Shown here one piece after another: positions 1 through 32,049 of a stretch of DNA of 32,049 nucleotides. The notes under the pieces are model-generated. The model was not told the origin of the DNA. It saw only the letters and a list, made by a program, of their open reading frames with translations, and did no database searches. The stretch is from positions 245,520 through 277,568 of the forward strand of contig CBFHOE010000003.1 of the NCBI GenBank assembly GCA_965657355.1. The letters are read 5' to 3'. The stretch comes from Limisphaerales bacterium. Its GTDB lineage: Bacteria > Verrucomicrobiota > Verrucomicrobiia > Limisphaerales > JAJOIW01. Position 1 is the first letter of the stretch; the number at the start of each line of letters is the position of its first letter. The translations under genes were made by a program, and so were the position numbers.

Positions 1-13
1 GTTAACCTGTAAA

Positions 14-1309
14 ATGAAAAAATACTCCCCTGCTATTTTTGTGTTATTATACATTCTGACTGCGATTGGTGTTTACCAAATCGGCCTAAAAAATGGTCAA
101 AAAACTCGTTCTAAAGGGGATGCTGTTGCTCAATCATCGAATCAAAACCGAGCAAATACCACCGACAGTAAAGGAGATGAAATTGGGGCTGGTCGTTCGC
201 AGCTTCCGCCAGGTTTAGCACCTGCAACCTCCCTTGACCTCATCAAAGCACAATCGGACCTCTCGGCCGATCTTATTGAATCTTTCTCCGGTCTCAACTT
301 GAACGACATTTTATCGACTTCAGATCCCGTCGACCGACTCTTCAAATTGACGGGGTATCTCAAAAATATGGATGAATCCAATGTGGATACCGTCATTGAT
401 GCATTTGAGAAATCAGAAGCTGGTTATCGAGATTGGGAACTCATGATGAATACCTGGTCCAACTTTGACCCGAAATCTGCGATGACCTACCTGGCCGAGG
501 GAGAATCTTTATCATCCAAAGAAAAAGGGGGATTAGCGCATTCGGTCGTCAAAAACTGGGCTAAATCGGACCCAATGCGAGCACTAGAATTCGTTCAATC
601 CAACGAAATCGGCTACACTAGTTCTGGAAAGTTGTCGTATACAGCTCTGGCGACCGCCATGAAGACAGATCTCAATACTGCTATTCAAATGACCTCCCTT
701 ATACAGGACGAAAAAACGAGAAACTACTCCACTGCCGCCATTGCCAATGAGTATTACGAAGTTGATCCTGTTGGAGCGAAATTTTGGGCAGAATCAATTG
801 AAGACCCCGGAATGAAAAGGGGCGCACTAGAAAAGATAACTAGAGAAATGTCAAATTCCGATCCATATGGAGCTCTCGAATATGCTATGGATCAGTTTGG
901 TGAAAATATTCCATTTTCAGCTGCTCTTTCCCTCTCCAAAAATCTTTCGAAGGAAGATCCTGCTTTTGCTCTCGAATATGCTTCCGGGATTGAGAATGAT
1001 AAAACCCGACAATACGCTATGGCCCAAGCCGTTGGTGAATGGGCAAAGGACGATCCGGTGGGCGTGGCTGAATTTCTCAATAACCAGCCTTCATCTGCCG
1101 AATGGGACGCACCAGTAGCTGCATTCGCAAGAAATGCTTTTGACCAAGACCCTTCTCAAGCCATGGAATGGGCACAGTCGATCTCTAATAATAGACTGCG
1201 GTCCTCCACAATTGGAAGCCTTTATAGAGACTGGTCGCGAAAAGATCGGGACGCAGCTCAGGCATGGGCGAGAACTCAAAAAGATAATCGACCCAAATCA
1301 GGCAAGTAA
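14..1309 (+). CDS. Membrane-anchored alpha-helical repeat protein (W-x2-x-DP-x2-A repeats typical of Verrucomicrobia), function unknown
   Basis: 431-aa ORF; N-terminal hydrophobic segment (AIFVLLYILTAIGVY); recurring motifs WSNFDPKSAMTY, WAKSDPMRALEF, WAKDDPVGVAEF, FDQDPSQAMEWA, WSRKDRDAAQAW. Confidence 0.7.
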   Translation: MKKYSPAIFVLLYILTAIGVYQIGLKNGQKTRSKGDAVAQSSNQNRANTTDSKGDEIGAGRSQLPPGLAPATSLDLIKAQSDLSADLIESFSGLNLNDILSTSDPVDRLFKLTGYLKNMDESNVDTVIDAFEKSEAGYRDWELMMNTWSNFDPKSAMTYLAEGESLSSKEKGGLAHSVVKNWAKSDPMRALEFVQSNEIGYTSSGKLSYTALATAMKTDLNTAIQMTSLIQDEKTRNYSTAAIANEYYEVDPVGAKFWAESIEDPGMKRGALEKITREMSNSDPYGALEYAMDQFGENIPFSAALSLSKNLSKEDPAFALEYASGIENDKTRQYAMAQAVGEWAKDDPVGVAEFLNNQPSSAEWDAPVAAFARNAFDQDPSQAMEWAQSISNNRLRSSTIGSLYRDWSRKDRDAAQAWARTQKDNRPKSGK

Positions 1310-1340
1310 AATTTCAGATGTGAATTTCCTAAGCTTTATT

Positions 1341-2915
1341 TCAGTCTGGCGACATCATAAATTGGAAGGCTGCAGGAACTTTTATTTTTTCAACGACATC
1401 CTCTATGGTCCAGTGCATTGCGTCAGACTGTAAGGTATCCGCCGCAGCTCCATGGTGCCAAATTGCTCTTAAGACCATTATTTTTTGTTCATTAAGAATT
1501 TCATTTTGATCCCAACCTTTATAGGGATGAGCAAGATTGCCCGCTATCATACCCGAAAGCACGTCTCCTGCACCCCCCTGTGCTAAGCTAGGATTACCTG
1601 TGGGGTTTAAAAAATGAGTGCCATCTATATATGTTTGTGTGAGGTATCCTTTCAAAACAGTGACACAGCCTCCATAAGTTTCAGAAAGTTTTTTAGCAGC
1701 GGCAAATCTATCAACTTGAGGATCAATGTTTTCGATATGCGCTTTTGCGAGCATCCTCTTTGCCTCCCCAGCATGGGGCGTTATGACTCTTAGGCTATTT
1801 GTCGAGACTTTACCCACCGGTAACCAGTCTAATGCAGTAGCATCGACAATGAGTGGTTTTTCGGAATGTTTCCAAAGATCTTGTAAAACTGGATAAACAT
1901 AATTTCTCGCCTCCGAAGTAGCTAGGCCAGGGCCAATGAGTATCGAAGTGGCTTTATCCATTAATTCTTCCAATGACTGATTAGAGAATTTATGAACCAT
2001 TGGACCAAGAAGGTTGGATGCCACTGGAATAAAAGCGTCGCCAATCGTTAAGACAGAAATAAGTCCTGGCTGGCGCGATTGAGCTGCTTTGGCAGCCAAT
2101 ATTGCAGCTCCATGGTATCCGGGGCTCCCTGCTATCTCAACCATGTGTCCATAATCACCCTTATGCCCTTCGACCTCTCGGATGACTTCTCCTGAGACAT
2201 CGGTAATTCCCTTGTTCCAAACCCACTGAATATCTGCATCCATGGTTCGCAGCGAAGGATTTAAAGGCAATTCAGGGTGAAGTCCTACATCATGTGCTAA
2301 TAGCAAACGCCCTGTATGCGGCGCCGCAACTGGCAGGACGAGGCCAGTTTTAGGAGCGCCTACAGTCATTGTCCATGTCGCCTTAATTGCTGTTGAGACC
2401 ACCTGACCTGTGTCACAATCGATCCCGGATGGACAATCAATACTCAAAATCGGGTTAAGCAAGTTCAAGAAGTCGACAAGCTTCTGCCAATGCCCTTCTA
2501 AACCGCCTCTTAATCCAATACCAAAAAGACCATCCACGACGAGGTCCGGTATCCACGAAGCTTCCTCAAGGGCTATGTCGGGTGATTCCTCATACTGAGA
2601 AAGTGTTTGAATTGGCACTGCAAGAGATTCTAAAACATCCGTCAGGGCATTTTGAGGATCGTCTATTTTGACACCTTTTATTTCGAAGTCTTTTGTTGGT
2701 AGAAATTGTTGAGCGGCCTTGACATCTGCACCATTATTGCCTTTGCCGATAATCATTAAAATGCGACTGCCTGGATCTATATTTCTCACTATCCATTCGG
2801 CGATTGCCTTGCCTACTAGCCTAATGACATGTTCTTCATTGATACCAATTTCCCATGAAGCCTTTTCCCAAAGCTGCATTTCTTTTACTGATATCACGGG
2901 GCACGAAATACTCAT
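1341..2915 (-). CDS. nnr: Bifunctional NAD(P)H-hydrate epimerase/dehydratase (YjeF N+C)
   Basis: Epimerase motifs GKGNNGAD, VDGLFGIGL, IDCPSG; dehydratase motifs HKGDYG, GPGL, TPHAGE, VLKG, GNPSLAQGGAGDVLSG. Confidence 0.93.
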   Translation of the reverse strand: MSISCPVISVKEMQLWEKASWEIGINEEHVIRLVGKAIAEWIVRNIDPGSRILMIIGKGNNGADVKAAQQFLPTKDFEIKGVKIDDPQNALTDVLESLAVPIQTLSQYEESPDIALEEASWIPDLVVDGLFGIGLRGGLEGHWQKLVDFLNLLNPILSIDCPSGIDCDTGQVVSTAIKATWTMTVGAPKTGLVLPVAAPHTGRLLLAHDVGLHPELPLNPSLRTMDADIQWVWNKGITDVSGEVIREVEGHKGDYGHMVEIAGSPGYHGAAILAAKAAQSRQPGLISVLTIGDAFIPVASNLLGPMVHKFSNQSLEELMDKATSILIGPGLATSEARNYVYPVLQDLWKHSEKPLIVDATALDWLPVGKVSTNSLRVITPHAGEAKRMLAKAHIENIDPQVDRFAAAKKLSETYGGCVTVLKGYLTQTYIDGTHFLNPTGNPSLAQGGAGDVLSGMIAGNLAHPYKGWDQNEILNEQKIMVLRAIWHHGAAADTLQSDAMHWTIEDVVEKIKVPAAFQFMMSPD

Positions 2916-2978
2916 TGAACCACCATATATTTACTAGCCATTCATGTAAACTCACCTGACTAACACAATTTTATTGCA

Positions 2979-4268
2979 TTGAACCTGGTTATGGTTTCTC
3001 GTGAAAGAACATTGGATAATGAAATTTGTCAGTCTGAGCTTTTGAGTCCTGGTCAGTCATGGCTCGATTTCTCTCCTCCAGACCGCTCTGTAGAGTGCGT
3101 TTACATTCATGTTCCTTTTTGCGCCGTCAAATGTCATTACTGTGCTTTTTACTCAAAGGAACCTGACAAAAAGAAAATCGAGCTTTATGTGGATGCGATA
3201 GTCAGAGAAATTCAGAATGCTTCTCATTCTGCTAAGCCACGAACAATTTTTTTTGGTGGAGGAACGCCGTCTATTCTACCTGTGAAGCATCTAACTAAAA
3301 TCTTCAGTGCTATCCAATCAGCAAAATGGACAGAAGTAGAGGAATGGACAGTCGAATGTAATCCCGCAACGCTCAACAAGGACAAGGTTGAGGTCTTCAA
3401 AAATTTTGGCGTTAATAGAGTATCTCTGGGTGTGCAATCCATGGAGCCAATTTTATTGGAAAAGCTTGGCCGTATTCACACGGTTGATATGGTTTTGAAG
3501 ACTTTTGACCTCCTTCGCAGCTCTGGTTTTGAAAATATCAACCTAGATTTGATGTTTGCCATCCCGGGGCAAACCCTCGAAATGTGGGACCAGACGCTCG
3601 AGCGAATCCTCTCTCTTGGTTCTGAACATATGTCTTGTTATGAACTCATATACGAAGAAGATACCCCACTATTTAAGTCTCTGCAGGCGGGCGAGATTAA
3701 GCCTAATGAAGAACTTGCAGAGCAGATGTATCTCAATCTTATCGAGAAATTAAGAGCTAATGAGTTCTACCAATATGAGGTAGCCAACTTTGCACGTGAT
3801 GAATCACGGCCGTCCAATAATAATATATCTTTTGACGAATCAAACCCTCCAATTGCTTTTCCTAAATATGCCTGTCAGCATAATTTGAACTATTGGTTAG
3901 GTGGTTCTTATCTGGGTTTAGGGCCATCGGCAAATGGTTTTATAAACGGATTCCGTTATCAAAATGTAGCGAATACCTCCCGTTATTGTGAAATGATCGA
4001 TTTCCAGGGGGAGGCGTTGGAGTGGAAAGAAAAATTGTCTGATTCAGCCAGAGCAGGCGAAATAGCTGCCTTTGGCTTTAGGACAAGTTATGGTTGGGAC
4101 TTAGATAAGTATTATTCATTAACAGGGATTAGGCTTGAAGACAACTGGGGCAGTTCGATAAAAAAGTTTATTCATTGTGGTTGGATGGAGTCATCCCCGG
4201 GGCGAATTCGTCTTACCCCTCAAGGACTTCGATTTGCTGATAGCGTAGCACTCGATTTTATCGACTAA
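2979..4268 (+). CDS. hemW: Radical SAM heme chaperone HemW (start may be the ATG at 2991)
   Basis: YIHVPFCAVKCHYCAF (CxxxCxxC), FFGGGTPS, RVSLGVQS, NLDLMF, YEVANFA and the HemW-diagnostic HNLNYW. Confidence 0.9.
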   Translation: MNLVMVSRERTLDNEICQSELLSPGQSWLDFSPPDRSVECVYIHVPFCAVKCHYCAFYSKEPDKKKIELYVDAIVREIQNASHSAKPRTIFFGGGTPSILPVKHLTKIFSAIQSAKWTEVEEWTVECNPATLNKDKVEVFKNFGVNRVSLGVQSMEPILLEKLGRIHTVDMVLKTFDLLRSSGFENINLDLMFAIPGQTLEMWDQTLERILSLGSEHMSCYELIYEEDTPLFKSLQAGEIKPNEELAEQMYLNLIEKLRANEFYQYEVANFARDESRPSNNNISFDESNPPIAFPKYACQHNLNYWLGGSYLGLGPSANGFINGFRYQNVANTSRYCEMIDFQGEALEWKEKLSDSARAGEIAAFGFRTSYGWDLDKYYSLTGIRLEDNWGSSIKKFIHCGWMESSPGRIRLTPQGLRFADSVALDFID

Positions 4269-4305
4269 AATTTTTGGATCTCATTTTATTTTAAATAAAA
4301 TCTCT

Positions 4306-5391
4306 ATGAAAAATTTAAAATCGCTCGTCAGGAACTTAGCCAAGAAAATCATGTCACAGCCAGCTGTGGCTTACCATGAACAGTACGTTAATGCCGCCGT
4401 GGTCGACATTTGTCGGGAATATGGTTTGGATTACAAGCACGATCAATTCGGTAATATCCATGTTAATGTCAGCAATGGCCGAAAAGGTAAGCCCGTATAT
4501 TATGTGGCTCACATGGACCACCCAGGATTTGAAGTAGTCTCTGGCTCTCGGACTAAAGAAAATCTTAAAGTGAGATTTTTGGGTGGTGTTCCCAAAAGCT
4601 ATTTTAAGAAAGGTAGTAAACTTAAATTTTATCCAGGGGAAATTCCAGGGACCCTCATATCCGAACTTAAAGGGAATAAAGTATATTCAGTAAAACTCAG
4701 CAATGCATACAAGACTCGGCCTGAATTTGGGGTCTGGGATATTCCTGCTTTCGACAATTGCGGGGACCAAATTTCCGGAAGAGCATGCGATGATCTCATG
4801 GGGTTAACGGCACTAATGGCAGGGCTTATTTCTTTCAAAAATTCCGGTCAAAAAGGCAGGGTGCTTGGATTGGTCACCAGAGCTGAAGAAGTGGGTTTTC
4901 ACGGTGCCCTAGCTGCTGCAGCTGCCAAGACAATCCCATCAAACGGTCTGTATGTCAGTTTGGAAAACAGTAAGGAATTACCACCCGTGAAGATGGGCAA
5001 AGGAGTCGTGATAAGGTCAGGGGATCGATTGAGCCAATTTGACAGCAATGGAGTCTATTTTCTTTCTCGCGTTGCTGAAGACCTAGGTAAGAAATCCACA
5101 TCATTTAAATTTCAAAAAGCCCTTATGCCAGGAGGGGCCTGCGAGGCGACTGGTTTCCAACACCATGGCTACCGTGTGGCTGCGATGTGCATTCCATTGG
5201 GAAACTATCATAACTGTGGCCTTAAAAATAAAATCGTCCAAGAATATGTTTCCCTTAGTGATACGGTAAGCATGGCTCAGTTAATCACTGAATCCGCCTC
5301 TCGATTTGCTGAATATGAATTATTTTCCAGGCAGGCATCGGATCGGCTGAATAAACTTACCCATGAGGCTCTTGAGAAATTATCCAAATGA
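4306..5391 (+). CDS. M20/M25/M40/M42-type dimetal hydrolase (peptidase-like)
   Basis: Metal-ligand pattern AHMDH...ACDD...RAEEVG...SLE...YH, plus DQFGNI near the N-terminus. Confidence 0.8.
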   Translation: MKNLKSLVRNLAKKIMSQPAVAYHEQYVNAAVVDICREYGLDYKHDQFGNIHVNVSNGRKGKPVYYVAHMDHPGFEVVSGSRTKENLKVRFLGGVPKSYFKKGSKLKFYPGEIPGTLISELKGNKVYSVKLSNAYKTRPEFGVWDIPAFDNCGDQISGRACDDLMGLTALMAGLISFKNSGQKGRVLGLVTRAEEVGFHGALAAAAAKTIPSNGLYVSLENSKELPPVKMGKGVVIRSGDRLSQFDSNGVYFLSRVAEDLGKKSTSFKFQKALMPGGACEATGFQHHGYRVAAMCIPLGNYHNCGLKNKIVQEYVSLSDTVSMAQLITESASRFAEYELFSRQASDRLNKLTHEALEKLSK

Positions 5392-5496
5392 GCGCTTATT
5401 AAATGATTATTTGTGAGCACTAAATGGAGTTGGGAAATAACTGGTTATATTAAACTTATCGCCAAATAAGCTCATTTTTGCTAATTACATGATCCT

Positions 5497-7365
5497 ATGT
5501 TAACCAAAAATCTCTTATGCGTTTTTGTTTTGATGCTTGGCATCTACACTTCCGGGGGTCAAGACAAACCCAACATTTTGTGGATTACGAGCGAGGACAA
5601 TGGCCCACATATTGGGGCATTTGGTGATACTTATGCCACAACCCCGAACATCGACAAATTGGCATCTCAGGGCCTCTCATACGTCAATTGCTGGTCAACC
5701 GCTCCAGTATGCGCCCCAGCAAGAACGACAATAATATCTGGAGTTTATCCGACAAGCACAGGGGCCGAGCACATGAGGAGCCAGGCCCAGCTGCCAGCAT
5801 TCATGAAAATGTATCCACAATATCTAAAACAAAAAGGATACTACTGTACTAACAATAGCAAGGAGGATTATAACCTCACCAAACCTGGAAAAGTTTGGGA
5901 TGAATCCTCCAGAAAGGGACACTGGAAGAATAGAAAGCCAGGCCAACCATTCTTTGCTATTTTCAATCACACCGTCAGTCACGAAAGTCAGCTTAGGAAA
6001 AGACCACACAAGGCTGTTCACGATCCAAAAAAGGTTCGCATTCCTGCTTACCATCCAGATACTCCAGAAGTCAGGCAAGATTGGGCTCAGTATTACGACA
6101 AGATAACCGAAATGGATACAAAAGTTGGGCGAAATCTATCAGAGCTTGAGGAAGCTGGTTTAGCTGAAGATACAATTATCTTTTATTACGGGGACCATGG
6201 TTCGGGTATGCCACGCAATAAGAGGTGGCCATACAACAGTGGTCTTAATGTGCCCCTTGTCGTTTATATTCCCCAAAAATTTTCTCATTTGGCGCCCACC
6301 GGTTATGCGCCGGGAGCGAAGTCGGATCGTCTTGTTGGTTTTATCGATCTTGCTCCCACTCTTTTAAGCTTGGTGGGGATAAAACCGCCTTCATATATGC
6401 AGGGTTTTGCTTTTATGGGGCACTATGAAGAATTGGAAAGAAACTACAACCATGGATTTAGAGGCAGAATGGACGAAAGGTATGACTTGCTCAGGACGAC
6501 CAGGGATAAAAGATTCGTTTATGTGAGAAATTACATGCCTCACAGAATTTACGGCCAACACATTCAATACATGTTTCAAACACCAACAACTCGGGTATGG
6601 AAGCGCATGTTTGACGAAGGTAAACTCAATAGTGCACAAAGTAAATTCTGGTTACAGAAACCTACTGAGGAATTATATGATCTCACAATTGATCCGGACG
6701 AAGTAAATAACCTGGCTTCTAATCCCGACTACAATGATGTTGTTCAAAGATTCCGATCAGCCCAGCAACACCACTTTCAGAGAATTCGAGACATCGGCTT
6801 TTTACCAGAATCGGAAATACACCACAGAGGAGCAGGACACGAAAAATCCCCATATGAGATGGGGCACAATAAGGAGCTGTACCCAATGGAAGAAATTATC
6901 GCCATGGCTGGTGCGGCAACTACAAGAGAGATGAAGAGCCCCGAACAATTTATAAAAGCTTTAAATCATGAGGACTCCGCGATTAGATACTGGGCAGCCA
7001 TGGGGCTGTTGATCAGGGAGGAAAAAGGAGTTTTGCCAGCTACTGCTCAATTGGAACAAGCGATGCGTGAAGATGACTCTTGGAGCGTGCGAGTCATTGC
7101 TGCTGAAGCCCTATCCAACCACGGGCGTAAGGCTATACTACCTGATTGTCTCGAAACCCTTGTTCAAGCTGCCGATTACAGAAATACTGATGTTTATGTC
7201 GCTACATTGGCTCTGAACGTAATTGACAAACTTGATGAAAAAGCCCGGCCTATACTCGATAAGGTTAAGAACATTCCGACCAATGTGAAGGGTTACCCCG
7301 CCCGGGCGAGCTCATATGTTAATCGGCTTGTCTTAACAACATTGGAGGATTTAAAAAATAAGTAA
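5497..7365 (+). CDS. Secreted formylglycine-dependent (S1) sulfatase with C-terminal HEAT-like repeats
   Basis: Signal-like N-terminus; PNILWITSED; CAPAR (CxPxR) motif; GDHG; ELYDL..DPDEVNNLA; C-terminal DSAIRYWAAMGL and SVRVIAAEAL helical repeats. Confidence 0.92.
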   Translation: MLTKNLLCVFVLMLGIYTSGGQDKPNILWITSEDNGPHIGAFGDTYATTPNIDKLASQGLSYVNCWSTAPVCAPARTTIISGVYPTSTGAEHMRSQAQLPAFMKMYPQYLKQKGYYCTNNSKEDYNLTKPGKVWDESSRKGHWKNRKPGQPFFAIFNHTVSHESQLRKRPHKAVHDPKKVRIPAYHPDTPEVRQDWAQYYDKITEMDTKVGRNLSELEEAGLAEDTIIFYYGDHGSGMPRNKRWPYNSGLNVPLVVYIPQKFSHLAPTGYAPGAKSDRLVGFIDLAPTLLSLVGIKPPSYMQGFAFMGHYEELERNYNHGFRGRMDERYDLLRTTRDKRFVYVRNYMPHRIYGQHIQYMFQTPTTRVWKRMFDEGKLNSAQSKFWLQKPTEELYDLTIDPDEVNNLASNPDYNDVVQRFRSAQQHHFQRIRDIGFLPESEIHHRGAGHEKSPYEMGHNKELYPMEEIIAMAGAATTREMKSPEQFIKALNHEDSAIRYWAAMGLLIREEKGVLPATAQLEQAMREDDSWSVRVIAAEALSNHGRKAILPDCLETLVQAADYRNTDVYVATLALNVIDKLDEKARPILDKVKNIPTNVKGYPARASSYVNRLVLTTLEDLKNK

Positions 7366-7400
7366 ATCACGTTCTATTCGTATTTAACATAGAGCAATTT

Positions 7401-8069
7401 TTGAAGATCTCTGTATTAAATCTAGTATTCCAATACTCTCGCGATTTGGACGGATTCCGCCTCGAGATACCTGAGCTGGTTATCGAGAGCGGTCAACAAG
7501 TTGCTATCATTGGTCCCAGTGGTTCTGGTAAAAGTACTCTTCTAAAACTTGTCTCTGGGATATTGCTTGCACATTCCGGCTCAGTCTCACTCGATAATCA
7601 TAAAATAGGTGATTGGTCGGATTCGTTACGTCGTTCATTTCGTCTGAAAAATATTGGATTTATCTTTCAAGAATTCGAGTTAATACCTTATCTGGATGTC
7701 AGGGGAAATTTTCTGATGCCTATCCGCTTAGATGGTTCACGACAAATAGACAAGGCTCTTATGCATGAGTCTGAAATTTTGGCTGAGTCACTTGGCTTAA
7801 GCCAGTATCTGACTCATTCGGTGGATAATCTGTCTCAAGGCGAGAAACAAAGAGTTGCAATAGGAAGAGCCCTAATAAACAAACCCTCTCTCATTTTGGC
7901 AGATGAGCCTACAGGTAATCTTGATCCCAAGCGCAAAGCTGAAATAGTTGAATTGCTTAAACAGCAAGCGAACCGAGATGGCGCTACTCTGGTCATGGTA
8001 ACCCATGATCACGGATTGCTTAATCGTTGGGATAAGGTGATTGATTTCAATCAGTTTGTTTCGATTTGA
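7401..8069 (+). CDS. ABC transporter ATP-binding protein (LolD/MacB-like)
   Basis: Walker A GPSGSGKST, IGFIFQ Q-loop, LSQGEKQRVAIGRAL signature, LADEPTGNLD, VTHD. Confidence 0.93.
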   Translation: MKISVLNLVFQYSRDLDGFRLEIPELVIESGQQVAIIGPSGSGKSTLLKLVSGILLAHSGSVSLDNHKIGDWSDSLRRSFRLKNIGFIFQEFELIPYLDVRGNFLMPIRLDGSRQIDKALMHESEILAESLGLSQYLTHSVDNLSQGEKQRVAIGRALINKPSLILADEPTGNLDPKRKAEIVELLKQQANRDGATLVMVTHDHGLLNRWDKVIDFNQFVSI

Positions 8070-9265
8070 GTATGAATTTGGCTTCTTCATTATATCTTGC
8101 ACAAGCATACATCCGAAAGCACGTTTGGAAATCAGTCCTGGTTGTTCTCAGCCTTGTTATGACGATCTCCATTCCGGGCGGCGTTCAAATCATAGTCACG
8201 GAATTTGATAAACACATGAATGAAAGGGCCCAGTCCACTCCATTCATCATTGGTAAAAAAGGAAGTCAATTGGATCTTGTTTTGCATGGATTGTATTTTT
8301 CTAGTGATGCTCCTGGCACTATTACTATGCAGGATGTTGAAGATATACGAACTGAAAATTTGGCTGATGTTTATCCCATTACCAACCTTCGTAAAGCACA
8401 GAAGATCCGGGTCGTGGGGGTAGACTTAGAATACCTTTCATTCCGAAACCTTGACTTAAAAGAAGGGCGTAAATTCGCCATGTTTGGAGAGGCTGTTATT
8501 GGGTCGGAAGTCGCAAAAAACCTTGATCTAAAACCAGGATCCCACTTGATCACTGATGCTGAGAATGTCTTTAATATTGCAGCTGCGTATCCACTTAAAT
8601 TAAATATAGTCGGTGTTAATTACTGGACTGGTACTCCTGATGATTTGGTTGTTTTCGTGAGTCTGGAGACGTCATGGATCATTGAGGGTGTTGGCCACGG
8701 TCATGAGGAAATACAAAAAAATTCTCCGAAAAACTTAAATAATGGTAATCCAGACAGTGAGGTCATTTCAGCGAGTGCAGCTGTTTTGCCGTATACTGAA
8801 ATTTCGAAGGAAAATGCCGGGTCAGTTCACTTTCACGGAGATTCATCAGATTTTCCTGTCACGGCTGCTTTGGTTTTGCCTTATGATCAAAAATCCTCTT
8901 CCATTCTCCAAGGCCGGTTTCTTTCCAGCCAGGACAATGTACAACTTGTTTCTCCCTCAGCTGAGATTAATGAACTGCTCTCGGTTGTTTTTCAGGTCAA
9001 ATCTTTTTTTCAAGCTCAGATGTGGTTGGTCACCTTGACTACTATACTCCTCATAGGATTAGTCATTTCATTATCTCTTAAATTAAGGGAGCGGGAAATG
9101 CGCACCTACTTTGTCATGGGGTGCAGTCGGTGGAGCCAAGCTCAACTGTTAACTACTGAAATTTTCTTATACCTCCTCACCTCTGCTTTTTTGAGCTATC
9201 TATTACTCGGAATACTTTCTCTAAACTCAGGATATTTTGTAGACACTATATTAGCATCTTCCTGA
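8066..9265 (+). CDS. ABC transporter permease, FtsX/MacB-like with large periplasmic domain
   Basis: Overlaps/abuts the ATPase stop (ATG alternative at 8072); one N-terminal TM, EAVIGSEVA periplasmic motif, C-terminal TMs with REREM..YFVMGCS. Confidence 0.85.
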   Translation: MSMNLASSLYLAQAYIRKHVWKSVLVVLSLVMTISIPGGVQIIVTEFDKHMNERAQSTPFIIGKKGSQLDLVLHGLYFSSDAPGTITMQDVEDIRTENLADVYPITNLRKAQKIRVVGVDLEYLSFRNLDLKEGRKFAMFGEAVIGSEVAKNLDLKPGSHLITDAENVFNIAAAYPLKLNIVGVNYWTGTPDDLVVFVSLETSWIIEGVGHGHEEIQKNSPKNLNNGNPDSEVISASAAVLPYTEISKENAGSVHFHGDSSDFPVTAALVLPYDQKSSSILQGRFLSSQDNVQLVSPSAEINELLSVVFQVKSFFQAQMWLVTLTTILLIGLVISLSLKLREREMRTYFVMGCSRWSQAQLLTTEIFLYLLTSAFLSYLLLGILSLNSGYFVDTILASS

Positions 9266-9435
9266 TAGGTATTCATCTCTTTGAATTAAGTTTCATACGA
9301 TGATTTCTATTATTGTCAGTTTGATTATTATCAGGCTGCACTCATCATTTTTGAGACAAGGGCTATTATAGCTGTTCGGACTGTTGCTTATTTTCTCCCA
9401 CTGAAATATGTTACCACCAGTTTCGTTGTTCATTT

Positions 9436-12400
9436 ATGAATAAAAGCAAGATCCAACGACAAAAAGGGTTCAGATTCGGTATATGGCTTTTGGCCATTGT
9501 CCAAATTGTGTGTTCATTTTTCCACGTCGAAGGTTCAGTTGTTATTGAAACTCTAGAATCGCCAGTGCCACATTTTGGAGCTCCTAAAAATGGATTTTCT
9601 GTGGTCCCAGTTACTAATGGTTATGGTATAAATTTTGTTAATAAACTGAGCGAAGAGTCTGCAGCAAAAAATCGGGTTTTGATCAATGGAGCTGGATTAT
9701 CTGTTGGTGATTTTAATAATGATGGTTTGCCCGATATCTTTCTTTGCGGTTTGGATAATGAGAATCGTCTCTATCAAAATCTTGGAAACTGGAAGTTTAA
9801 GGAATGGAAAGGAACTGGTGCCACAAGTTTTGCTCTCAAAGGTATATATTCGCGCGGTTCGGTAATGGCGGACGTCAATGCTGATGGTTGGGTAGATATT
9901 CTGGTGTCCACTGTTGGTCAGGGTGTCCGGCTTTTTGTAAACGACAATGGAGATTCATTTATTGAAAAAACCAATGAATGGAACCTTGCTACGACCCACG
10001 GAAGTTCCTCTTTAGCTTTAGCAGATGTAAATCAAGATGGGTTTCTAGATCTTTATGTTGCTAACAACAGAGCTCAGGATATTCGGGATACTGGTCGGTT
10101 AAAGTTGAGAAAGGTAAATGGAAAAATCGAAATTCCCAGACACCTCAAAGATCGAATCTTCTTTGATAAAGGTATTCTCTACGAAAATGGTGAACCTGAC
10201 CAACTTTATATTAATAACAAGGGACGTGGATTCAATCTCATCCCCTGGGATAAAGGGAATTTTTTGGACGAGCAGGGGAAGCCACTGTCATCTCAGCCCC
10301 AGGACTGGGGCCTTTCAGTCATTGCTTCCGACTTTAATGGAGACGGTTTGATGGACTTTTATGTGTGCAATGATTTTTGGAGTCCAGATCGCTTATGGCT
10401 AAATCTTGGGAATACTAAATTTAAGCTCCTTGATACGAATGCCTGGCGGAACTCTTCCGCTAGTTCGATGGGAATTGATCTTGCTGATCTCAATGGGGAT
10501 GGTTACCAAGAATTTTTTGTTTTAGACATGCTGAGTCGAGATCCCGTTATGCGGAAAATGCAAAAGCATGCCCAATCTCCTCTTATACAGAAGCCAAGCC
10601 CTTTAACAACACGCCCGCAATTTTTACGCAATACACTTTATCGCAATCTGCAAGGGAAACAGTTTCAGGAACTGGCCTATTACTCAGGACTTCAAGCGTC
10701 TGATTGGTCCTGGGCTCCCATCTTTCTCGATATTAATCTAGACGGACTCTCCGATTTAATCATCACTGCTGGTCATGCACATGATGTCCAGGATTACGAT
10801 GCATCCAGAGCCGTTCAAAAACTACAAAAGCCCAGACCCGATTCACTTTCAGGTAATGAAATTAAGAAGCTTTATACTGAAGAGATGATACGGCATAACA
10901 GAATGTATCCTGACTTAGATATGCCCTTTATCTCATTTATGAATAAAGGGCACTTCAAGTTTGTTGAAAAAACCGGAGAGTGGACCGCTTCATCAAAATC
11001 AATACGACATGGAATGGCCAAAGCCGATTTCGATCTCGATGGAGATTTGGATCTGGTTATTTCCTGTCTCAACTCAGAAGTCGAACTGCACGAAAATACC
11101 GGGCAAGGAGAGAGAATCGCTGTCAAACTTCAAAGCAATAAGTATAATAGCAACGCCATAGGGGCCACATTGACACTAGAATGGCCCGGACTTGTAAATC
11201 AGTTCCGGGAGATAAGATCGGGTGGGCCCTATTTATCTGGAAACCAGTCTTTAGTCTGTTTTGCTGCTCCAAATTCCACGAGTGGGAAGACTTTGAAAGG
11301 AGAGTTACTTGTCCGCTGGCCTTCCGGTAAAGTTTCGAAACATAATAATATAGAGCCGGGGAATTTGTACCACATCACCGAAGGTAATCTAGATTACGTA
11401 AGTCCCTCTAAAACTGAAGAAGCTGATTCTTTAATGGAAGATTACAGTGATCTAATATCCAGGCATGTCGTTCCAGAATCTGACTTTAATGATTTTCTAA
11501 ATCAGCCTTTAAAACCATATAGGACGACTCGCAGAGGGCCCGGAATATCATGGGGTGATATTGATGGGGACGGAAACAATGATCTATTTGTAGGGGATAG
11601 TCAGGTTGGTAAGCCTTCAATTTTCTTCAATAAAGGCGGAAAAGGGTTTCGTCAATTTGAAGTTAAAAGGAACAAATTCACAAAAGGCGAACTTGGGGCG
11701 GCTCTGATCATATCTGAACGCAAATCCAATTCTTCTGAGGTTTTGGGTTTGCTGGACCTAAACGAATTGTCAGGGGATGGAAAACTCCTCCAACTAAATT
11801 CAGATGGAAATAATGAATATTCTTTTTCCGATGAAATAGGGGGTGTCTCTTCGGGGTATTTTTCGGCCGTTACTTTCCTGGCAAAATCAAAATCGCTTGG
11901 CTTAGTGACCGGTTCTGGTGAAGGCTCGAAGTTATTCCCAGAATCCACTTCAGCAGCCTTGTATTTGAAGAGGGATAATTTGTGGGAAAAAGAAGATTCC
12001 ATTTCTTCATTGTTACAAAGTCTTGGTTTAGTCAGCAGTGCTATCTGGACTGACATCAATCAAGATGGATTTCAGGATTTGGCTCTGGCATCCCACTGGG
12101 GGAATATCCATGTTCTCATTCAAGACCCAACCAAACCAACACTATTCTTCTCAGATAGATCTTCAGACTACGGAGTAGGCGCTTCCACCAGTGGATTATG
12201 GAATGGTATTGCCAGTGGTGATTTCAATGAAGATGGTTTTCCCGATCTTATCGCCACAAATTGGGGGTTGAATACCGATTATCAGGTTAACCCTAATGAG
12301 CCTCTAACTTTCTTTCATGGGCAAATTTCTCAGCCTGGAGTCATGGATATTATTGAAACGGAATATGACTCAAATGGAGCTAAATTACTTATGCGCCGAC

Positions 12401-13200
12401 ATCTGCCATTTGTGGTCTCATCGCTCCCCTACATTCTTGCCAATGTTCGAACAAGCAAACAATACGCCGAAGCATCGGTAGAAGCACTTCTTGGTAACAG
12501 ATTGAGGCTCGCAAAAAAAACTTCGATTAACCGGCTCGCTACATCAATTTTCCTCAGTAACGAAGGTGAACGATTTGTCGCAAAAGAACTCCCGATGGAT
12601 GCCCAACTTTCCCCCGCATTCGGTATCGGGGTGGCTGATTTTAATGGTGATGGGCATGAAGACATTTTTTTGGCTCAGAATTTTTTTGAAACCAGGATCG
12701 ATCTCGATAGATCTGACGCAGGTCTGGGAGTCATGTTAATCGGGAAAGGGGATGGAAGCTTTGATCCATTGAAACCACACGAATCTGGTATTCTTCTAAA
12801 CGGCCAACAAAGAGCCGTCGCTGTTGCAGATTTCGATTCAGATTTCAGGATGGACCTGGCGGTCTCACAAAGTAATTCCGAGGTTAAATTGTATAGAAAT
12901 TCGAACTCACCGCCAGGATATGCCATTAATTTGGTCGGGACAGACGGAAATGTCTCTGCTCTCGGAACCTCTTACCAAATCATTTTCTCCGATGGAAAAT
13001 TCGGACCATTGCGTGAAATTCACGCAGGGCATGGGGTTCTCTCACAATCGAGTCTCTCTGCCACAATACATCCCCTGAAAGCAGGGGATTTAGAGAGGTG
13101 CTCCATTCGTATCCGATGGCCTGGTGAGAGTAATTGGGTAGTGAAGTCATTCAAATTAAAGGAAAATGACTATCGACATTTCACATTCTCACAAGACTAG
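9436..13200 (+). CDS. Secreted FG-GAP/VCBS repeat protein with two ASPIC/UnbV domains (CRTAC1-like)
   Basis: Many DxNxDGxxD repeats (GDFNNDGLPD, ADVNADGWVD, ADLNGDGYQE, ADFNGDGHED); two ASPIC/UnbV-like blocks (NAIGA...GGPYLSG...VRWPSG; SALGT...GHGVLSQS...IRWPG). Confidence 0.88.
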   Translation: MNKSKIQRQKGFRFGIWLLAIVQIVCSFFHVEGSVVIETLESPVPHFGAPKNGFSVVPVTNGYGINFVNKLSEESAAKNRVLINGAGLSVGDFNNDGLPDIFLCGLDNENRLYQNLGNWKFKEWKGTGATSFALKGIYSRGSVMADVNADGWVDILVSTVGQGVRLFVNDNGDSFIEKTNEWNLATTHGSSSLALADVNQDGFLDLYVANNRAQDIRDTGRLKLRKVNGKIEIPRHLKDRIFFDKGILYENGEPDQLYINNKGRGFNLIPWDKGNFLDEQGKPLSSQPQDWGLSVIASDFNGDGLMDFYVCNDFWSPDRLWLNLGNTKFKLLDTNAWRNSSASSMGIDLADLNGDGYQEFFVLDMLSRDPVMRKMQKHAQSPLIQKPSPLTTRPQFLRNTLYRNLQGKQFQELAYYSGLQASDWSWAPIFLDINLDGLSDLIITAGHAHDVQDYDASRAVQKLQKPRPDSLSGNEIKKLYTEEMIRHNRMYPDLDMPFISFMNKGHFKFVEKTGEWTASSKSIRHGMAKADFDLDGDLDLVISCLNSEVELHENTGQGERIAVKLQSNKYNSNAIGATLTLEWPGLVNQFREIRSGGPYLSGNQSLVCFAAPNSTSGKTLKGELLVRWPSGKVSKHNNIEPGNLYHITEGNLDYVSPSKTEEADSLMEDYSDLISRHVVPESDFNDFLNQPLKPYRTTRRGPGISWGDIDGDGNNDLFVGDSQVGKPSIFFNKGGKGFRQFEVKRNKFTKGELGAALIISERKSNSSEVLGLLDLNELSGDGKLLQLNSDGNNEYSFSDEIGGVSSGYFSAVTFLAKSKSLGLVTGSGEGSKLFPESTSAALYLKRDNLWEKEDSISSLLQSLGLVSSAIWTDINQDGFQDLALASHWGNIHVLIQDPTKPTLFFSDRSSDYGVGASTSGLWNGIASGDFNEDGFPDLIATNWGLNTDYQVNPNEPLTFFHGQISQPGVMDIIETEYDSNGAKLLMRRHLPFVVSSLPYILANVRTSKQYAEASVEALLGNRLRLAKKTSINRLATSIFLSNEGERFVAKELPMDAQLSPAFGIGVADFNGDGHEDIFLAQNFFETRIDLDRSDAGLGVMLIGKGDGSFDPLKPHESGILLNGQQRAVAVADFDSDFRMDLAVSQSNSEVKLYRNSNSPPGYAINLVGTDGNVSALGTSYQIIFSDGKFGPLREIHAGHGVLSQSSLSATIHPLKAGDLERCSIRIRWPGESNWVVKSFKLKENDYRHFTFSQD

Positions 13201-13358
13201 GAAATGCCACTAAAATAAATGCGTCAACCCGATTGAATTGGATTGCCTCGTTATAAGTTTTTTGTAATACTTTTCTTACGTTCAGATTACAATAGATTAA
13301 AAAATTCTCGCCTTCGATCAATTTGGAGGTGTTTATTTTTTATCATTAACTAATAACC

Positions 13359-16300
13359 ATGAAAAAATACATACGAATATTGACCGCATTTGCGGTTATC
13401 GCTTCCATCGCGCAGCGCGTTGATGCTCAAAGCGATATCACCCAGCCCGGTGACTCGATCGTTGCCTCCTCTGATAATTCTCCAGGATCTGAGGGGGTAG
13501 CAAACGTCATCGACAATCAGCCAACGAAGTACCTCAACTTCGACAAGCTAGATACCGGATTCACAGTAAGCCCTTCAATTGGACTCACATTGGTGAGTGG
13601 ATTAAATCTGACTTCAGCTAATGATGCCCCAGAAAGAGATCCAGCATCCTACAGGTTGGAAGGCTCTCTGGATGGAACAAACTTCGATGTTATTTCTGAA
13701 GGTGAGGTTGCTGCTTTTTCAGATCGATTTGAATCTCAGAACGTTGCCTTCGATAATTCAAATTATTACCTTCATTACCGTCTGACTTTCCCAACTGTCG
13801 CAGATGAAGGCGGAGCCAACTCCATGCAGATCTCCGAAGTTGAGATTCTCGGTGTGCAGGGGCCGACAGATGTCACTCAACCAGGAGATGTTTTGATTGC
13901 ATCCTCTGACAATAGTCCGGGTTCAGAAGGTGTCGCTAATGCTATCGACAACCAACCAACGAAGTATCTCAATTTCGACAAAGTAAACACTGGCTTCACT
14001 GTTACTCCAGGTGTTGGTGGAACCATTGTTACTGGATTATCACTTCAGTCAGCCAATGATGCCCCAGAAAGAGATCCAGCATCCTACACTTTAGAAGGTT
14101 CATTTGATGGTAGTTCTTTCTTTGAAATCGCATCAGGTGATATTCCTGCGTTCGATGATCGATTCCAGACAAGATATGTTTTCTTTGAAAATAGCCGTGC
14201 TTTTGCTAGCTACAGGTTGATATTCCCAACCGTTGCGAATGAGGACGGAGCCAACTCCATGCAGATCGCTGAAGTCGAATTCTTGGGCAGAGCTGCTGAA
14301 CTTCCACAGGATGTCACTCAGCCAGGAGACGCCATCATGGCCTCATCGGACAATAGCCCTGGTTCTGAAGGTGTTGCCAATATCATTGATAACCAGCCCA
14401 CCAAATATCTAAACTTCGACAAGTTGGACACTGGCTTCACTGTCACTCCAGGCGTTGGAATCACTTGGGTCACAGGATTGACTATTCAGTCAGCTAATGA
14501 TGCCCCAGAAAGAGACCCTGCAACATACCTCCTTGAAGGTTCAAACGATGGCGGAGTTAACTTCACTGAGATCAGCTCAGGAGATGTTCCTGCTTTTGCA
14601 GAGCGTTTTCAGACCAACACAATTTTGTTTGATAACGGAACACCTTACGTAACTTACAGATTGACGTTCCCAACAGTCGCAGACGAGGCAGGTGCCAACT
14701 CTATGCAGGTTGCTGAGGTTGAACTTCTTGGTGTTTCAGGCCCAGTTGATGTCACTCAGCCAAGTGACACTATCATTGCTTCATCAGACAACAGCCCGGG
14801 TTCTGAAGGCGTTGCTAATTCCATTGATGATCAACCAACGAAGTATCTCAATTTCGATAAGCTGGACACTGGCTTCACTGTCACCCCTCAAATCGGAGAG
14901 ACCACCGTAATAGGTCTTTCACTTCAGTCAGCTAATGATGCCCCAGAAAGAGATCCTGCAACCTACCTCCTTGAAGGTTCAAATGATGGTGGAGTTAGCT
15001 TTACTGAGATCAGTTCAGGAGATGTTCCTGCTTTCACAGATCGCTTCCAGATGCGCTATGTTTTCTTTGCGAACGACAACGCATACGAAACCTACAGGGT
15101 TATCTTCCCTCAGGTCGCTAACGTAGACGGAGCTAACTCAATGCAAATTGCTGAAGTCGAACTTCTCGCCTTCACATCTGGTGGCGCCGACGTTGAAATC
15201 ACCGGCCTTATCAGGCAGCAGCCAACAGATGCCGTTGCCCTCGAAGGCGTCGGAGCTCAACTCGCAGTCGTTCCTGCTGGTCCGTGGAAAGTTCAATGGG
15301 AAGTCAAAGATGCTGAATCCGGAGAATTCTCACCAATAGCAGGCGCAACCAGCCCCGAGTATGTCACGCCAGCACTTAATGCAGACAATTCTGGTGCCGT
15401 CTACAGAGCTAGACTATCTAGCCCTGAGGGTTACGAATTATCTAATGAAGTGACAGCGACTCTCTTTACTCCATCCGACACCCGTTCAATCGCTATTAAC
15501 TGGATGGGAGAGGGAGCTAATGGTGCTCCGACTGAAATGTTCCCTGAGGACGTCACCGGTTTCCATAATCAGGCATACTGGAACAACACCGATCTTTCCA
15601 CTGGTGACTTGTTTGCCATTTGGGATTCCGATCCAGAAGATGGCGAAACACCAGTTGCAGTCGACAGTAACAACGAGGTAGTCGAAGATATTACCATTGA
15701 ATTCCAATCTGCCGGTGAGTGGGGAACAGGTGCTGGTGAAGCAAATGCGACCCAGAGAATGTTGAACGGTCACACAACTCTTCCTCAGAATTCACGACCA
15801 ATCTCACCAACATTGAGAGTTGGTGCTCTACCAAATGGCGAAGAGCACTCCGTAATTCTTTACTTCTTAAACAGACCGCTGGAGTTCTTCGAAGTTAACA
15901 TTGAAGCAACTGTTCTCAACGACAATGGTGAAGAAGTCTCTATTGGTAAGAGATACATTCGCCCTCAGAATGCCGACGAATACAACCCTGCTCCGGGTTG
16001 GATTCTGGTCAGTGCTGAAACTGAAGAAGCGCGAGCAGTTGGCAACATGGTTCGATTCGATGGCATAGATGCCGGCGAATTCAGCGAATTATTCCTATAC
16101 ATCTGGGCTCCAAATGGCGGTAACGTCGGTATGACTGGTATGCAGCTCTTATTGGATACTGTTGCACCTCCACCGGCACCCGGTATCACAGCCCAACCTG
16201 CCTCCTTGAATGGTTTCGTTGGTGGTAGCCGTGTTCTTTCTGTCGAAGTCACAGAAGGTTCTGAAATTCAATGGTATAAGGACGGTCAGCCTATTCCTGG

Positions 16301-17351
16301 TGCAACTGGAGCAGAACTCACGCTTCCAAGCTTGGGCGCTGGTGATGCTGGAGTATATACCGTATCAGCAACTAATGATGGAGGCCGTGTAGTAAGTAAG
16401 CCTGCAGTCGTTGATGTCATCGATGAAAATAATCTTCAGGCTGGCTTGATAAACCACATCAAGTTCGACTCTGAAGGCGGTGACCAAGGGCTAGAGCTAG
16501 TCAATACTGCTGACATAAGTGGTAATGGGGGTATCATTGATGGTGCGCTTGAATTGGACGGTGTTGAAGGATACGCATTCCTTGAGTCTTATGAGCAGCC
16601 TACAGAGAACTTCACATTATCTGTTTGGGCGAAATCTGATATAGGCTTAGATTCCTTCGCATGGGGACCAATCGTGAGAGCATGGTTGCCATCCAGAGCC
16701 ACAGGTGATGAGGGGCAATTCCTTCTCGAAATTCGCGAAGGTTTAGACAGTCAACTCAGCTTGGCTCCTGAAGCCCTCGGTCTTATTGGCGTCGGACCAA
16801 ACGTTCCTTCTGTTGCTTCTGTGCTTTCAGCTGAAGGCGGAGATGACTGGCACCACTACGCATTGAGTGGCAATGGTAAGACTCTTACCCTTTACATTGA
16901 TGGTGTTGCCGCAGGTGCACGAGACTATCTTGGAAATATCAACGAATCATCCTTCGGATGGTTAGCCATAGGTGCAAATCTCGAAGAAACTGATGATGTT
17001 CTAGACCTTAACTTCAACGCCTTACCGTCTGTATGGGAAGGATCCATTGATGACCTAGCTATATTCAGCAGAAGCTTGGACCGTGATGAAATTCAAGCTA
17101 TCGTTGAAGCTGGTTCTGAAGGAATTGCCGTTGATGCCGTTAATTCACCGCTTCCTGATGGATTAGAAATTGAAGTGCCTGAAATCACTGGAGTCTCTGT
17201 CTCAGAAGACGGTCAGTCATTAATCATCGAATATATTGGTGAGCTGTTCTCAGCTCCTAGCCTTGGAGATGATTTCAATGCTGTTGAAGGAGCTTCTTCA
17301 CCATACTCTGTTCCATTCGACGAGGGTGCTAGATTCTTTATTACAAGATAA
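13359..17351 (+). CDS. Large secreted acidic multidomain lectin/adhesin: four discoidin (F5/8 type C, CBM32-like) repeats, Ig-like domains, LamG/ConA-like domain, small C-terminal domain
   Basis: Signal peptide ending VDA-Q; four ~146-aa repeats with TKYLNF and SANDAPERDP; Ig motifs QWYKDGQPIPGAT...DAGVYTV; LamG motifs WHHYAL...LYIDG...GSIDDLAIFSRSL; C-terminus SPYSVPFDEGARFFITR. Confidence 0.85.
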   Translation: MKKYIRILTAFAVIASIAQRVDAQSDITQPGDSIVASSDNSPGSEGVANVIDNQPTKYLNFDKLDTGFTVSPSIGLTLVSGLNLTSANDAPERDPASYRLEGSLDGTNFDVISEGEVAAFSDRFESQNVAFDNSNYYLHYRLTFPTVADEGGANSMQISEVEILGVQGPTDVTQPGDVLIASSDNSPGSEGVANAIDNQPTKYLNFDKVNTGFTVTPGVGGTIVTGLSLQSANDAPERDPASYTLEGSFDGSSFFEIASGDIPAFDDRFQTRYVFFENSRAFASYRLIFPTVANEDGANSMQIAEVEFLGRAAELPQDVTQPGDAIMASSDNSPGSEGVANIIDNQPTKYLNFDKLDTGFTVTPGVGITWVTGLTIQSANDAPERDPATYLLEGSNDGGVNFTEISSGDVPAFAERFQTNTILFDNGTPYVTYRLTFPTVADEAGANSMQVAEVELLGVSGPVDVTQPSDTIIASSDNSPGSEGVANSIDDQPTKYLNFDKLDTGFTVTPQIGETTVIGLSLQSANDAPERDPATYLLEGSNDGGVSFTEISSGDVPAFTDRFQMRYVFFANDNAYETYRVIFPQVANVDGANSMQIAEVELLAFTSGGADVEITGLIRQQPTDAVALEGVGAQLAVVPAGPWKVQWEVKDAESGEFSPIAGATSPEYVTPALNADNSGAVYRARLSSPEGYELSNEVTATLFTPSDTRSIAINWMGEGANGAPTEMFPEDVTGFHNQAYWNNTDLSTGDLFAIWDSDPEDGETPVAVDSNNEVVEDITIEFQSAGEWGTGAGEANATQRMLNGHTTLPQNSRPISPTLRVGALPNGEEHSVILYFLNRPLEFFEVNIEATVLNDNGEEVSIGKRYIRPQNADEYNPAPGWILVSAETEEARAVGNMVRFDGIDAGEFSELFLYIWAPNGGNVGMTGMQLLLDTVAPPPAPGITAQPASLNGFVGGSRVLSVEVTEGSEIQWYKDGQPIPGATGAELTLPSLGAGDAGVYTVSATNDGGRVVSKPAVVDVIDENNLQAGLINHIKFDSEGGDQGLELVNTADISGNGGIIDGALELDGVEGYAFLESYEQPTENFTLSVWAKSDIGLDSFAWGPIVRAWLPSRATGDEGQFLLEIREGLDSQLSLAPEALGLIGVGPNVPSVASVLSAEGGDDWHHYALSGNGKTLTLYIDGVAAGARDYLGNINESSFGWLAIGANLEETDDVLDLNFNALPSVWEGSIDDLAIFSRSLDRDEIQAIVEAGSEGIAVDAVNSPLPDGLEIEVPEITGVSVSEDGQSLIIEYIGELFSAPSLGDDFNAVEGASSPYSVPFDEGARFFITR
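13434..15170 (+). repeat. Four tandem intragenic repeats, units starting at about 13434, 13869, 14310 and 14748 (435-441 bp)
   Basis: Each unit starts D(I/V)TQP; all four share the identical 20-mer AATGATGCCCCAGAAAGAGA. Confidence 0.95.
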
Positions 17352-17380
17352 TCGCATCTCATAGACGTTACATTTATTCG

Positions 17381-17410
17381 AGCCTACCGCTTATTGCGGT
17401 AGGCTTTTTT
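17381..17410 (+). terminator. Intrinsic terminator after the 1330-aa lectin gene
   Basis: Perfect 10-bp stem AGCCTACCGC-TTATT-GCGGTAGGCT followed by a T run. Confidence 0.9.
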
Positions 17411-17512
17411 CATTTCTCTATGAGGAAATTGAGACGGATTGTGTGCGTAACAGCACTCTTGAGAAAACCAAATGTTGTTCCCTCATTCACGACTCGGTAA
17501 CAGAATTCACAA

Positions 17513-19717
17513 TTACATAGCCTGAGTTATAGAATTATATAATTGCCTAAGCCGTGGGATATTGAAACCTTCGGGCATTCGGTCTAAAAGGAATTCTAAA
17601 TCCAAACGAGCAGAAGAAAAATCGCGCGCTTGGATATATTCAAAAGCTCTTTGGAAGCGTGTCTGGTAATCCATTGGCTCCAAGGTCACGAGTAAATCCA
17701 AATATTTTAAATTTTTAGGATTATCTGAAAAGCTCACTAAATTTCGAATCATTCGGATAAAGATATCTTTTGAGCTATATCCTTTATAGTTCATGACCTG
17801 TTTGCTTGAGGACGTGTCGCCAAAAATCAATTCCGCCACCTCTTCTGCGGGGAGGATTCTCCCATTATCAAAAGCGTCTATCCATGCTATGGAGTCGCCA
17901 TCTCTTTCCCAAGCAATCATGAAATGCCCCGGGAAAGCGGCGCCAGATAATCCATCAATAAATAATCTTTGTCCAAGCTCAATAAACAAAACAGAAAGAG
18001 AAATGGGTAATCCCTCCCTATCATCCAAAACTTTACTCAGGTAACTATTGGCGGTATTGCTATAATCACTTCGACTTCCTCGGAAACCATTCTTCTCAAA
18101 TAGGTAATCGATGAGTGTGTTCAGTCGTTGTTCTTGGTCTGCGAAGTCAGGAAGACTAATGAGAATCTCTTCAGCCATTTCATCTAACATCTCGGTATAA
18201 GTTTGTATTTCCAAATCTGGATTCTCATATTTTCCCAAAAGCAAAGCCGCTTTCACAACGCTCTTATCAAAAGATTTCTTTTTTGTTTCAGCCACAATTT
18301 GTTGTAGGACAGAATTGTGGTGAAGTTTCTTTGTCAATGATTCCAAAGCAGACGCTTGCTTTCTTAATTTTTCTAATTCGCTTTTAAGAACAACAGCGGT
18401 TGTCGATGGGTTTTTTTTCACAAGTTCAGAATCCAAAAAATCTTCCTCCCACCCTTTCTCATTCTTTTCCAACGACTTAACAATCTTTTCCCTGAATCGC
18501 TCAGTAGGAAACATCGATGATTCCAGTATACCGAAATTAGTGAACTCCGCGTGTGTCTGGCGAAATTTTGCCAAACCACTAAATCCTTTGACTGGATTTC
18601 GAGTCATATGTTCCACTATTCTTTCACCATTAAGAAACCCTTCAATTTTATCCTGACTGACAAGCACTTTAACATCATTCCATTCACCGAGGTTGTATTT
18701 TGCGGCTGATATTTGTGCAACAATGTCCCACGAAAAAACATCAGGGCCTTTGAAATGAGTTAATCTGATATTTCCTGCTGAAGGATAGAATCCCCAGTGC
18801 TCGCCAGTATCGGAAAAACCAAATACAAGTCCTGCAGCTCCTGACTCGTCGTCAAGTAACACCTTGGCCCTGACTTCGTATGGAAATTTATCGAGAGGTA
18901 GTTGCCTGATGAGTAGAGACCTTCCCCCAAAACTATTTCCTACTCCAGTGACTTTGATACTGCCATGACGTGTTTTCCATGAAGCTCCGAATATATTTTT
19001 CCATAAACGTGGGTTCGGTTCACCCAAACGAACCCAGTTCTTAATCGAAACTGGGTTCGGATTTTCAAGTAATTCACGTACATGCTTTATACTCACAGCG
19101 AAACCAAGATTGTCCGTAACTAGTGATTTTAGAGTGATGACACCATGAACCCGTCCCTGACGATCCACCAATGGCCCTCCGCTATTTCCAGGCTCTATTG
19201 GCATAGCCAATTGATACATTTCAGTTTTATCAAATGTCCGGATTTCACTTACAACCCCCTCAACAACGCTATTTTCTAATCCTTGAGGATTTCCAATTGC
19301 GATAACCGATTGACCTTTCTTGAGCGGTTCGGATCTGCCCCCTAAAATCAATGGTTCGAATGAATTCTCAACTCCCTCAACTTTCAAAATAGCAATATCA
19401 TGGAGCCTGCTCCATGCATGAACTCCGGCTACCTTTATGTTTGGGTTATCTTTAGTTGATACTGTGACAGGGCGTCCTTCGCCGATCACATGTAGGTTTG
19501 TGACAACCAGATTCTTGCTGCTAATGAAGAAACCACTTCCTATACCACTTTCCTCGCCTCGCCGGTCGATCTGTTTAATCGTTACGATTGCATCCTGTGC
19601 GTTTTTTGACAGCTCCGTTGTCGAAGTATCTTGAGTGTAGGAGCTGAGACAAAAAGAGCAGCCTGCAATAAATAAAAAATTTCTAAGCCACGGTTGCCAC
19701 AAATTTGTTTCGTACAT
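17513..19717 (-). CDS. Trypsin-like serine protease fused to a DUF1080-like beta-sandwich, coiled coil, SirB1/transglutaminase-like core and TPR
   Basis: Catalytic triad motifs VTNLHVI, HDIAIL, PGNSGGPL; AGLVFGF...GEWNDVKV beta-sandwich; SirB1-type YLSKVLDDREGLPISLSVLF...FPGHF...IDAFDNG. ATG at 19717 preferred over the TTG at 19756. Confidence 0.82.
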   Translation of the reverse strand: MYETNLWQPWLRNFLFIAGCSFCLSSYTQDTSTTELSKNAQDAIVTIKQIDRRGEESGIGSGFFISSKNLVVTNLHVIGEGRPVTVSTKDNPNIKVAGVHAWSRLHDIAILKVEGVENSFEPLILGGRSEPLKKGQSVIAIGNPQGLENSVVEGVVSEIRTFDKTEMYQLAMPIEPGNSGGPLVDRQGRVHGVITLKSLVTDNLGFAVSIKHVRELLENPNPVSIKNWVRLGEPNPRLWKNIFGASWKTRHGSIKVTGVGNSFGGRSLLIRQLPLDKFPYEVRAKVLLDDESGAAGLVFGFSDTGEHWGFYPSAGNIRLTHFKGPDVFSWDIVAQISAAKYNLGEWNDVKVLVSQDKIEGFLNGERIVEHMTRNPVKGFSGLAKFRQTHAEFTNFGILESSMFPTERFREKIVKSLEKNEKGWEEDFLDSELVKKNPSTTAVVLKSELEKLRKQASALESLTKKLHHNSVLQQIVAETKKKSFDKSVVKAALLLGKYENPDLEIQTYTEMLDEMAEEILISLPDFADQEQRLNTLIDYLFEKNGFRGSRSDYSNTANSYLSKVLDDREGLPISLSVLFIELGQRLFIDGLSGAAFPGHFMIAWERDGDSIAWIDAFDNGRILPAEEVAELIFGDTSSSKQVMNYKGYSSKDIFIRMIRNLVSFSDNPKNLKYLDLLVTLEPMDYQTRFQRAFEYIQARDFSSARLDLEFLLDRMPEGFNIPRLRQLYNSITQAM

Positions 19718-19765
19718 TCCTTTATTCTGAGGCAATTCGGATAACTTTCCACACAAAATAAAAAA

Positions 19766-20512
19766 CTAGACGCAACCATTGGTTTTAGAAGTCCATTGGT
19801 ATAGGAAATTATCGAAGGAAACGACCAAAGTCGGTTCACTCGATTTAATGAGCTGATCTTTGATAGGGACACTTCCCCGAGTCGTCCATGTCTTATTCAA
19901 ATGTGGTCGCCATAAGAAATTTAAAATATCTACGTTCATCTCAGGATGAAACTGCAGACCTAATATCATGTTTTTCCATTTAAATGCTTCAATAGGGCAG
20001 ATACGACTCTCAGCTAATACTTCCAAGTCATTTGGTAACTCTTTCACATGCTCCAAGTGTGAGGTCAGCCAATTAGTTTTGGCGAATCCATGAAAACCGC
20101 TCGCAATTAAAAATTTGTCCTTCTGGCCTAAAGGTTTGAGATTGACGTTTCCAACGCGCGGGCCAGATTTTAATTTTTCAACCTTTCCTCCAAAAACCGA
20201 CGCAATAAGTTGATGCCCATAACATATCCCAATGAGTTTCTTTTCGTTTTCAATGCACCAAGTCACCCATTTTTCCATCTCTTGAGTGGCATAATCATTT
20301 TTCGTCACACTGCGAATGGACCCCGAAAGAATGCAAAGGTCGAAATTTTTTGTCTTCCAGTGCTCTTTTTTCTGCGCCCAATGGACGTATTGGCATTTAA
20401 AAGCGGGGTTTCGACCAAGCCCCGCGCGGAACCACGCTCCCCGAGCCGCATACGGGTGGGCTCGATCGTAAGGCTTACCCCAGTCCATAGTGTCGACAAT
20501 CAAAATTGACAT
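19766..20512 (-). CDS. Class I glutamine amidotransferase (standalone, GuaA-N-like)
   Basis: ILSGS, nucleophile elbow GICYGHQLIA, GLQFHPE His-Glu. ATG at 20512 (MSILIVDT) preferred because the longer call overlaps the divergent gene. Confidence 0.85.
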   Translation of the reverse strand: MSILIVDTMDWGKPYDRAHPYAARGAWFRAGLGRNPAFKCQYVHWAQKKEHWKTKNFDLCILSGSIRSVTKNDYATQEMEKWVTWCIENEKKLIGICYGHQLIASVFGGKVEKLKSGPRVGNVNLKPLGQKDKFLIASGFHGFAKTNWLTSHLEHVKELPNDLEVLAESRICPIEAFKWKNMILGLQFHPEMNVDILNFLWRPHLNKTWTTRGSVPIKDQLIKSSEPTLVVSFDNFLYQWTSKTNGCV

Positions 20513-20628
20513 TACTTTTCCCCAATGGTCATTTTTTTGATGCATGAAAATCGCGCCTTTAATTCGGTCTTTGTGTTTGATAAAAATGCCCTGCGTATCA
20601 AATTTATTCCAGATATTCAGAATCGGAA

Positions 20629-21879
20629 ATGGTTTTAGAAAAATCAAAAATACTTTGTGGCCTCGGTGTCCACTACCGGAAATCTAAACTCGGCAGAACA
20701 GGTGAAGCCGCAAAGGATTTCAGTATTCATTTTGGTAAACTCATTGAAGACGTCTCAATTACGCGTTCCAGCGAGACAGAAAATGCCATTAATGAACTTC
20801 TTGCCGTCGAGAGGTTGGGGGGGCTCACCCTGGATCGTGACCAAAAAGATTTTTCGTCAATTATTCAAATTCGCGTTTCTCGTATACAGGAGAATGAGCT
20901 TTTTAAAGCGATCGGCGAACTATCTCCGAAACAGGAGCGCATGGCTCTTTCAGAATTATTCGGAAGTTATATCAATGCCCCTGTACCAGATGCTTATCGC
21001 GGAGCTTGGAATTTCTGGTGCCAAATTCACTCACAAAATGCCCTTAAAGGTAAGGCGCTTGCTGCTTTCAATAAGGATAAACCAGAGGAAATCAAAGAGA
21101 TCCTTGAACTTATTGTCAAACTCTTCAAGTGGCCGCATGCCAGCCAAATATCTCTTGTAAGCGGTGTCTTGTGCGGAGATACCACTCGTATACACAAAAT
21201 TTACCCGAGGTTAATAAAAGTTCTCAACACCTTCACCGATGGAAGTATTACCGGCCTCCAAGATTTTGGAATAATCCTTGAATCGTGCCATTGTCATTTC
21301 CACGGGAGAATTAGGCTCCACATAAATCGTACTATTGTTGATTTCTCTGGATTTCGTTCCGGTATAAAAATTGAGGACATTGACATTCACAGTCTTATCG
21401 ATGTTGATGTCAGCTCTCCTCGTTGTGTTGTTGTCCAAAAAGAAGCAGCCTTTTACGAGTTAGTCAAATTGAATTGCGGCGACCTTTTAGTCCGGTCAGA
21501 TTACCCTAACGAGCCAACAGTGAAGTTCCTTCAAGCACTGCCAGATTCTCTTGATTTTTGGTTTTTCGGTAACTCTGATGCAATTGGGTTTGATGTCTTA
21601 CGTGAGTTGAGAAAATTGACTGGAAAATCGTTCAAGCCTCTGCATATGAATTTCAGGTCTGGGTCCGGCCATGACAACAATCAGCTCCTTCAAACCGAAC
21701 GAAAACTCTTGGAAGCTCTCCTCCAAGCGCCCGAAGTGCAAGACATGAAACCATGGATTCAGGATATTCTTGAAAATAATTCCAATGGCAATTACGAGCA
21801 AGAGACTCTCGGCGTCCCGACCTTAGACTGGTTCCCTTATTTCGAGTCAAATCGTCCGAACACAATTGAAGCTCACTAA
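20629..21879 (+). CDS. jetD: Wadjet JetD-like (DUF2220/Topo VI-A-type Toprim) protein, orphan, with degenerate catalytic motifs
   Basis: JetD-like layout: LCGDTTRI, LQDFGI, HFHG, RCVVVQKEAAFYEL (canonical V-E-N), WFFGNSDAIGFDVL (canonical G-D-x-D-x-x-G), C-terminal YEQE. Recognised by motif recall, not by an HMM. Confidence 0.72.
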   Translation: MVLEKSKILCGLGVHYRKSKLGRTGEAAKDFSIHFGKLIEDVSITRSSETENAINELLAVERLGGLTLDRDQKDFSSIIQIRVSRIQENELFKAIGELSPKQERMALSELFGSYINAPVPDAYRGAWNFWCQIHSQNALKGKALAAFNKDKPEEIKEILELIVKLFKWPHASQISLVSGVLCGDTTRIHKIYPRLIKVLNTFTDGSITGLQDFGIILESCHCHFHGRIRLHINRTIVDFSGFRSGIKIEDIDIHSLIDVDVSSPRCVVVQKEAAFYELVKLNCGDLLVRSDYPNEPTVKFLQALPDSLDFWFFGNSDAIGFDVLRELRKLTGKSFKPLHMNFRSGSGHDNNQLLQTERKLLEALLQAPEVQDMKPWIQDILENNSNGNYEQETLGVPTLDWFPYFESNRPNTIEAH

Positions 21880-21932
21880 TTTCACATTCATTTTTGAATG
21901 GCTTAATTTTAATTTTTGCATAAATTACGAAG

Positions 21933-22613
21933 ATGCCTCACCACAAACCGACTGCTTTTTACTTTGTTGTCAGCCTGATTTTTACGATAGCTGGGATTCA
22001 AACTAACGCCATCGCCCAAAGCTACAAAAGAAGCGATTACGAAATTCGCCAGGACGAGGTTAAAAAGCCTATGGTTTTGCGCTCCTTCATCGTTGGTGGT
22101 CCGGCCAGAGCCATTTCTGTTGGGACTCCTGAGGGTATCCACTACTGTTTTGATGCTTCCAATCCCAGGGTCGTATCCGCGTGGTCCGGAGATTTCCTGG
22201 ATATTGGCCCCGATCGTGGCTATGGCAAAGGAAGAGGCGGGAAGCACGCTAAAGTTCTCGGAAAAAAATTTGATATCGGCGATGCCGGTTTTCCCTTTTT
22301 GATCAATGGATCGAAGCCAACCAAAATAGAATTCCTTGGTTACCGCACAAAACCATATCCAGAATTTTATTACTCTATTAACGATTCCATAAAAATTTCT
22401 CAACTTATCAAACCCGATAAAAAATCCCATGGTCTTGAATACCATTTCTCAATCTCCGGGGCTTCTCAAAGCCTCAACTTTAAACTCGATGATTCGCAAG
22501 TTGTCGTCTCTTCGAATAAAGGGAATTACAAAGGCGGCCTGGTCACATTGACCCCTGCTGAATCGACCAAATTTACTATCTCTGTTCATCCTAAAGTTTC
22601 TAAACCTGAATAA
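21933..22613 (+). CDS. Secreted hypothetical protein resembling accessory domains of large PVC/Bacteroidota secreted multidomain proteins
   Basis: Signal peptide (AIA-Q); motif RAISVGTPEGIHYCFD...AWSGDFLD; 33 bp upstream of the beta-propeller gene. Confidence 0.6.
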   Translation: MPHHKPTAFYFVVSLIFTIAGIQTNAIAQSYKRSDYEIRQDEVKKPMVLRSFIVGGPARAISVGTPEGIHYCFDASNPRVVSAWSGDFLDIGPDRGYGKGRGGKHAKVLGKKFDIGDAGFPFLINGSKPTKIEFLGYRTKPYPEFYYSINDSIKISQLIKPDKKSHGLEYHFSISGASQSLNFKLDDSQVVVSSNKGNYKGGLVTLTPAESTKFTISVHPKVSKPE

Positions 22614-22646
22614 AAACGCCACATAAAACCTTCCGAACTAGTCATT

Positions 22647-24134
22647 ATGAAATTTGTAAAAACCGCGTTAATTGGATGTCTCACTTTCGGTCTCTCCTGG
22701 GTCGCTTTCGGGCAGGGCCTTGATTGGAATAAGCTCCCTGCTGGATATAAGGTTGAAAAAATTGCCACTCCTGAAGGAGTGGTCCTCGGTGCTAGTGCTC
22801 TGGCAATTAACAAAAATGATGAAGTTTTTCTTTGCAGCCGGGAAGGGCAAGTTTGGAGATATAAAGAAGATCAATGGTTGCTTGTTGCTGAAGGGCTTCA
22901 CGAGCCACTCGGTATCCTCGTGAACGAGAAAAAAGGTTCCCTCATTGTAGTCCAAAGGCCTGAAATGACTGAGCTCGTCGATGAAGATGGAGATGGAAAA
23001 ACTGATTTTTTCAGAACCATAAACGACGATTGGGGACTAACTGACAATTATCACGAATACGCATTCGGATTGGTTAAGGACAAAGATGGCAATTTGTACG
23101 GCACGCTCAATACCTCTCTGAGTTGGCCTGGGTGGGCTGGCAGCGACAGGTGGGACATTGGTCGTGTTCATGACTCAAAAATGGGTCGAGCCGCCCCTTA
23201 CCGTGGATGGTCTTTTAGAATCACTCCAGAAGGGAAGTTTGAACCTTGGTCGTCTGGACTAAGGTCACCGGCAGGCGTCGGTATTAATGCTAAAGGAGAT
23301 ATTTTTTACACGGACAATCAGGGGGACTGGAATGCCACATCTTCCCTACATCATGTGGTCAAGGGACGCTTCCATGGACATCCAAGTTCATTGATGGACC
23401 ACCCCGACTTCAAAAATAAAGACCTGAATTCTATTTCAATCAAAGATTATGAAAAAATTTGGACTCGTCCTGCTGTATGGTTACCTCATGGCCAACTGTC
23501 AAATAGCCCTGGCGAACCAACATTTGACAATACCGGTGGAAAATTTGGCCCTTTTAAAGGCCAGGCATTTGTGGGGGACCAAACGATGTCAAACCTAATG
23601 AGGGTTTCCATGCAGAAGGTCAAAGGAGAATATCAAGGCGCTGTATGGAATTTTATCCGCCCACTCGAATGTGGTGTCATACGTCAGGTTTTCGATTCCA
23701 AAGGAAGACTATACATAGGCCAGACAGGAAGAGGCTGGGGCTCCGCTGGAAAAGAACTCTTTGGATTTCGGAGAATTTCCTGGGATGGAAAGACGACGCC
23801 ATTTGAAATGAAAACAATTCGGCTCACTAAAAAGGGATTTAGAATAGTGTTCACTCAACCAGTTGCGAGGGAAGCATTCGAAAACCCTGAGAACGTTCAA
23901 ATTGAAAGCTGGAAATACAAATACCATGCTGATTATGGCTCTCCTCAAGTCGATAAAAAACAGCTCCCCATCGATATTAAGTTTTCCAAAAATAATCCGG
24001 CGGTGGTGAACATTTCACTACCTTTGGAGACGGAAAGAGTCTACAAATTCACTTTCAAAAATACTAAATCACAAACCGATATGCCTCTTACCAATAATAT
24101 TGGTTTTTATACTTTGAATAATCTTGTTGAGTAG
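22647..24134 (+). CDS. Secreted beta-propeller protein of the glucose/sorbosone dehydrogenase-like (DUF7133-like) group
   Basis: Signal peptide; GLHEPLG, DEDGDGKTD, YHEYAFG, GLRSPAG, YTDNQGDW, FGPFKGQAFVGD, RGWGS motifs. Confidence 0.75.
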   Translation: MKFVKTALIGCLTFGLSWVAFGQGLDWNKLPAGYKVEKIATPEGVVLGASALAINKNDEVFLCSREGQVWRYKEDQWLLVAEGLHEPLGILVNEKKGSLIVVQRPEMTELVDEDGDGKTDFFRTINDDWGLTDNYHEYAFGLVKDKDGNLYGTLNTSLSWPGWAGSDRWDIGRVHDSKMGRAAPYRGWSFRITPEGKFEPWSSGLRSPAGVGINAKGDIFYTDNQGDWNATSSLHHVVKGRFHGHPSSLMDHPDFKNKDLNSISIKDYEKIWTRPAVWLPHGQLSNSPGEPTFDNTGGKFGPFKGQAFVGDQTMSNLMRVSMQKVKGEYQGAVWNFIRPLECGVIRQVFDSKGRLYIGQTGRGWGSAGKELFGFRRISWDGKTTPFEMKTIRLTKKGFRIVFTQPVAREAFENPENVQIESWKYKYHADYGSPQVDKKQLPIDIKFSKNNPAVVNISLPLETERVYKFTFKNTKSQTDMPLTNNIGFYTLNNLVE

Positions 24135-24221
24135 AATCCGAGAAGTTCACAAAAATCGGCCTATTTGTTGAGGTGAATATAAAGCCTTGGTTATCTATTT
24201 CTATTTATCTTTATCTATAGA

Positions 24222-25205
24222 CTACCCGCCTGCATTCCGAAATGAATGCAGGTCTCTTATTCCAGTGCCGCTCATGCTATGTGCCACTTTCCCTCTCTTT
24301 TTCCCGAGCCATTGGTGGCGATGCTCGAAATATTCCTTTAAATAATCAGCGCTTCCGATAGCTAGCCCTTCGCTAAAATATCTAATTTTCATCTTCAGTG
24401 CTTTTTTTACACTCAACACCCCCTTGCGCTCTCTCTCCGCCATGACTTCCTCAGGAGTAAAACTTTTCTTGCCCTCCCGTTGTTCACCCCCCACTTCGTA
24501 CAAATATACTCGATATCGATGGAGTGCCTCTTGCCATTCGTTTATGCCCGTTCTTCCTGCGCATAACTGCATAATGCCTTTTCTGGCTTTCTTTCCTCCT
24601 GCTATCGCTTCTGCGTAGGAACTCCATCGATATTCGCTGGGGTCCCGAACCATTCCAGCACGTATTGGGTTCAATTCAATATAAGCTGCTGTTCGCATTA
24701 AAGCGTTTTCGCGACCTTCTATGGAGACACTTTTAAAGCGTTCCTCCCACAATGTTCCCTTCCTGTCTAATTTACGATTATACCAGCTACTAAATTTCTG
24801 TTTTATGTCTCTGACAAAGCTAGAAAGGTTATACATTCTCTGACGCAACTGGTCATAAAGTTCTTTCTCATACCTGATATTCCCGAAGTTTTTGTGGCGT
24901 TCGATCATTATATCCATCTGAGCAATTTTCTTTTTAGAGTAGATATTTTTCATCCTGCGGCGCACTTCCTCATCAGAGATTTCATCTGGCTTGACTGGCA
25001 AATGAATTAGAAGATGAAAATGGTTCCCCATGAGGCAATAAGACAGGACTTCCAGGCCAGTAAAGGCTTCGTGTTTTCGAATAAGCCTCAGTAAATACTC
25101 ATTTTCATTATCTTCCATGATGATCCGTCTATCCACAACCCTACTGATCACATGAAAACATTGGGCTCGGTTTTTTGAGATCTGAACATTCCTTGGTACT
25201 CGCAT
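24222..25205 (-). mobile_element. rayT: REP-associated tyrosine transposase (RAYT, Y1 HUH, IS200/IS605 superfamily)
   Basis: FHVISR, YCLMGNHFHLL (HUH), YNRK...GTLWEERFKS, AYIELNPIRAGMV (catalytic Tyr), YRWSSY. Start reassigned to ATG 25205 (MRVPR). Confidence 0.88.
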
Positions 25206-25215
25206 ATTCGTCGTG

Positions 25216-25243
25216 ATTTTAAAAAACAATGGAACTATGTCAA
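25216..25243 (-). promoter_or_regulatory. Sigma70-type promoter of rayT
   Basis: Minus strand TTGACA (25243-25238), 16-nt spacer, TAAAAT (25221-25216); ATG begins 11 nt after the -10 box. Confidence 0.65.
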
Positions 25244-25271
25244 TAAATAAGTACCTGGTACTCTGTTTATT
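25242..25271. repeat. Palindrome (REP-like) abutting the rayT -35 box
   Basis: AATAAA-TA-AGTACC-T-GGTACT-CTG-TTTATT: perfect AGTACC/GGTACT core with AATAAA/TTTATT outer arms. Confidence 0.5.
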
Positions 25272-25283
25272 TTTAAGAAACTA

Positions 25284-26273
25284 CTAAACGTATTTTCTTG
25301 CTCTTATGTCCTCAAGTATGGCGTAGAGGTCTGGGATGGAATCGATGTTGTGTATGTTTCTGGCTTGTGATTTGGATTTGACCGAAGCGTAAGCATATGC
25401 GCTTTTTCCACCAAGAATGATGCAGGTTGAGGGCGGAAGGTAATCGTGCAGGCGCCCAATTTCATCAGGCAGCTTTGGGTCGTCAGCCGGGTATACAATA
25501 CTCAACGCAACTGCTTTTGCGGAGATTTGAGTGGCCGCACCAGCAATTTCTTCAGCATTGATGTTTGATCCGAGGTATTTGCAGTTCCAACCAACAGACG
25601 AACCTGCAGCATAAACCATGGCAGCGCCTAGCTCGTGGAGCTGACCACTTGGAGTTGCTATAATCAATTTGGGCGCCAACGGGTCAGTGACGTATGGGCG
25701 ACCAATTTCGCATAAAAATTGTCTGATTATTGCTGATGAGAAATGTTCATGGGCAACTTTTAGATTTCCTCCCAGCCACTGTTCTCCAATTGTTTTGGCC
25801 AAGGGACCAATAACCTTTTCAATGAGCCCTTGATGTCCAAATTGCACAGCACCTGCTCTTAGGTTGTTGACAAGCGCCACTTCATCCAGTTCTTTCGTTG
25901 CGACAAGACATTTAGAGACCACTTCACTTGGTGTTAATGGTTTTGTGAAAGTGTTAGGATTGAATTGCTGATTCTTTTCGACTTGCTGGTCCTCATGGAT
26001 GAGTTCCTTGAGTTCGGCGTATGACATCTTTGCTAGCTGCCCGATTCTGTGCCCGCGCTCAGAAGCCAACCTCATATATGTGAGGCGTTGAATATCTTCG
26101 TCGTTGTAAAGTCTTCTGTTGGATCCTGTTCTTTTTGGGGTTACGGCTCCATACCTTTTCTCCCATATCCGCAATACATGAGCCGATAACCCAGTGCGGA
26201 TAGACACAACCTTGATAGGGTGCAGGTTATCCTCTGCCGGTCCAACGCTTATCTCCGAAGATCTCACATTCAT
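25284..26273 (-). CDS. carH: CarH/LitR-type MerR-family adenosylcobalamin-binding photoreceptor/transcriptional regulator
   Basis: MerR HTH with LRIWEKRYG and RRLY; W-x9-EH motif (WLGGNLKVAHEH); B12-binding QLHELG followed by YLG and VALS...GG Rossmann elements. Confidence 0.88.
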   Translation of the reverse strand: MNVRSSEISVGPAEDNLHPIKVVSIRTGLSAHVLRIWEKRYGAVTPKRTGSNRRLYNDEDIQRLTYMRLASERGHRIGQLAKMSYAELKELIHEDQQVEKNQQFNPNTFTKPLTPSEVVSKCLVATKELDEVALVNNLRAGAVQFGHQGLIEKVIGPLAKTIGEQWLGGNLKVAHEHFSSAIIRQFLCEIGRPYVTDPLAPKLIIATPSGQLHELGAAMVYAAGSSVGWNCKYLGSNINAEEIAGAATQISAKAVALSIVYPADDPKLPDEIGRLHDYLPPSTCIILGGKSAYAYASVKSKSQARNIHNIDSIPDLYAILEDIRARKYV

Positions 26274-26299
26274 ACTCTGTTTAATAGTATTCCAGTGTA

Positions 26300-26444
26300 T
26301 TGTCTAAATGTCTAATAAAAAAATAGACAAAAAACATTTGAAAACTAAACAGACTTGTATATTTTAGACAAACAAGACTCGATGTAGAGATTATGAGGAA
26401 AAAATTTAGACAACTACATATTTTTTTTGAACAAAACCTAGATC
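26300..26444. promoter_or_regulatory. Candidate CarH operator array in the divergent carH-sigma intergenic region
   Basis: TGTCTA at 26301 and 26309; TAGACA at 26324, 26365 and 26407; TAAACA at 26346; TGAACA at 26428. All fit the TnnACA core of characterised CarH operators. Confidence 0.6.
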
Positions 26445-26501
26445 CATACGTCTAAGTATTAAATTTAAGCGAATATTCACTCTGAAATATTAGAATTAAT
26501 T

Positions 26502-27566
26502 ATGAATGCCACTCGGTCAACAACAGGAAATAGGGTCGTCAATCCCGGCAAAAGCCGCAGAAGCGAATCTTCCAAAAATGAAATCAAAGAATCATCGACG
26601 CTGGACGGGAAGATACTGCTTGCAGATGAACTCCCTGAGAAAGTTCAACTCCGAGTTGAGTCTCCTAAACAAACCAGGAAATCAGCCCCTATTCCAAGCA
26701 TTAATGAAACAGGAAGCTCCTTAGGGCGATACATGCATGAAATAGGTCAAGTCGACCTTCTCAAGCCGGAAGAGGAGAGAGAGCTTGCTGCATTGATTCA
26801 CGCAGGTGACGAATCAGCCCGCGAAAAAATGATCACTGCAAACTTGAGACTGGTCGTCAAGATTGCTAAAGAATACGAAGGATTTGGCCTTCCATTACAA
26901 GACCTCATAAACGAGGGCAATATAGGCCTTATGAAAGCTGTTGAAAGATTTGATCCTAGCAAAGGAAGCAAACTATCTACATACGCTTCCTGGTGGATCA
27001 AACAGGCTGTCAAAAGGGCTCTTGGCAACCAAAGCAAAACAATTCGTTTGCCGCTACATTTGGTGGACCGGCTTTCAAGGATGCGAAAAATTGCTAAAAA
27101 ATATTTCGAGGAATTTAAAAGGGAACCTACAGATGAGGAACTATCAGACGAGCTTGAAATAGCATTGCCGAGAGTGAGATTGTTGAGACGAGCCAGCATG
27201 CGTCCTCTTTCATTGGAAACACCCATTGGGGATGATGAAAGCAGCAGCATAAGCGACATTGTCCCGGATGAAAAAGCTATCAATCCGTACGATCAGCTCG
27301 AAGACAAAGCGCTCAAAGGCTTACTACCAGGTTTGATGCAAACGCTGACATTCCGCGAAGCAGAAATTCTTAAGAGAAGATTTGGGTTGGACGGGAATCC
27401 GGGAATGACACTTGAGGAGGTTGGTGAGCTTTTCGGGGTTACTCGTGAAAGGATCCGGCAGCTTCAAAACGCAGCCCTCAAAAAACTAAGAACCAAAATT
27501 GAGCAGGATCAAGACGTCAATGATTTGGAATTTGATGAAATCCCCCTATTTGCCCAAGCCAGTTAA
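26502..27566 (+). CDS. RNA polymerase sigma-70 factor, RpoD/RpoS-like (regions 1.2-4, no recognisable region 1.1)
   Basis: YMHEIGQVDLL (1.2), ANLRLVVKIAKEY, DLINEGNIGLMKAVERFD, STYASWWIKQ, KTIRLP, TLEEVGELFGVTRERIRQ (4.2). Confidence 0.93.
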   Translation: MNATRSTTGNRVVNPGKSRRSESSKNEIKESSTLDGKILLADELPEKVQLRVESPKQTRKSAPIPSINETGSSLGRYMHEIGQVDLLKPEEERELAALIHAGDESAREKMITANLRLVVKIAKEYEGFGLPLQDLINEGNIGLMKAVERFDPSKGSKLSTYASWWIKQAVKRALGNQSKTIRLPLHLVDRLSRMRKIAKKYFEEFKREPTDEELSDELEIALPRVRLLRRASMRPLSLETPIGDDESSSISDIVPDEKAINPYDQLEDKALKGLLPGLMQTLTFREAEILKRRFGLDGNPGMTLEEVGELFGVTRERIRQLQNAALKKLRTKIEQDQDVNDLEFDEIPLFAQAS

Positions 27567-27604
27567 TACTTAATCACTTTTACAACACTACTCAACAAGC
27601 TCTG

Positions 27605-27637
27605 AGCCAATGGTCCTTGAGACACATTGGCTTTTTT
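27605..27637 (+). terminator. Intrinsic terminator after the sigma factor gene
   Basis: AGCCAATG (27605-27612) pairs with CATTGGCT (27625-27632), followed by TTTTT. Confidence 0.75.
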
Positions 27638-27823
27638 GATCTCATGAGTGTGCGTTTAAAAACACACCACTTTTAGAATTAAAAAATGGTTGTGTCTTTT
27701 GTTAAATCATTGTTAATATGGCGTGACCCCAAACAGTCTATCTTAGATAGCTGTCCGTATTATCGGATGGGTTTCTGTATTACAATTTACTGTTATACAT
27801 AACAAAAATAACTAATAAACCTG

Positions 27824-30800
27824 ATGAATAAACCTAAACACACAAAATTGAGTTGGATTTTGGGGCTTATTGTCGCTGTTGCGCCATTGGCATCCCAAGC
27901 TGCTCTTGATTTCCGAGTCTACGGAAGTGCCGCGTTGGGCGGTTTTGATATTGCTGGTGCTGCGGTCGCTGATTTGACTGCAGATAGCCAATATCCCGAT
28001 GAACCATCGGCTGTAGAATTGGTCACTGCGCTTCCTGGAGAACCAGGAATTAACCTGATCGAACTTACCACTGGTAATTTCGAATTTCGCCAAACTGTTA
28101 ATGGCTTCGCACAAGGTAACTCCGGATTGGATAACTACGGTGGAGCGATTTCAGGACTTCTATACGCTCCCGCCGATGGAAGTTATACATTCCACGTAAG
28201 ATCTGACGATGCTTCGCAGTTCTTCCTCAGCACTGACGCTGACGCGGACAACATGGTTCTCTTAGCTGAAGAGACTGGTTGTTGCGGAGGTTTCACTAAA
28301 GACGCCCCAGAAGGGTCTGAAGCTGTTGAGCTTGAAAAAGGTCAAGCTTACTACTTTGAATTCCTATTCAAAGAAGGTGGCGGAGGTGACTGGTTCCAAG
28401 TAGGTTGGGCACTTGATGGTGGCGAAATAGAAGTCATCCCTGCTGCTTATCTCCAAAGGGACATTAGTAGCCGCGTCTCGGATCTCATCGAAGAGCCATT
28501 AGACTTCTTCACCACTCCTAACGATTTCATGGATCTTGAGCCATTCGTAACTGAAAACATCGAAACCAGTATTGATTTTATTGTCGAATTCAACAAAGAC
28601 GGCGCAGCTGCCATCCAATGGCAGATGAACGACGGTGGCGGCTGGGACGACATTGAAGGTGCTGTCAGCCCGTTGCTTACTGTTGACATTTCCGTTGACA
28701 AAGACGGCAACCAATACCGCGCTAAGGTTGATGACGAAACTTCTATGGCCTACACACTTATTGTTGAACCAGATACAGAGGCTCCAACAGTTAGATTCGT
28801 CAGCCACAGAGGTAACCCAAATGCTTTCATTGCTGCATTCTCTGAGCCAGTAGATCCTGATTCTGCTCTCGATCTCTCAAATTATGAATTCGATGGAAAA
28901 CCACTTCCTGAAGGAACGACAATCAGTCTTAACGACGCGGGAACAGAGGTTATTGTTCTTGGCCCATTCAACATGGAAGAGGGTGACAGAAAATCTGTTT
29001 CTTTCTCAGGTATCGTTGACCGTGCGGCTACTCCAAACGAAATCGAAGGTTTTGACAAGACATTAGCTTACGTTGGTGGCGAAGGCATTACTTATGATTT
29101 TAATGACGGTATCCCTACCGATGGTGATGGAAATCCAATCATGGAGCTCTTCGGAAACGCGGAAGTTCGCGACTCTGGCGGTGTTGGTGATTCCGGATAT
29201 CTAAAAATCACTGATGGTGCTGGAAGCCAACTTGGTGCGGCCCTCATCACTCAGCGTATCGATGTTCAGCAAGTTATTTTCAGCTTTGATGCCCGTATCG
29301 GTGATACATCAGGTCGTCCAGCTGACGGTTGGTCATTCAACGTTGCTGATGACATGCCGACTGGCACATACCAGCAATCAGAAGAAGGATACCGCGGTGG
29401 AGAAAGTGATCCGCCACAAGGTTTGGTTGTCGCAGGTGACAACTGGTCATCTGGTGGTGCTGACTTAGGTGTCGGTATTGAAGTTAAGTATGCTGGCGAA
29501 TCTCGCGCATTCGTCGCTACTCCTGAAGTCACATCAGGTGGAGCGCCTACAGAAAGCCCTGAAGGTATACCTTCTATTCACCGAGGTGACAGATGGTTCC
29601 CAGTTTCAATCGCACTAGGTGAAGACGGAACAGCTACAGTCGTTTATGATGGTGTCACTATCATGGAAAATGAGCCAGTCGGTTGGGAAGGTGTTTCTGA
29701 CGCACAGATTGGTTTTGGTGCCCGAACTGGTGGTGCCTGGGAATCACACTGGTTTGATAACGTTAACATCAACCTTTCTGGAGGCCCTATTGGTCCTGTG
29801 ACTATGGAGCAGCAGCCAGAAGGTGTATCTGGAGCAGCAGAGCACTCACAGGTTACACTATCTGCTATAGCTGGTGGAGCTACATACGGCCGTTCTTTCC
29901 AATGGTATAAAGTTGGCGGTGGCGCCGGAGTTGCAGGAAACATTTCTAATGTATCCCTTGCTGACGGAAACATCGCAATAACCTACGTCGGTTCACTTGA
30001 ATCATCAGACAGTGTCAATGGTCCTTGGACCGCGGTTGCTAGCTCAGCCACCGAAGCCACTTACTCAGAGGCAGCATCTGGTAATGAAAAGTTCTTCCGC
30101 GTTCTTGACGCCGCTGGTGGCGGTGATGGCGAAGGCGTTATGCTTGAAGGTGAAACAAGCAGCAGCTTGAGTTTCACAGCAACACCAGCAGCAGCGGGTC
30201 AATACTATGTTGTTGCGTCCAACTGGTTCTCTGATGTCCAATCCGATACGGTCTCTGTGACAGTCGTTCCAGATACTGTTGCTCCAATGGTTGTTTCTGT
30301 ATCAGGTTCACCATTAAACAACTCAGCGACTGTGACTTTCTCTGAGCCAGTTTCTGAAGAAACTGCTGGAAATGCTGACAACTACAGCATCGAAGGTCTT
30401 GAAATCACAGGCGTTACTGTAAGCAACCCAACGACTGTTTCGGTTATGACTGCTGATCAGGCTGATGGAACTCCATACCAGTTATCTGTTAGCGGAGTCG
30501 CCGACTTAGCCCAAACTCCAAATGTCACAGATGGAACACCAAACGAATTTATCTCGTTTGAAGAAGGTTTTGGCGGTCTGACAGTCCTCTTTTATGACCA
30601 TGGAGGAACAAGTCTAGACTTCTATCCTGAAGAAGATCGTGGAAGAGGTTTATACCCAGATAACTTCAACCCATTTGGAACTGGACCAAACATCACTGAC
30701 TTGAGTAACCGTAATTCTTCAACTACACCTTATTTTGAAGCACCGGCTACTGGTGACATCAATGTTGTCCCTCCTTCAGGCGTGGCAAACGACTACGCTC

Positions 30801-32049
30801 TCGTGGTCTACGGATACATTGTTCCACCACAAACAGGTAACTACAGATTCGGTATTGGTGCTGATGATAATGCGGCACTCTACCTCTCATCTGATGATGA
30901 TCCAGAAAATGCAACACTCATCGCTAACGAAAATGAGTGGAACAGCAGACGTGAATACGACAAAGATATCAACAAATCTGAGCCTATCTTCCTTGAAGAA
31001 GGTGAAAGATATTATGTTGAGGCTTTGATGTCTGAAGGTGGCGGTGGTGACAACCTCGCCGTTGCTTGGGAATTCGCACCAGATGGTGAGGAGCCTGCTG
31101 ACATAGCCAACGGAACTCTTCCAATTGCTGGGGAATACCTAATCAGTAACTTGCCTGTATTCAGGTTCCCTGAACTCTTGGCTGCTAGCCCAGCTGATGG
31201 AGCAAATGGCTTCCAAGCTGACACTGGAACTGCAAGCTTCACTTTCCAAGACGGTAAGTTTAGCCCAATGGACACAGACAGCGTCGAAGTCAAACTCGGC
31301 GACGAGATGCTAGAATCTGAAGTAACAGCAGGTGGTAACATCACCATCACTGCAACGCTTCCAGAACTTCTCGACCTGAATACAAGCTACACAATCACTG
31401 TATCTTACGGTGTTGGCGGATCTGATGAACCTATGACTCACACATTCACCTTCCAGACTGAAGACATCCCAACATTGGCTAACAAAGCTGCTGATGTCGG
31501 AGCTGGTGGAAACTCAGGTATGCTCGTTAACGCTCGCCAAAGCACAGAAGGTCGCGGTAATAGCACTGAAGATGCCGAAGCTCAAATAGCTGGTGGTGGA
31601 GACCTATTCGAAGCGGATAATGTCGAAGTGATATACATCAACCATAACCAGGACGTCGGTGGAAATGCTGGACGTTTTGGAGATGACATTGGCATGTTCG
31701 ATGCAGGTCTCATGGATGAAATCAACACTGACAACATCTCATGGGAGGTCTTAACATATGTTGAATTCACAGAAGCTGGTATTGTCACTATGGCTGTCAA
31801 TTCTGACGATGGATTCCGTGTCACACACGGTGAGGAGCCTGCGCTAAACGATGATGATCAAGTTCTTGGTGTCTTCAGCGGTGGTCGCGGTGCATCGGAC
31901 ACAATCTTCCGTTTCGTAGTTCCTGAGCCAGGTATCTATCCAATGCGACTCCTTTGGTATGAAGGCGGCGGCGGAGCCAACGTCGAATGGTGGACATTGG
32001 ATGCTGACGGAGTTCGTCACTTGATCAATGGACCTGACGACAGTGCTGC
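27824..32049 (+). CDS. Very large secreted acidic surface protein, partial (>1400 aa): three PA14-like domains, Ig-like and Big_5-like domains, L-type lectin-like domain
   Basis: Absent from the ORF track because it has no stop in the window. Manual translation from ATG 27824 is open to the end: MNKPKHTKLSWILGLIVAVAPLASQA signal; PA14 motifs YTFHVRSDDAS...KEGGGGDW, YRFGIGADDNA...SEGGGGDN, VNSDDGF...YEGGGGANVEW; DTxAP...FSEPV twice; PADGWSF...GFGARTGG. Confidence 0.9.
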   Translation, partial: MNKPKHTKLSWILGLIVAVAPLASQAALDFRVYGSAALGGFDIAGAAVADLTADSQYPDEPSAVELVTALPGEPGINLIELTTGNFEFRQTVNGFAQGNSGLDNYGGAISGLLYAPADGSYTFHVRSDDASQFFLSTDADADNMVLLAEETGCCGGFTKDAPEGSEAVELEKGQAYYFEFLFKEGGGGDWFQVGWALDGGEIEVIPAAYLQRDISSRVSDLIEEPLDFFTTPNDFMDLEPFVTENIETSIDFIVEFNKDGAAAIQWQMNDGGGWDDIEGAVSPLLTVDISVDKDGNQYRAKVDDETSMAYTLIVEPDTEAPTVRFVSHRGNPNAFIAAFSEPVDPDSALDLSNYEFDGKPLPEGTTISLNDAGTEVIVLGPFNMEEGDRKSVSFSGIVDRAATPNEIEGFDKTLAYVGGEGITYDFNDGIPTDGDGNPIMELFGNAEVRDSGGVGDSGYLKITDGAGSQLGAALITQRIDVQQVIFSFDARIGDTSGRPADGWSFNVADDMPTGTYQQSEEGYRGGESDPPQGLVVAGDNWSSGGADLGVGIEVKYAGESRAFVATPEVTSGGAPTESPEGIPSIHRGDRWFPVSIALGEDGTATVVYDGVTIMENEPVGWEGVSDAQIGFGARTGGAWESHWFDNVNINLSGGPIGPVTMEQQPEGVSGAAEHSQVTLSAIAGGATYGRSFQWYKVGGGAGVAGNISNVSLADGNIAITYVGSLESSDSVNGPWTAVASSATEATYSEAASGNEKFFRVLDAAGGGDGEGVMLEGETSSSLSFTATPAAAGQYYVVASNWFSDVQSDTVSVTVVPDTVAPMVVSVSGSPLNNSATVTFSEPVSEETAGNADNYSIEGLEITGVTVSNPTTVSVMTADQADGTPYQLSVSGVADLAQTPNVTDGTPNEFISFEEGFGGLTVLFYDHGGTSLDFYPEEDRGRGLYPDNFNPFGTGPNITDLSNRNSSTTPYFEAPATGDINVVPPSGVANDYALVVYGYIVPPQTGNYRFGIGADDNAALYLSSDDDPENATLIANENEWNSRREYDKDINKSEPIFLEEGERYYVEALMSEGGGGDNLAVAWEFAPDGEEPADIANGTLPIAGEYLISNLPVFRFPELLAASPADGANGFQADTGTASFTFQDGKFSPMDTDSVEVKLGDEMLESEVTAGGNITITATLPELLDLNTSYTITVSYGVGGSDEPMTHTFTFQTEDIPTLANKAADVGAGGNSGMLVNARQSTEGRGNSTEDAEAQIAGGGDLFEADNVEVIYINHNQDVGGNAGRFGDDIGMFDAGLMDEINTDNISWEVLTYVEFTEAGIVTMAVNSDDGFRVTHGEEPALNDDDQVLGVFSGGRGASDTIFRFVVPEPGIYPMRLLWYEGGGGANVEWWTLDADGVRHLINGPDDSA

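Follow-up and report, generated by a model that had tools for sequence, protein, structure and literature searches.

To our knowledge, the one role described for JetD is that of executioner in JetABCD, a machine that restricts plasmids. Until a fully extruded plasmid is presented to it by JetABC, the protein stays inactive; its scaffold, a V-shaped dimer, wraps around kinked DNA. In excerpts of two bioRxiv preprints, the E248A substitution in Escherichia coli JetD abolishes both plasmid restriction and cleavage, and for the homologue MksG the available part of one study (PMC10123090) describes drastic impairment by E236A and by D279A and proposes E349 and E351 as alternative nucleophile residues. 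Our literature searches retrieved no account of a JetD that is an orphan or has an altered catalytic site, and the review passages available are likewise silent.

We analyzed a 32,049-nt stretch of DNA, here called the window, from a marine Limisphaerales bacterium (GenBank assembly GCA_965657355.1, contig CBFHOE010000003.1, positions 245,520–277,568 of the forward strand; GTDB lineage Bacteria; Verrucomicrobiota; Verrucomicrobiia; Limisphaerales; JAJOIW01), whose genome is 92.4% complete. An earlier note on this DNA had described an uninterrupted 416-residue ORF, and translation bore this out (Table 1). Codon 270 reads CAA (Gln, 21436–21438) inside the motif VVVQKE and codon 315 reads AAC (Asn, 21571–21573) inside GNSD, as had been claimed.

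Table 1. Positions of the orphan JetD gene, its domains and motifs, and its neighbours in the window
Feature	Coordinates	Strand	Evidence or remarks
Orphan JetD-like gene, 416 aa + stop	20629..21879	+	Intact ORF, PADLOC JetD1, Pfam JetD_C, AlphaFold, fold matches
N-terminal arm + CAP ("aCAP") half, residues ~1-215	20629..21273	+	Structural alignment; boundary approximate
CAP-side stretch with S175, T185, T186	21151..21186	+	Canonical JetD: R (97%), S (100%), K (100%)
Toprim domain, residues ~216-405	21274..21843	+	Pfam JetD_C over 244-396; profile aligns to 1d3y, 2zbk, 8b7f, 8q72, 7til
Q270-K271 (CAA AAA), where the Toprim glutamate motif otherwise has an invariant E-N	21436..21441	+	Column counts, profile-to-PDB alignment
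F312-F-G-N315-S-D317, replacing H-x-G-D-x-D	21562..21579	+	Column counts
E390-Q391-E392, kept family-invariant motif	21796..21804	+	Invariant in 77/77 aligned sequences
Class-I glutamine amidotransferase, divergent conserved neighbour	19766..20647	-	Pfam GATase
226-aa ORF with signal-peptide-like N terminus	21933..22613	+	Partly conserved neighbour, no Pfam match

Family membership and fold

The encoded protein is a member of the type I JetD family. The PADLOC profile JetD1 (PDLC00533, 409 positions) matched residues 5–394 with an E value of 1.4e-24, and Pfam JetD_C scored 25.7 bits (cut-off, 22); a search of NCBIfam returned no family. With the single sequence as query, no match was found in the PDB at E values of up to 10, whereas the family profile did match. 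A search of the ESM Atlas returned JetD clusters only.

The AlphaFold model of the protein reached a pLDDT of 95.5; an earlier run on a 10-sequence alignment, in which the Toprim region was poor (pLDDT 74.6), was set aside. The best Foldseek matches of the model were JetD (7til), Top6A, MksG (8b7f) and Spo11, each with a probability of 1.00. Superposition with VIA-align gave Z scores of 13.8 for JetD 7til (r.m.s.d. 11.6 over 339 residues, model residues 6–405), 13.6 for MksG 8b7f (6.9 over 324 residues, model residues 6–406), 18.3 for Topo VI-A 1d3y (7.8 over 248 residues) and 15.0 for Spo11 8urq (5.9 over 271 residues). The model displays the two-domain fold of JetD and MksG, with an arm/CAP N-terminal half and a Toprim domain at the C terminus, and the profile searches and superpositions together uphold the earlier description of a JetD-like Toprim protein. 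Within the N-terminal half, residues 1–105 are winged-helix-like and residues 150–215 match the CAP domain of Topo VI-A in the structural alignment.

A homodimer was predicted with a score of 0.61, compared with 0.00 for the best control. That mark is passed by 20 of the 30 proteins whose solved structures are same-chain pairs, versus 1 of the 23 whose solved structures are single chains. At least 91% of the contacts agreed between runs, and the partner pLDDT was at least 84. The predicted interface is centred on residues 232–255 and also takes in residues 170–185. The protein is predicted on this basis to pair through its Toprim domain, a result that may reflect likeness to the solved dimers of JetD, MksG and Topo VI-A.

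Residue replacements at the catalytic centre

To place Q270 and N315, we aligned a profile of 77 family members to solved PDB chains. The V-E-N column of the profile is matched by VAN in E. coli JetD(E248A) (8q72_M), VEN in MksG (8b7f) and AIE in Methanocaldococcus jannaschii Topo VI-A (1d3y), and the GDxD column coincides with the DxD of the same three chains. Q270 aligns with E248 of E. coli JetD and E236 of MksG, and N315 aligns with D279 of MksG. Because the profile columns coincide with the motifs of the solved chains, Q270 and N315 sit at positions of metal-binding acids, in agreement with the earlier assignment, and the Toprim triad E...DxD (E248/D290/D292 in E. coli JetD) reads Q270/N315/D317 in the orphan protein. 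As a parallel to Q270 we also considered the E342Q change of the Top6 structure 9o0g and rejected it: E342 is an inter-domain clasp residue and not a Toprim metal ligand.

Column counts were made over 71 canonical JetD relatives and 6 sequences of the clade that shares the altered site. Twelve residues are invariant across the 71 canonical relatives, the glutamate and the first aspartate of the triad included, and half of these twelve are altered here (S185T, K186T, E270Q, N271K, H312F and D315N). R175, found in 97% of canonical relatives, has given way to serine. The two changes recognized earlier, at positions 270 and 315, are confirmed, and their number rises to seven with N271, H312, S185, K186 and R175. 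These last five, being invariant or nearly so in canonical JetD and jointly lost here, are candidates for residues of its catalytic centre.

The replaced positions behave in two ways within the clade. At 175 (S/D/E) and 186 (T/S/G) the residues vary, and this drift fits a released constraint. At position 312, histidine in all 71 canonical relatives, the clade has F or Y, and at 315, likewise always aspartate there, it has N. G314, D317, G320 and E390-Q391-E392 are kept, the E390/E392 motif corresponding to E349/E351 of MksG. Invariant throughout the clade are Q270, K271, N315, S316, D317 and E390-Q391-E392. This conservation speaks for a pocket of continuing importance, one that could hold a metal or a substrate in a new manner. 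E272, which might have served as a substitute catalytic acid, is not conserved in the clade and is proline in three of its seven members.

The same picture was obtained in an hmmalign alignment of 159 proteins, 130 of which cover the five Toprim sites. These sites read E-N-H-D-D in 119 of the 130 and Q-K-F/Y-N-D in seven, all of them members of the clade; the remaining four (three fragments and one locally misaligned protein) differ only at the E/N pair. A change of D315 was found in none of the 130 outside the clade, and the pattern is not a product of chance.

Genomic context, phylogeny and selection

The flanks of the gene hold no SMC-type, kleisin or KITE gene. We searched the 92.4% complete genome for DUF3375, JetA PF18982, DUF4194, SbcC_Walker_B and the JetC protein of a relative and found no match, the PF18982 and JetC-protein searches being run without a positive control of their own, although PF18982 later matched in two control genomes (G096 and G012). 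When the three carrier genomes (92%, 95% and 57% complete) were searched for JetA, JetB and JetC, none was found, whereas the same two control genomes matched all three. The earlier statement that jetABC and SMC genes are absent from the flanks thus stands, and JetA, JetB and JetC were likewise not detected elsewhere in the genome. Canonical relatives of the same order differ in this respect, with 13 of 14 upstream ORFs carrying the JetC Walker B domain and the 14th locus (L012) having it in another frame; at L004 and L005 the whole jetABCD operon is present. Of SMC complexes, the housekeeping Smc-ScpAB alone was detected in the genome, with Smc encoded as one canonical 1290-aa frame with a hinge and AAA_29.

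Orthologues of the amidotransferase lie adjacent and divergent in the clade loci L002 and L003, at 40–45% identity, and the same neighbour is found in all three species; its true start is probably near 20512, as the alignments begin at residue 44–48. A homologue of the downstream 226-aa ORF, 49% identical, lies directly downstream in L002 and is absent from that place in L003. Scanning the surroundings of the gene for promoters and terminators gave no more than shuffled sequences give, and nothing on the plus strand. Contigs from RNA libraries were short and came from three libraries in two studies; they are a weak sign of transcription, given that DNA carry-over is possible and that the uncovered parts of the gene are uninformative.

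The altered-site clade comprises seven proteins of 60–99% identity, each with an intact frame. Its monophyly has a support of 1.0, and it branches from within the canonical JetDs (a 60-sequence node, support 0.957). As judged from this tree, the altered catalytic site is a derived state; the closest canonical JetDs are only ~30–34% identical to the orphan protein. The gene was found in all three species genomes of one GTDB family, represented by three distinct DNA sequences (L007 and L008 turned out to be L002 and L003 again). Its presence in 3 of 3 species beside the same divergent neighbour points to vertical inheritance. When the clade profile was used in a second word-based search, covering proteins outside the "longer" and "shorter" length classes, the same nine proteins came back and no further members; fused or split forms may exist. 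A scan of metagenome_contigs with the clade alignment gave 215 pattern matches and a scan of viral_contigs gave 96, none of them confirmed, and tblastn against the phage and plasmid collections found no match. The sequence itself turned up in 17 sequencing runs of several studies, with at least half of the sampled words present.

Between orthologues, with three genomes and three distinct DNA sequences behind the clade statistics, pS was 0.77–0.89, which is saturated, compared with a pN of 0.15–0.25. As pS lay above the Jukes-Cantor limit, dS was inestimable in 8 of 9 comparisons, and the omega of ~0.07 for the Toprim half of L002/L003 is a bound and not an estimate. In pN the N-terminal half (0.13–0.25) is equal to the Toprim half. 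Codons at the replaced sites have turned over synonymously (Q270 CAA/CAG/CAA, K271 AAA/AAG/AAG, N315 AAC/AAT/AAT), as have those at S316, and variants within the species amount to five synonymous and two conservative non-synonymous changes. The orphan JetD is 62–63% identical between species, compared with 40–45% for the adjacent amidotransferase. The shared changes, the saturated pS against a low pN and the synonymous turnover together argue for purifying selection and not decay. The earlier note had called the gene retained and not randomly decayed and had asked for a constrained clade sharing Q and N; such a clade is what we found.

Interpretation and comparison with known systems

We consider it probable that this gene encodes a domesticated JetD that is dead for canonical cleavage and has been kept as a JetABC-independent, DNA-binding homodimer. 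It would descend from a type I Wadjet (JetABCD) system, in which its ancestor served as nuclease subunit. On the lineage to the marine verrucomicrobial family, jetABC would have been lost and the catalytic centre dismantled, by E270Q, N271K, H312F and D315N on the Toprim side and by loss of R175, S185 and K186 on the CAP side, with the two-domain fold, D317, the E-Q-E motif and the predicted Toprim-mediated homodimer retained. Canonical Mg2+-dependent DNA cleavage has most likely been lost, a judgment by analogy with alanine mutants of other JetDs and not with Q/N variants. The homodimer, under purifying selection, may then bind DNA in a new role, be it architectural, sensing or regulatory. 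Of the features expected of a pseudo-nuclease, a homologous fold, replaced catalytic residues and purifying selection are observed, and the absence of catalytic activity is predicted.

It is possible, if unlikely, that the active site has instead been re-tooled and that the protein is an enzyme (a nuclease, a nickase or a catalyst of another phosphoryl transfer) working without JetABC. Lys271 might take over a charge or acid–base role once played by the metal and the glutamate, or D317, E390, E392 and the amide oxygens of Q270 and N315 might hold the metal. Such a reading would account for the invariance of the replaced Toprim-side residues reported across 60–99% identity in the face of synonymous turnover (with F or Y at 312), for the retention of D317 and E-Q-E and for the gain of a lysine exactly beside the former glutamate. 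A D-to-N mutant in the Toprim domain of topoisomerase I still cleaves DNA, but the chemistry of that enzyme relies on a tyrosine. The joint disappearance of four Toprim-side and three CAP-side residues, with drift at 175 and 186, speaks against a working site; we know of no metal-independent Toprim nuclease, and a nuclease free of JetABC control would endanger the host chromosome. In the excerpts cited above, moreover, a single alanine at the JetD or MksG glutamate or at the MksG first aspartate already abolishes or drastically impairs cleavage.

A dead JetD could also act as a dominant-negative inhibitor that competes for JetABC, or as a decoy that soaks up anti-Wadjet proteins, both of them options raised in the earlier note. 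One preprint, available in part, describes inhibition of wild-type JetABCD cleavage in vitro by excess JetD(E248A), apparently through competition for JetABC. We regard this role as very improbable here: JetA, JetB and JetC were found in none of the three carrier genomes, the gene is present in 3 of 3 species at a chromosomal site whose synteny is conserved, searches of the phage, plasmid and viral-contig collections turned up no relative, and at ~30–34% identity to the nearest canonical JetDs binding to a foreign JetABC is doubtful. It is hardly credible that we are dealing with an assembly error or with the decaying, non-functional remains of a Wadjet operon since lost. The missing partner genes and lost catalytic residues would suit a relic, but the intact frame in 7 of 7 clade proteins, the contrast between pS and pN and a conservation exceeding that of the neighbouring gene do not, and the recurrence of the sequence in the 17 runs tells against relic and error alike. 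The confident fold also suits an intact protein, though that prediction leans mainly on the family alignment.

Within the preferred reading of a domesticated JetD, one sub-case is a protein re-wired from JetC to the housekeeping Smc-ScpAB, as a non-cutting reader of bent or stalled loop DNA. The aCAP domain of canonical JetD docks on the JetC "larynx" in the part of a preprint available, the aCAP half is as constrained here as the Toprim half and carries many clade-specific invariant polar residues, and the genome has one canonical Smc. The gene is, however, unlinked to smc, scpA and scpB, and the residues specific to the clade could be there for any partner, or for DNA; we judge this coupling decidedly unlikely. 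Also quite unlikely is an exaptation in which a Toprim pocket rebuilt around the lysine (Q-K...F-G-N-S-D plus E-Q-E) would read DNA shape or a ligand without canonical Mg2+ chemistry and a re-patterned aCAP surface would dock a new partner, for example Smc-ScpAB; if true, a chromosomal SMC complex would have gained a reader resembling JetD for bent or looped DNA, and this would be the first such exaptation of a Wadjet nuclease subunit.

A JetD that lacks its partners and its catalytic centre, and is still a constrained core gene of its lineage, would mean that the scaffold is useful beyond cutting. The clade may offer a natural separation-of-function variant for the binding of DNA and partners by JetD, and would add a further case of a domesticated defence nuclease.

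The orphan protein resembles the JetD and MksG proteins of solved structure (E. coli GF4-3 8q72, Pseudomonas aeruginosa 7til and Corynebacterium glutamicum MksG 8b7f) in its arm, CAP and Toprim domains, its similar length, its predicted Toprim-mediated homodimer and the retained G-x-x-D, G320 and E-Q-E. It differs from them in the triad, which is Q/N/D instead of E/D/D, and in the replacement of N271, H312, S185, K186 and R175. Its genomes are without detected JetA, JetB or JetC, and the gene is fixed in the synteny of one lineage, whereas the canonical system is a patchily distributed defence operon. For the CAP and Toprim core the best structural matches are Topo VI-A and Spo11, and the profile matches 1d3y at an E value of 1.9e-10, but identity is only ~10–16% and the orphan JetD also lacks the full metal-binding acid triad. 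The JetD-type CAP is itself without the catalytic tyrosine of Topo VI-A and Spo11, as stated in the available part of PMC10586767. A likewise dismantled Wadjet system, with the remaining part in a non-defence role, is MksBEF without MksG, as described in a review available in part. There the SMC core outlives the nuclease; here, in what would be the reciprocal event, the nuclease subunit outlives the SMC core, without its catalytic residues.

Fold and predicted dimer

The 416-residue protein, encoded by an uninterrupted ORF, matched Pfam JetD_C over residues 244–396 (25.7 bits; cut-off 22) and the PADLOC profile JetD1 (PDLC00533; 409 positions) over residues 5–394 (E 1.4e-24); NCBIfam contained no model matching it. 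An AlphaFold model built from the family alignment of 77 sequences was confident (mean pLDDT 95.5, pTM 0.82), and its best solved Foldseek matches, all with probability 1.00, were P. aeruginosa JetD (7til), the Topo VI-A proteins of M. mazei and M. jannaschii, C. glutamicum MksG (8b7f), and Spo11. VIA-align superposed the model on 1d3y (Z 18.3, rmsd 7.8, 248 residues; model residues 150–410), 7til (Z 13.8, rmsd 11.6, 339 residues; model residues 6–405) and 8b7f (Z 13.6, rmsd 6.9, 324 residues), with residues 150–215 falling on the Topo VI-A CAP domain. These family, Foldseek and VIA-align matches indicate the fold of JetD, an arm and CAP followed by Toprim, and judged by sequence and predicted fold the protein is a JetD; the HMM search and superposition that the earlier note had proposed thus both support its assignment.

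A homodimer was predicted with a score of 0.61 against 0.00 for the best control (contact agreement at least 91%, partner pLDDT at least 84), although a likeness to the dimer structures known for JetD, MksG and Topo VI-A may explain why it passes. Among solved proteins, 20 of 30 determined as same-chain pairs attain the mark applied, as does 1 of 23 determined as single chains. The predicted interface includes residues 170–185, 271–280, and 390–396.

Replacement of the catalytic centre

In an alignment of the family profile with PDB sequences, the V-E-N column matches 'VAN' in E. coli JetD(E248A) (8q72_M), 'VEN' in MksG and 'AIE' in M. jannaschii Topo VI-A, and the G-D-x-D column falls on DxD in all three. 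One preprint equates Topo VI-A E197/D249/D251 with JetD E248/D290/D292 and describes JetD(E248A) as devoid of plasmid restriction and DNA cleavage (bioRxiv 10.1101/2022.10.04.510915), and MksG mutants E236A and D279A are reported as drastically impaired (PMC10123090). Together, these place Gln-270 and Asn-315 where two of the three metal ligands would sit; Asp-317, at the remaining position, is kept. The codons and the alignment agree with the earlier note, which had put amides at catalytic acid positions. Glu-272, named there as a possible substitute acid, is proline in three of the seven proteins that share the Q270/K271/N315 pattern (the clade).

The two acid-to-amide changes claimed earlier are both present, but the change is wider. 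Twelve columns are invariant in 71 canonical relatives, JetDs with the acids E270/D315/D317: S185, K186, E270, N271, H312, G314, D315, D317, G320, E390, Q391, and E392. Six clade sequences differ from these at six columns (S185T, K186 to T, S or G, E270Q, N271K, H312 to F or Y, and D315N), and R175, arginine in 97% of the others, is replaced by S, D or E. When 159 proteins were aligned with hmmalign, the five Toprim sites, covered by 130, read E-N-H-D-D in 119 and Q-K-F/Y-N-D in seven (the clade), the remaining four being singletons that deviate at the E/N pair only. The Toprim-side replacements are invariant within the clade, and positions 175 and 186 vary. We infer that, together with the Toprim pocket, R175, S185, and K186 make up a composite centre. 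In Topo VI-A and Spo11 a conserved Arg precedes the catalytic Tyr by four residues, and R175 would presumably match this Arg by ungapped extrapolation of the family-to-PDB alignment.

Descent, constraint and genomic setting

All seven clade members share Q and N, as the earlier note had thought homologues might. A FastTree phylogeny (LG+gamma) of 77 sequences recovers the clade as monophyletic (support 1.0), its stem measuring 0.97 substitutions per site and its root-to-tip length being ordinary (2.56 versus 2.49). It is nested among canonical JetDs (node of 60 sequences, support 0.957; nearer nodes weak, 0.42–0.67), so the altered state derives from a canonical acid-bearing ancestor. The pattern was found in only six clusters of a 5.8-billion-protein collection, one 99% and five 62–72% identical, of which one is named as a Verrucomicrobia MAG protein; an exhaustive search of 1.84 billion representatives gave one clade representative at 61% identity, the next matches being at 33% or less. 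The modeled N-terminal arm resembles winged-helix domains found in MarR-type regulators, MukE, and kleisin C-termini (Z 6–8). Polar residues that are invariant in the clade and specific to it are numerous in this arm, among them S-P-K-Q-E-R at 99–104.

Among the clade's three distinct DNA sequences, pS was 0.77–0.89, past saturation, and pN 0.15–0.25 (Nei-Gojobori), similarly in both protein halves; the single computable dN/dS, 0.07 for the Toprim half of the sister-genome orthologues L002 and L003 (other pairs being saturated), is below 1, as the earlier note expected. Codons differ synonymously at Q270 (CAA/CAG/CAA), K271 (AAA/AAG/AAG), N315 (AAC/AAT/AAT), and S316 (TCT/TCC/TCG), and between-species protein identity is 62–63% versus 40–45% for the adjacent amidotransferase. 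The sequence was found in marine plankton metagenomes (17 runs with at least half of the sampled words); in four runs compared, seven variants fell within the gene, five synonymous and two conservative (G112E and K149R, states of the 99% cluster). Random decay, which the earlier note had rejected, is excluded in practice. Parts of the gene also appear in short RNA-library contigs (three libraries, two studies), no more than a hint that it is transcribed. The orthologues are very unlike in G+C, yet belong to one GTDB genus.

Coordinates of the JetD-like gene, its surroundings and compared loci
Feature	Position	Strand	Remarks
JetD-like gene	window 20629–21879	+	416 codons; G+C 43%, GC3 42%
N-terminal arm, residues 1–105	window 20629–20943	+	
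Codon 270	window 21436	+	CAA (Q), within VVVQKE
Codon 315	window 21571	+	AAC (N), within GNSD
Amidotransferase	window 19766–20647	−	10 nt from next ORF
Trypsin/3-keto-disaccharide-hydrolase/transglutaminase/TPR protein	window 17513–19756	−	
335-aa ORF	window 24222–25229	−	sole Pfam match: N-terminal IS200-like Y1 transposase segment, residues 25–80
MerR + B12-binding regulator, full sigma-70 gene	window 25284–27566		divergent
Orthologue	L002:4145–5383		G+C 59%, GC3 75%
Orthologue	L003:2921–4165		G+C 51%, GC3 57%
Amidotransferase and trypsin-type counterparts	L003:1–2832	−	fused, one ORF of at least 944 aa
JetD in/beside jetABC	L005:7980–9201		canonical; looks broken: ORFs 7980–8537 and 8569–9201
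Canonical JetD in/beside jetABC (L010)	G019:C684:35812–37017		looks broken: one in-frame TGA

The window neighbors encode an amidotransferase, a small protein of secreted appearance, and proteins of the trypsin/transglutaminase and DUF7133 types, with no SMC-like product among them, confirming that no jetABC/SMC genes flank the gene. The source genome (4.38 Mb in 55 contigs, 92.4% complete) has a single match to JetD_C, one canonical Smc, and no match to DUF3375, JetA PF18982, DUF4194, SbcC_Walker_B or a relative's JetC, so the search suggested earlier for a separate jetABCD found no JetA, JetB or JetC. Two sister genomes (95% and 57% complete) likewise gave no JetA/B/C match, and two control genomes (G096 and G012) matched all three beside JetD. 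All three species genomes of the GTDB family carry the gene; in an even sample of the order, 21 of 201 genomes have a JetD match, exceeding 34% identity only in the three of this genus. At 13 of 14 canonical loci the JetC Walker B domain lies in the ORF directly upstream of JetD, and at the fourteenth (L012) in another frame; complete jetABCD operons occur at L004 and L005. The JetD-like gene stands head-to-head with an orthologous amidotransferase gene in the window and in L002 and L003 alike, the downstream ORF being common to the window and L002 only. Alignments suggest an amidotransferase start near 20512, not the TTG at 20647. Farther along, the 335-aa ORF may be a truncated or REP-associated tyrosine transposase relative, and the MerR-type regulator is possibly CarH-like and light-responsive.

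Function and comparison with known systems

The fold, the predicted dimer, and the constraint seen in each of the two domains all speak for a working protein. Seven residues that are fixed in canonical JetD, or nearly so in the case of R175, have been lost, and two of these positions now drift, which speaks for loss of the canonical Mg2+-dependent cleavage. In bioRxiv preprints, canonical JetD is described as a V-shaped dimer in which kinked DNA is wrapped by aCAP and Toprim, with aCAP docking on JetC. Without JetABC, the simplest activity left to the dimer would be DNA binding, and we consider a domesticated, non-cutting DNA-binding factor the probable function, if by no means a secure one. 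Q270, K271, N315, S316, D317, and E-Q-E are all frozen in the clade, as might be expected had the pocket been re-tooled with catalysis persisting, and a D-to-N mutant of the topoisomerase I Toprim retains DNA cleavage according to one report (PMC7587558); set against the lost residues, we regard persisting catalysis as unlikely. A putative re-wiring specifically to the housekeeping Smc seems more doubtful still. In-vitro competition by JetD(E248A) (bioRxiv 10.1101/2022.10.04.510915) is the basis for an inhibitor or decoy role, raised in the earlier note, but that role is disfavored, with no Wadjet system found in the carrier genomes and no relative found in phage, plasmid or viral-contig collections.

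In the literature searched we found no account of a JetD that is an orphan or has an altered catalytic centre. Though tiny and uncultured, the clade is a clean natural pseudo-nuclease candidate and points to further catalytic-centre residues in JetD. MksBEF having lost MksG, described in PMC10586767, is the reciprocal event. In contrast to the functional JetD family, the clade protein lacks two of the features that define it, namely the acid triad and a JetABC context.

Follow-up and report, generated by a model that had tools for sequence, protein, structure and literature searches.

The marine verrucomicrobial genome analysed here (4.38 Mb, 92% complete) carries a gene for a CarH-type protein head-to-head with a gene for an alternative, primary-like sigma factor, and CarH-type repeats lie in the spacer between them. 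We consider it likely that the two genes form a light switch with two tiers, of the LitR-LitS type but with a sigma factor that is not an ECF one. Many relatives share both the pairing and the binding repeats, so that light probably switches the sigma factor on. The two-tier reading follows from the position of the sigma gene in these relatives, where it often comes first in a carotenoid or photolyase operon. Within the window (the whole stretch of 32,049 nucleotides that was analysed), the locus consists of the following features:

25284-26273, minus strand: carH-like gene, 329 aa, with MerR wHTH, four-helix-bundle and Rossmann B12-binding domains
26274-26501, no strand: divergent control region with the repeat sites, 228 bp, 25% GC
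26502-27566, plus strand: gene for the alternative, group-2-like sigma-70 factor, 354 aa, with regions 1.2, 2, 3 and 4 and without region 1.1
27604-27639, plus strand: intrinsic terminator 3' of the sigma gene, hairpin and U run

An earlier note on this DNA had described an intact CarH-type protein, divergent across 228 bp from a sigma70 factor with regions 1.2-4 and its own terminator, and had seen no carotenoid or photolyase gene in the window. Each of these points was borne out. Both open reading frames have exactly the coordinates given there, the protein has the MerR domain and the two B12 domains and keeps W-x9-EH as well as the axial His (the motif had been worded as xxHxxG, which allowed for a Gln), and Pfam finds the four sigma regions. 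The terminator hairpin (27604-27633), followed by the U run, has a computed folding energy of −19.9 kcal/mol and a z of −3.15, and the sigma gene is monocistronic in the window. A domain search of the window ORFs of 120 aa or more gave no carotenoid or photolyase domains, which holds for the window and not for the genome, where a crtI-family carotenoid operon sits elsewhere. Rfam gave zero matches in 25000-28000 at E up to 1. Contigs of four marine metatranscriptome runs (two studies) contain pieces of carH and of the sigma gene, with DNA carry-over possible, and such contigs cannot reveal level, strand or light dependence. They leave 26283-26464 and the stretches beyond the gene ends uncovered, which carries no meaning.

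The product of the minus-strand gene is, as judged from its domains and motifs, a CarH/class I LitR-type protein. All three Pfam domains score above their cut-offs, with MerR_1 (PF13411, residues 20-83, aligned to the DNA-binding domain of 5c8d) at 52.2 bits, B12-binding_2 (PF02607, cut-off 23) at 25.2 bits and B12-binding (PF02310, cut-off 32.1) at 38.4 bits. The NCBIfam CarH equivalog NF052513 is the top-scoring family, yet at 114 bits it does not reach its cut-off of 400. Alignment to Thermus thermophilus CarH (5c8d; E 4.1e-25, 92 bits, identity about 30%) matches residues 138-292 to residues 123-271; in it, W166-x9-E176-H177 falls on the W-x9-EH of the Thermus protein, and H213 on its axial His. 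PMC8156234 describes W-x9-EH as capping the adenosyl group, and its loss as the mark of the B12-independent CarA. The B12 motif reads Q211-x-H213-x2-G216-x41-S258-x-V260-x27-G288G289, and matches the published ExHx2Gx41SxV/Tx22-27GG (PMC8156234) except at the first residue. In all of 60 sigma-paired relatives W166, E176, H177, Q211, H213, G216, S258, V260 and G288-G289 are invariant.

We infer B12 binding and a response to light from these motifs, and several details count against a light switch. The first residue of ExHxxG is Gln and not Glu in 60/60 relatives, and the His that follows the Trp in Thermus CarH is missing. The light-responsive signature is given in PMC11796333 as GxxW, EH, GxxH and GxxxP; G163xxW166, E176H177 and G210xxH213 are present, and Asn239 replaces the Pro of GxxxP, which among the 60 relatives is Pro in 53 and Ser in 6, the Asn being found in the window protein alone. 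No cobalamin riboswitch was found in the 92%-complete genome, which also counts against the model, and a PduO-type adenosyltransferase gene, found in the genome, counts for it.

The plus-strand product is, by its domains, profile scores and position in the tree, an alternative, group-2-like, non-ECF sigma-70 factor. It matches PF00140, PF04542, PF04539 and PF04545 above cut-off, with a 72-aa N-terminus left unmatched, and its best NCBIfam rows are RpoD (NF004208, 311.9 vs 555 bits) and RpoS (TIGR02394, 288.1 vs 378.7 bits), every one below cut-off. The genome has 14 sigma region-2 matches, in which the ECF-sized sigmas (about 175-218 aa) are separate genes, and a separate primary sigma is encoded by a 760-aa RpoD-like gene (C3:129150-131432). 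The window sigma shares 37% identity with the C-terminal part of this primary sigma, and 52% with a paralog encoded on contig C1. The tree sets the short sigmas apart from the long primary ones (long-sigma clade support 1.0), with a clade of 'free' paralogous sigmas closely related to the paired ones (support 0.998). On the choice between primary and alternative copy, which the earlier note had raised, the tree and the separate 760-aa gene agree on an alternative copy.

The same pairing is conserved across the order. A single CarH protein used as query gave no related locus, and an alignment was used as query instead. In a sample of 301 genomes of the same verrucomicrobial order, 119 bear CarH, and 67 of these, from 24 families, have the divergent CarH-sigma pair. 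Counted by locus, 68 of 133 near-full-length CarH loci have a divergent sigma gene of 303-476 aa directly upstream, and a further 12 unpaired loci have fewer than 1300 bp of upstream sequence before the contig ends. There are two CarH lineages, one paired with sigma genes and one with carotenoid genes, and some genomes have both. The next gene on the same strand after the sigma gene encodes an SDR, crtI-family, ALDH, PQQ-propeller or photolyase protein in 35/61 loci, and lies within 60 bp of it in 23. A second MerR protein, adjoining a rhodopsin gene, has homologs in only 4/301 genomes, and the rhodopsin gene is absent beside it in all three other genomes with a homolog.

In these relatives the spacers contain repeats in the register of CarH operators, described in PMC8156234 as 11-bp direct repeats nAnnTnnACAn. 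TAGACA occurs in 62/65 spacers, compared with a mean of 11.35 in shuffles, and its commonest spacing on the same strand is 11 bp (19 pairs), with echoes of the motif at −11 and +11. The refined motif, AAnTTAGACAA, agrees with the published one. The sites are strongly oriented, with 269 sites of at least 8 bits on the sigma strand vs 28 on the opposite strand, and the best tandem triple is on the sigma strand, in front of the sigma gene, in 65/65 loci. Conversely, in 7/7 cases the 300 bp that precede a 'free' paralogous sigma gene contain zero sites, including the 26%-GC case of this genome.

Scored with a PWM trained on 63 other loci, the genus of this genome being left out, the window spacer contains these repeats:

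26320-26330, plus strand: CarH-type 11-bp repeat AAAATAGACAA, 13.1 bits
26342-26352, plus strand: weaker repeat AAACTAAACAG, 7.7 bits, 22 bp past the AAAATAGACAA repeat
26361-26371, plus strand: repeat ATTTTAGACAA, 14.8 bits
26403-26413, plus strand: repeat AATTTAGACAA, 15.3 bits, with TAGACAA unchanged across all three genomes of the genus
26424-26434, plus strand: repeat TTTTTGAACAA, 10.6 bits, 21 bp past the AATTTAGACAA repeat, with GAACA invariant in the genus
26300-26318, minus strand: two overlapping repeats in the direction of carH, CATTTAGACAA with 11.2 bits and TTATTAGACAT with 12.2 bits; GTCTAA is conserved in the genus alignment
26448-26458, minus strand: weak inverted repeat TACTTAGACGT, 8.3 bits, belonging to a genus-conserved GAACA-N16/17-GTCTAA element

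The clustering of TAGACA in the spacer is not due to chance, because 5 of the 11 hexamers of the window fall inside these 228 bp, compared with a genome-wide density of 0.27 per kb. TAGACAA...GAACA, which lies some 100 bp ahead of the sigma start, is also conserved in the genus. Two properties of the array count against the light-switch model. The eight spacer sites of at least 8 bits lie scattered and in both orientations, four plus and four minus, with the strong ones spaced 41-42 bp and the weaker ones 19-22 bp rather than three or four in tandem, and the best tandem triple of the window reaches 11.4 bits, vs a median of 21.1 across the 65 loci.

When the 4.38-Mb genome was ranked by clusters of PWM sites, the window spacer came first with 94.3 bits, vs 60.6 for the second cluster, which lies upstream of the crtI-family carotenoid operon on C9, elsewhere in the genome. 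Clusters 6 and 9 are upstream of fasciclin and PQQ-propeller genes whose orthologs are found next to carH in other genomes. We make no claim for clusters 3-5, 7 and 8 (near panC/peptidase, phosphatase, RNase HII/MutY, LuxC and a pilin-like gene), whose scores of about 38-43 bits correspond to the AT-rich background.

The promoter searches assigned no promoter. TTGACA is found on the sigma strand in 48/65 loci and in the register of the repeats in 35, and a TAnnnT 16-18 bp downstream was found for 0/35 of these, which counts against the light-switch model. A consensus promoter scan of the region gave 6 promoter-like sites vs 5.5 in shuffles, with no excess. The GAACA-N16/17-GTCTAA element (26429-26455) was considered as a sigma/ECF-like promoter and rejected, since only 3/65 spacers contain it and its 8 genomic hits all fall away from light-related genes. 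No shared sigma-specific promoter motif could be derived from the candidates tested.

The mechanism that we propose starts in the dark, when the CarH-type protein, with adenosylcobalamin bound, would form an oligomer that sits on the AAnTTAGACAA repeats across the 228-bp spacer and keeps the divergent sigma promoter, and probably also the carH promoter, switched off. Green, blue or UV light would photolyse the cofactor and release the repressor, so that the group-2-like sigma would be produced and would steer RNA polymerase to the genes of a second tier. Alongside this route, the crtI-family carotenoid operon is probably under direct control of the same repressor, which may possibly also act on the fasciclin and PQQ-propeller genes elsewhere in the genome.

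Owing to Gln211 and Asn239, the protein could instead be a repressor independent of B12 or of light, either CarA-like or a sensor of cobalamin supply. A Gln for Glu in the B12 motif and an Asn for the signature Pro would fit such a protein, and B12-independent paralogs and LitR classes have been described, but W-x9-EH, whose absence is the mark of CarA, is invariant, the same holds for the axial His and S-x-V...GG, and the genome has an adenosyltransferase gene, so that we regard this explanation as highly improbable. We give equally little credence to the view that the repeats serve only carH autoregulation, or direct control of the cargo in relatives, the sigma gene being light-independent and its adjacency an inherited gene order. 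The arrays of the relatives face the sigma gene (the 269 vs 28 sites, and the position in front of it in 65/65 loci), the genus keeps TAGACAA...GAACA at its distance from the sigma start, and the free sigma paralogs have no sites, all of which speaks against this view, even if two of the strongest window sites (26300-26318) point to carH and adjoin its start, and the search for a sigma promoter placed none.

The targets of the sigma factor, which we predict from the gene neighbourhoods, are a separate matter. The earlier note had proposed that light and B12 turn on a group-2-like sigma that reprograms transcription broadly, as a global regulon. The coupling of regulator and sigma factor stands, given the 67/119 pairs, the CarH-type repeats in the spacers and the alternative nature of the sigma, while the broad regulon is not supported, the cargo being of a photoprotective kind. 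The sigma keeps primary-like recognition regions, such as TRERIRQ in region 4.2, which it has in common with the primary sigma, and therefore many promoters could be read; it is also monocistronic in the window, with its own terminator, and is therefore untied to any single operon, and the closely related clade of free paralogs shows that the family is used in other programmes. Against this, the sigma of the relatives is bound to carotenoid, photolyase and SDR cargo, and the promoter searches gave no shared motif, the GAACA-N16/17-GTCTAA hits included. A global regulon is thus unlikely, and a photoprotection regulon is in our view the likelier of the two. The cargo in relatives and the occurrence of the same repeats at the carotenoid operon of this genome both point to a photoprotection programme, and we expect mainly photoprotection genes among the sigma targets.

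Most of what is known of CarH/LitR photoreceptors concerns the direct switching of carotenoid genes, and the only sigma cascade of this kind, to our knowledge, is that of Streptomyces, with an ECF sigma. If the coupling to a primary-like sigma is true, in 24 families of an environmentally abundant order, light sensing in non-phototrophs would be wired via the specificity of RNA polymerase, and the light response would hinge on an exchanged vitamin, B12. The finding sets apart the sigma-paired and carotenoid-paired CarH lineages. It also supplies a defined motif for the operator, along with a compact module of two genes that is open to bench tests or to use as a green-light switch. More speculatively, a primary-like sigma gated by a B12 photoreceptor might be a widespread second-tier light regulator in Verrucomicrobiota and maybe, judging by two loci labelled 'Latescibacterota', in other phyla. 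Light and B12 supply would then jointly set a substantial part of transcription in non-phototrophic bacteria that abound in surface waters. In this genus, several repressor oligomers could fit on the multi-site, two-orientation operator in front of the free-standing sigma gene, which could make the response a graded one. We hold this extension to be doubtful.

Among known systems, the group 2 sigma factors (RpoS and the cyanobacterial SigB-E type) share with the window sigma the primary-like regions 1.2-4, the lack of region 1.1 and the presence of a separate housekeeping sigma, whereas the window sigma is below every NCBIfam equivalog cut-off and has a predicted B12 photoreceptor gene as its neighbour. 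In the literature searched we found no published control of a group 2 sigma by a neighbouring B12 photoreceptor, no account of a CarH/primary-like-sigma pairing, in Verrucomicrobiota or elsewhere, which agrees with the earlier note, where such a switch was said not to be known in this phylum, and no publication on the Chloracidobacterium MerR/B12 protein.

The CarH of T. thermophilus (5C8D/5C8E) and the CarH/LitR of Bacillus megaterium have the same two-domain architecture, W-x9-EH, axial His and nAnnTnnACAn operator. The window protein differs from them in having QxHxxG instead of ExHxxG, no His after the Trp and an Asn at the Pro of GxxxP, and its repeats are dispersed, whereas their operators have 3-4 tandem repeats. 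They are known to act on carotenoid genes or on a CRP-type activator, and not on a sigma factor. The CarH operators of Myxococcales are plastic according to PMC9304148, with one to three good repeats accompanied by degenerate ones, a −35 inside a repeat and two divergent promoters served; this embedded −35 resembles the in-register TTGACA of the verrucomicrobial loci. In contrast to the sigma pairing seen here, carH is described there as located within or close to carotenoid operons that the primary sigma reads, with the ECF sigma CarQ in a separate, B12-independent pathway (PMC9304148).

The closest parallel is LitR-LitS of Streptomyces coelicolor and Streptomyces griseus, where, as described in PMC11519972, an AdoB12-type MerR photoreceptor is likewise encoded divergently from a sigma factor, the two genes sharing one control region, LitR represses the bidirectional litR/litS promoters, and sigma-LitS, as the second tier, then reads crtEp and so the carotenoid promoters. 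The same tier is only proposed for the verrucomicrobial sigma. LitS is an ECF sigma, whereas the verrucomicrobial protein has 354 aa and regions 1.2, 2, 3 and 4, and falls in with RpoD/RpoS-like models; the phylum is also another one, and the verrucomicrobial operator consists of 11-bp repeats of the TAGACA type.

The CarH-like gene and the sigma factor gene lie at exactly the positions assigned to them in the earlier note, as judged by the ORF call, and diverge from a spacer of 228 bp (26274-26501):

25284-26273, minus strand: carH-like ORF, 329 aa (ORF call and Pfam)
26502-27566, plus strand: sigma ORF, 354 aa, with sigma-70 regions 1.2, 2, 3 and 4 (Pfam)
27604-27633, plus strand: hairpin followed by a U run, 3' of the sigma stop codon (fold -19.9 kcal/mol, z -3.15)

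The identification of the first protein as CarH-type holds: MerR_1 (52.2 bits), B12-binding_2 (25.2 bits) and B12-binding (38.4 bits) each exceed the Pfam cut-off, and T. thermophilus CarH (5c8d) matches it across both domains in a search of solved structures (E 4.1e-25); in that alignment W166-x9-E176-H177 coincides with the W-x9-EH of Thermus, and H213 with its axial His. The top NCBIfam row is the CarH equivalog, at a sub-threshold 114 bits (cut-off 400). The position of the motif Glu, two residues ahead of the axial His, is occupied by Gln211, as in 60 of 60 aligned relatives, and the Pro of GxxxP, one element of a published light-response signature (PMC11796333), is replaced by Asn239 in the window CarH alone. 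Thermus CarH has a His after the Trp; the window protein does not. Read from the alignment, these three features point against a light sensor of the CarH type. The genome carries a single CarH copy.

The sigma70 factor with regions 1.2-4 and its own terminator, as claimed previously, is borne out by the Pfam regions and by the folded hairpin and U run after the stop codon. Among NCBIfam families it scores highest against RpoD and RpoS models, though under the cut-off in every case. A survey of the genome (4.38 Mb, 55 contigs, 92% complete) gave 14 sigma region-2 matches, two of them in genes of 260-302 aa, which we take to be FliA-like, judging by size and sequence only; the others, besides the window sigma, are:

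C3:129150-131432, minus strand: primary-type sigma, 760 aa
contig C1 of the same genome: sigma paralog, 322 aa
elsewhere in the genome: nine ECF-sized sigma genes

Identity of the window sigma is 52% with the C1 paralog and 37% with the primary sigma's C-terminal part, and most of the region 4.2 helix is shared. We built a tree of 82 sequences, comprising the carH-adjacent sigmas, the other short and long copies of five well-assembled genomes and the copies of this genome. All long primary-type sigmas fall in a single clade (support 1.0), apart from the short sigmas; among the latter, the copies away from carH group together in a subclade that takes in the C1 paralog (support 0.998), and the window sigma and that of a genus mate branch near the base of the short clade. 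By these comparisons, which include the phylogeny proposed in the earlier note, the window sigma is an alternative copy and not the primary one. Past the terminator begins an ORF (27824-32047, plus strand) that continues beyond the window edge; its product, longer than 1408 aa and with a PA14 domain, looks secreted and does not look functionally linked to the CarH-sigma pair.

The arrangement is conserved. Of 301 genomes sampled within the order, 131 have a CarH relative (E <= 1e-15), and flanks were fetched for 133 near-full-length matches from 119 genomes, among the matches listed, leaving out about 16 partial ones. Among these, 67 loci have a divergent sigma gene just upstream of carH, and one additional paired locus has its sigma gene cut by the contig end; in total, the synteny search suggested earlier finds the pair in 67 genomes from 24 families, among the matches listed. 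The true share is somewhat higher, because in 12 unpaired loci the sequence available upstream is shorter than 1300 bp. The adjacent sigmas (303-476 aa) score 270-550 bits against the window sigma; neighbouring ORFs were called by a simple script, whose starts are often over-extended in GC-rich genomes. The same arrangement was found independently in 26 of 80 loci from named records, most titled Verrucomicrobiota, Verrucomicrobiia, Limisphaerales or Pedosphaera, in keeping with the phylum named in the earlier note, a few titles being plainly mislabelled bins. Two records titled 'Candidatus Latescibacterota' (L236:3585-4448 and L237:3611-4456, both plus strand) have a CarH relative followed by a same-strand sigma of 281-287 aa with regions 2, 3 and 4 and without region 1.2; here CarH and a non-ECF sigma are linked in another layout.

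The spacers of 65 loci, anchored on both coding regions, contain a repeated element. TAGACA occurs in 62 of them (mean 11.35 in mononucleotide shuffles), the commonest same-strand spacing being 11 bp (19 pairs), followed by 30 and 41 bp, and spacers aligned on the hexamer echo it at -11 and +11. The refined 11-mer, AAnTTAGACAA, fits the CarH repeat nAnnTnnACAn, which is published as three tandem copies in Thermus and four in B. megaterium (PMC8156234). Sites of at least 8 bits number 269 on the sigma strand versus 28 on the opposite strand, and the sigma strand carries the best tandem triple in all 65 loci. TTGACA, itself a fit to TnnACA, is present on the sigma strand in 48 loci (5 on the opposite strand, 6.2 in shuffles), and in 35 it shares the register of a strong repeat. 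The pattern is reminiscent of CarH operators of Myxococcales, called plastic in design, in which a -35 is described as lying within a repeat (PMC9304148). No -10 element could be placed for the in-register TTGACA in the 65 spacers.

Scanning the window's own spacer with a weight matrix trained without its genus gave the following repeat sites:

26320, 26342, 26361, 26403 and 26424, plus strand: repeat sites
26300, 26308, 26355 and 26448, minus strand: repeat sites

The sites are dispersed in both orientations rather than in a tandem array, since the strong ones are 41-42 bp apart with weaker partners at 19-22 bp, and the best tandem triple reaches 11.4 bits versus a median of 21.1. The three genomes of the genus share GTCTAA beside carH, and TAGACAA followed by GAACA 21 bp later, roughly 100 bp ahead of the sigma start. 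The element GAACA-N16/17-GTCTAA (26429-26455), conserved in the same three genomes upstream of the sigma start, has what we take to be the look of an ECF-type promoter; alternatively, it looks like a repeat plus an inverted repeat. As a general element it was rejected, being found in 3 of 65 spacers and at eight places in the genome, none at light genes.

Neighbouring ORFs were clustered and the cluster representatives named with Pfam. In the recurrent layout, carH has an SRPBCC gene on its downstream side, while the divergent side holds sigma followed by cargo genes: SDR, amine-oxidase-type (crtI-family), aldehyde dehydrogenase, PQQ-type propeller and photolyase or photolyase-related. Of 61 loci, 35 have a cargo-family member as the first gene behind sigma on its strand (at a distance within 60 bp in 23), and at unpaired loci the same families lie directly opposite carH. 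PQQ_2/BamB-like beta-propellers account for 25 ORFs in these neighbourhoods, often right after sigma and ahead of a photolyase gene (L056, L064, L080, L089, L094, L112, L119, L126 and other loci). In the CarH tree, sigma-paired copies, with which the window CarH groups, occupy deeper clades, and a single large clade takes in most of the unpaired copies, though not without exceptions. Six genomes (G104, G137, G156, G194, G058 and G221) have a paired and at least one unpaired CarH, for example L045/L118 and L098/L090/L091, the unpaired copies facing carotenoid-type, fasciclin, SDR or unnamed genes. Since the two types come from different parts of the tree in each genome, this suggests two paralogous CarH lineages with divided tasks.

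In the window itself, the domain search found no carotenoid or photolyase domain among ORFs of at least 120 aa, in agreement with the earlier note. At 24222-25229 (minus strand), 55 bp downstream of carH and at the place of the SRPBCC gene in 15 of 67 paired relatives, lies the gene of a 335-aa protein that is related to REP-associated tyrosine transposases and has an IS200-like Y1 transposase domain; it looks like an insertion, because a DUF7133 gene directly abuts carH in a genus mate. A 416-aa ORF at 20629-21879 (plus strand) weakly matches the Wadjet JetD C-terminal domain (25.7 bits, cut-off 22).

Across the genome, where TAGACA has a density of 0.27 per kb, the weight matrix ranked these clusters:

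carH-sigma spacer: rank 1, 94.3 bits
C9:112323-112477: rank 2, 60.6 bits, upstream of an operon
directly upstream of the fasciclin gene, C3:305953: rank 6, 40.2 bits
upstream of the PQQ-propeller gene C4:273871-275241, minus strand: rank 9, 34.3 bits, 11-bp repeat pair

The rank-2 operon has genes for a pair of crtI-family desaturases (524 and 327 bits; cut-off 238) as well as a glycosyltransferase, a CrtO-type acyltransferase and an aldehyde dehydrogenase; the propeller gene, which has the pair of TAGACA repeats spaced by 11 bp in its upstream region, comes after a photolyase gene. The first crtI-family gene (53% identity), the fasciclin gene (62%) and the propeller gene (45%) are the genome's best matches to carH-neighbour families elsewhere. 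Other clusters near 40 bits fall in AT-rich spacers of unrelated genes and were not counted as targets. In a control, no site was present within the 300 bp ahead of sigma paralogs away from carH (seven of seven cases), and the corresponding stretch ahead of carH-adjacent sigmas had 2-8 sites in four of six. A second MerR-family regulator (C9:225421-226398, minus strand, 325 aa; L002:799-1776, minus strand), with a DNA-binding domain 35% identical to that of CarH and a C-terminal part without Pfam or NCBIfam match, stands divergent to genes for a rhodopsin and, after it, a beta-carotene dioxygenase (L002:1935-2681 and 2722-3240, plus strand). Their spacer has three repeat-like sites (32 bits, background level); homologs occur in 4 of 301 genomes of the order, and none of the other three adjoins a rhodopsin gene.

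The most likely scheme is one of dark repression and light release in two tiers, for which we infer AdoCbl and DNA binding, the light response and the sigma targets. In the dark, the AdoCbl-bound repressor would sit on the repeats and block the sigma promoter, and probably also its own; light would release it. The first tier, under direct control of the repressor, would be the carotenoid operon, perhaps joined by the fasciclin and propeller genes; sigma would add the second tier. The genome presumably makes AdoCbl from cobalamin, given a PduO-type cob(I)alamin adenosyltransferase gene (C3:131562-132077, minus strand), the only such match, whose immediate downstream neighbour on that strand is the primary sigma gene; a search for cobalamin riboswitches in the 92%-complete genome was negative. 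That the light-controlled sigma switches a global regulon, as the earlier note proposed, seems to us improbable, as the cargo linked to sigma in relatives speaks for photoprotection instead. Four marine metatranscriptome runs, belonging to two studies, have contigs with pieces of both genes (95-100% identity), which is compatible with transcription; such contigs carry no information on level or light dependence.

In a full-text literature search we found neither a CarH/LitR gene paired with a non-ECF sigma nor a description of CarH in Verrucomicrobiota. In Streptomyces, LitR represses the bidirectional litR and litS promoters and sigma-LitS then reads the crtE promoter (PMC11519972). By analogy, the window pair may follow the same switch logic; LitS, however, is an ECF sigma, whereas the window sigma is non-ECF.

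Follow-up and report, generated by a model that had tools for sequence, protein, structure and literature searches.

A normally C-terminal module relocated into an Ig loop of a large secreted protein from a Limisphaerales bacterium

A protein module has very probably changed its place within its own gene. An FN3-like unit of about 56 aa appears to have left the end of a large secreted protein of the PA14/Ig/lectin type, taking its glycine linker with it, and to have settled in the C-C' loop of an internal Ig domain, and the host Ig has remained one domain. The homology, nesting, relocation, fold and conservation of the module, as well as its presence in independent data sets, are documented by the results given below; the module may in addition bind a partner and play a role at the cell surface. 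The statement as a whole, that is a relocated FN3-like module including the mechanism proposed for it, is held with slightly less than even confidence.

The nested module and its host Ig domain

The host gene lies at the right-hand end of the window (the whole stretch of 32,049 nucleotides that was analysed), and its product of 1417 aa is composed, in this order, of a signal peptide, PA14, Big_5, the Ig with the nested module, Big_5, PA14/GLEYA, Big_5 and a PA14-like domain. The Ig is interrupted between strands C and C' by a segment of 75 residues (29912-30136), which consists of a Gly linker, the 56-aa module and a second Gly linker (Table 1). A preliminary description had placed a normally C-terminal module inside an Ig domain between glycine linkers, and the translation, the continuous Ig of the relatives and the modelled halves agree with it; the start of the insert was given correctly, and its end, placed at 30130, lies 6 nt further on. 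From the last residue of the module to the end of the stop-to-stop frame there are 656 residues, and a further copy at the end of the complete protein, for which a check had been proposed, is absent, the protein closing with ...AAFKAYQDVN*. The protein encoded at 13359-17351 (P0002) ends in the module itself (...EGARFFITR*), and its own Ig (IQWYKDGQPIPGATGAELTL) is continuous in translation, as had been noted before.

Table 1. Position of the nested module, its host and related features within the window
Feature	Position	Strand	Residues, basis or remark
Gene of the secreted 1417-aa multidomain protein	27824..32049	+	Open reading frame extends 25 nt beyond the window end; translated as 27824-32047
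Host Ig, N-terminal half, strands A-C, up to FQWYK	29786..29911	+	FQWYK = aa 692-696 (29897); aligned with the relatives' uninterrupted Ig; Ig superpositions; AlphaFold model strands at model residues 57-63, 77-86 and 92-98
Left glycine linker VGGGAGVAG	29912..29938	+	aa 697-705; motif positions in translation; identical in P0005
Imperfect 17-nt direct repeat, left copy	29914..29930	+	76% identity to partner, spacing 204 nt
Nested module core NISNV...KFFRVL, 56 aa	29939..30106	+	aa 706-761 (NISNVS...FFRVL); iterated genome HMM, E 4.0e-21; AlphaFold; fold search; hhalign
Right linker DAAGGGDGEG	30107..30136	+	aa 762-771; A-G-G-G-D = relatives' original Ig C-C' loop
Imperfect 17-nt direct repeat, right copy	30118..30134	+	At the other junction
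Host Ig, C-terminal half, strands C'-G, VMLEGE...QYYVVASN...VSVTVV	30137..30268	+	VMLEGE from aa 772; relatives' alignment, model, Ig superpositions
Terminal copy of the module on the neighbouring 1330-aa F5/8-type-C / Ig / LamG protein (P0002)	17181..17351	+	FFITR* end

The AlphaFold model spans aa 600-905 (pLDDT 79.2) and was obtained with an input alignment (A7) that was checked column by column. The module reaches a pLDDT of 88-95 in this context and of 92.5 alone, with four strand elements that are identical in both, which is consistent with the folded unit assumed from the beginning. Single Ig domains of the C2/I-set type superpose across residues 55..216 of the model with the insert skipped: 3bfo_A over 84 of 85 residues (rmsd 1.8, Z 11.9) and 5vkj_A over 88 residues (Z 12.7). 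Moreover, Pfam Ig_3 matches the host Ig in two stretches (E 0.001). In the model, the two Ig halves form one Ig domain from which the module loops out, and not two sequential domains. With a parent that is continuous in the relatives and an insert that is predicted to fold alone, the arrangement is, as modelled, a nested domain insertion.

Relocation between homologues

In P0006, P0007, P0008 and the same-genus homologues L029-L032, the Ig (QWYRVPAGGGDPVMIEG) is uninterrupted and a terminal copy of the module is present, while the window protein (P0004) and P0005 carry the nested copy, end in AAFKAYQDV(N/D) and have lost the terminal one. Since the homologues combine an intact Ig with a terminal copy and the nested pair is devoid of the latter, the module was relocated, not added. 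The extra internal copy implied by the preliminary description therefore gives way to a relocation, because the homologues, including the positional ones, carry only the terminal copy. In L034 and L036, as in the window organism, the homologue is followed by the PPIase gene and then by the gene that comes after it; these homologues are therefore positional, which applies to two of the four same-genus homologues.

The alignment of the host Ig contains a gap of 67 columns in four relatives at the place where the insert sits, and the core of the insert is 44-54% identical to the terminal copies of the homologues, compared with 25-38% for the eight other copies of the genome. At the right junction, GCT GGT GGC GGT GAT is read here and GCA GGT GGC GGT GAT in L029 (A-G-G-G-D), and the left junction, V-GGG.G, resembles the V-GGGGG linker preceding the terminal module in L031. 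The direct repeat found at the two junctions is made of Gly codons and, judged from the nucleotides, gives only a weak hint of microhomology or of a duplicated target. Downstream of the stop codon, a terminator-like hairpin is followed by the PPIase gene, and no relic of the terminal copy is present. In the course of events proposed here, the terminal copy would have been deleted cleanly, and the module would now hang off the intact host Ig on two Gly-rich tethers. As in nested domains generally, a complete domain occupies a surface loop of its parent, its termini are close together and its linkers are rich in Gly. Unlike in these, what has been inserted is the domain that used to end the protein itself, and the change has been caught among homologues from a single genus, two of them with the shared gene order.

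The nested arrangement could also be the product of an assembly chimera or a decaying pseudogene, and the genome, that of an uncultured marine bacterium, is assembled in 55 contigs. However, the frame is open across 1417 codons, and both junctions are bridged by contigs from four runs of three studies with 0-1 differences and no indels, two of these four runs being RNA libraries, which can hold DNA. At least half of the sampled words are present in 16 runs, and P0005, an independent protein from another data set that is 79-81% identical, shows the same nested architecture. An artefact or a dying gene is therefore hardly credible.

After the relocation the nested copy has stayed conserved without a free C-terminus, in line with the earlier suggestion that none is needed. 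The module cores of P0004 and P0005 are 70% identical, which corresponds to the 9th percentile of all 57-aa windows (median 82%, minimum 60%), and the left linker is identical in the two proteins. The pair sits on a long stem in the trees (0.92-0.95 changes per site) and has lost the SAPS and SP motifs common in the family, and for these reasons the function of the nested copy may have changed or weakened. The origin of the pair is unresolved in the 136-row tree; the 23-row tree joins it to the L032 tail at only 89/49, and a clade of the pair with the tails of the homologues is not rejected (p-AU 0.272). A clade with PA14-family tails (support 88), which appeared in a preliminary 136-row tree, was lost in the finished one.

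The module family and its predicted fold

The insert had been aligned by eye with the tail of P0002. This alignment has no pairwise significance, as BLASTP returned none between the two at E<=100, and the homology itself holds through intermediates: when the 17,970 six-frame ORFs of the genome were searched with phmmer, the two segments matched common C-terminal ORF ends, the insert reaching the C11 tail at 1.1e-5 and the P0002 tail reaching it at 1.1e-7. An iterated HMM finds both segments and counts nine copies in this genome, eight of which end 1-3 residues before the stop codon, the internal one being the nested copy. The A8 profile refound the nested copy in a set of 5.8 billion proteins at 3.7e-13, and the near-invariant positions of this alignment (G23, L25, G33, F57 and R59) are kept 5/5 in the nested copy and also, by eye, in P0005. 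On the strength of these sequence comparisons, the insert genuinely belongs to a family of modules that are normally C-terminal, with the motif 'G.LQSAPS..GPW...KFFRV'.

The family comprises 6117 representative clusters at E<=1e-3, and 51 of the 61 genomes searched of the order contain it, with 1-45 matches each. Among the best 150 of the 6117 representatives, a sample biased to high scores from which terminal and internal positions were tabulated, the module lies no more than 5 aa from the protein end in 99 of 103 single-copy carriers; in a second carrier set, it is terminal in 117 of 122 single-copy proteins. Tandem internal arrays, some of them long, also occur among the members, and in P0217 the module immediately follows the signal peptide and forms the N-terminus of the mature protein, while the source names of the carriers extend the family beyond Verrucomicrobia. 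The former picture of a Verrucomicrobial C-terminal tail thus keeps its terminal bias and loses both the strict terminality and the restriction to Verrucomicrobia. The carriers include lectin-like proteins and glycoside hydrolases, and a signal peptide was seen by eye in the printed stretch of seven of the nine genome carriers; none was seen in the other two, whose start codons are undetermined. Neither the insert nor the P0002 tail matched Pfam or NCBIfam at E<=10, and no name or function of the module was found in these databases or in the literature, searched at the level of listings and abstracts. The ESM Atlas returned short unnamed clusters only, mostly from Verrucomicrobiota (score 0.89-0.91), and when the PDB was searched by sequence with the A8 profile, only a chance match to an antibody appeared (E 0.53).

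Such a distribution might be expected of a C-terminal export or sorting signal similar to the type IX CTD, recognised and perhaps cleaved by an outer-membrane machinery, in which case the nested copy would be a tolerated relic or would still be recognised since the signal is conformational. The extreme terminal bias is in agreement with this, as are the signal peptides and the lectin-like proteins and glycoside hydrolases among the carriers. Like the type IX CTD (Por_Secre_tail; 5hfs), the module is a small C-terminal beta-sandwich carried by numerous unrelated secreted proteins within a single phylum, and the two resemble each other weakly in structure, the size and sandwich shape of the module being similar to those of the solved T9SS CTD 5hfs_A in a non-significant match (TMq 0.57, TMt 0.55, rmsd 2.9 over 56 columns, E 1.8). 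However, P0004 and P0005 still share 70% identity in the nested copy though the terminal copy is gone, and the module is conserved when internal and occurs at a mature N-terminus and in tandem arrays. No Por_Secre_tail model, other NCBIfam model or Pfam sorting model matches it; TIGR04189 (SprA) and TIGR04183 (Por_Secre_tail) have no match in the genome, which is 92% complete, and the control genomes are equally silent, which leaves this observation without weight for either side. The clean relocation between close homologues speaks against a classical sorting signal at the C-terminus and in favour of a folded interaction module. An export signal is considered unlikely, and we favour position-independent association or anchoring. 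A signal of the PEP-CTERM/exosortase type was rejected, the module being an all-beta unit of 56 aa without a hydrophobic helix and without an NCBIfam match. A PEP-CTERM match is present elsewhere in the genome.

In its modelled form, the module looks like an FN3-like sandwich whose four strand elements are read as strands A to F, with no G. In the fold search (VIA), most of the list is taken up by FN3 chains, with weak matches (Z 4.2-5.5, 60-63 residues aligned), and their alignments end before the G strand (3mpc_B, 4..77 of 96; 3b83_A, 0..74 of 95; 7jgu_A, 3..74 of 90). The comparison of the module with five FN3 domains of carrier proteins in hhalign gave a probability of 65.9% (E 5.7e-5, 36 of 63 columns); Pfam fn3 did not match it at E<=10, and Foldseek found nothing for it in the PDB at E<=1e-3. 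The module has in common with FN3 (Pfam PF00041) a small beta-sandwich, the B-strand 'I.W', 'Y/L.v.(S/R)A....GP(W/Y)t.v' and an F-strand motif of the 'FYRV' type. It differs in its length of about 56 residues, as against about 85-90 in FN3, and in a shortened B-C loop; after the F strand its chain stops or becomes a Gly linker, and it contains no residues for a G strand.

FN3-like domains often serve as spacers in the carbohydrate-active enzymes of bacteria, and the module may accordingly be seen as a structural spacer or cap without a specific partner, whose relocation was neutral and was tolerated through flexible linkers. The long tandem arrays, the long stem branch of the nested pair and the generic fold matches all fit this explanation. 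Yet a spacer is unexpected as the last 55-60 residues of many unrelated architectures, with 0-5 residues after FFRV, and the relocated copy still has G, L, GPW and F.R at the near-invariant positions. The homodimer prediction described below, which passed its controls, also speaks against it, and a mere spacer is not the likely explanation.

A candidate mode of association

The homodimer prediction for the module scored 0.46 (runs 0.46, 0.62 and 0.40) against 0.00 for the best control; the mark was reached by 20 of 30 proteins whose solved structure is a pair of one chain and by 1 of 23 proteins solved as single chains, a calibration that is only approximate because an alignment of our own was used. 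The runs agreed in their contacts at a level of at least 100%, with a partner pLDDT of at least 86, and the predicted interface involves residues 5-15 and 55-60, which are the first and last strands. The dimer was modelled on the excised 63-aa domain, and exposed beta edges pair easily in such models.

These predictions suggest, as a tentative reading, a position-independent association module that acts through an open A/F edge, an edge derived from the general topology of FN3 and from the predicted interface residues. The missing G strand would expose the A/F edge as the binding surface of the module. Through it, the module could pair with a second copy, whether carried by the same secreted protein or by a different one, or alternatively meet a putative cell-surface partner, and in this way large glycan-binding proteins and enzymes would stay joined to one another at the cell surface. 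That the module mostly sits at the chain end would then be explained by a need to have nothing after the F strand that could fill or cover the edge, and not by the recognition of a free C-terminus; a Gly-rich linker after the F strand would satisfy this need as well.

Dockerins are likewise small, usually C-terminal and carried by varied extracellular carbohydrate-related proteins, and they serve association, not catalysis. They are occasionally internal. Their fold, however, is unrelated and consists of Ca-binding helical repeats. The interaction predicted for the module is homotypic, and we know of no cohesin-like receptor for it. Incomplete Ig-like folds that are completed in trans are found in chaperone-usher pilins. 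The Ig complex of myomesin and obscurin-like-1 is, as outlined in PMC5222588, another case of an incomplete Ig-like fold completed in trans. In both, as proposed for the module, an Ig-like sandwich is devoid of its last strand and the open edge is the site of interaction. They differ from it in that the open edge of the module comes from a model and a predicted dimer, and we know of no donor strand, chaperone or usher that would act on it.

A broader possibility, which we regard as doubtful, is that the module is the unit of a homotypic docking system, widespread but so far undescribed, in Verrucomicrobiota and the phyla neighbouring them, in which FN3 edges without a G strand zip copies together. 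If true, this system would assemble secreted lectins and glycoside hydrolases into surface complexes and would correspond in function to cohesin-dockerin, with the difference that it is symmetric and does not depend on where in the chain the module sits; the relocation would then be a natural experiment that separates an association module from a C-terminal signal.

What is new here is the relocation of a terminal module into an Ig loop, set against four same-genus homologues with the terminal copy, and it constitutes a well-documented intragenic domain transposition. In Verrucomicrobiota this module closes many large secreted proteins, and so clean a relocation between close homologues is rare direct evidence on whether a C-terminus is required: the module tolerates the absence of a free C-terminus and probably works without it. 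The terminal and nested versions of one protein, both of them natural, allow a direct comparison.

Layout and structure of the nested module

The 1417-aa secreted PA14/Ig protein (P0004) contains the Pfam domains PA14, GLEYA and Big_5. The residues that the preliminary description had quoted for its split Ig domain were present in the translated ORF, and their positions are collected in the table together with the other genes of the region. In the neighbouring 1330-aa protein (P0002; F5/8-type-C, Ig and Laminin_G_3 domains in Pfam), the Ig domain was continuous in translation (IQWYKDGQPIPGATGAELTL), as had been described, and the C-terminal end reads ...EGARFFITR, followed by the stop codon. 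This protein has four tandem F5/8-type-C (discoidin) units of ~145 aa, then Ig, LamG and the terminal module, and a near-identical motif, DVTQPGD.I.ASSDNSPGSEGVAN.IDNQPTKYLNFDK, is found in its F5/8-type-C repeats.

Features of the window and of the 1417-aa protein
Feature	Residues	Position	Strand	Basis or remark
FG-GAP / ASPIC-UnbV repeat protein, 1254 aa		9436-13200	+	upstream of both module carriers
Neighbouring protein, 1330 aa		13359-17351		terminal module copy
ORF, 335 aa		24222-25229	-	IS200-like Y1 transposase match (E 1.6e-10), residues 25-80 only
MerR-type regulator with B12-binding domains		25284-26273	-	CarH-like architecture
Sigma-70 family gene		26502-27566	+	divergent from the MerR-type regulator; pair just upstream of the PA14/Ig gene
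PA14/Ig ORF, 1417 aa		27824-32047	+	3'-open portion; ORF end 25 nt past the window
FQWYK motif	692-696		+	translation
Left linker VGGGAGVAG	697-705	from 29912	+	translation
Module core NISNV...KFFRVL	706-761	29939-30106	+	translation
Right linker DAAGGGDGEG	762-771	to 30136	+	translation
Ig continuation VMLEGE...QYYVVASN	from 772		+	translation

The nested arrangement is confirmed as real. At least half of the sampled words of a 901-nt stretch over both junctions were found in 16 public marine sequencing runs. Contigs from runs X1 (RNA library) and X8 span the entire stretch, while those from X16 (RNA library) and X11 cover 29633-30346 and 29600-30190, respectively; the contigs from these four runs, which belong to three studies, differed at 0-1 positions and were free of joints and indels. 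Presence in RNA libraries is no proof of transcription.

The AlphaFold model of aa 600-905, for which an 18-row alignment checked column by column was used, had a mean pLDDT of 79.2, with ten-residue block means of 88-95 over the module core (model residues 111-160) and of 85-86 and 87-90 over the Ig halves. Comparison with 48,161 PDB representatives showed that single Ig C2/I-set domains superpose on model residues 55..216 with only 81-92 residues aligned (3bfo_A: 84 of 85 residues, rmsd 1.8, Z 11.9; CD22 5vkj_A: 88 residues, rmsd 1.9, Z 12.7). Therefore, the two halves make up one Ig domain and the insert is skipped, which corresponds to an insertion and not to two sequential domains, the outcome that would have refuted the preliminary description.

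A large family of mostly terminal modules

The preliminary description had aligned the insert by eye with the C-terminus of the 1330-aa neighbour. This likeness did not appear in direct comparison, as BLASTP gave no alignment at E<=100, but homology was established through intermediate ORFs: among the 17,970 six-frame ORFs of the genome, both segments matched an identical set of four other ORFs, in each case at the C-terminal end, and the tail of C11, another ORF of this genome, was matched by the insert at 1.1e-5 and by the neighbour's tail at 1.1e-7. Neither segment matches any Pfam / NCBIfam model. The iterated HMM converged on nine copies in the genome (consensus ...G.I.I.(Y/W).G.L.SAPS..GPW..V.GA.SP.......KFFRV), eight of which end 1-3 residues before the stop codon. 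The proposed genome-wide tally thus gave eight terminal copies and a single internal one, the nested copy, after which its frame continues for 656 residues.

The nine-copy profile found 6117 representative clusters at E<=1e-3 (1.84 billion proteins). The best 150 of these comprised 103 proteins with one full copy, located no more than five residues from the end in 99 of them (hmmsearch), 41 with two or more copies in tandem arrays, the last being terminal in 19, and six without a copy at the hmmsearch cut-off used. A second, independent set (n=122), assembled by a word-indexed search for longer proteins together with proteins from the other searches, contained 117 proteins with a single terminal copy, two with several copies and three with a single non-terminal copy. 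The latter were P0004, its 79-81% identical relative P0005, and P0217 (889 aa), a second natural case of a single non-terminal copy, where the module occupies residues ~39-94 at the N-terminus of the mature protein, directly after the signal peptide and ahead of a Pro/Gly-rich stretch. Two tandem terminal copies occur in many relatives (P0172, residues 577-742; P0026, P0030, P0033, P0034, P0039, P0040, P0055, P0079).

Of 61 genomes searched from this order, 51 gave matches to the module, numbering 1-45 in each (nine in this genome). The carriers are lectin-like / carbohydrate-active proteins (Laminin_G_3, I-set, PA14, GH16, malectin, others), and a signal peptide was recognized by eye at the start of seven of the nine carriers of this genome, and in the examined stretch of the other two none was seen. 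Among the listings of full-text literature searches, no paper on the module was found. By profile, the module is not a T9SS CTD (no Pfam/NCBIfam match), nor is it a PEP-CTERM-type signal. The T9SS families TIGR04189 and TIGR04183 gave no match in this genome, but the control genomes gave none either, so this absence carries no weight. The only PEP-CTERM match of this genome above the curated cut-off lies at G000:C3:407810-407878; therefore, the genome has an exosortase-type signal alongside the module family.

Relocation of a terminal copy into the Ig loop

Full-length relatives were found by a search with aa 600-900 of the 1417-aa protein. P0005 (1416 aa) shares the nested layout. In P0006 (1413 aa), P0007 (1422 aa) and P0008 (1404 aa) the Ig domain is uninterrupted (FQWYRVPTGGGEPIMIDGATS...), and ...AAFNAY... 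is followed by a linker and then by a module copy at the terminus (...GKLQSAPTVNGPWTDVAGASSPYSEAVATGAKFFRVVP). It had been asked whether the complete nested protein also ends with the module; it does not, as P0004 and P0005 end with AAFKAYQDV(N/D), without a terminal copy, and the total lengths of nested-copy and terminal-copy relatives are nearly equal. When the query was compared with the genus's two other genomes (G001, G002), it matched in two pieces with aa 703-763 skipped, and all four homologues retrieved from them (L029-L032; 1325-1446-aa frames) have a continuous Ig and a terminal copy. At two of four close related loci (L034, L036), a cyclophilin-FKBP isomerase gene and then the same next gene follow downstream as here (64-67% and 43-46% identity, respectively); therefore, these two are positional homologues. 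L033-L036 and L029-L032 were not counted as independent sets. Behind the stop codon of the nested gene, a terminator-like hairpin is followed by the isomerase gene 160 nt on, and a maximum-sensitivity HMM search found no module relic there.

Identity between the insert core and the terminal copies of the homologues is 44-54%, about the whole-protein identity (50-57%); with the eight remaining copies in this genome it is 25-38%. In 63-column trees, which cannot settle the origin, the nested pair was monophyletic (100/99) with a long stem (0.92-0.95); its placement was without resolution in the 136-row tree, it joined one homologue's tail at only 89/49 in the 23-row tree, and a clade of the pair with the homologues' tails was not rejected (p-AU 0.272). 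Together, the domain arrangements show a relocation of the formerly terminal module, which strengthens the structural reading of a module nested in an Ig domain that had been proposed at the outset.

The junctions suggest a possible route. The relatives' C-C' loop reads V-P-A-G-G-G-D-P-V-M and the right junction here ...FFRVL-D-A-A-G-G-G-D-G-E-G-V-M, with codons GCT GGT GGC GGT GAT vs GCA GGT GGC GGT GAT in L029; the left junction, QWYK-V-G-G-G-A-G-V-A-G-N-I, is similar to the linker ahead of the terminal module in L031, V-G-G-G-G-G-D-A-E-I. The two junctions also carry a 17-nt direct repeat, which is imperfect (76% identity) and has a spacing of 204 nt. A cassette of Gly linker plus module (67-68 codons) would have been copied or moved into the loop beside the GGG codons, perhaps through Gly-codon microhomology, and the terminal copy would have been deleted, before or after the insertion.

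The relocated core is 70% identical between P0004 and P0005, a value at the 9th percentile when all 57-aa windows are ranked (their median is 82% and their minimum 60%), and the left linker is identical. The near-invariant family positions are kept in the nested copy. In the nested pair the SAPS and SP motifs, common in the family, are altered; together with the long stem, this makes some functional shift possible.

Fold, predicted self-association and putative role

MAFFT repeatedly placed Ig strands on the module or vice versa (module strand 1 on the Ig B strand, 'KFFRV' on the Ig F strand 'YYVVASN'), a confusion which hints at an Ig/FN3-like module distantly similar to its host domain. Modelled alone from a 51-row alignment, the module had a pLDDT of 92.5 and a pTM of 0.75, with strands 6-13, 16-28, 36-50 and 57-61 that, with an offset of 101, coincide exactly with those in the nested model. 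Fold matches were weak (best Z 5.5), as expected for 63 residues. The list was filled by FN3 domains, with alignments ending ahead of the FN3 G strand (3mpc_B, 4..77 of 96; 3b83_A, 0..74 of 95; 7jgu_A, 3..74 of 90). Foldseek gave no match at E<=1e-3; the solved T9SS CTD 5hfs_A had TMq 0.57 and E 1.8. With hhalign, the family profile matched five Pfam-defined FN3 domains from carrier proteins (probability 65.9%, E 5.7e-5, 36 columns), pairing 'I.I.W.G.LQSA.sv.GPWt.V' with 'v.LsW......Y.vkrAt.sGGPYttI'. The module is read as an FN3 derivative ending just after the F strand ('KFFRV'), and membership of the FN3 superfamily is likely but only moderately supported. FN3 topology without strand G has both chain ends on the same side and leaves the A/F edge open; the same-side ends would suit insertion into a loop.

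When two copies of the module were modelled together, the score was 0.46 (runs 0.46, 0.62, 0.40) vs 0.00 for the best control, with contact agreement between runs of at least 100% and partner pLDDT of at least 86. Of 30 proteins solved as same-chain pairs, 20 reached the dimer-score mark, as did 1 of 23 with single-chain structures; these counts are only rough for the module, for which a custom alignment was the input. The predicted interface (residues 5-15 plus 17, 19, 31, 51, 53 and 55-60) comprises the first and last strands and would be the edge opened by the missing G strand. The homodimer prediction favours binding by the module, and tandem terminal copies could use this edge to pair inside a single chain. 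By analogy, the module appears most like docking/association modules, being dockerin-like in logic without being a member of that family, and its incomplete fold may resemble that of pilins and trans-completed Ig domains, to which it likewise does not belong. A putative docking/anchoring role that needs no free C-terminus is plausible and now testable. The module family is huge and unnamed, and the case found in it is a natural and clean transposition of a domain.
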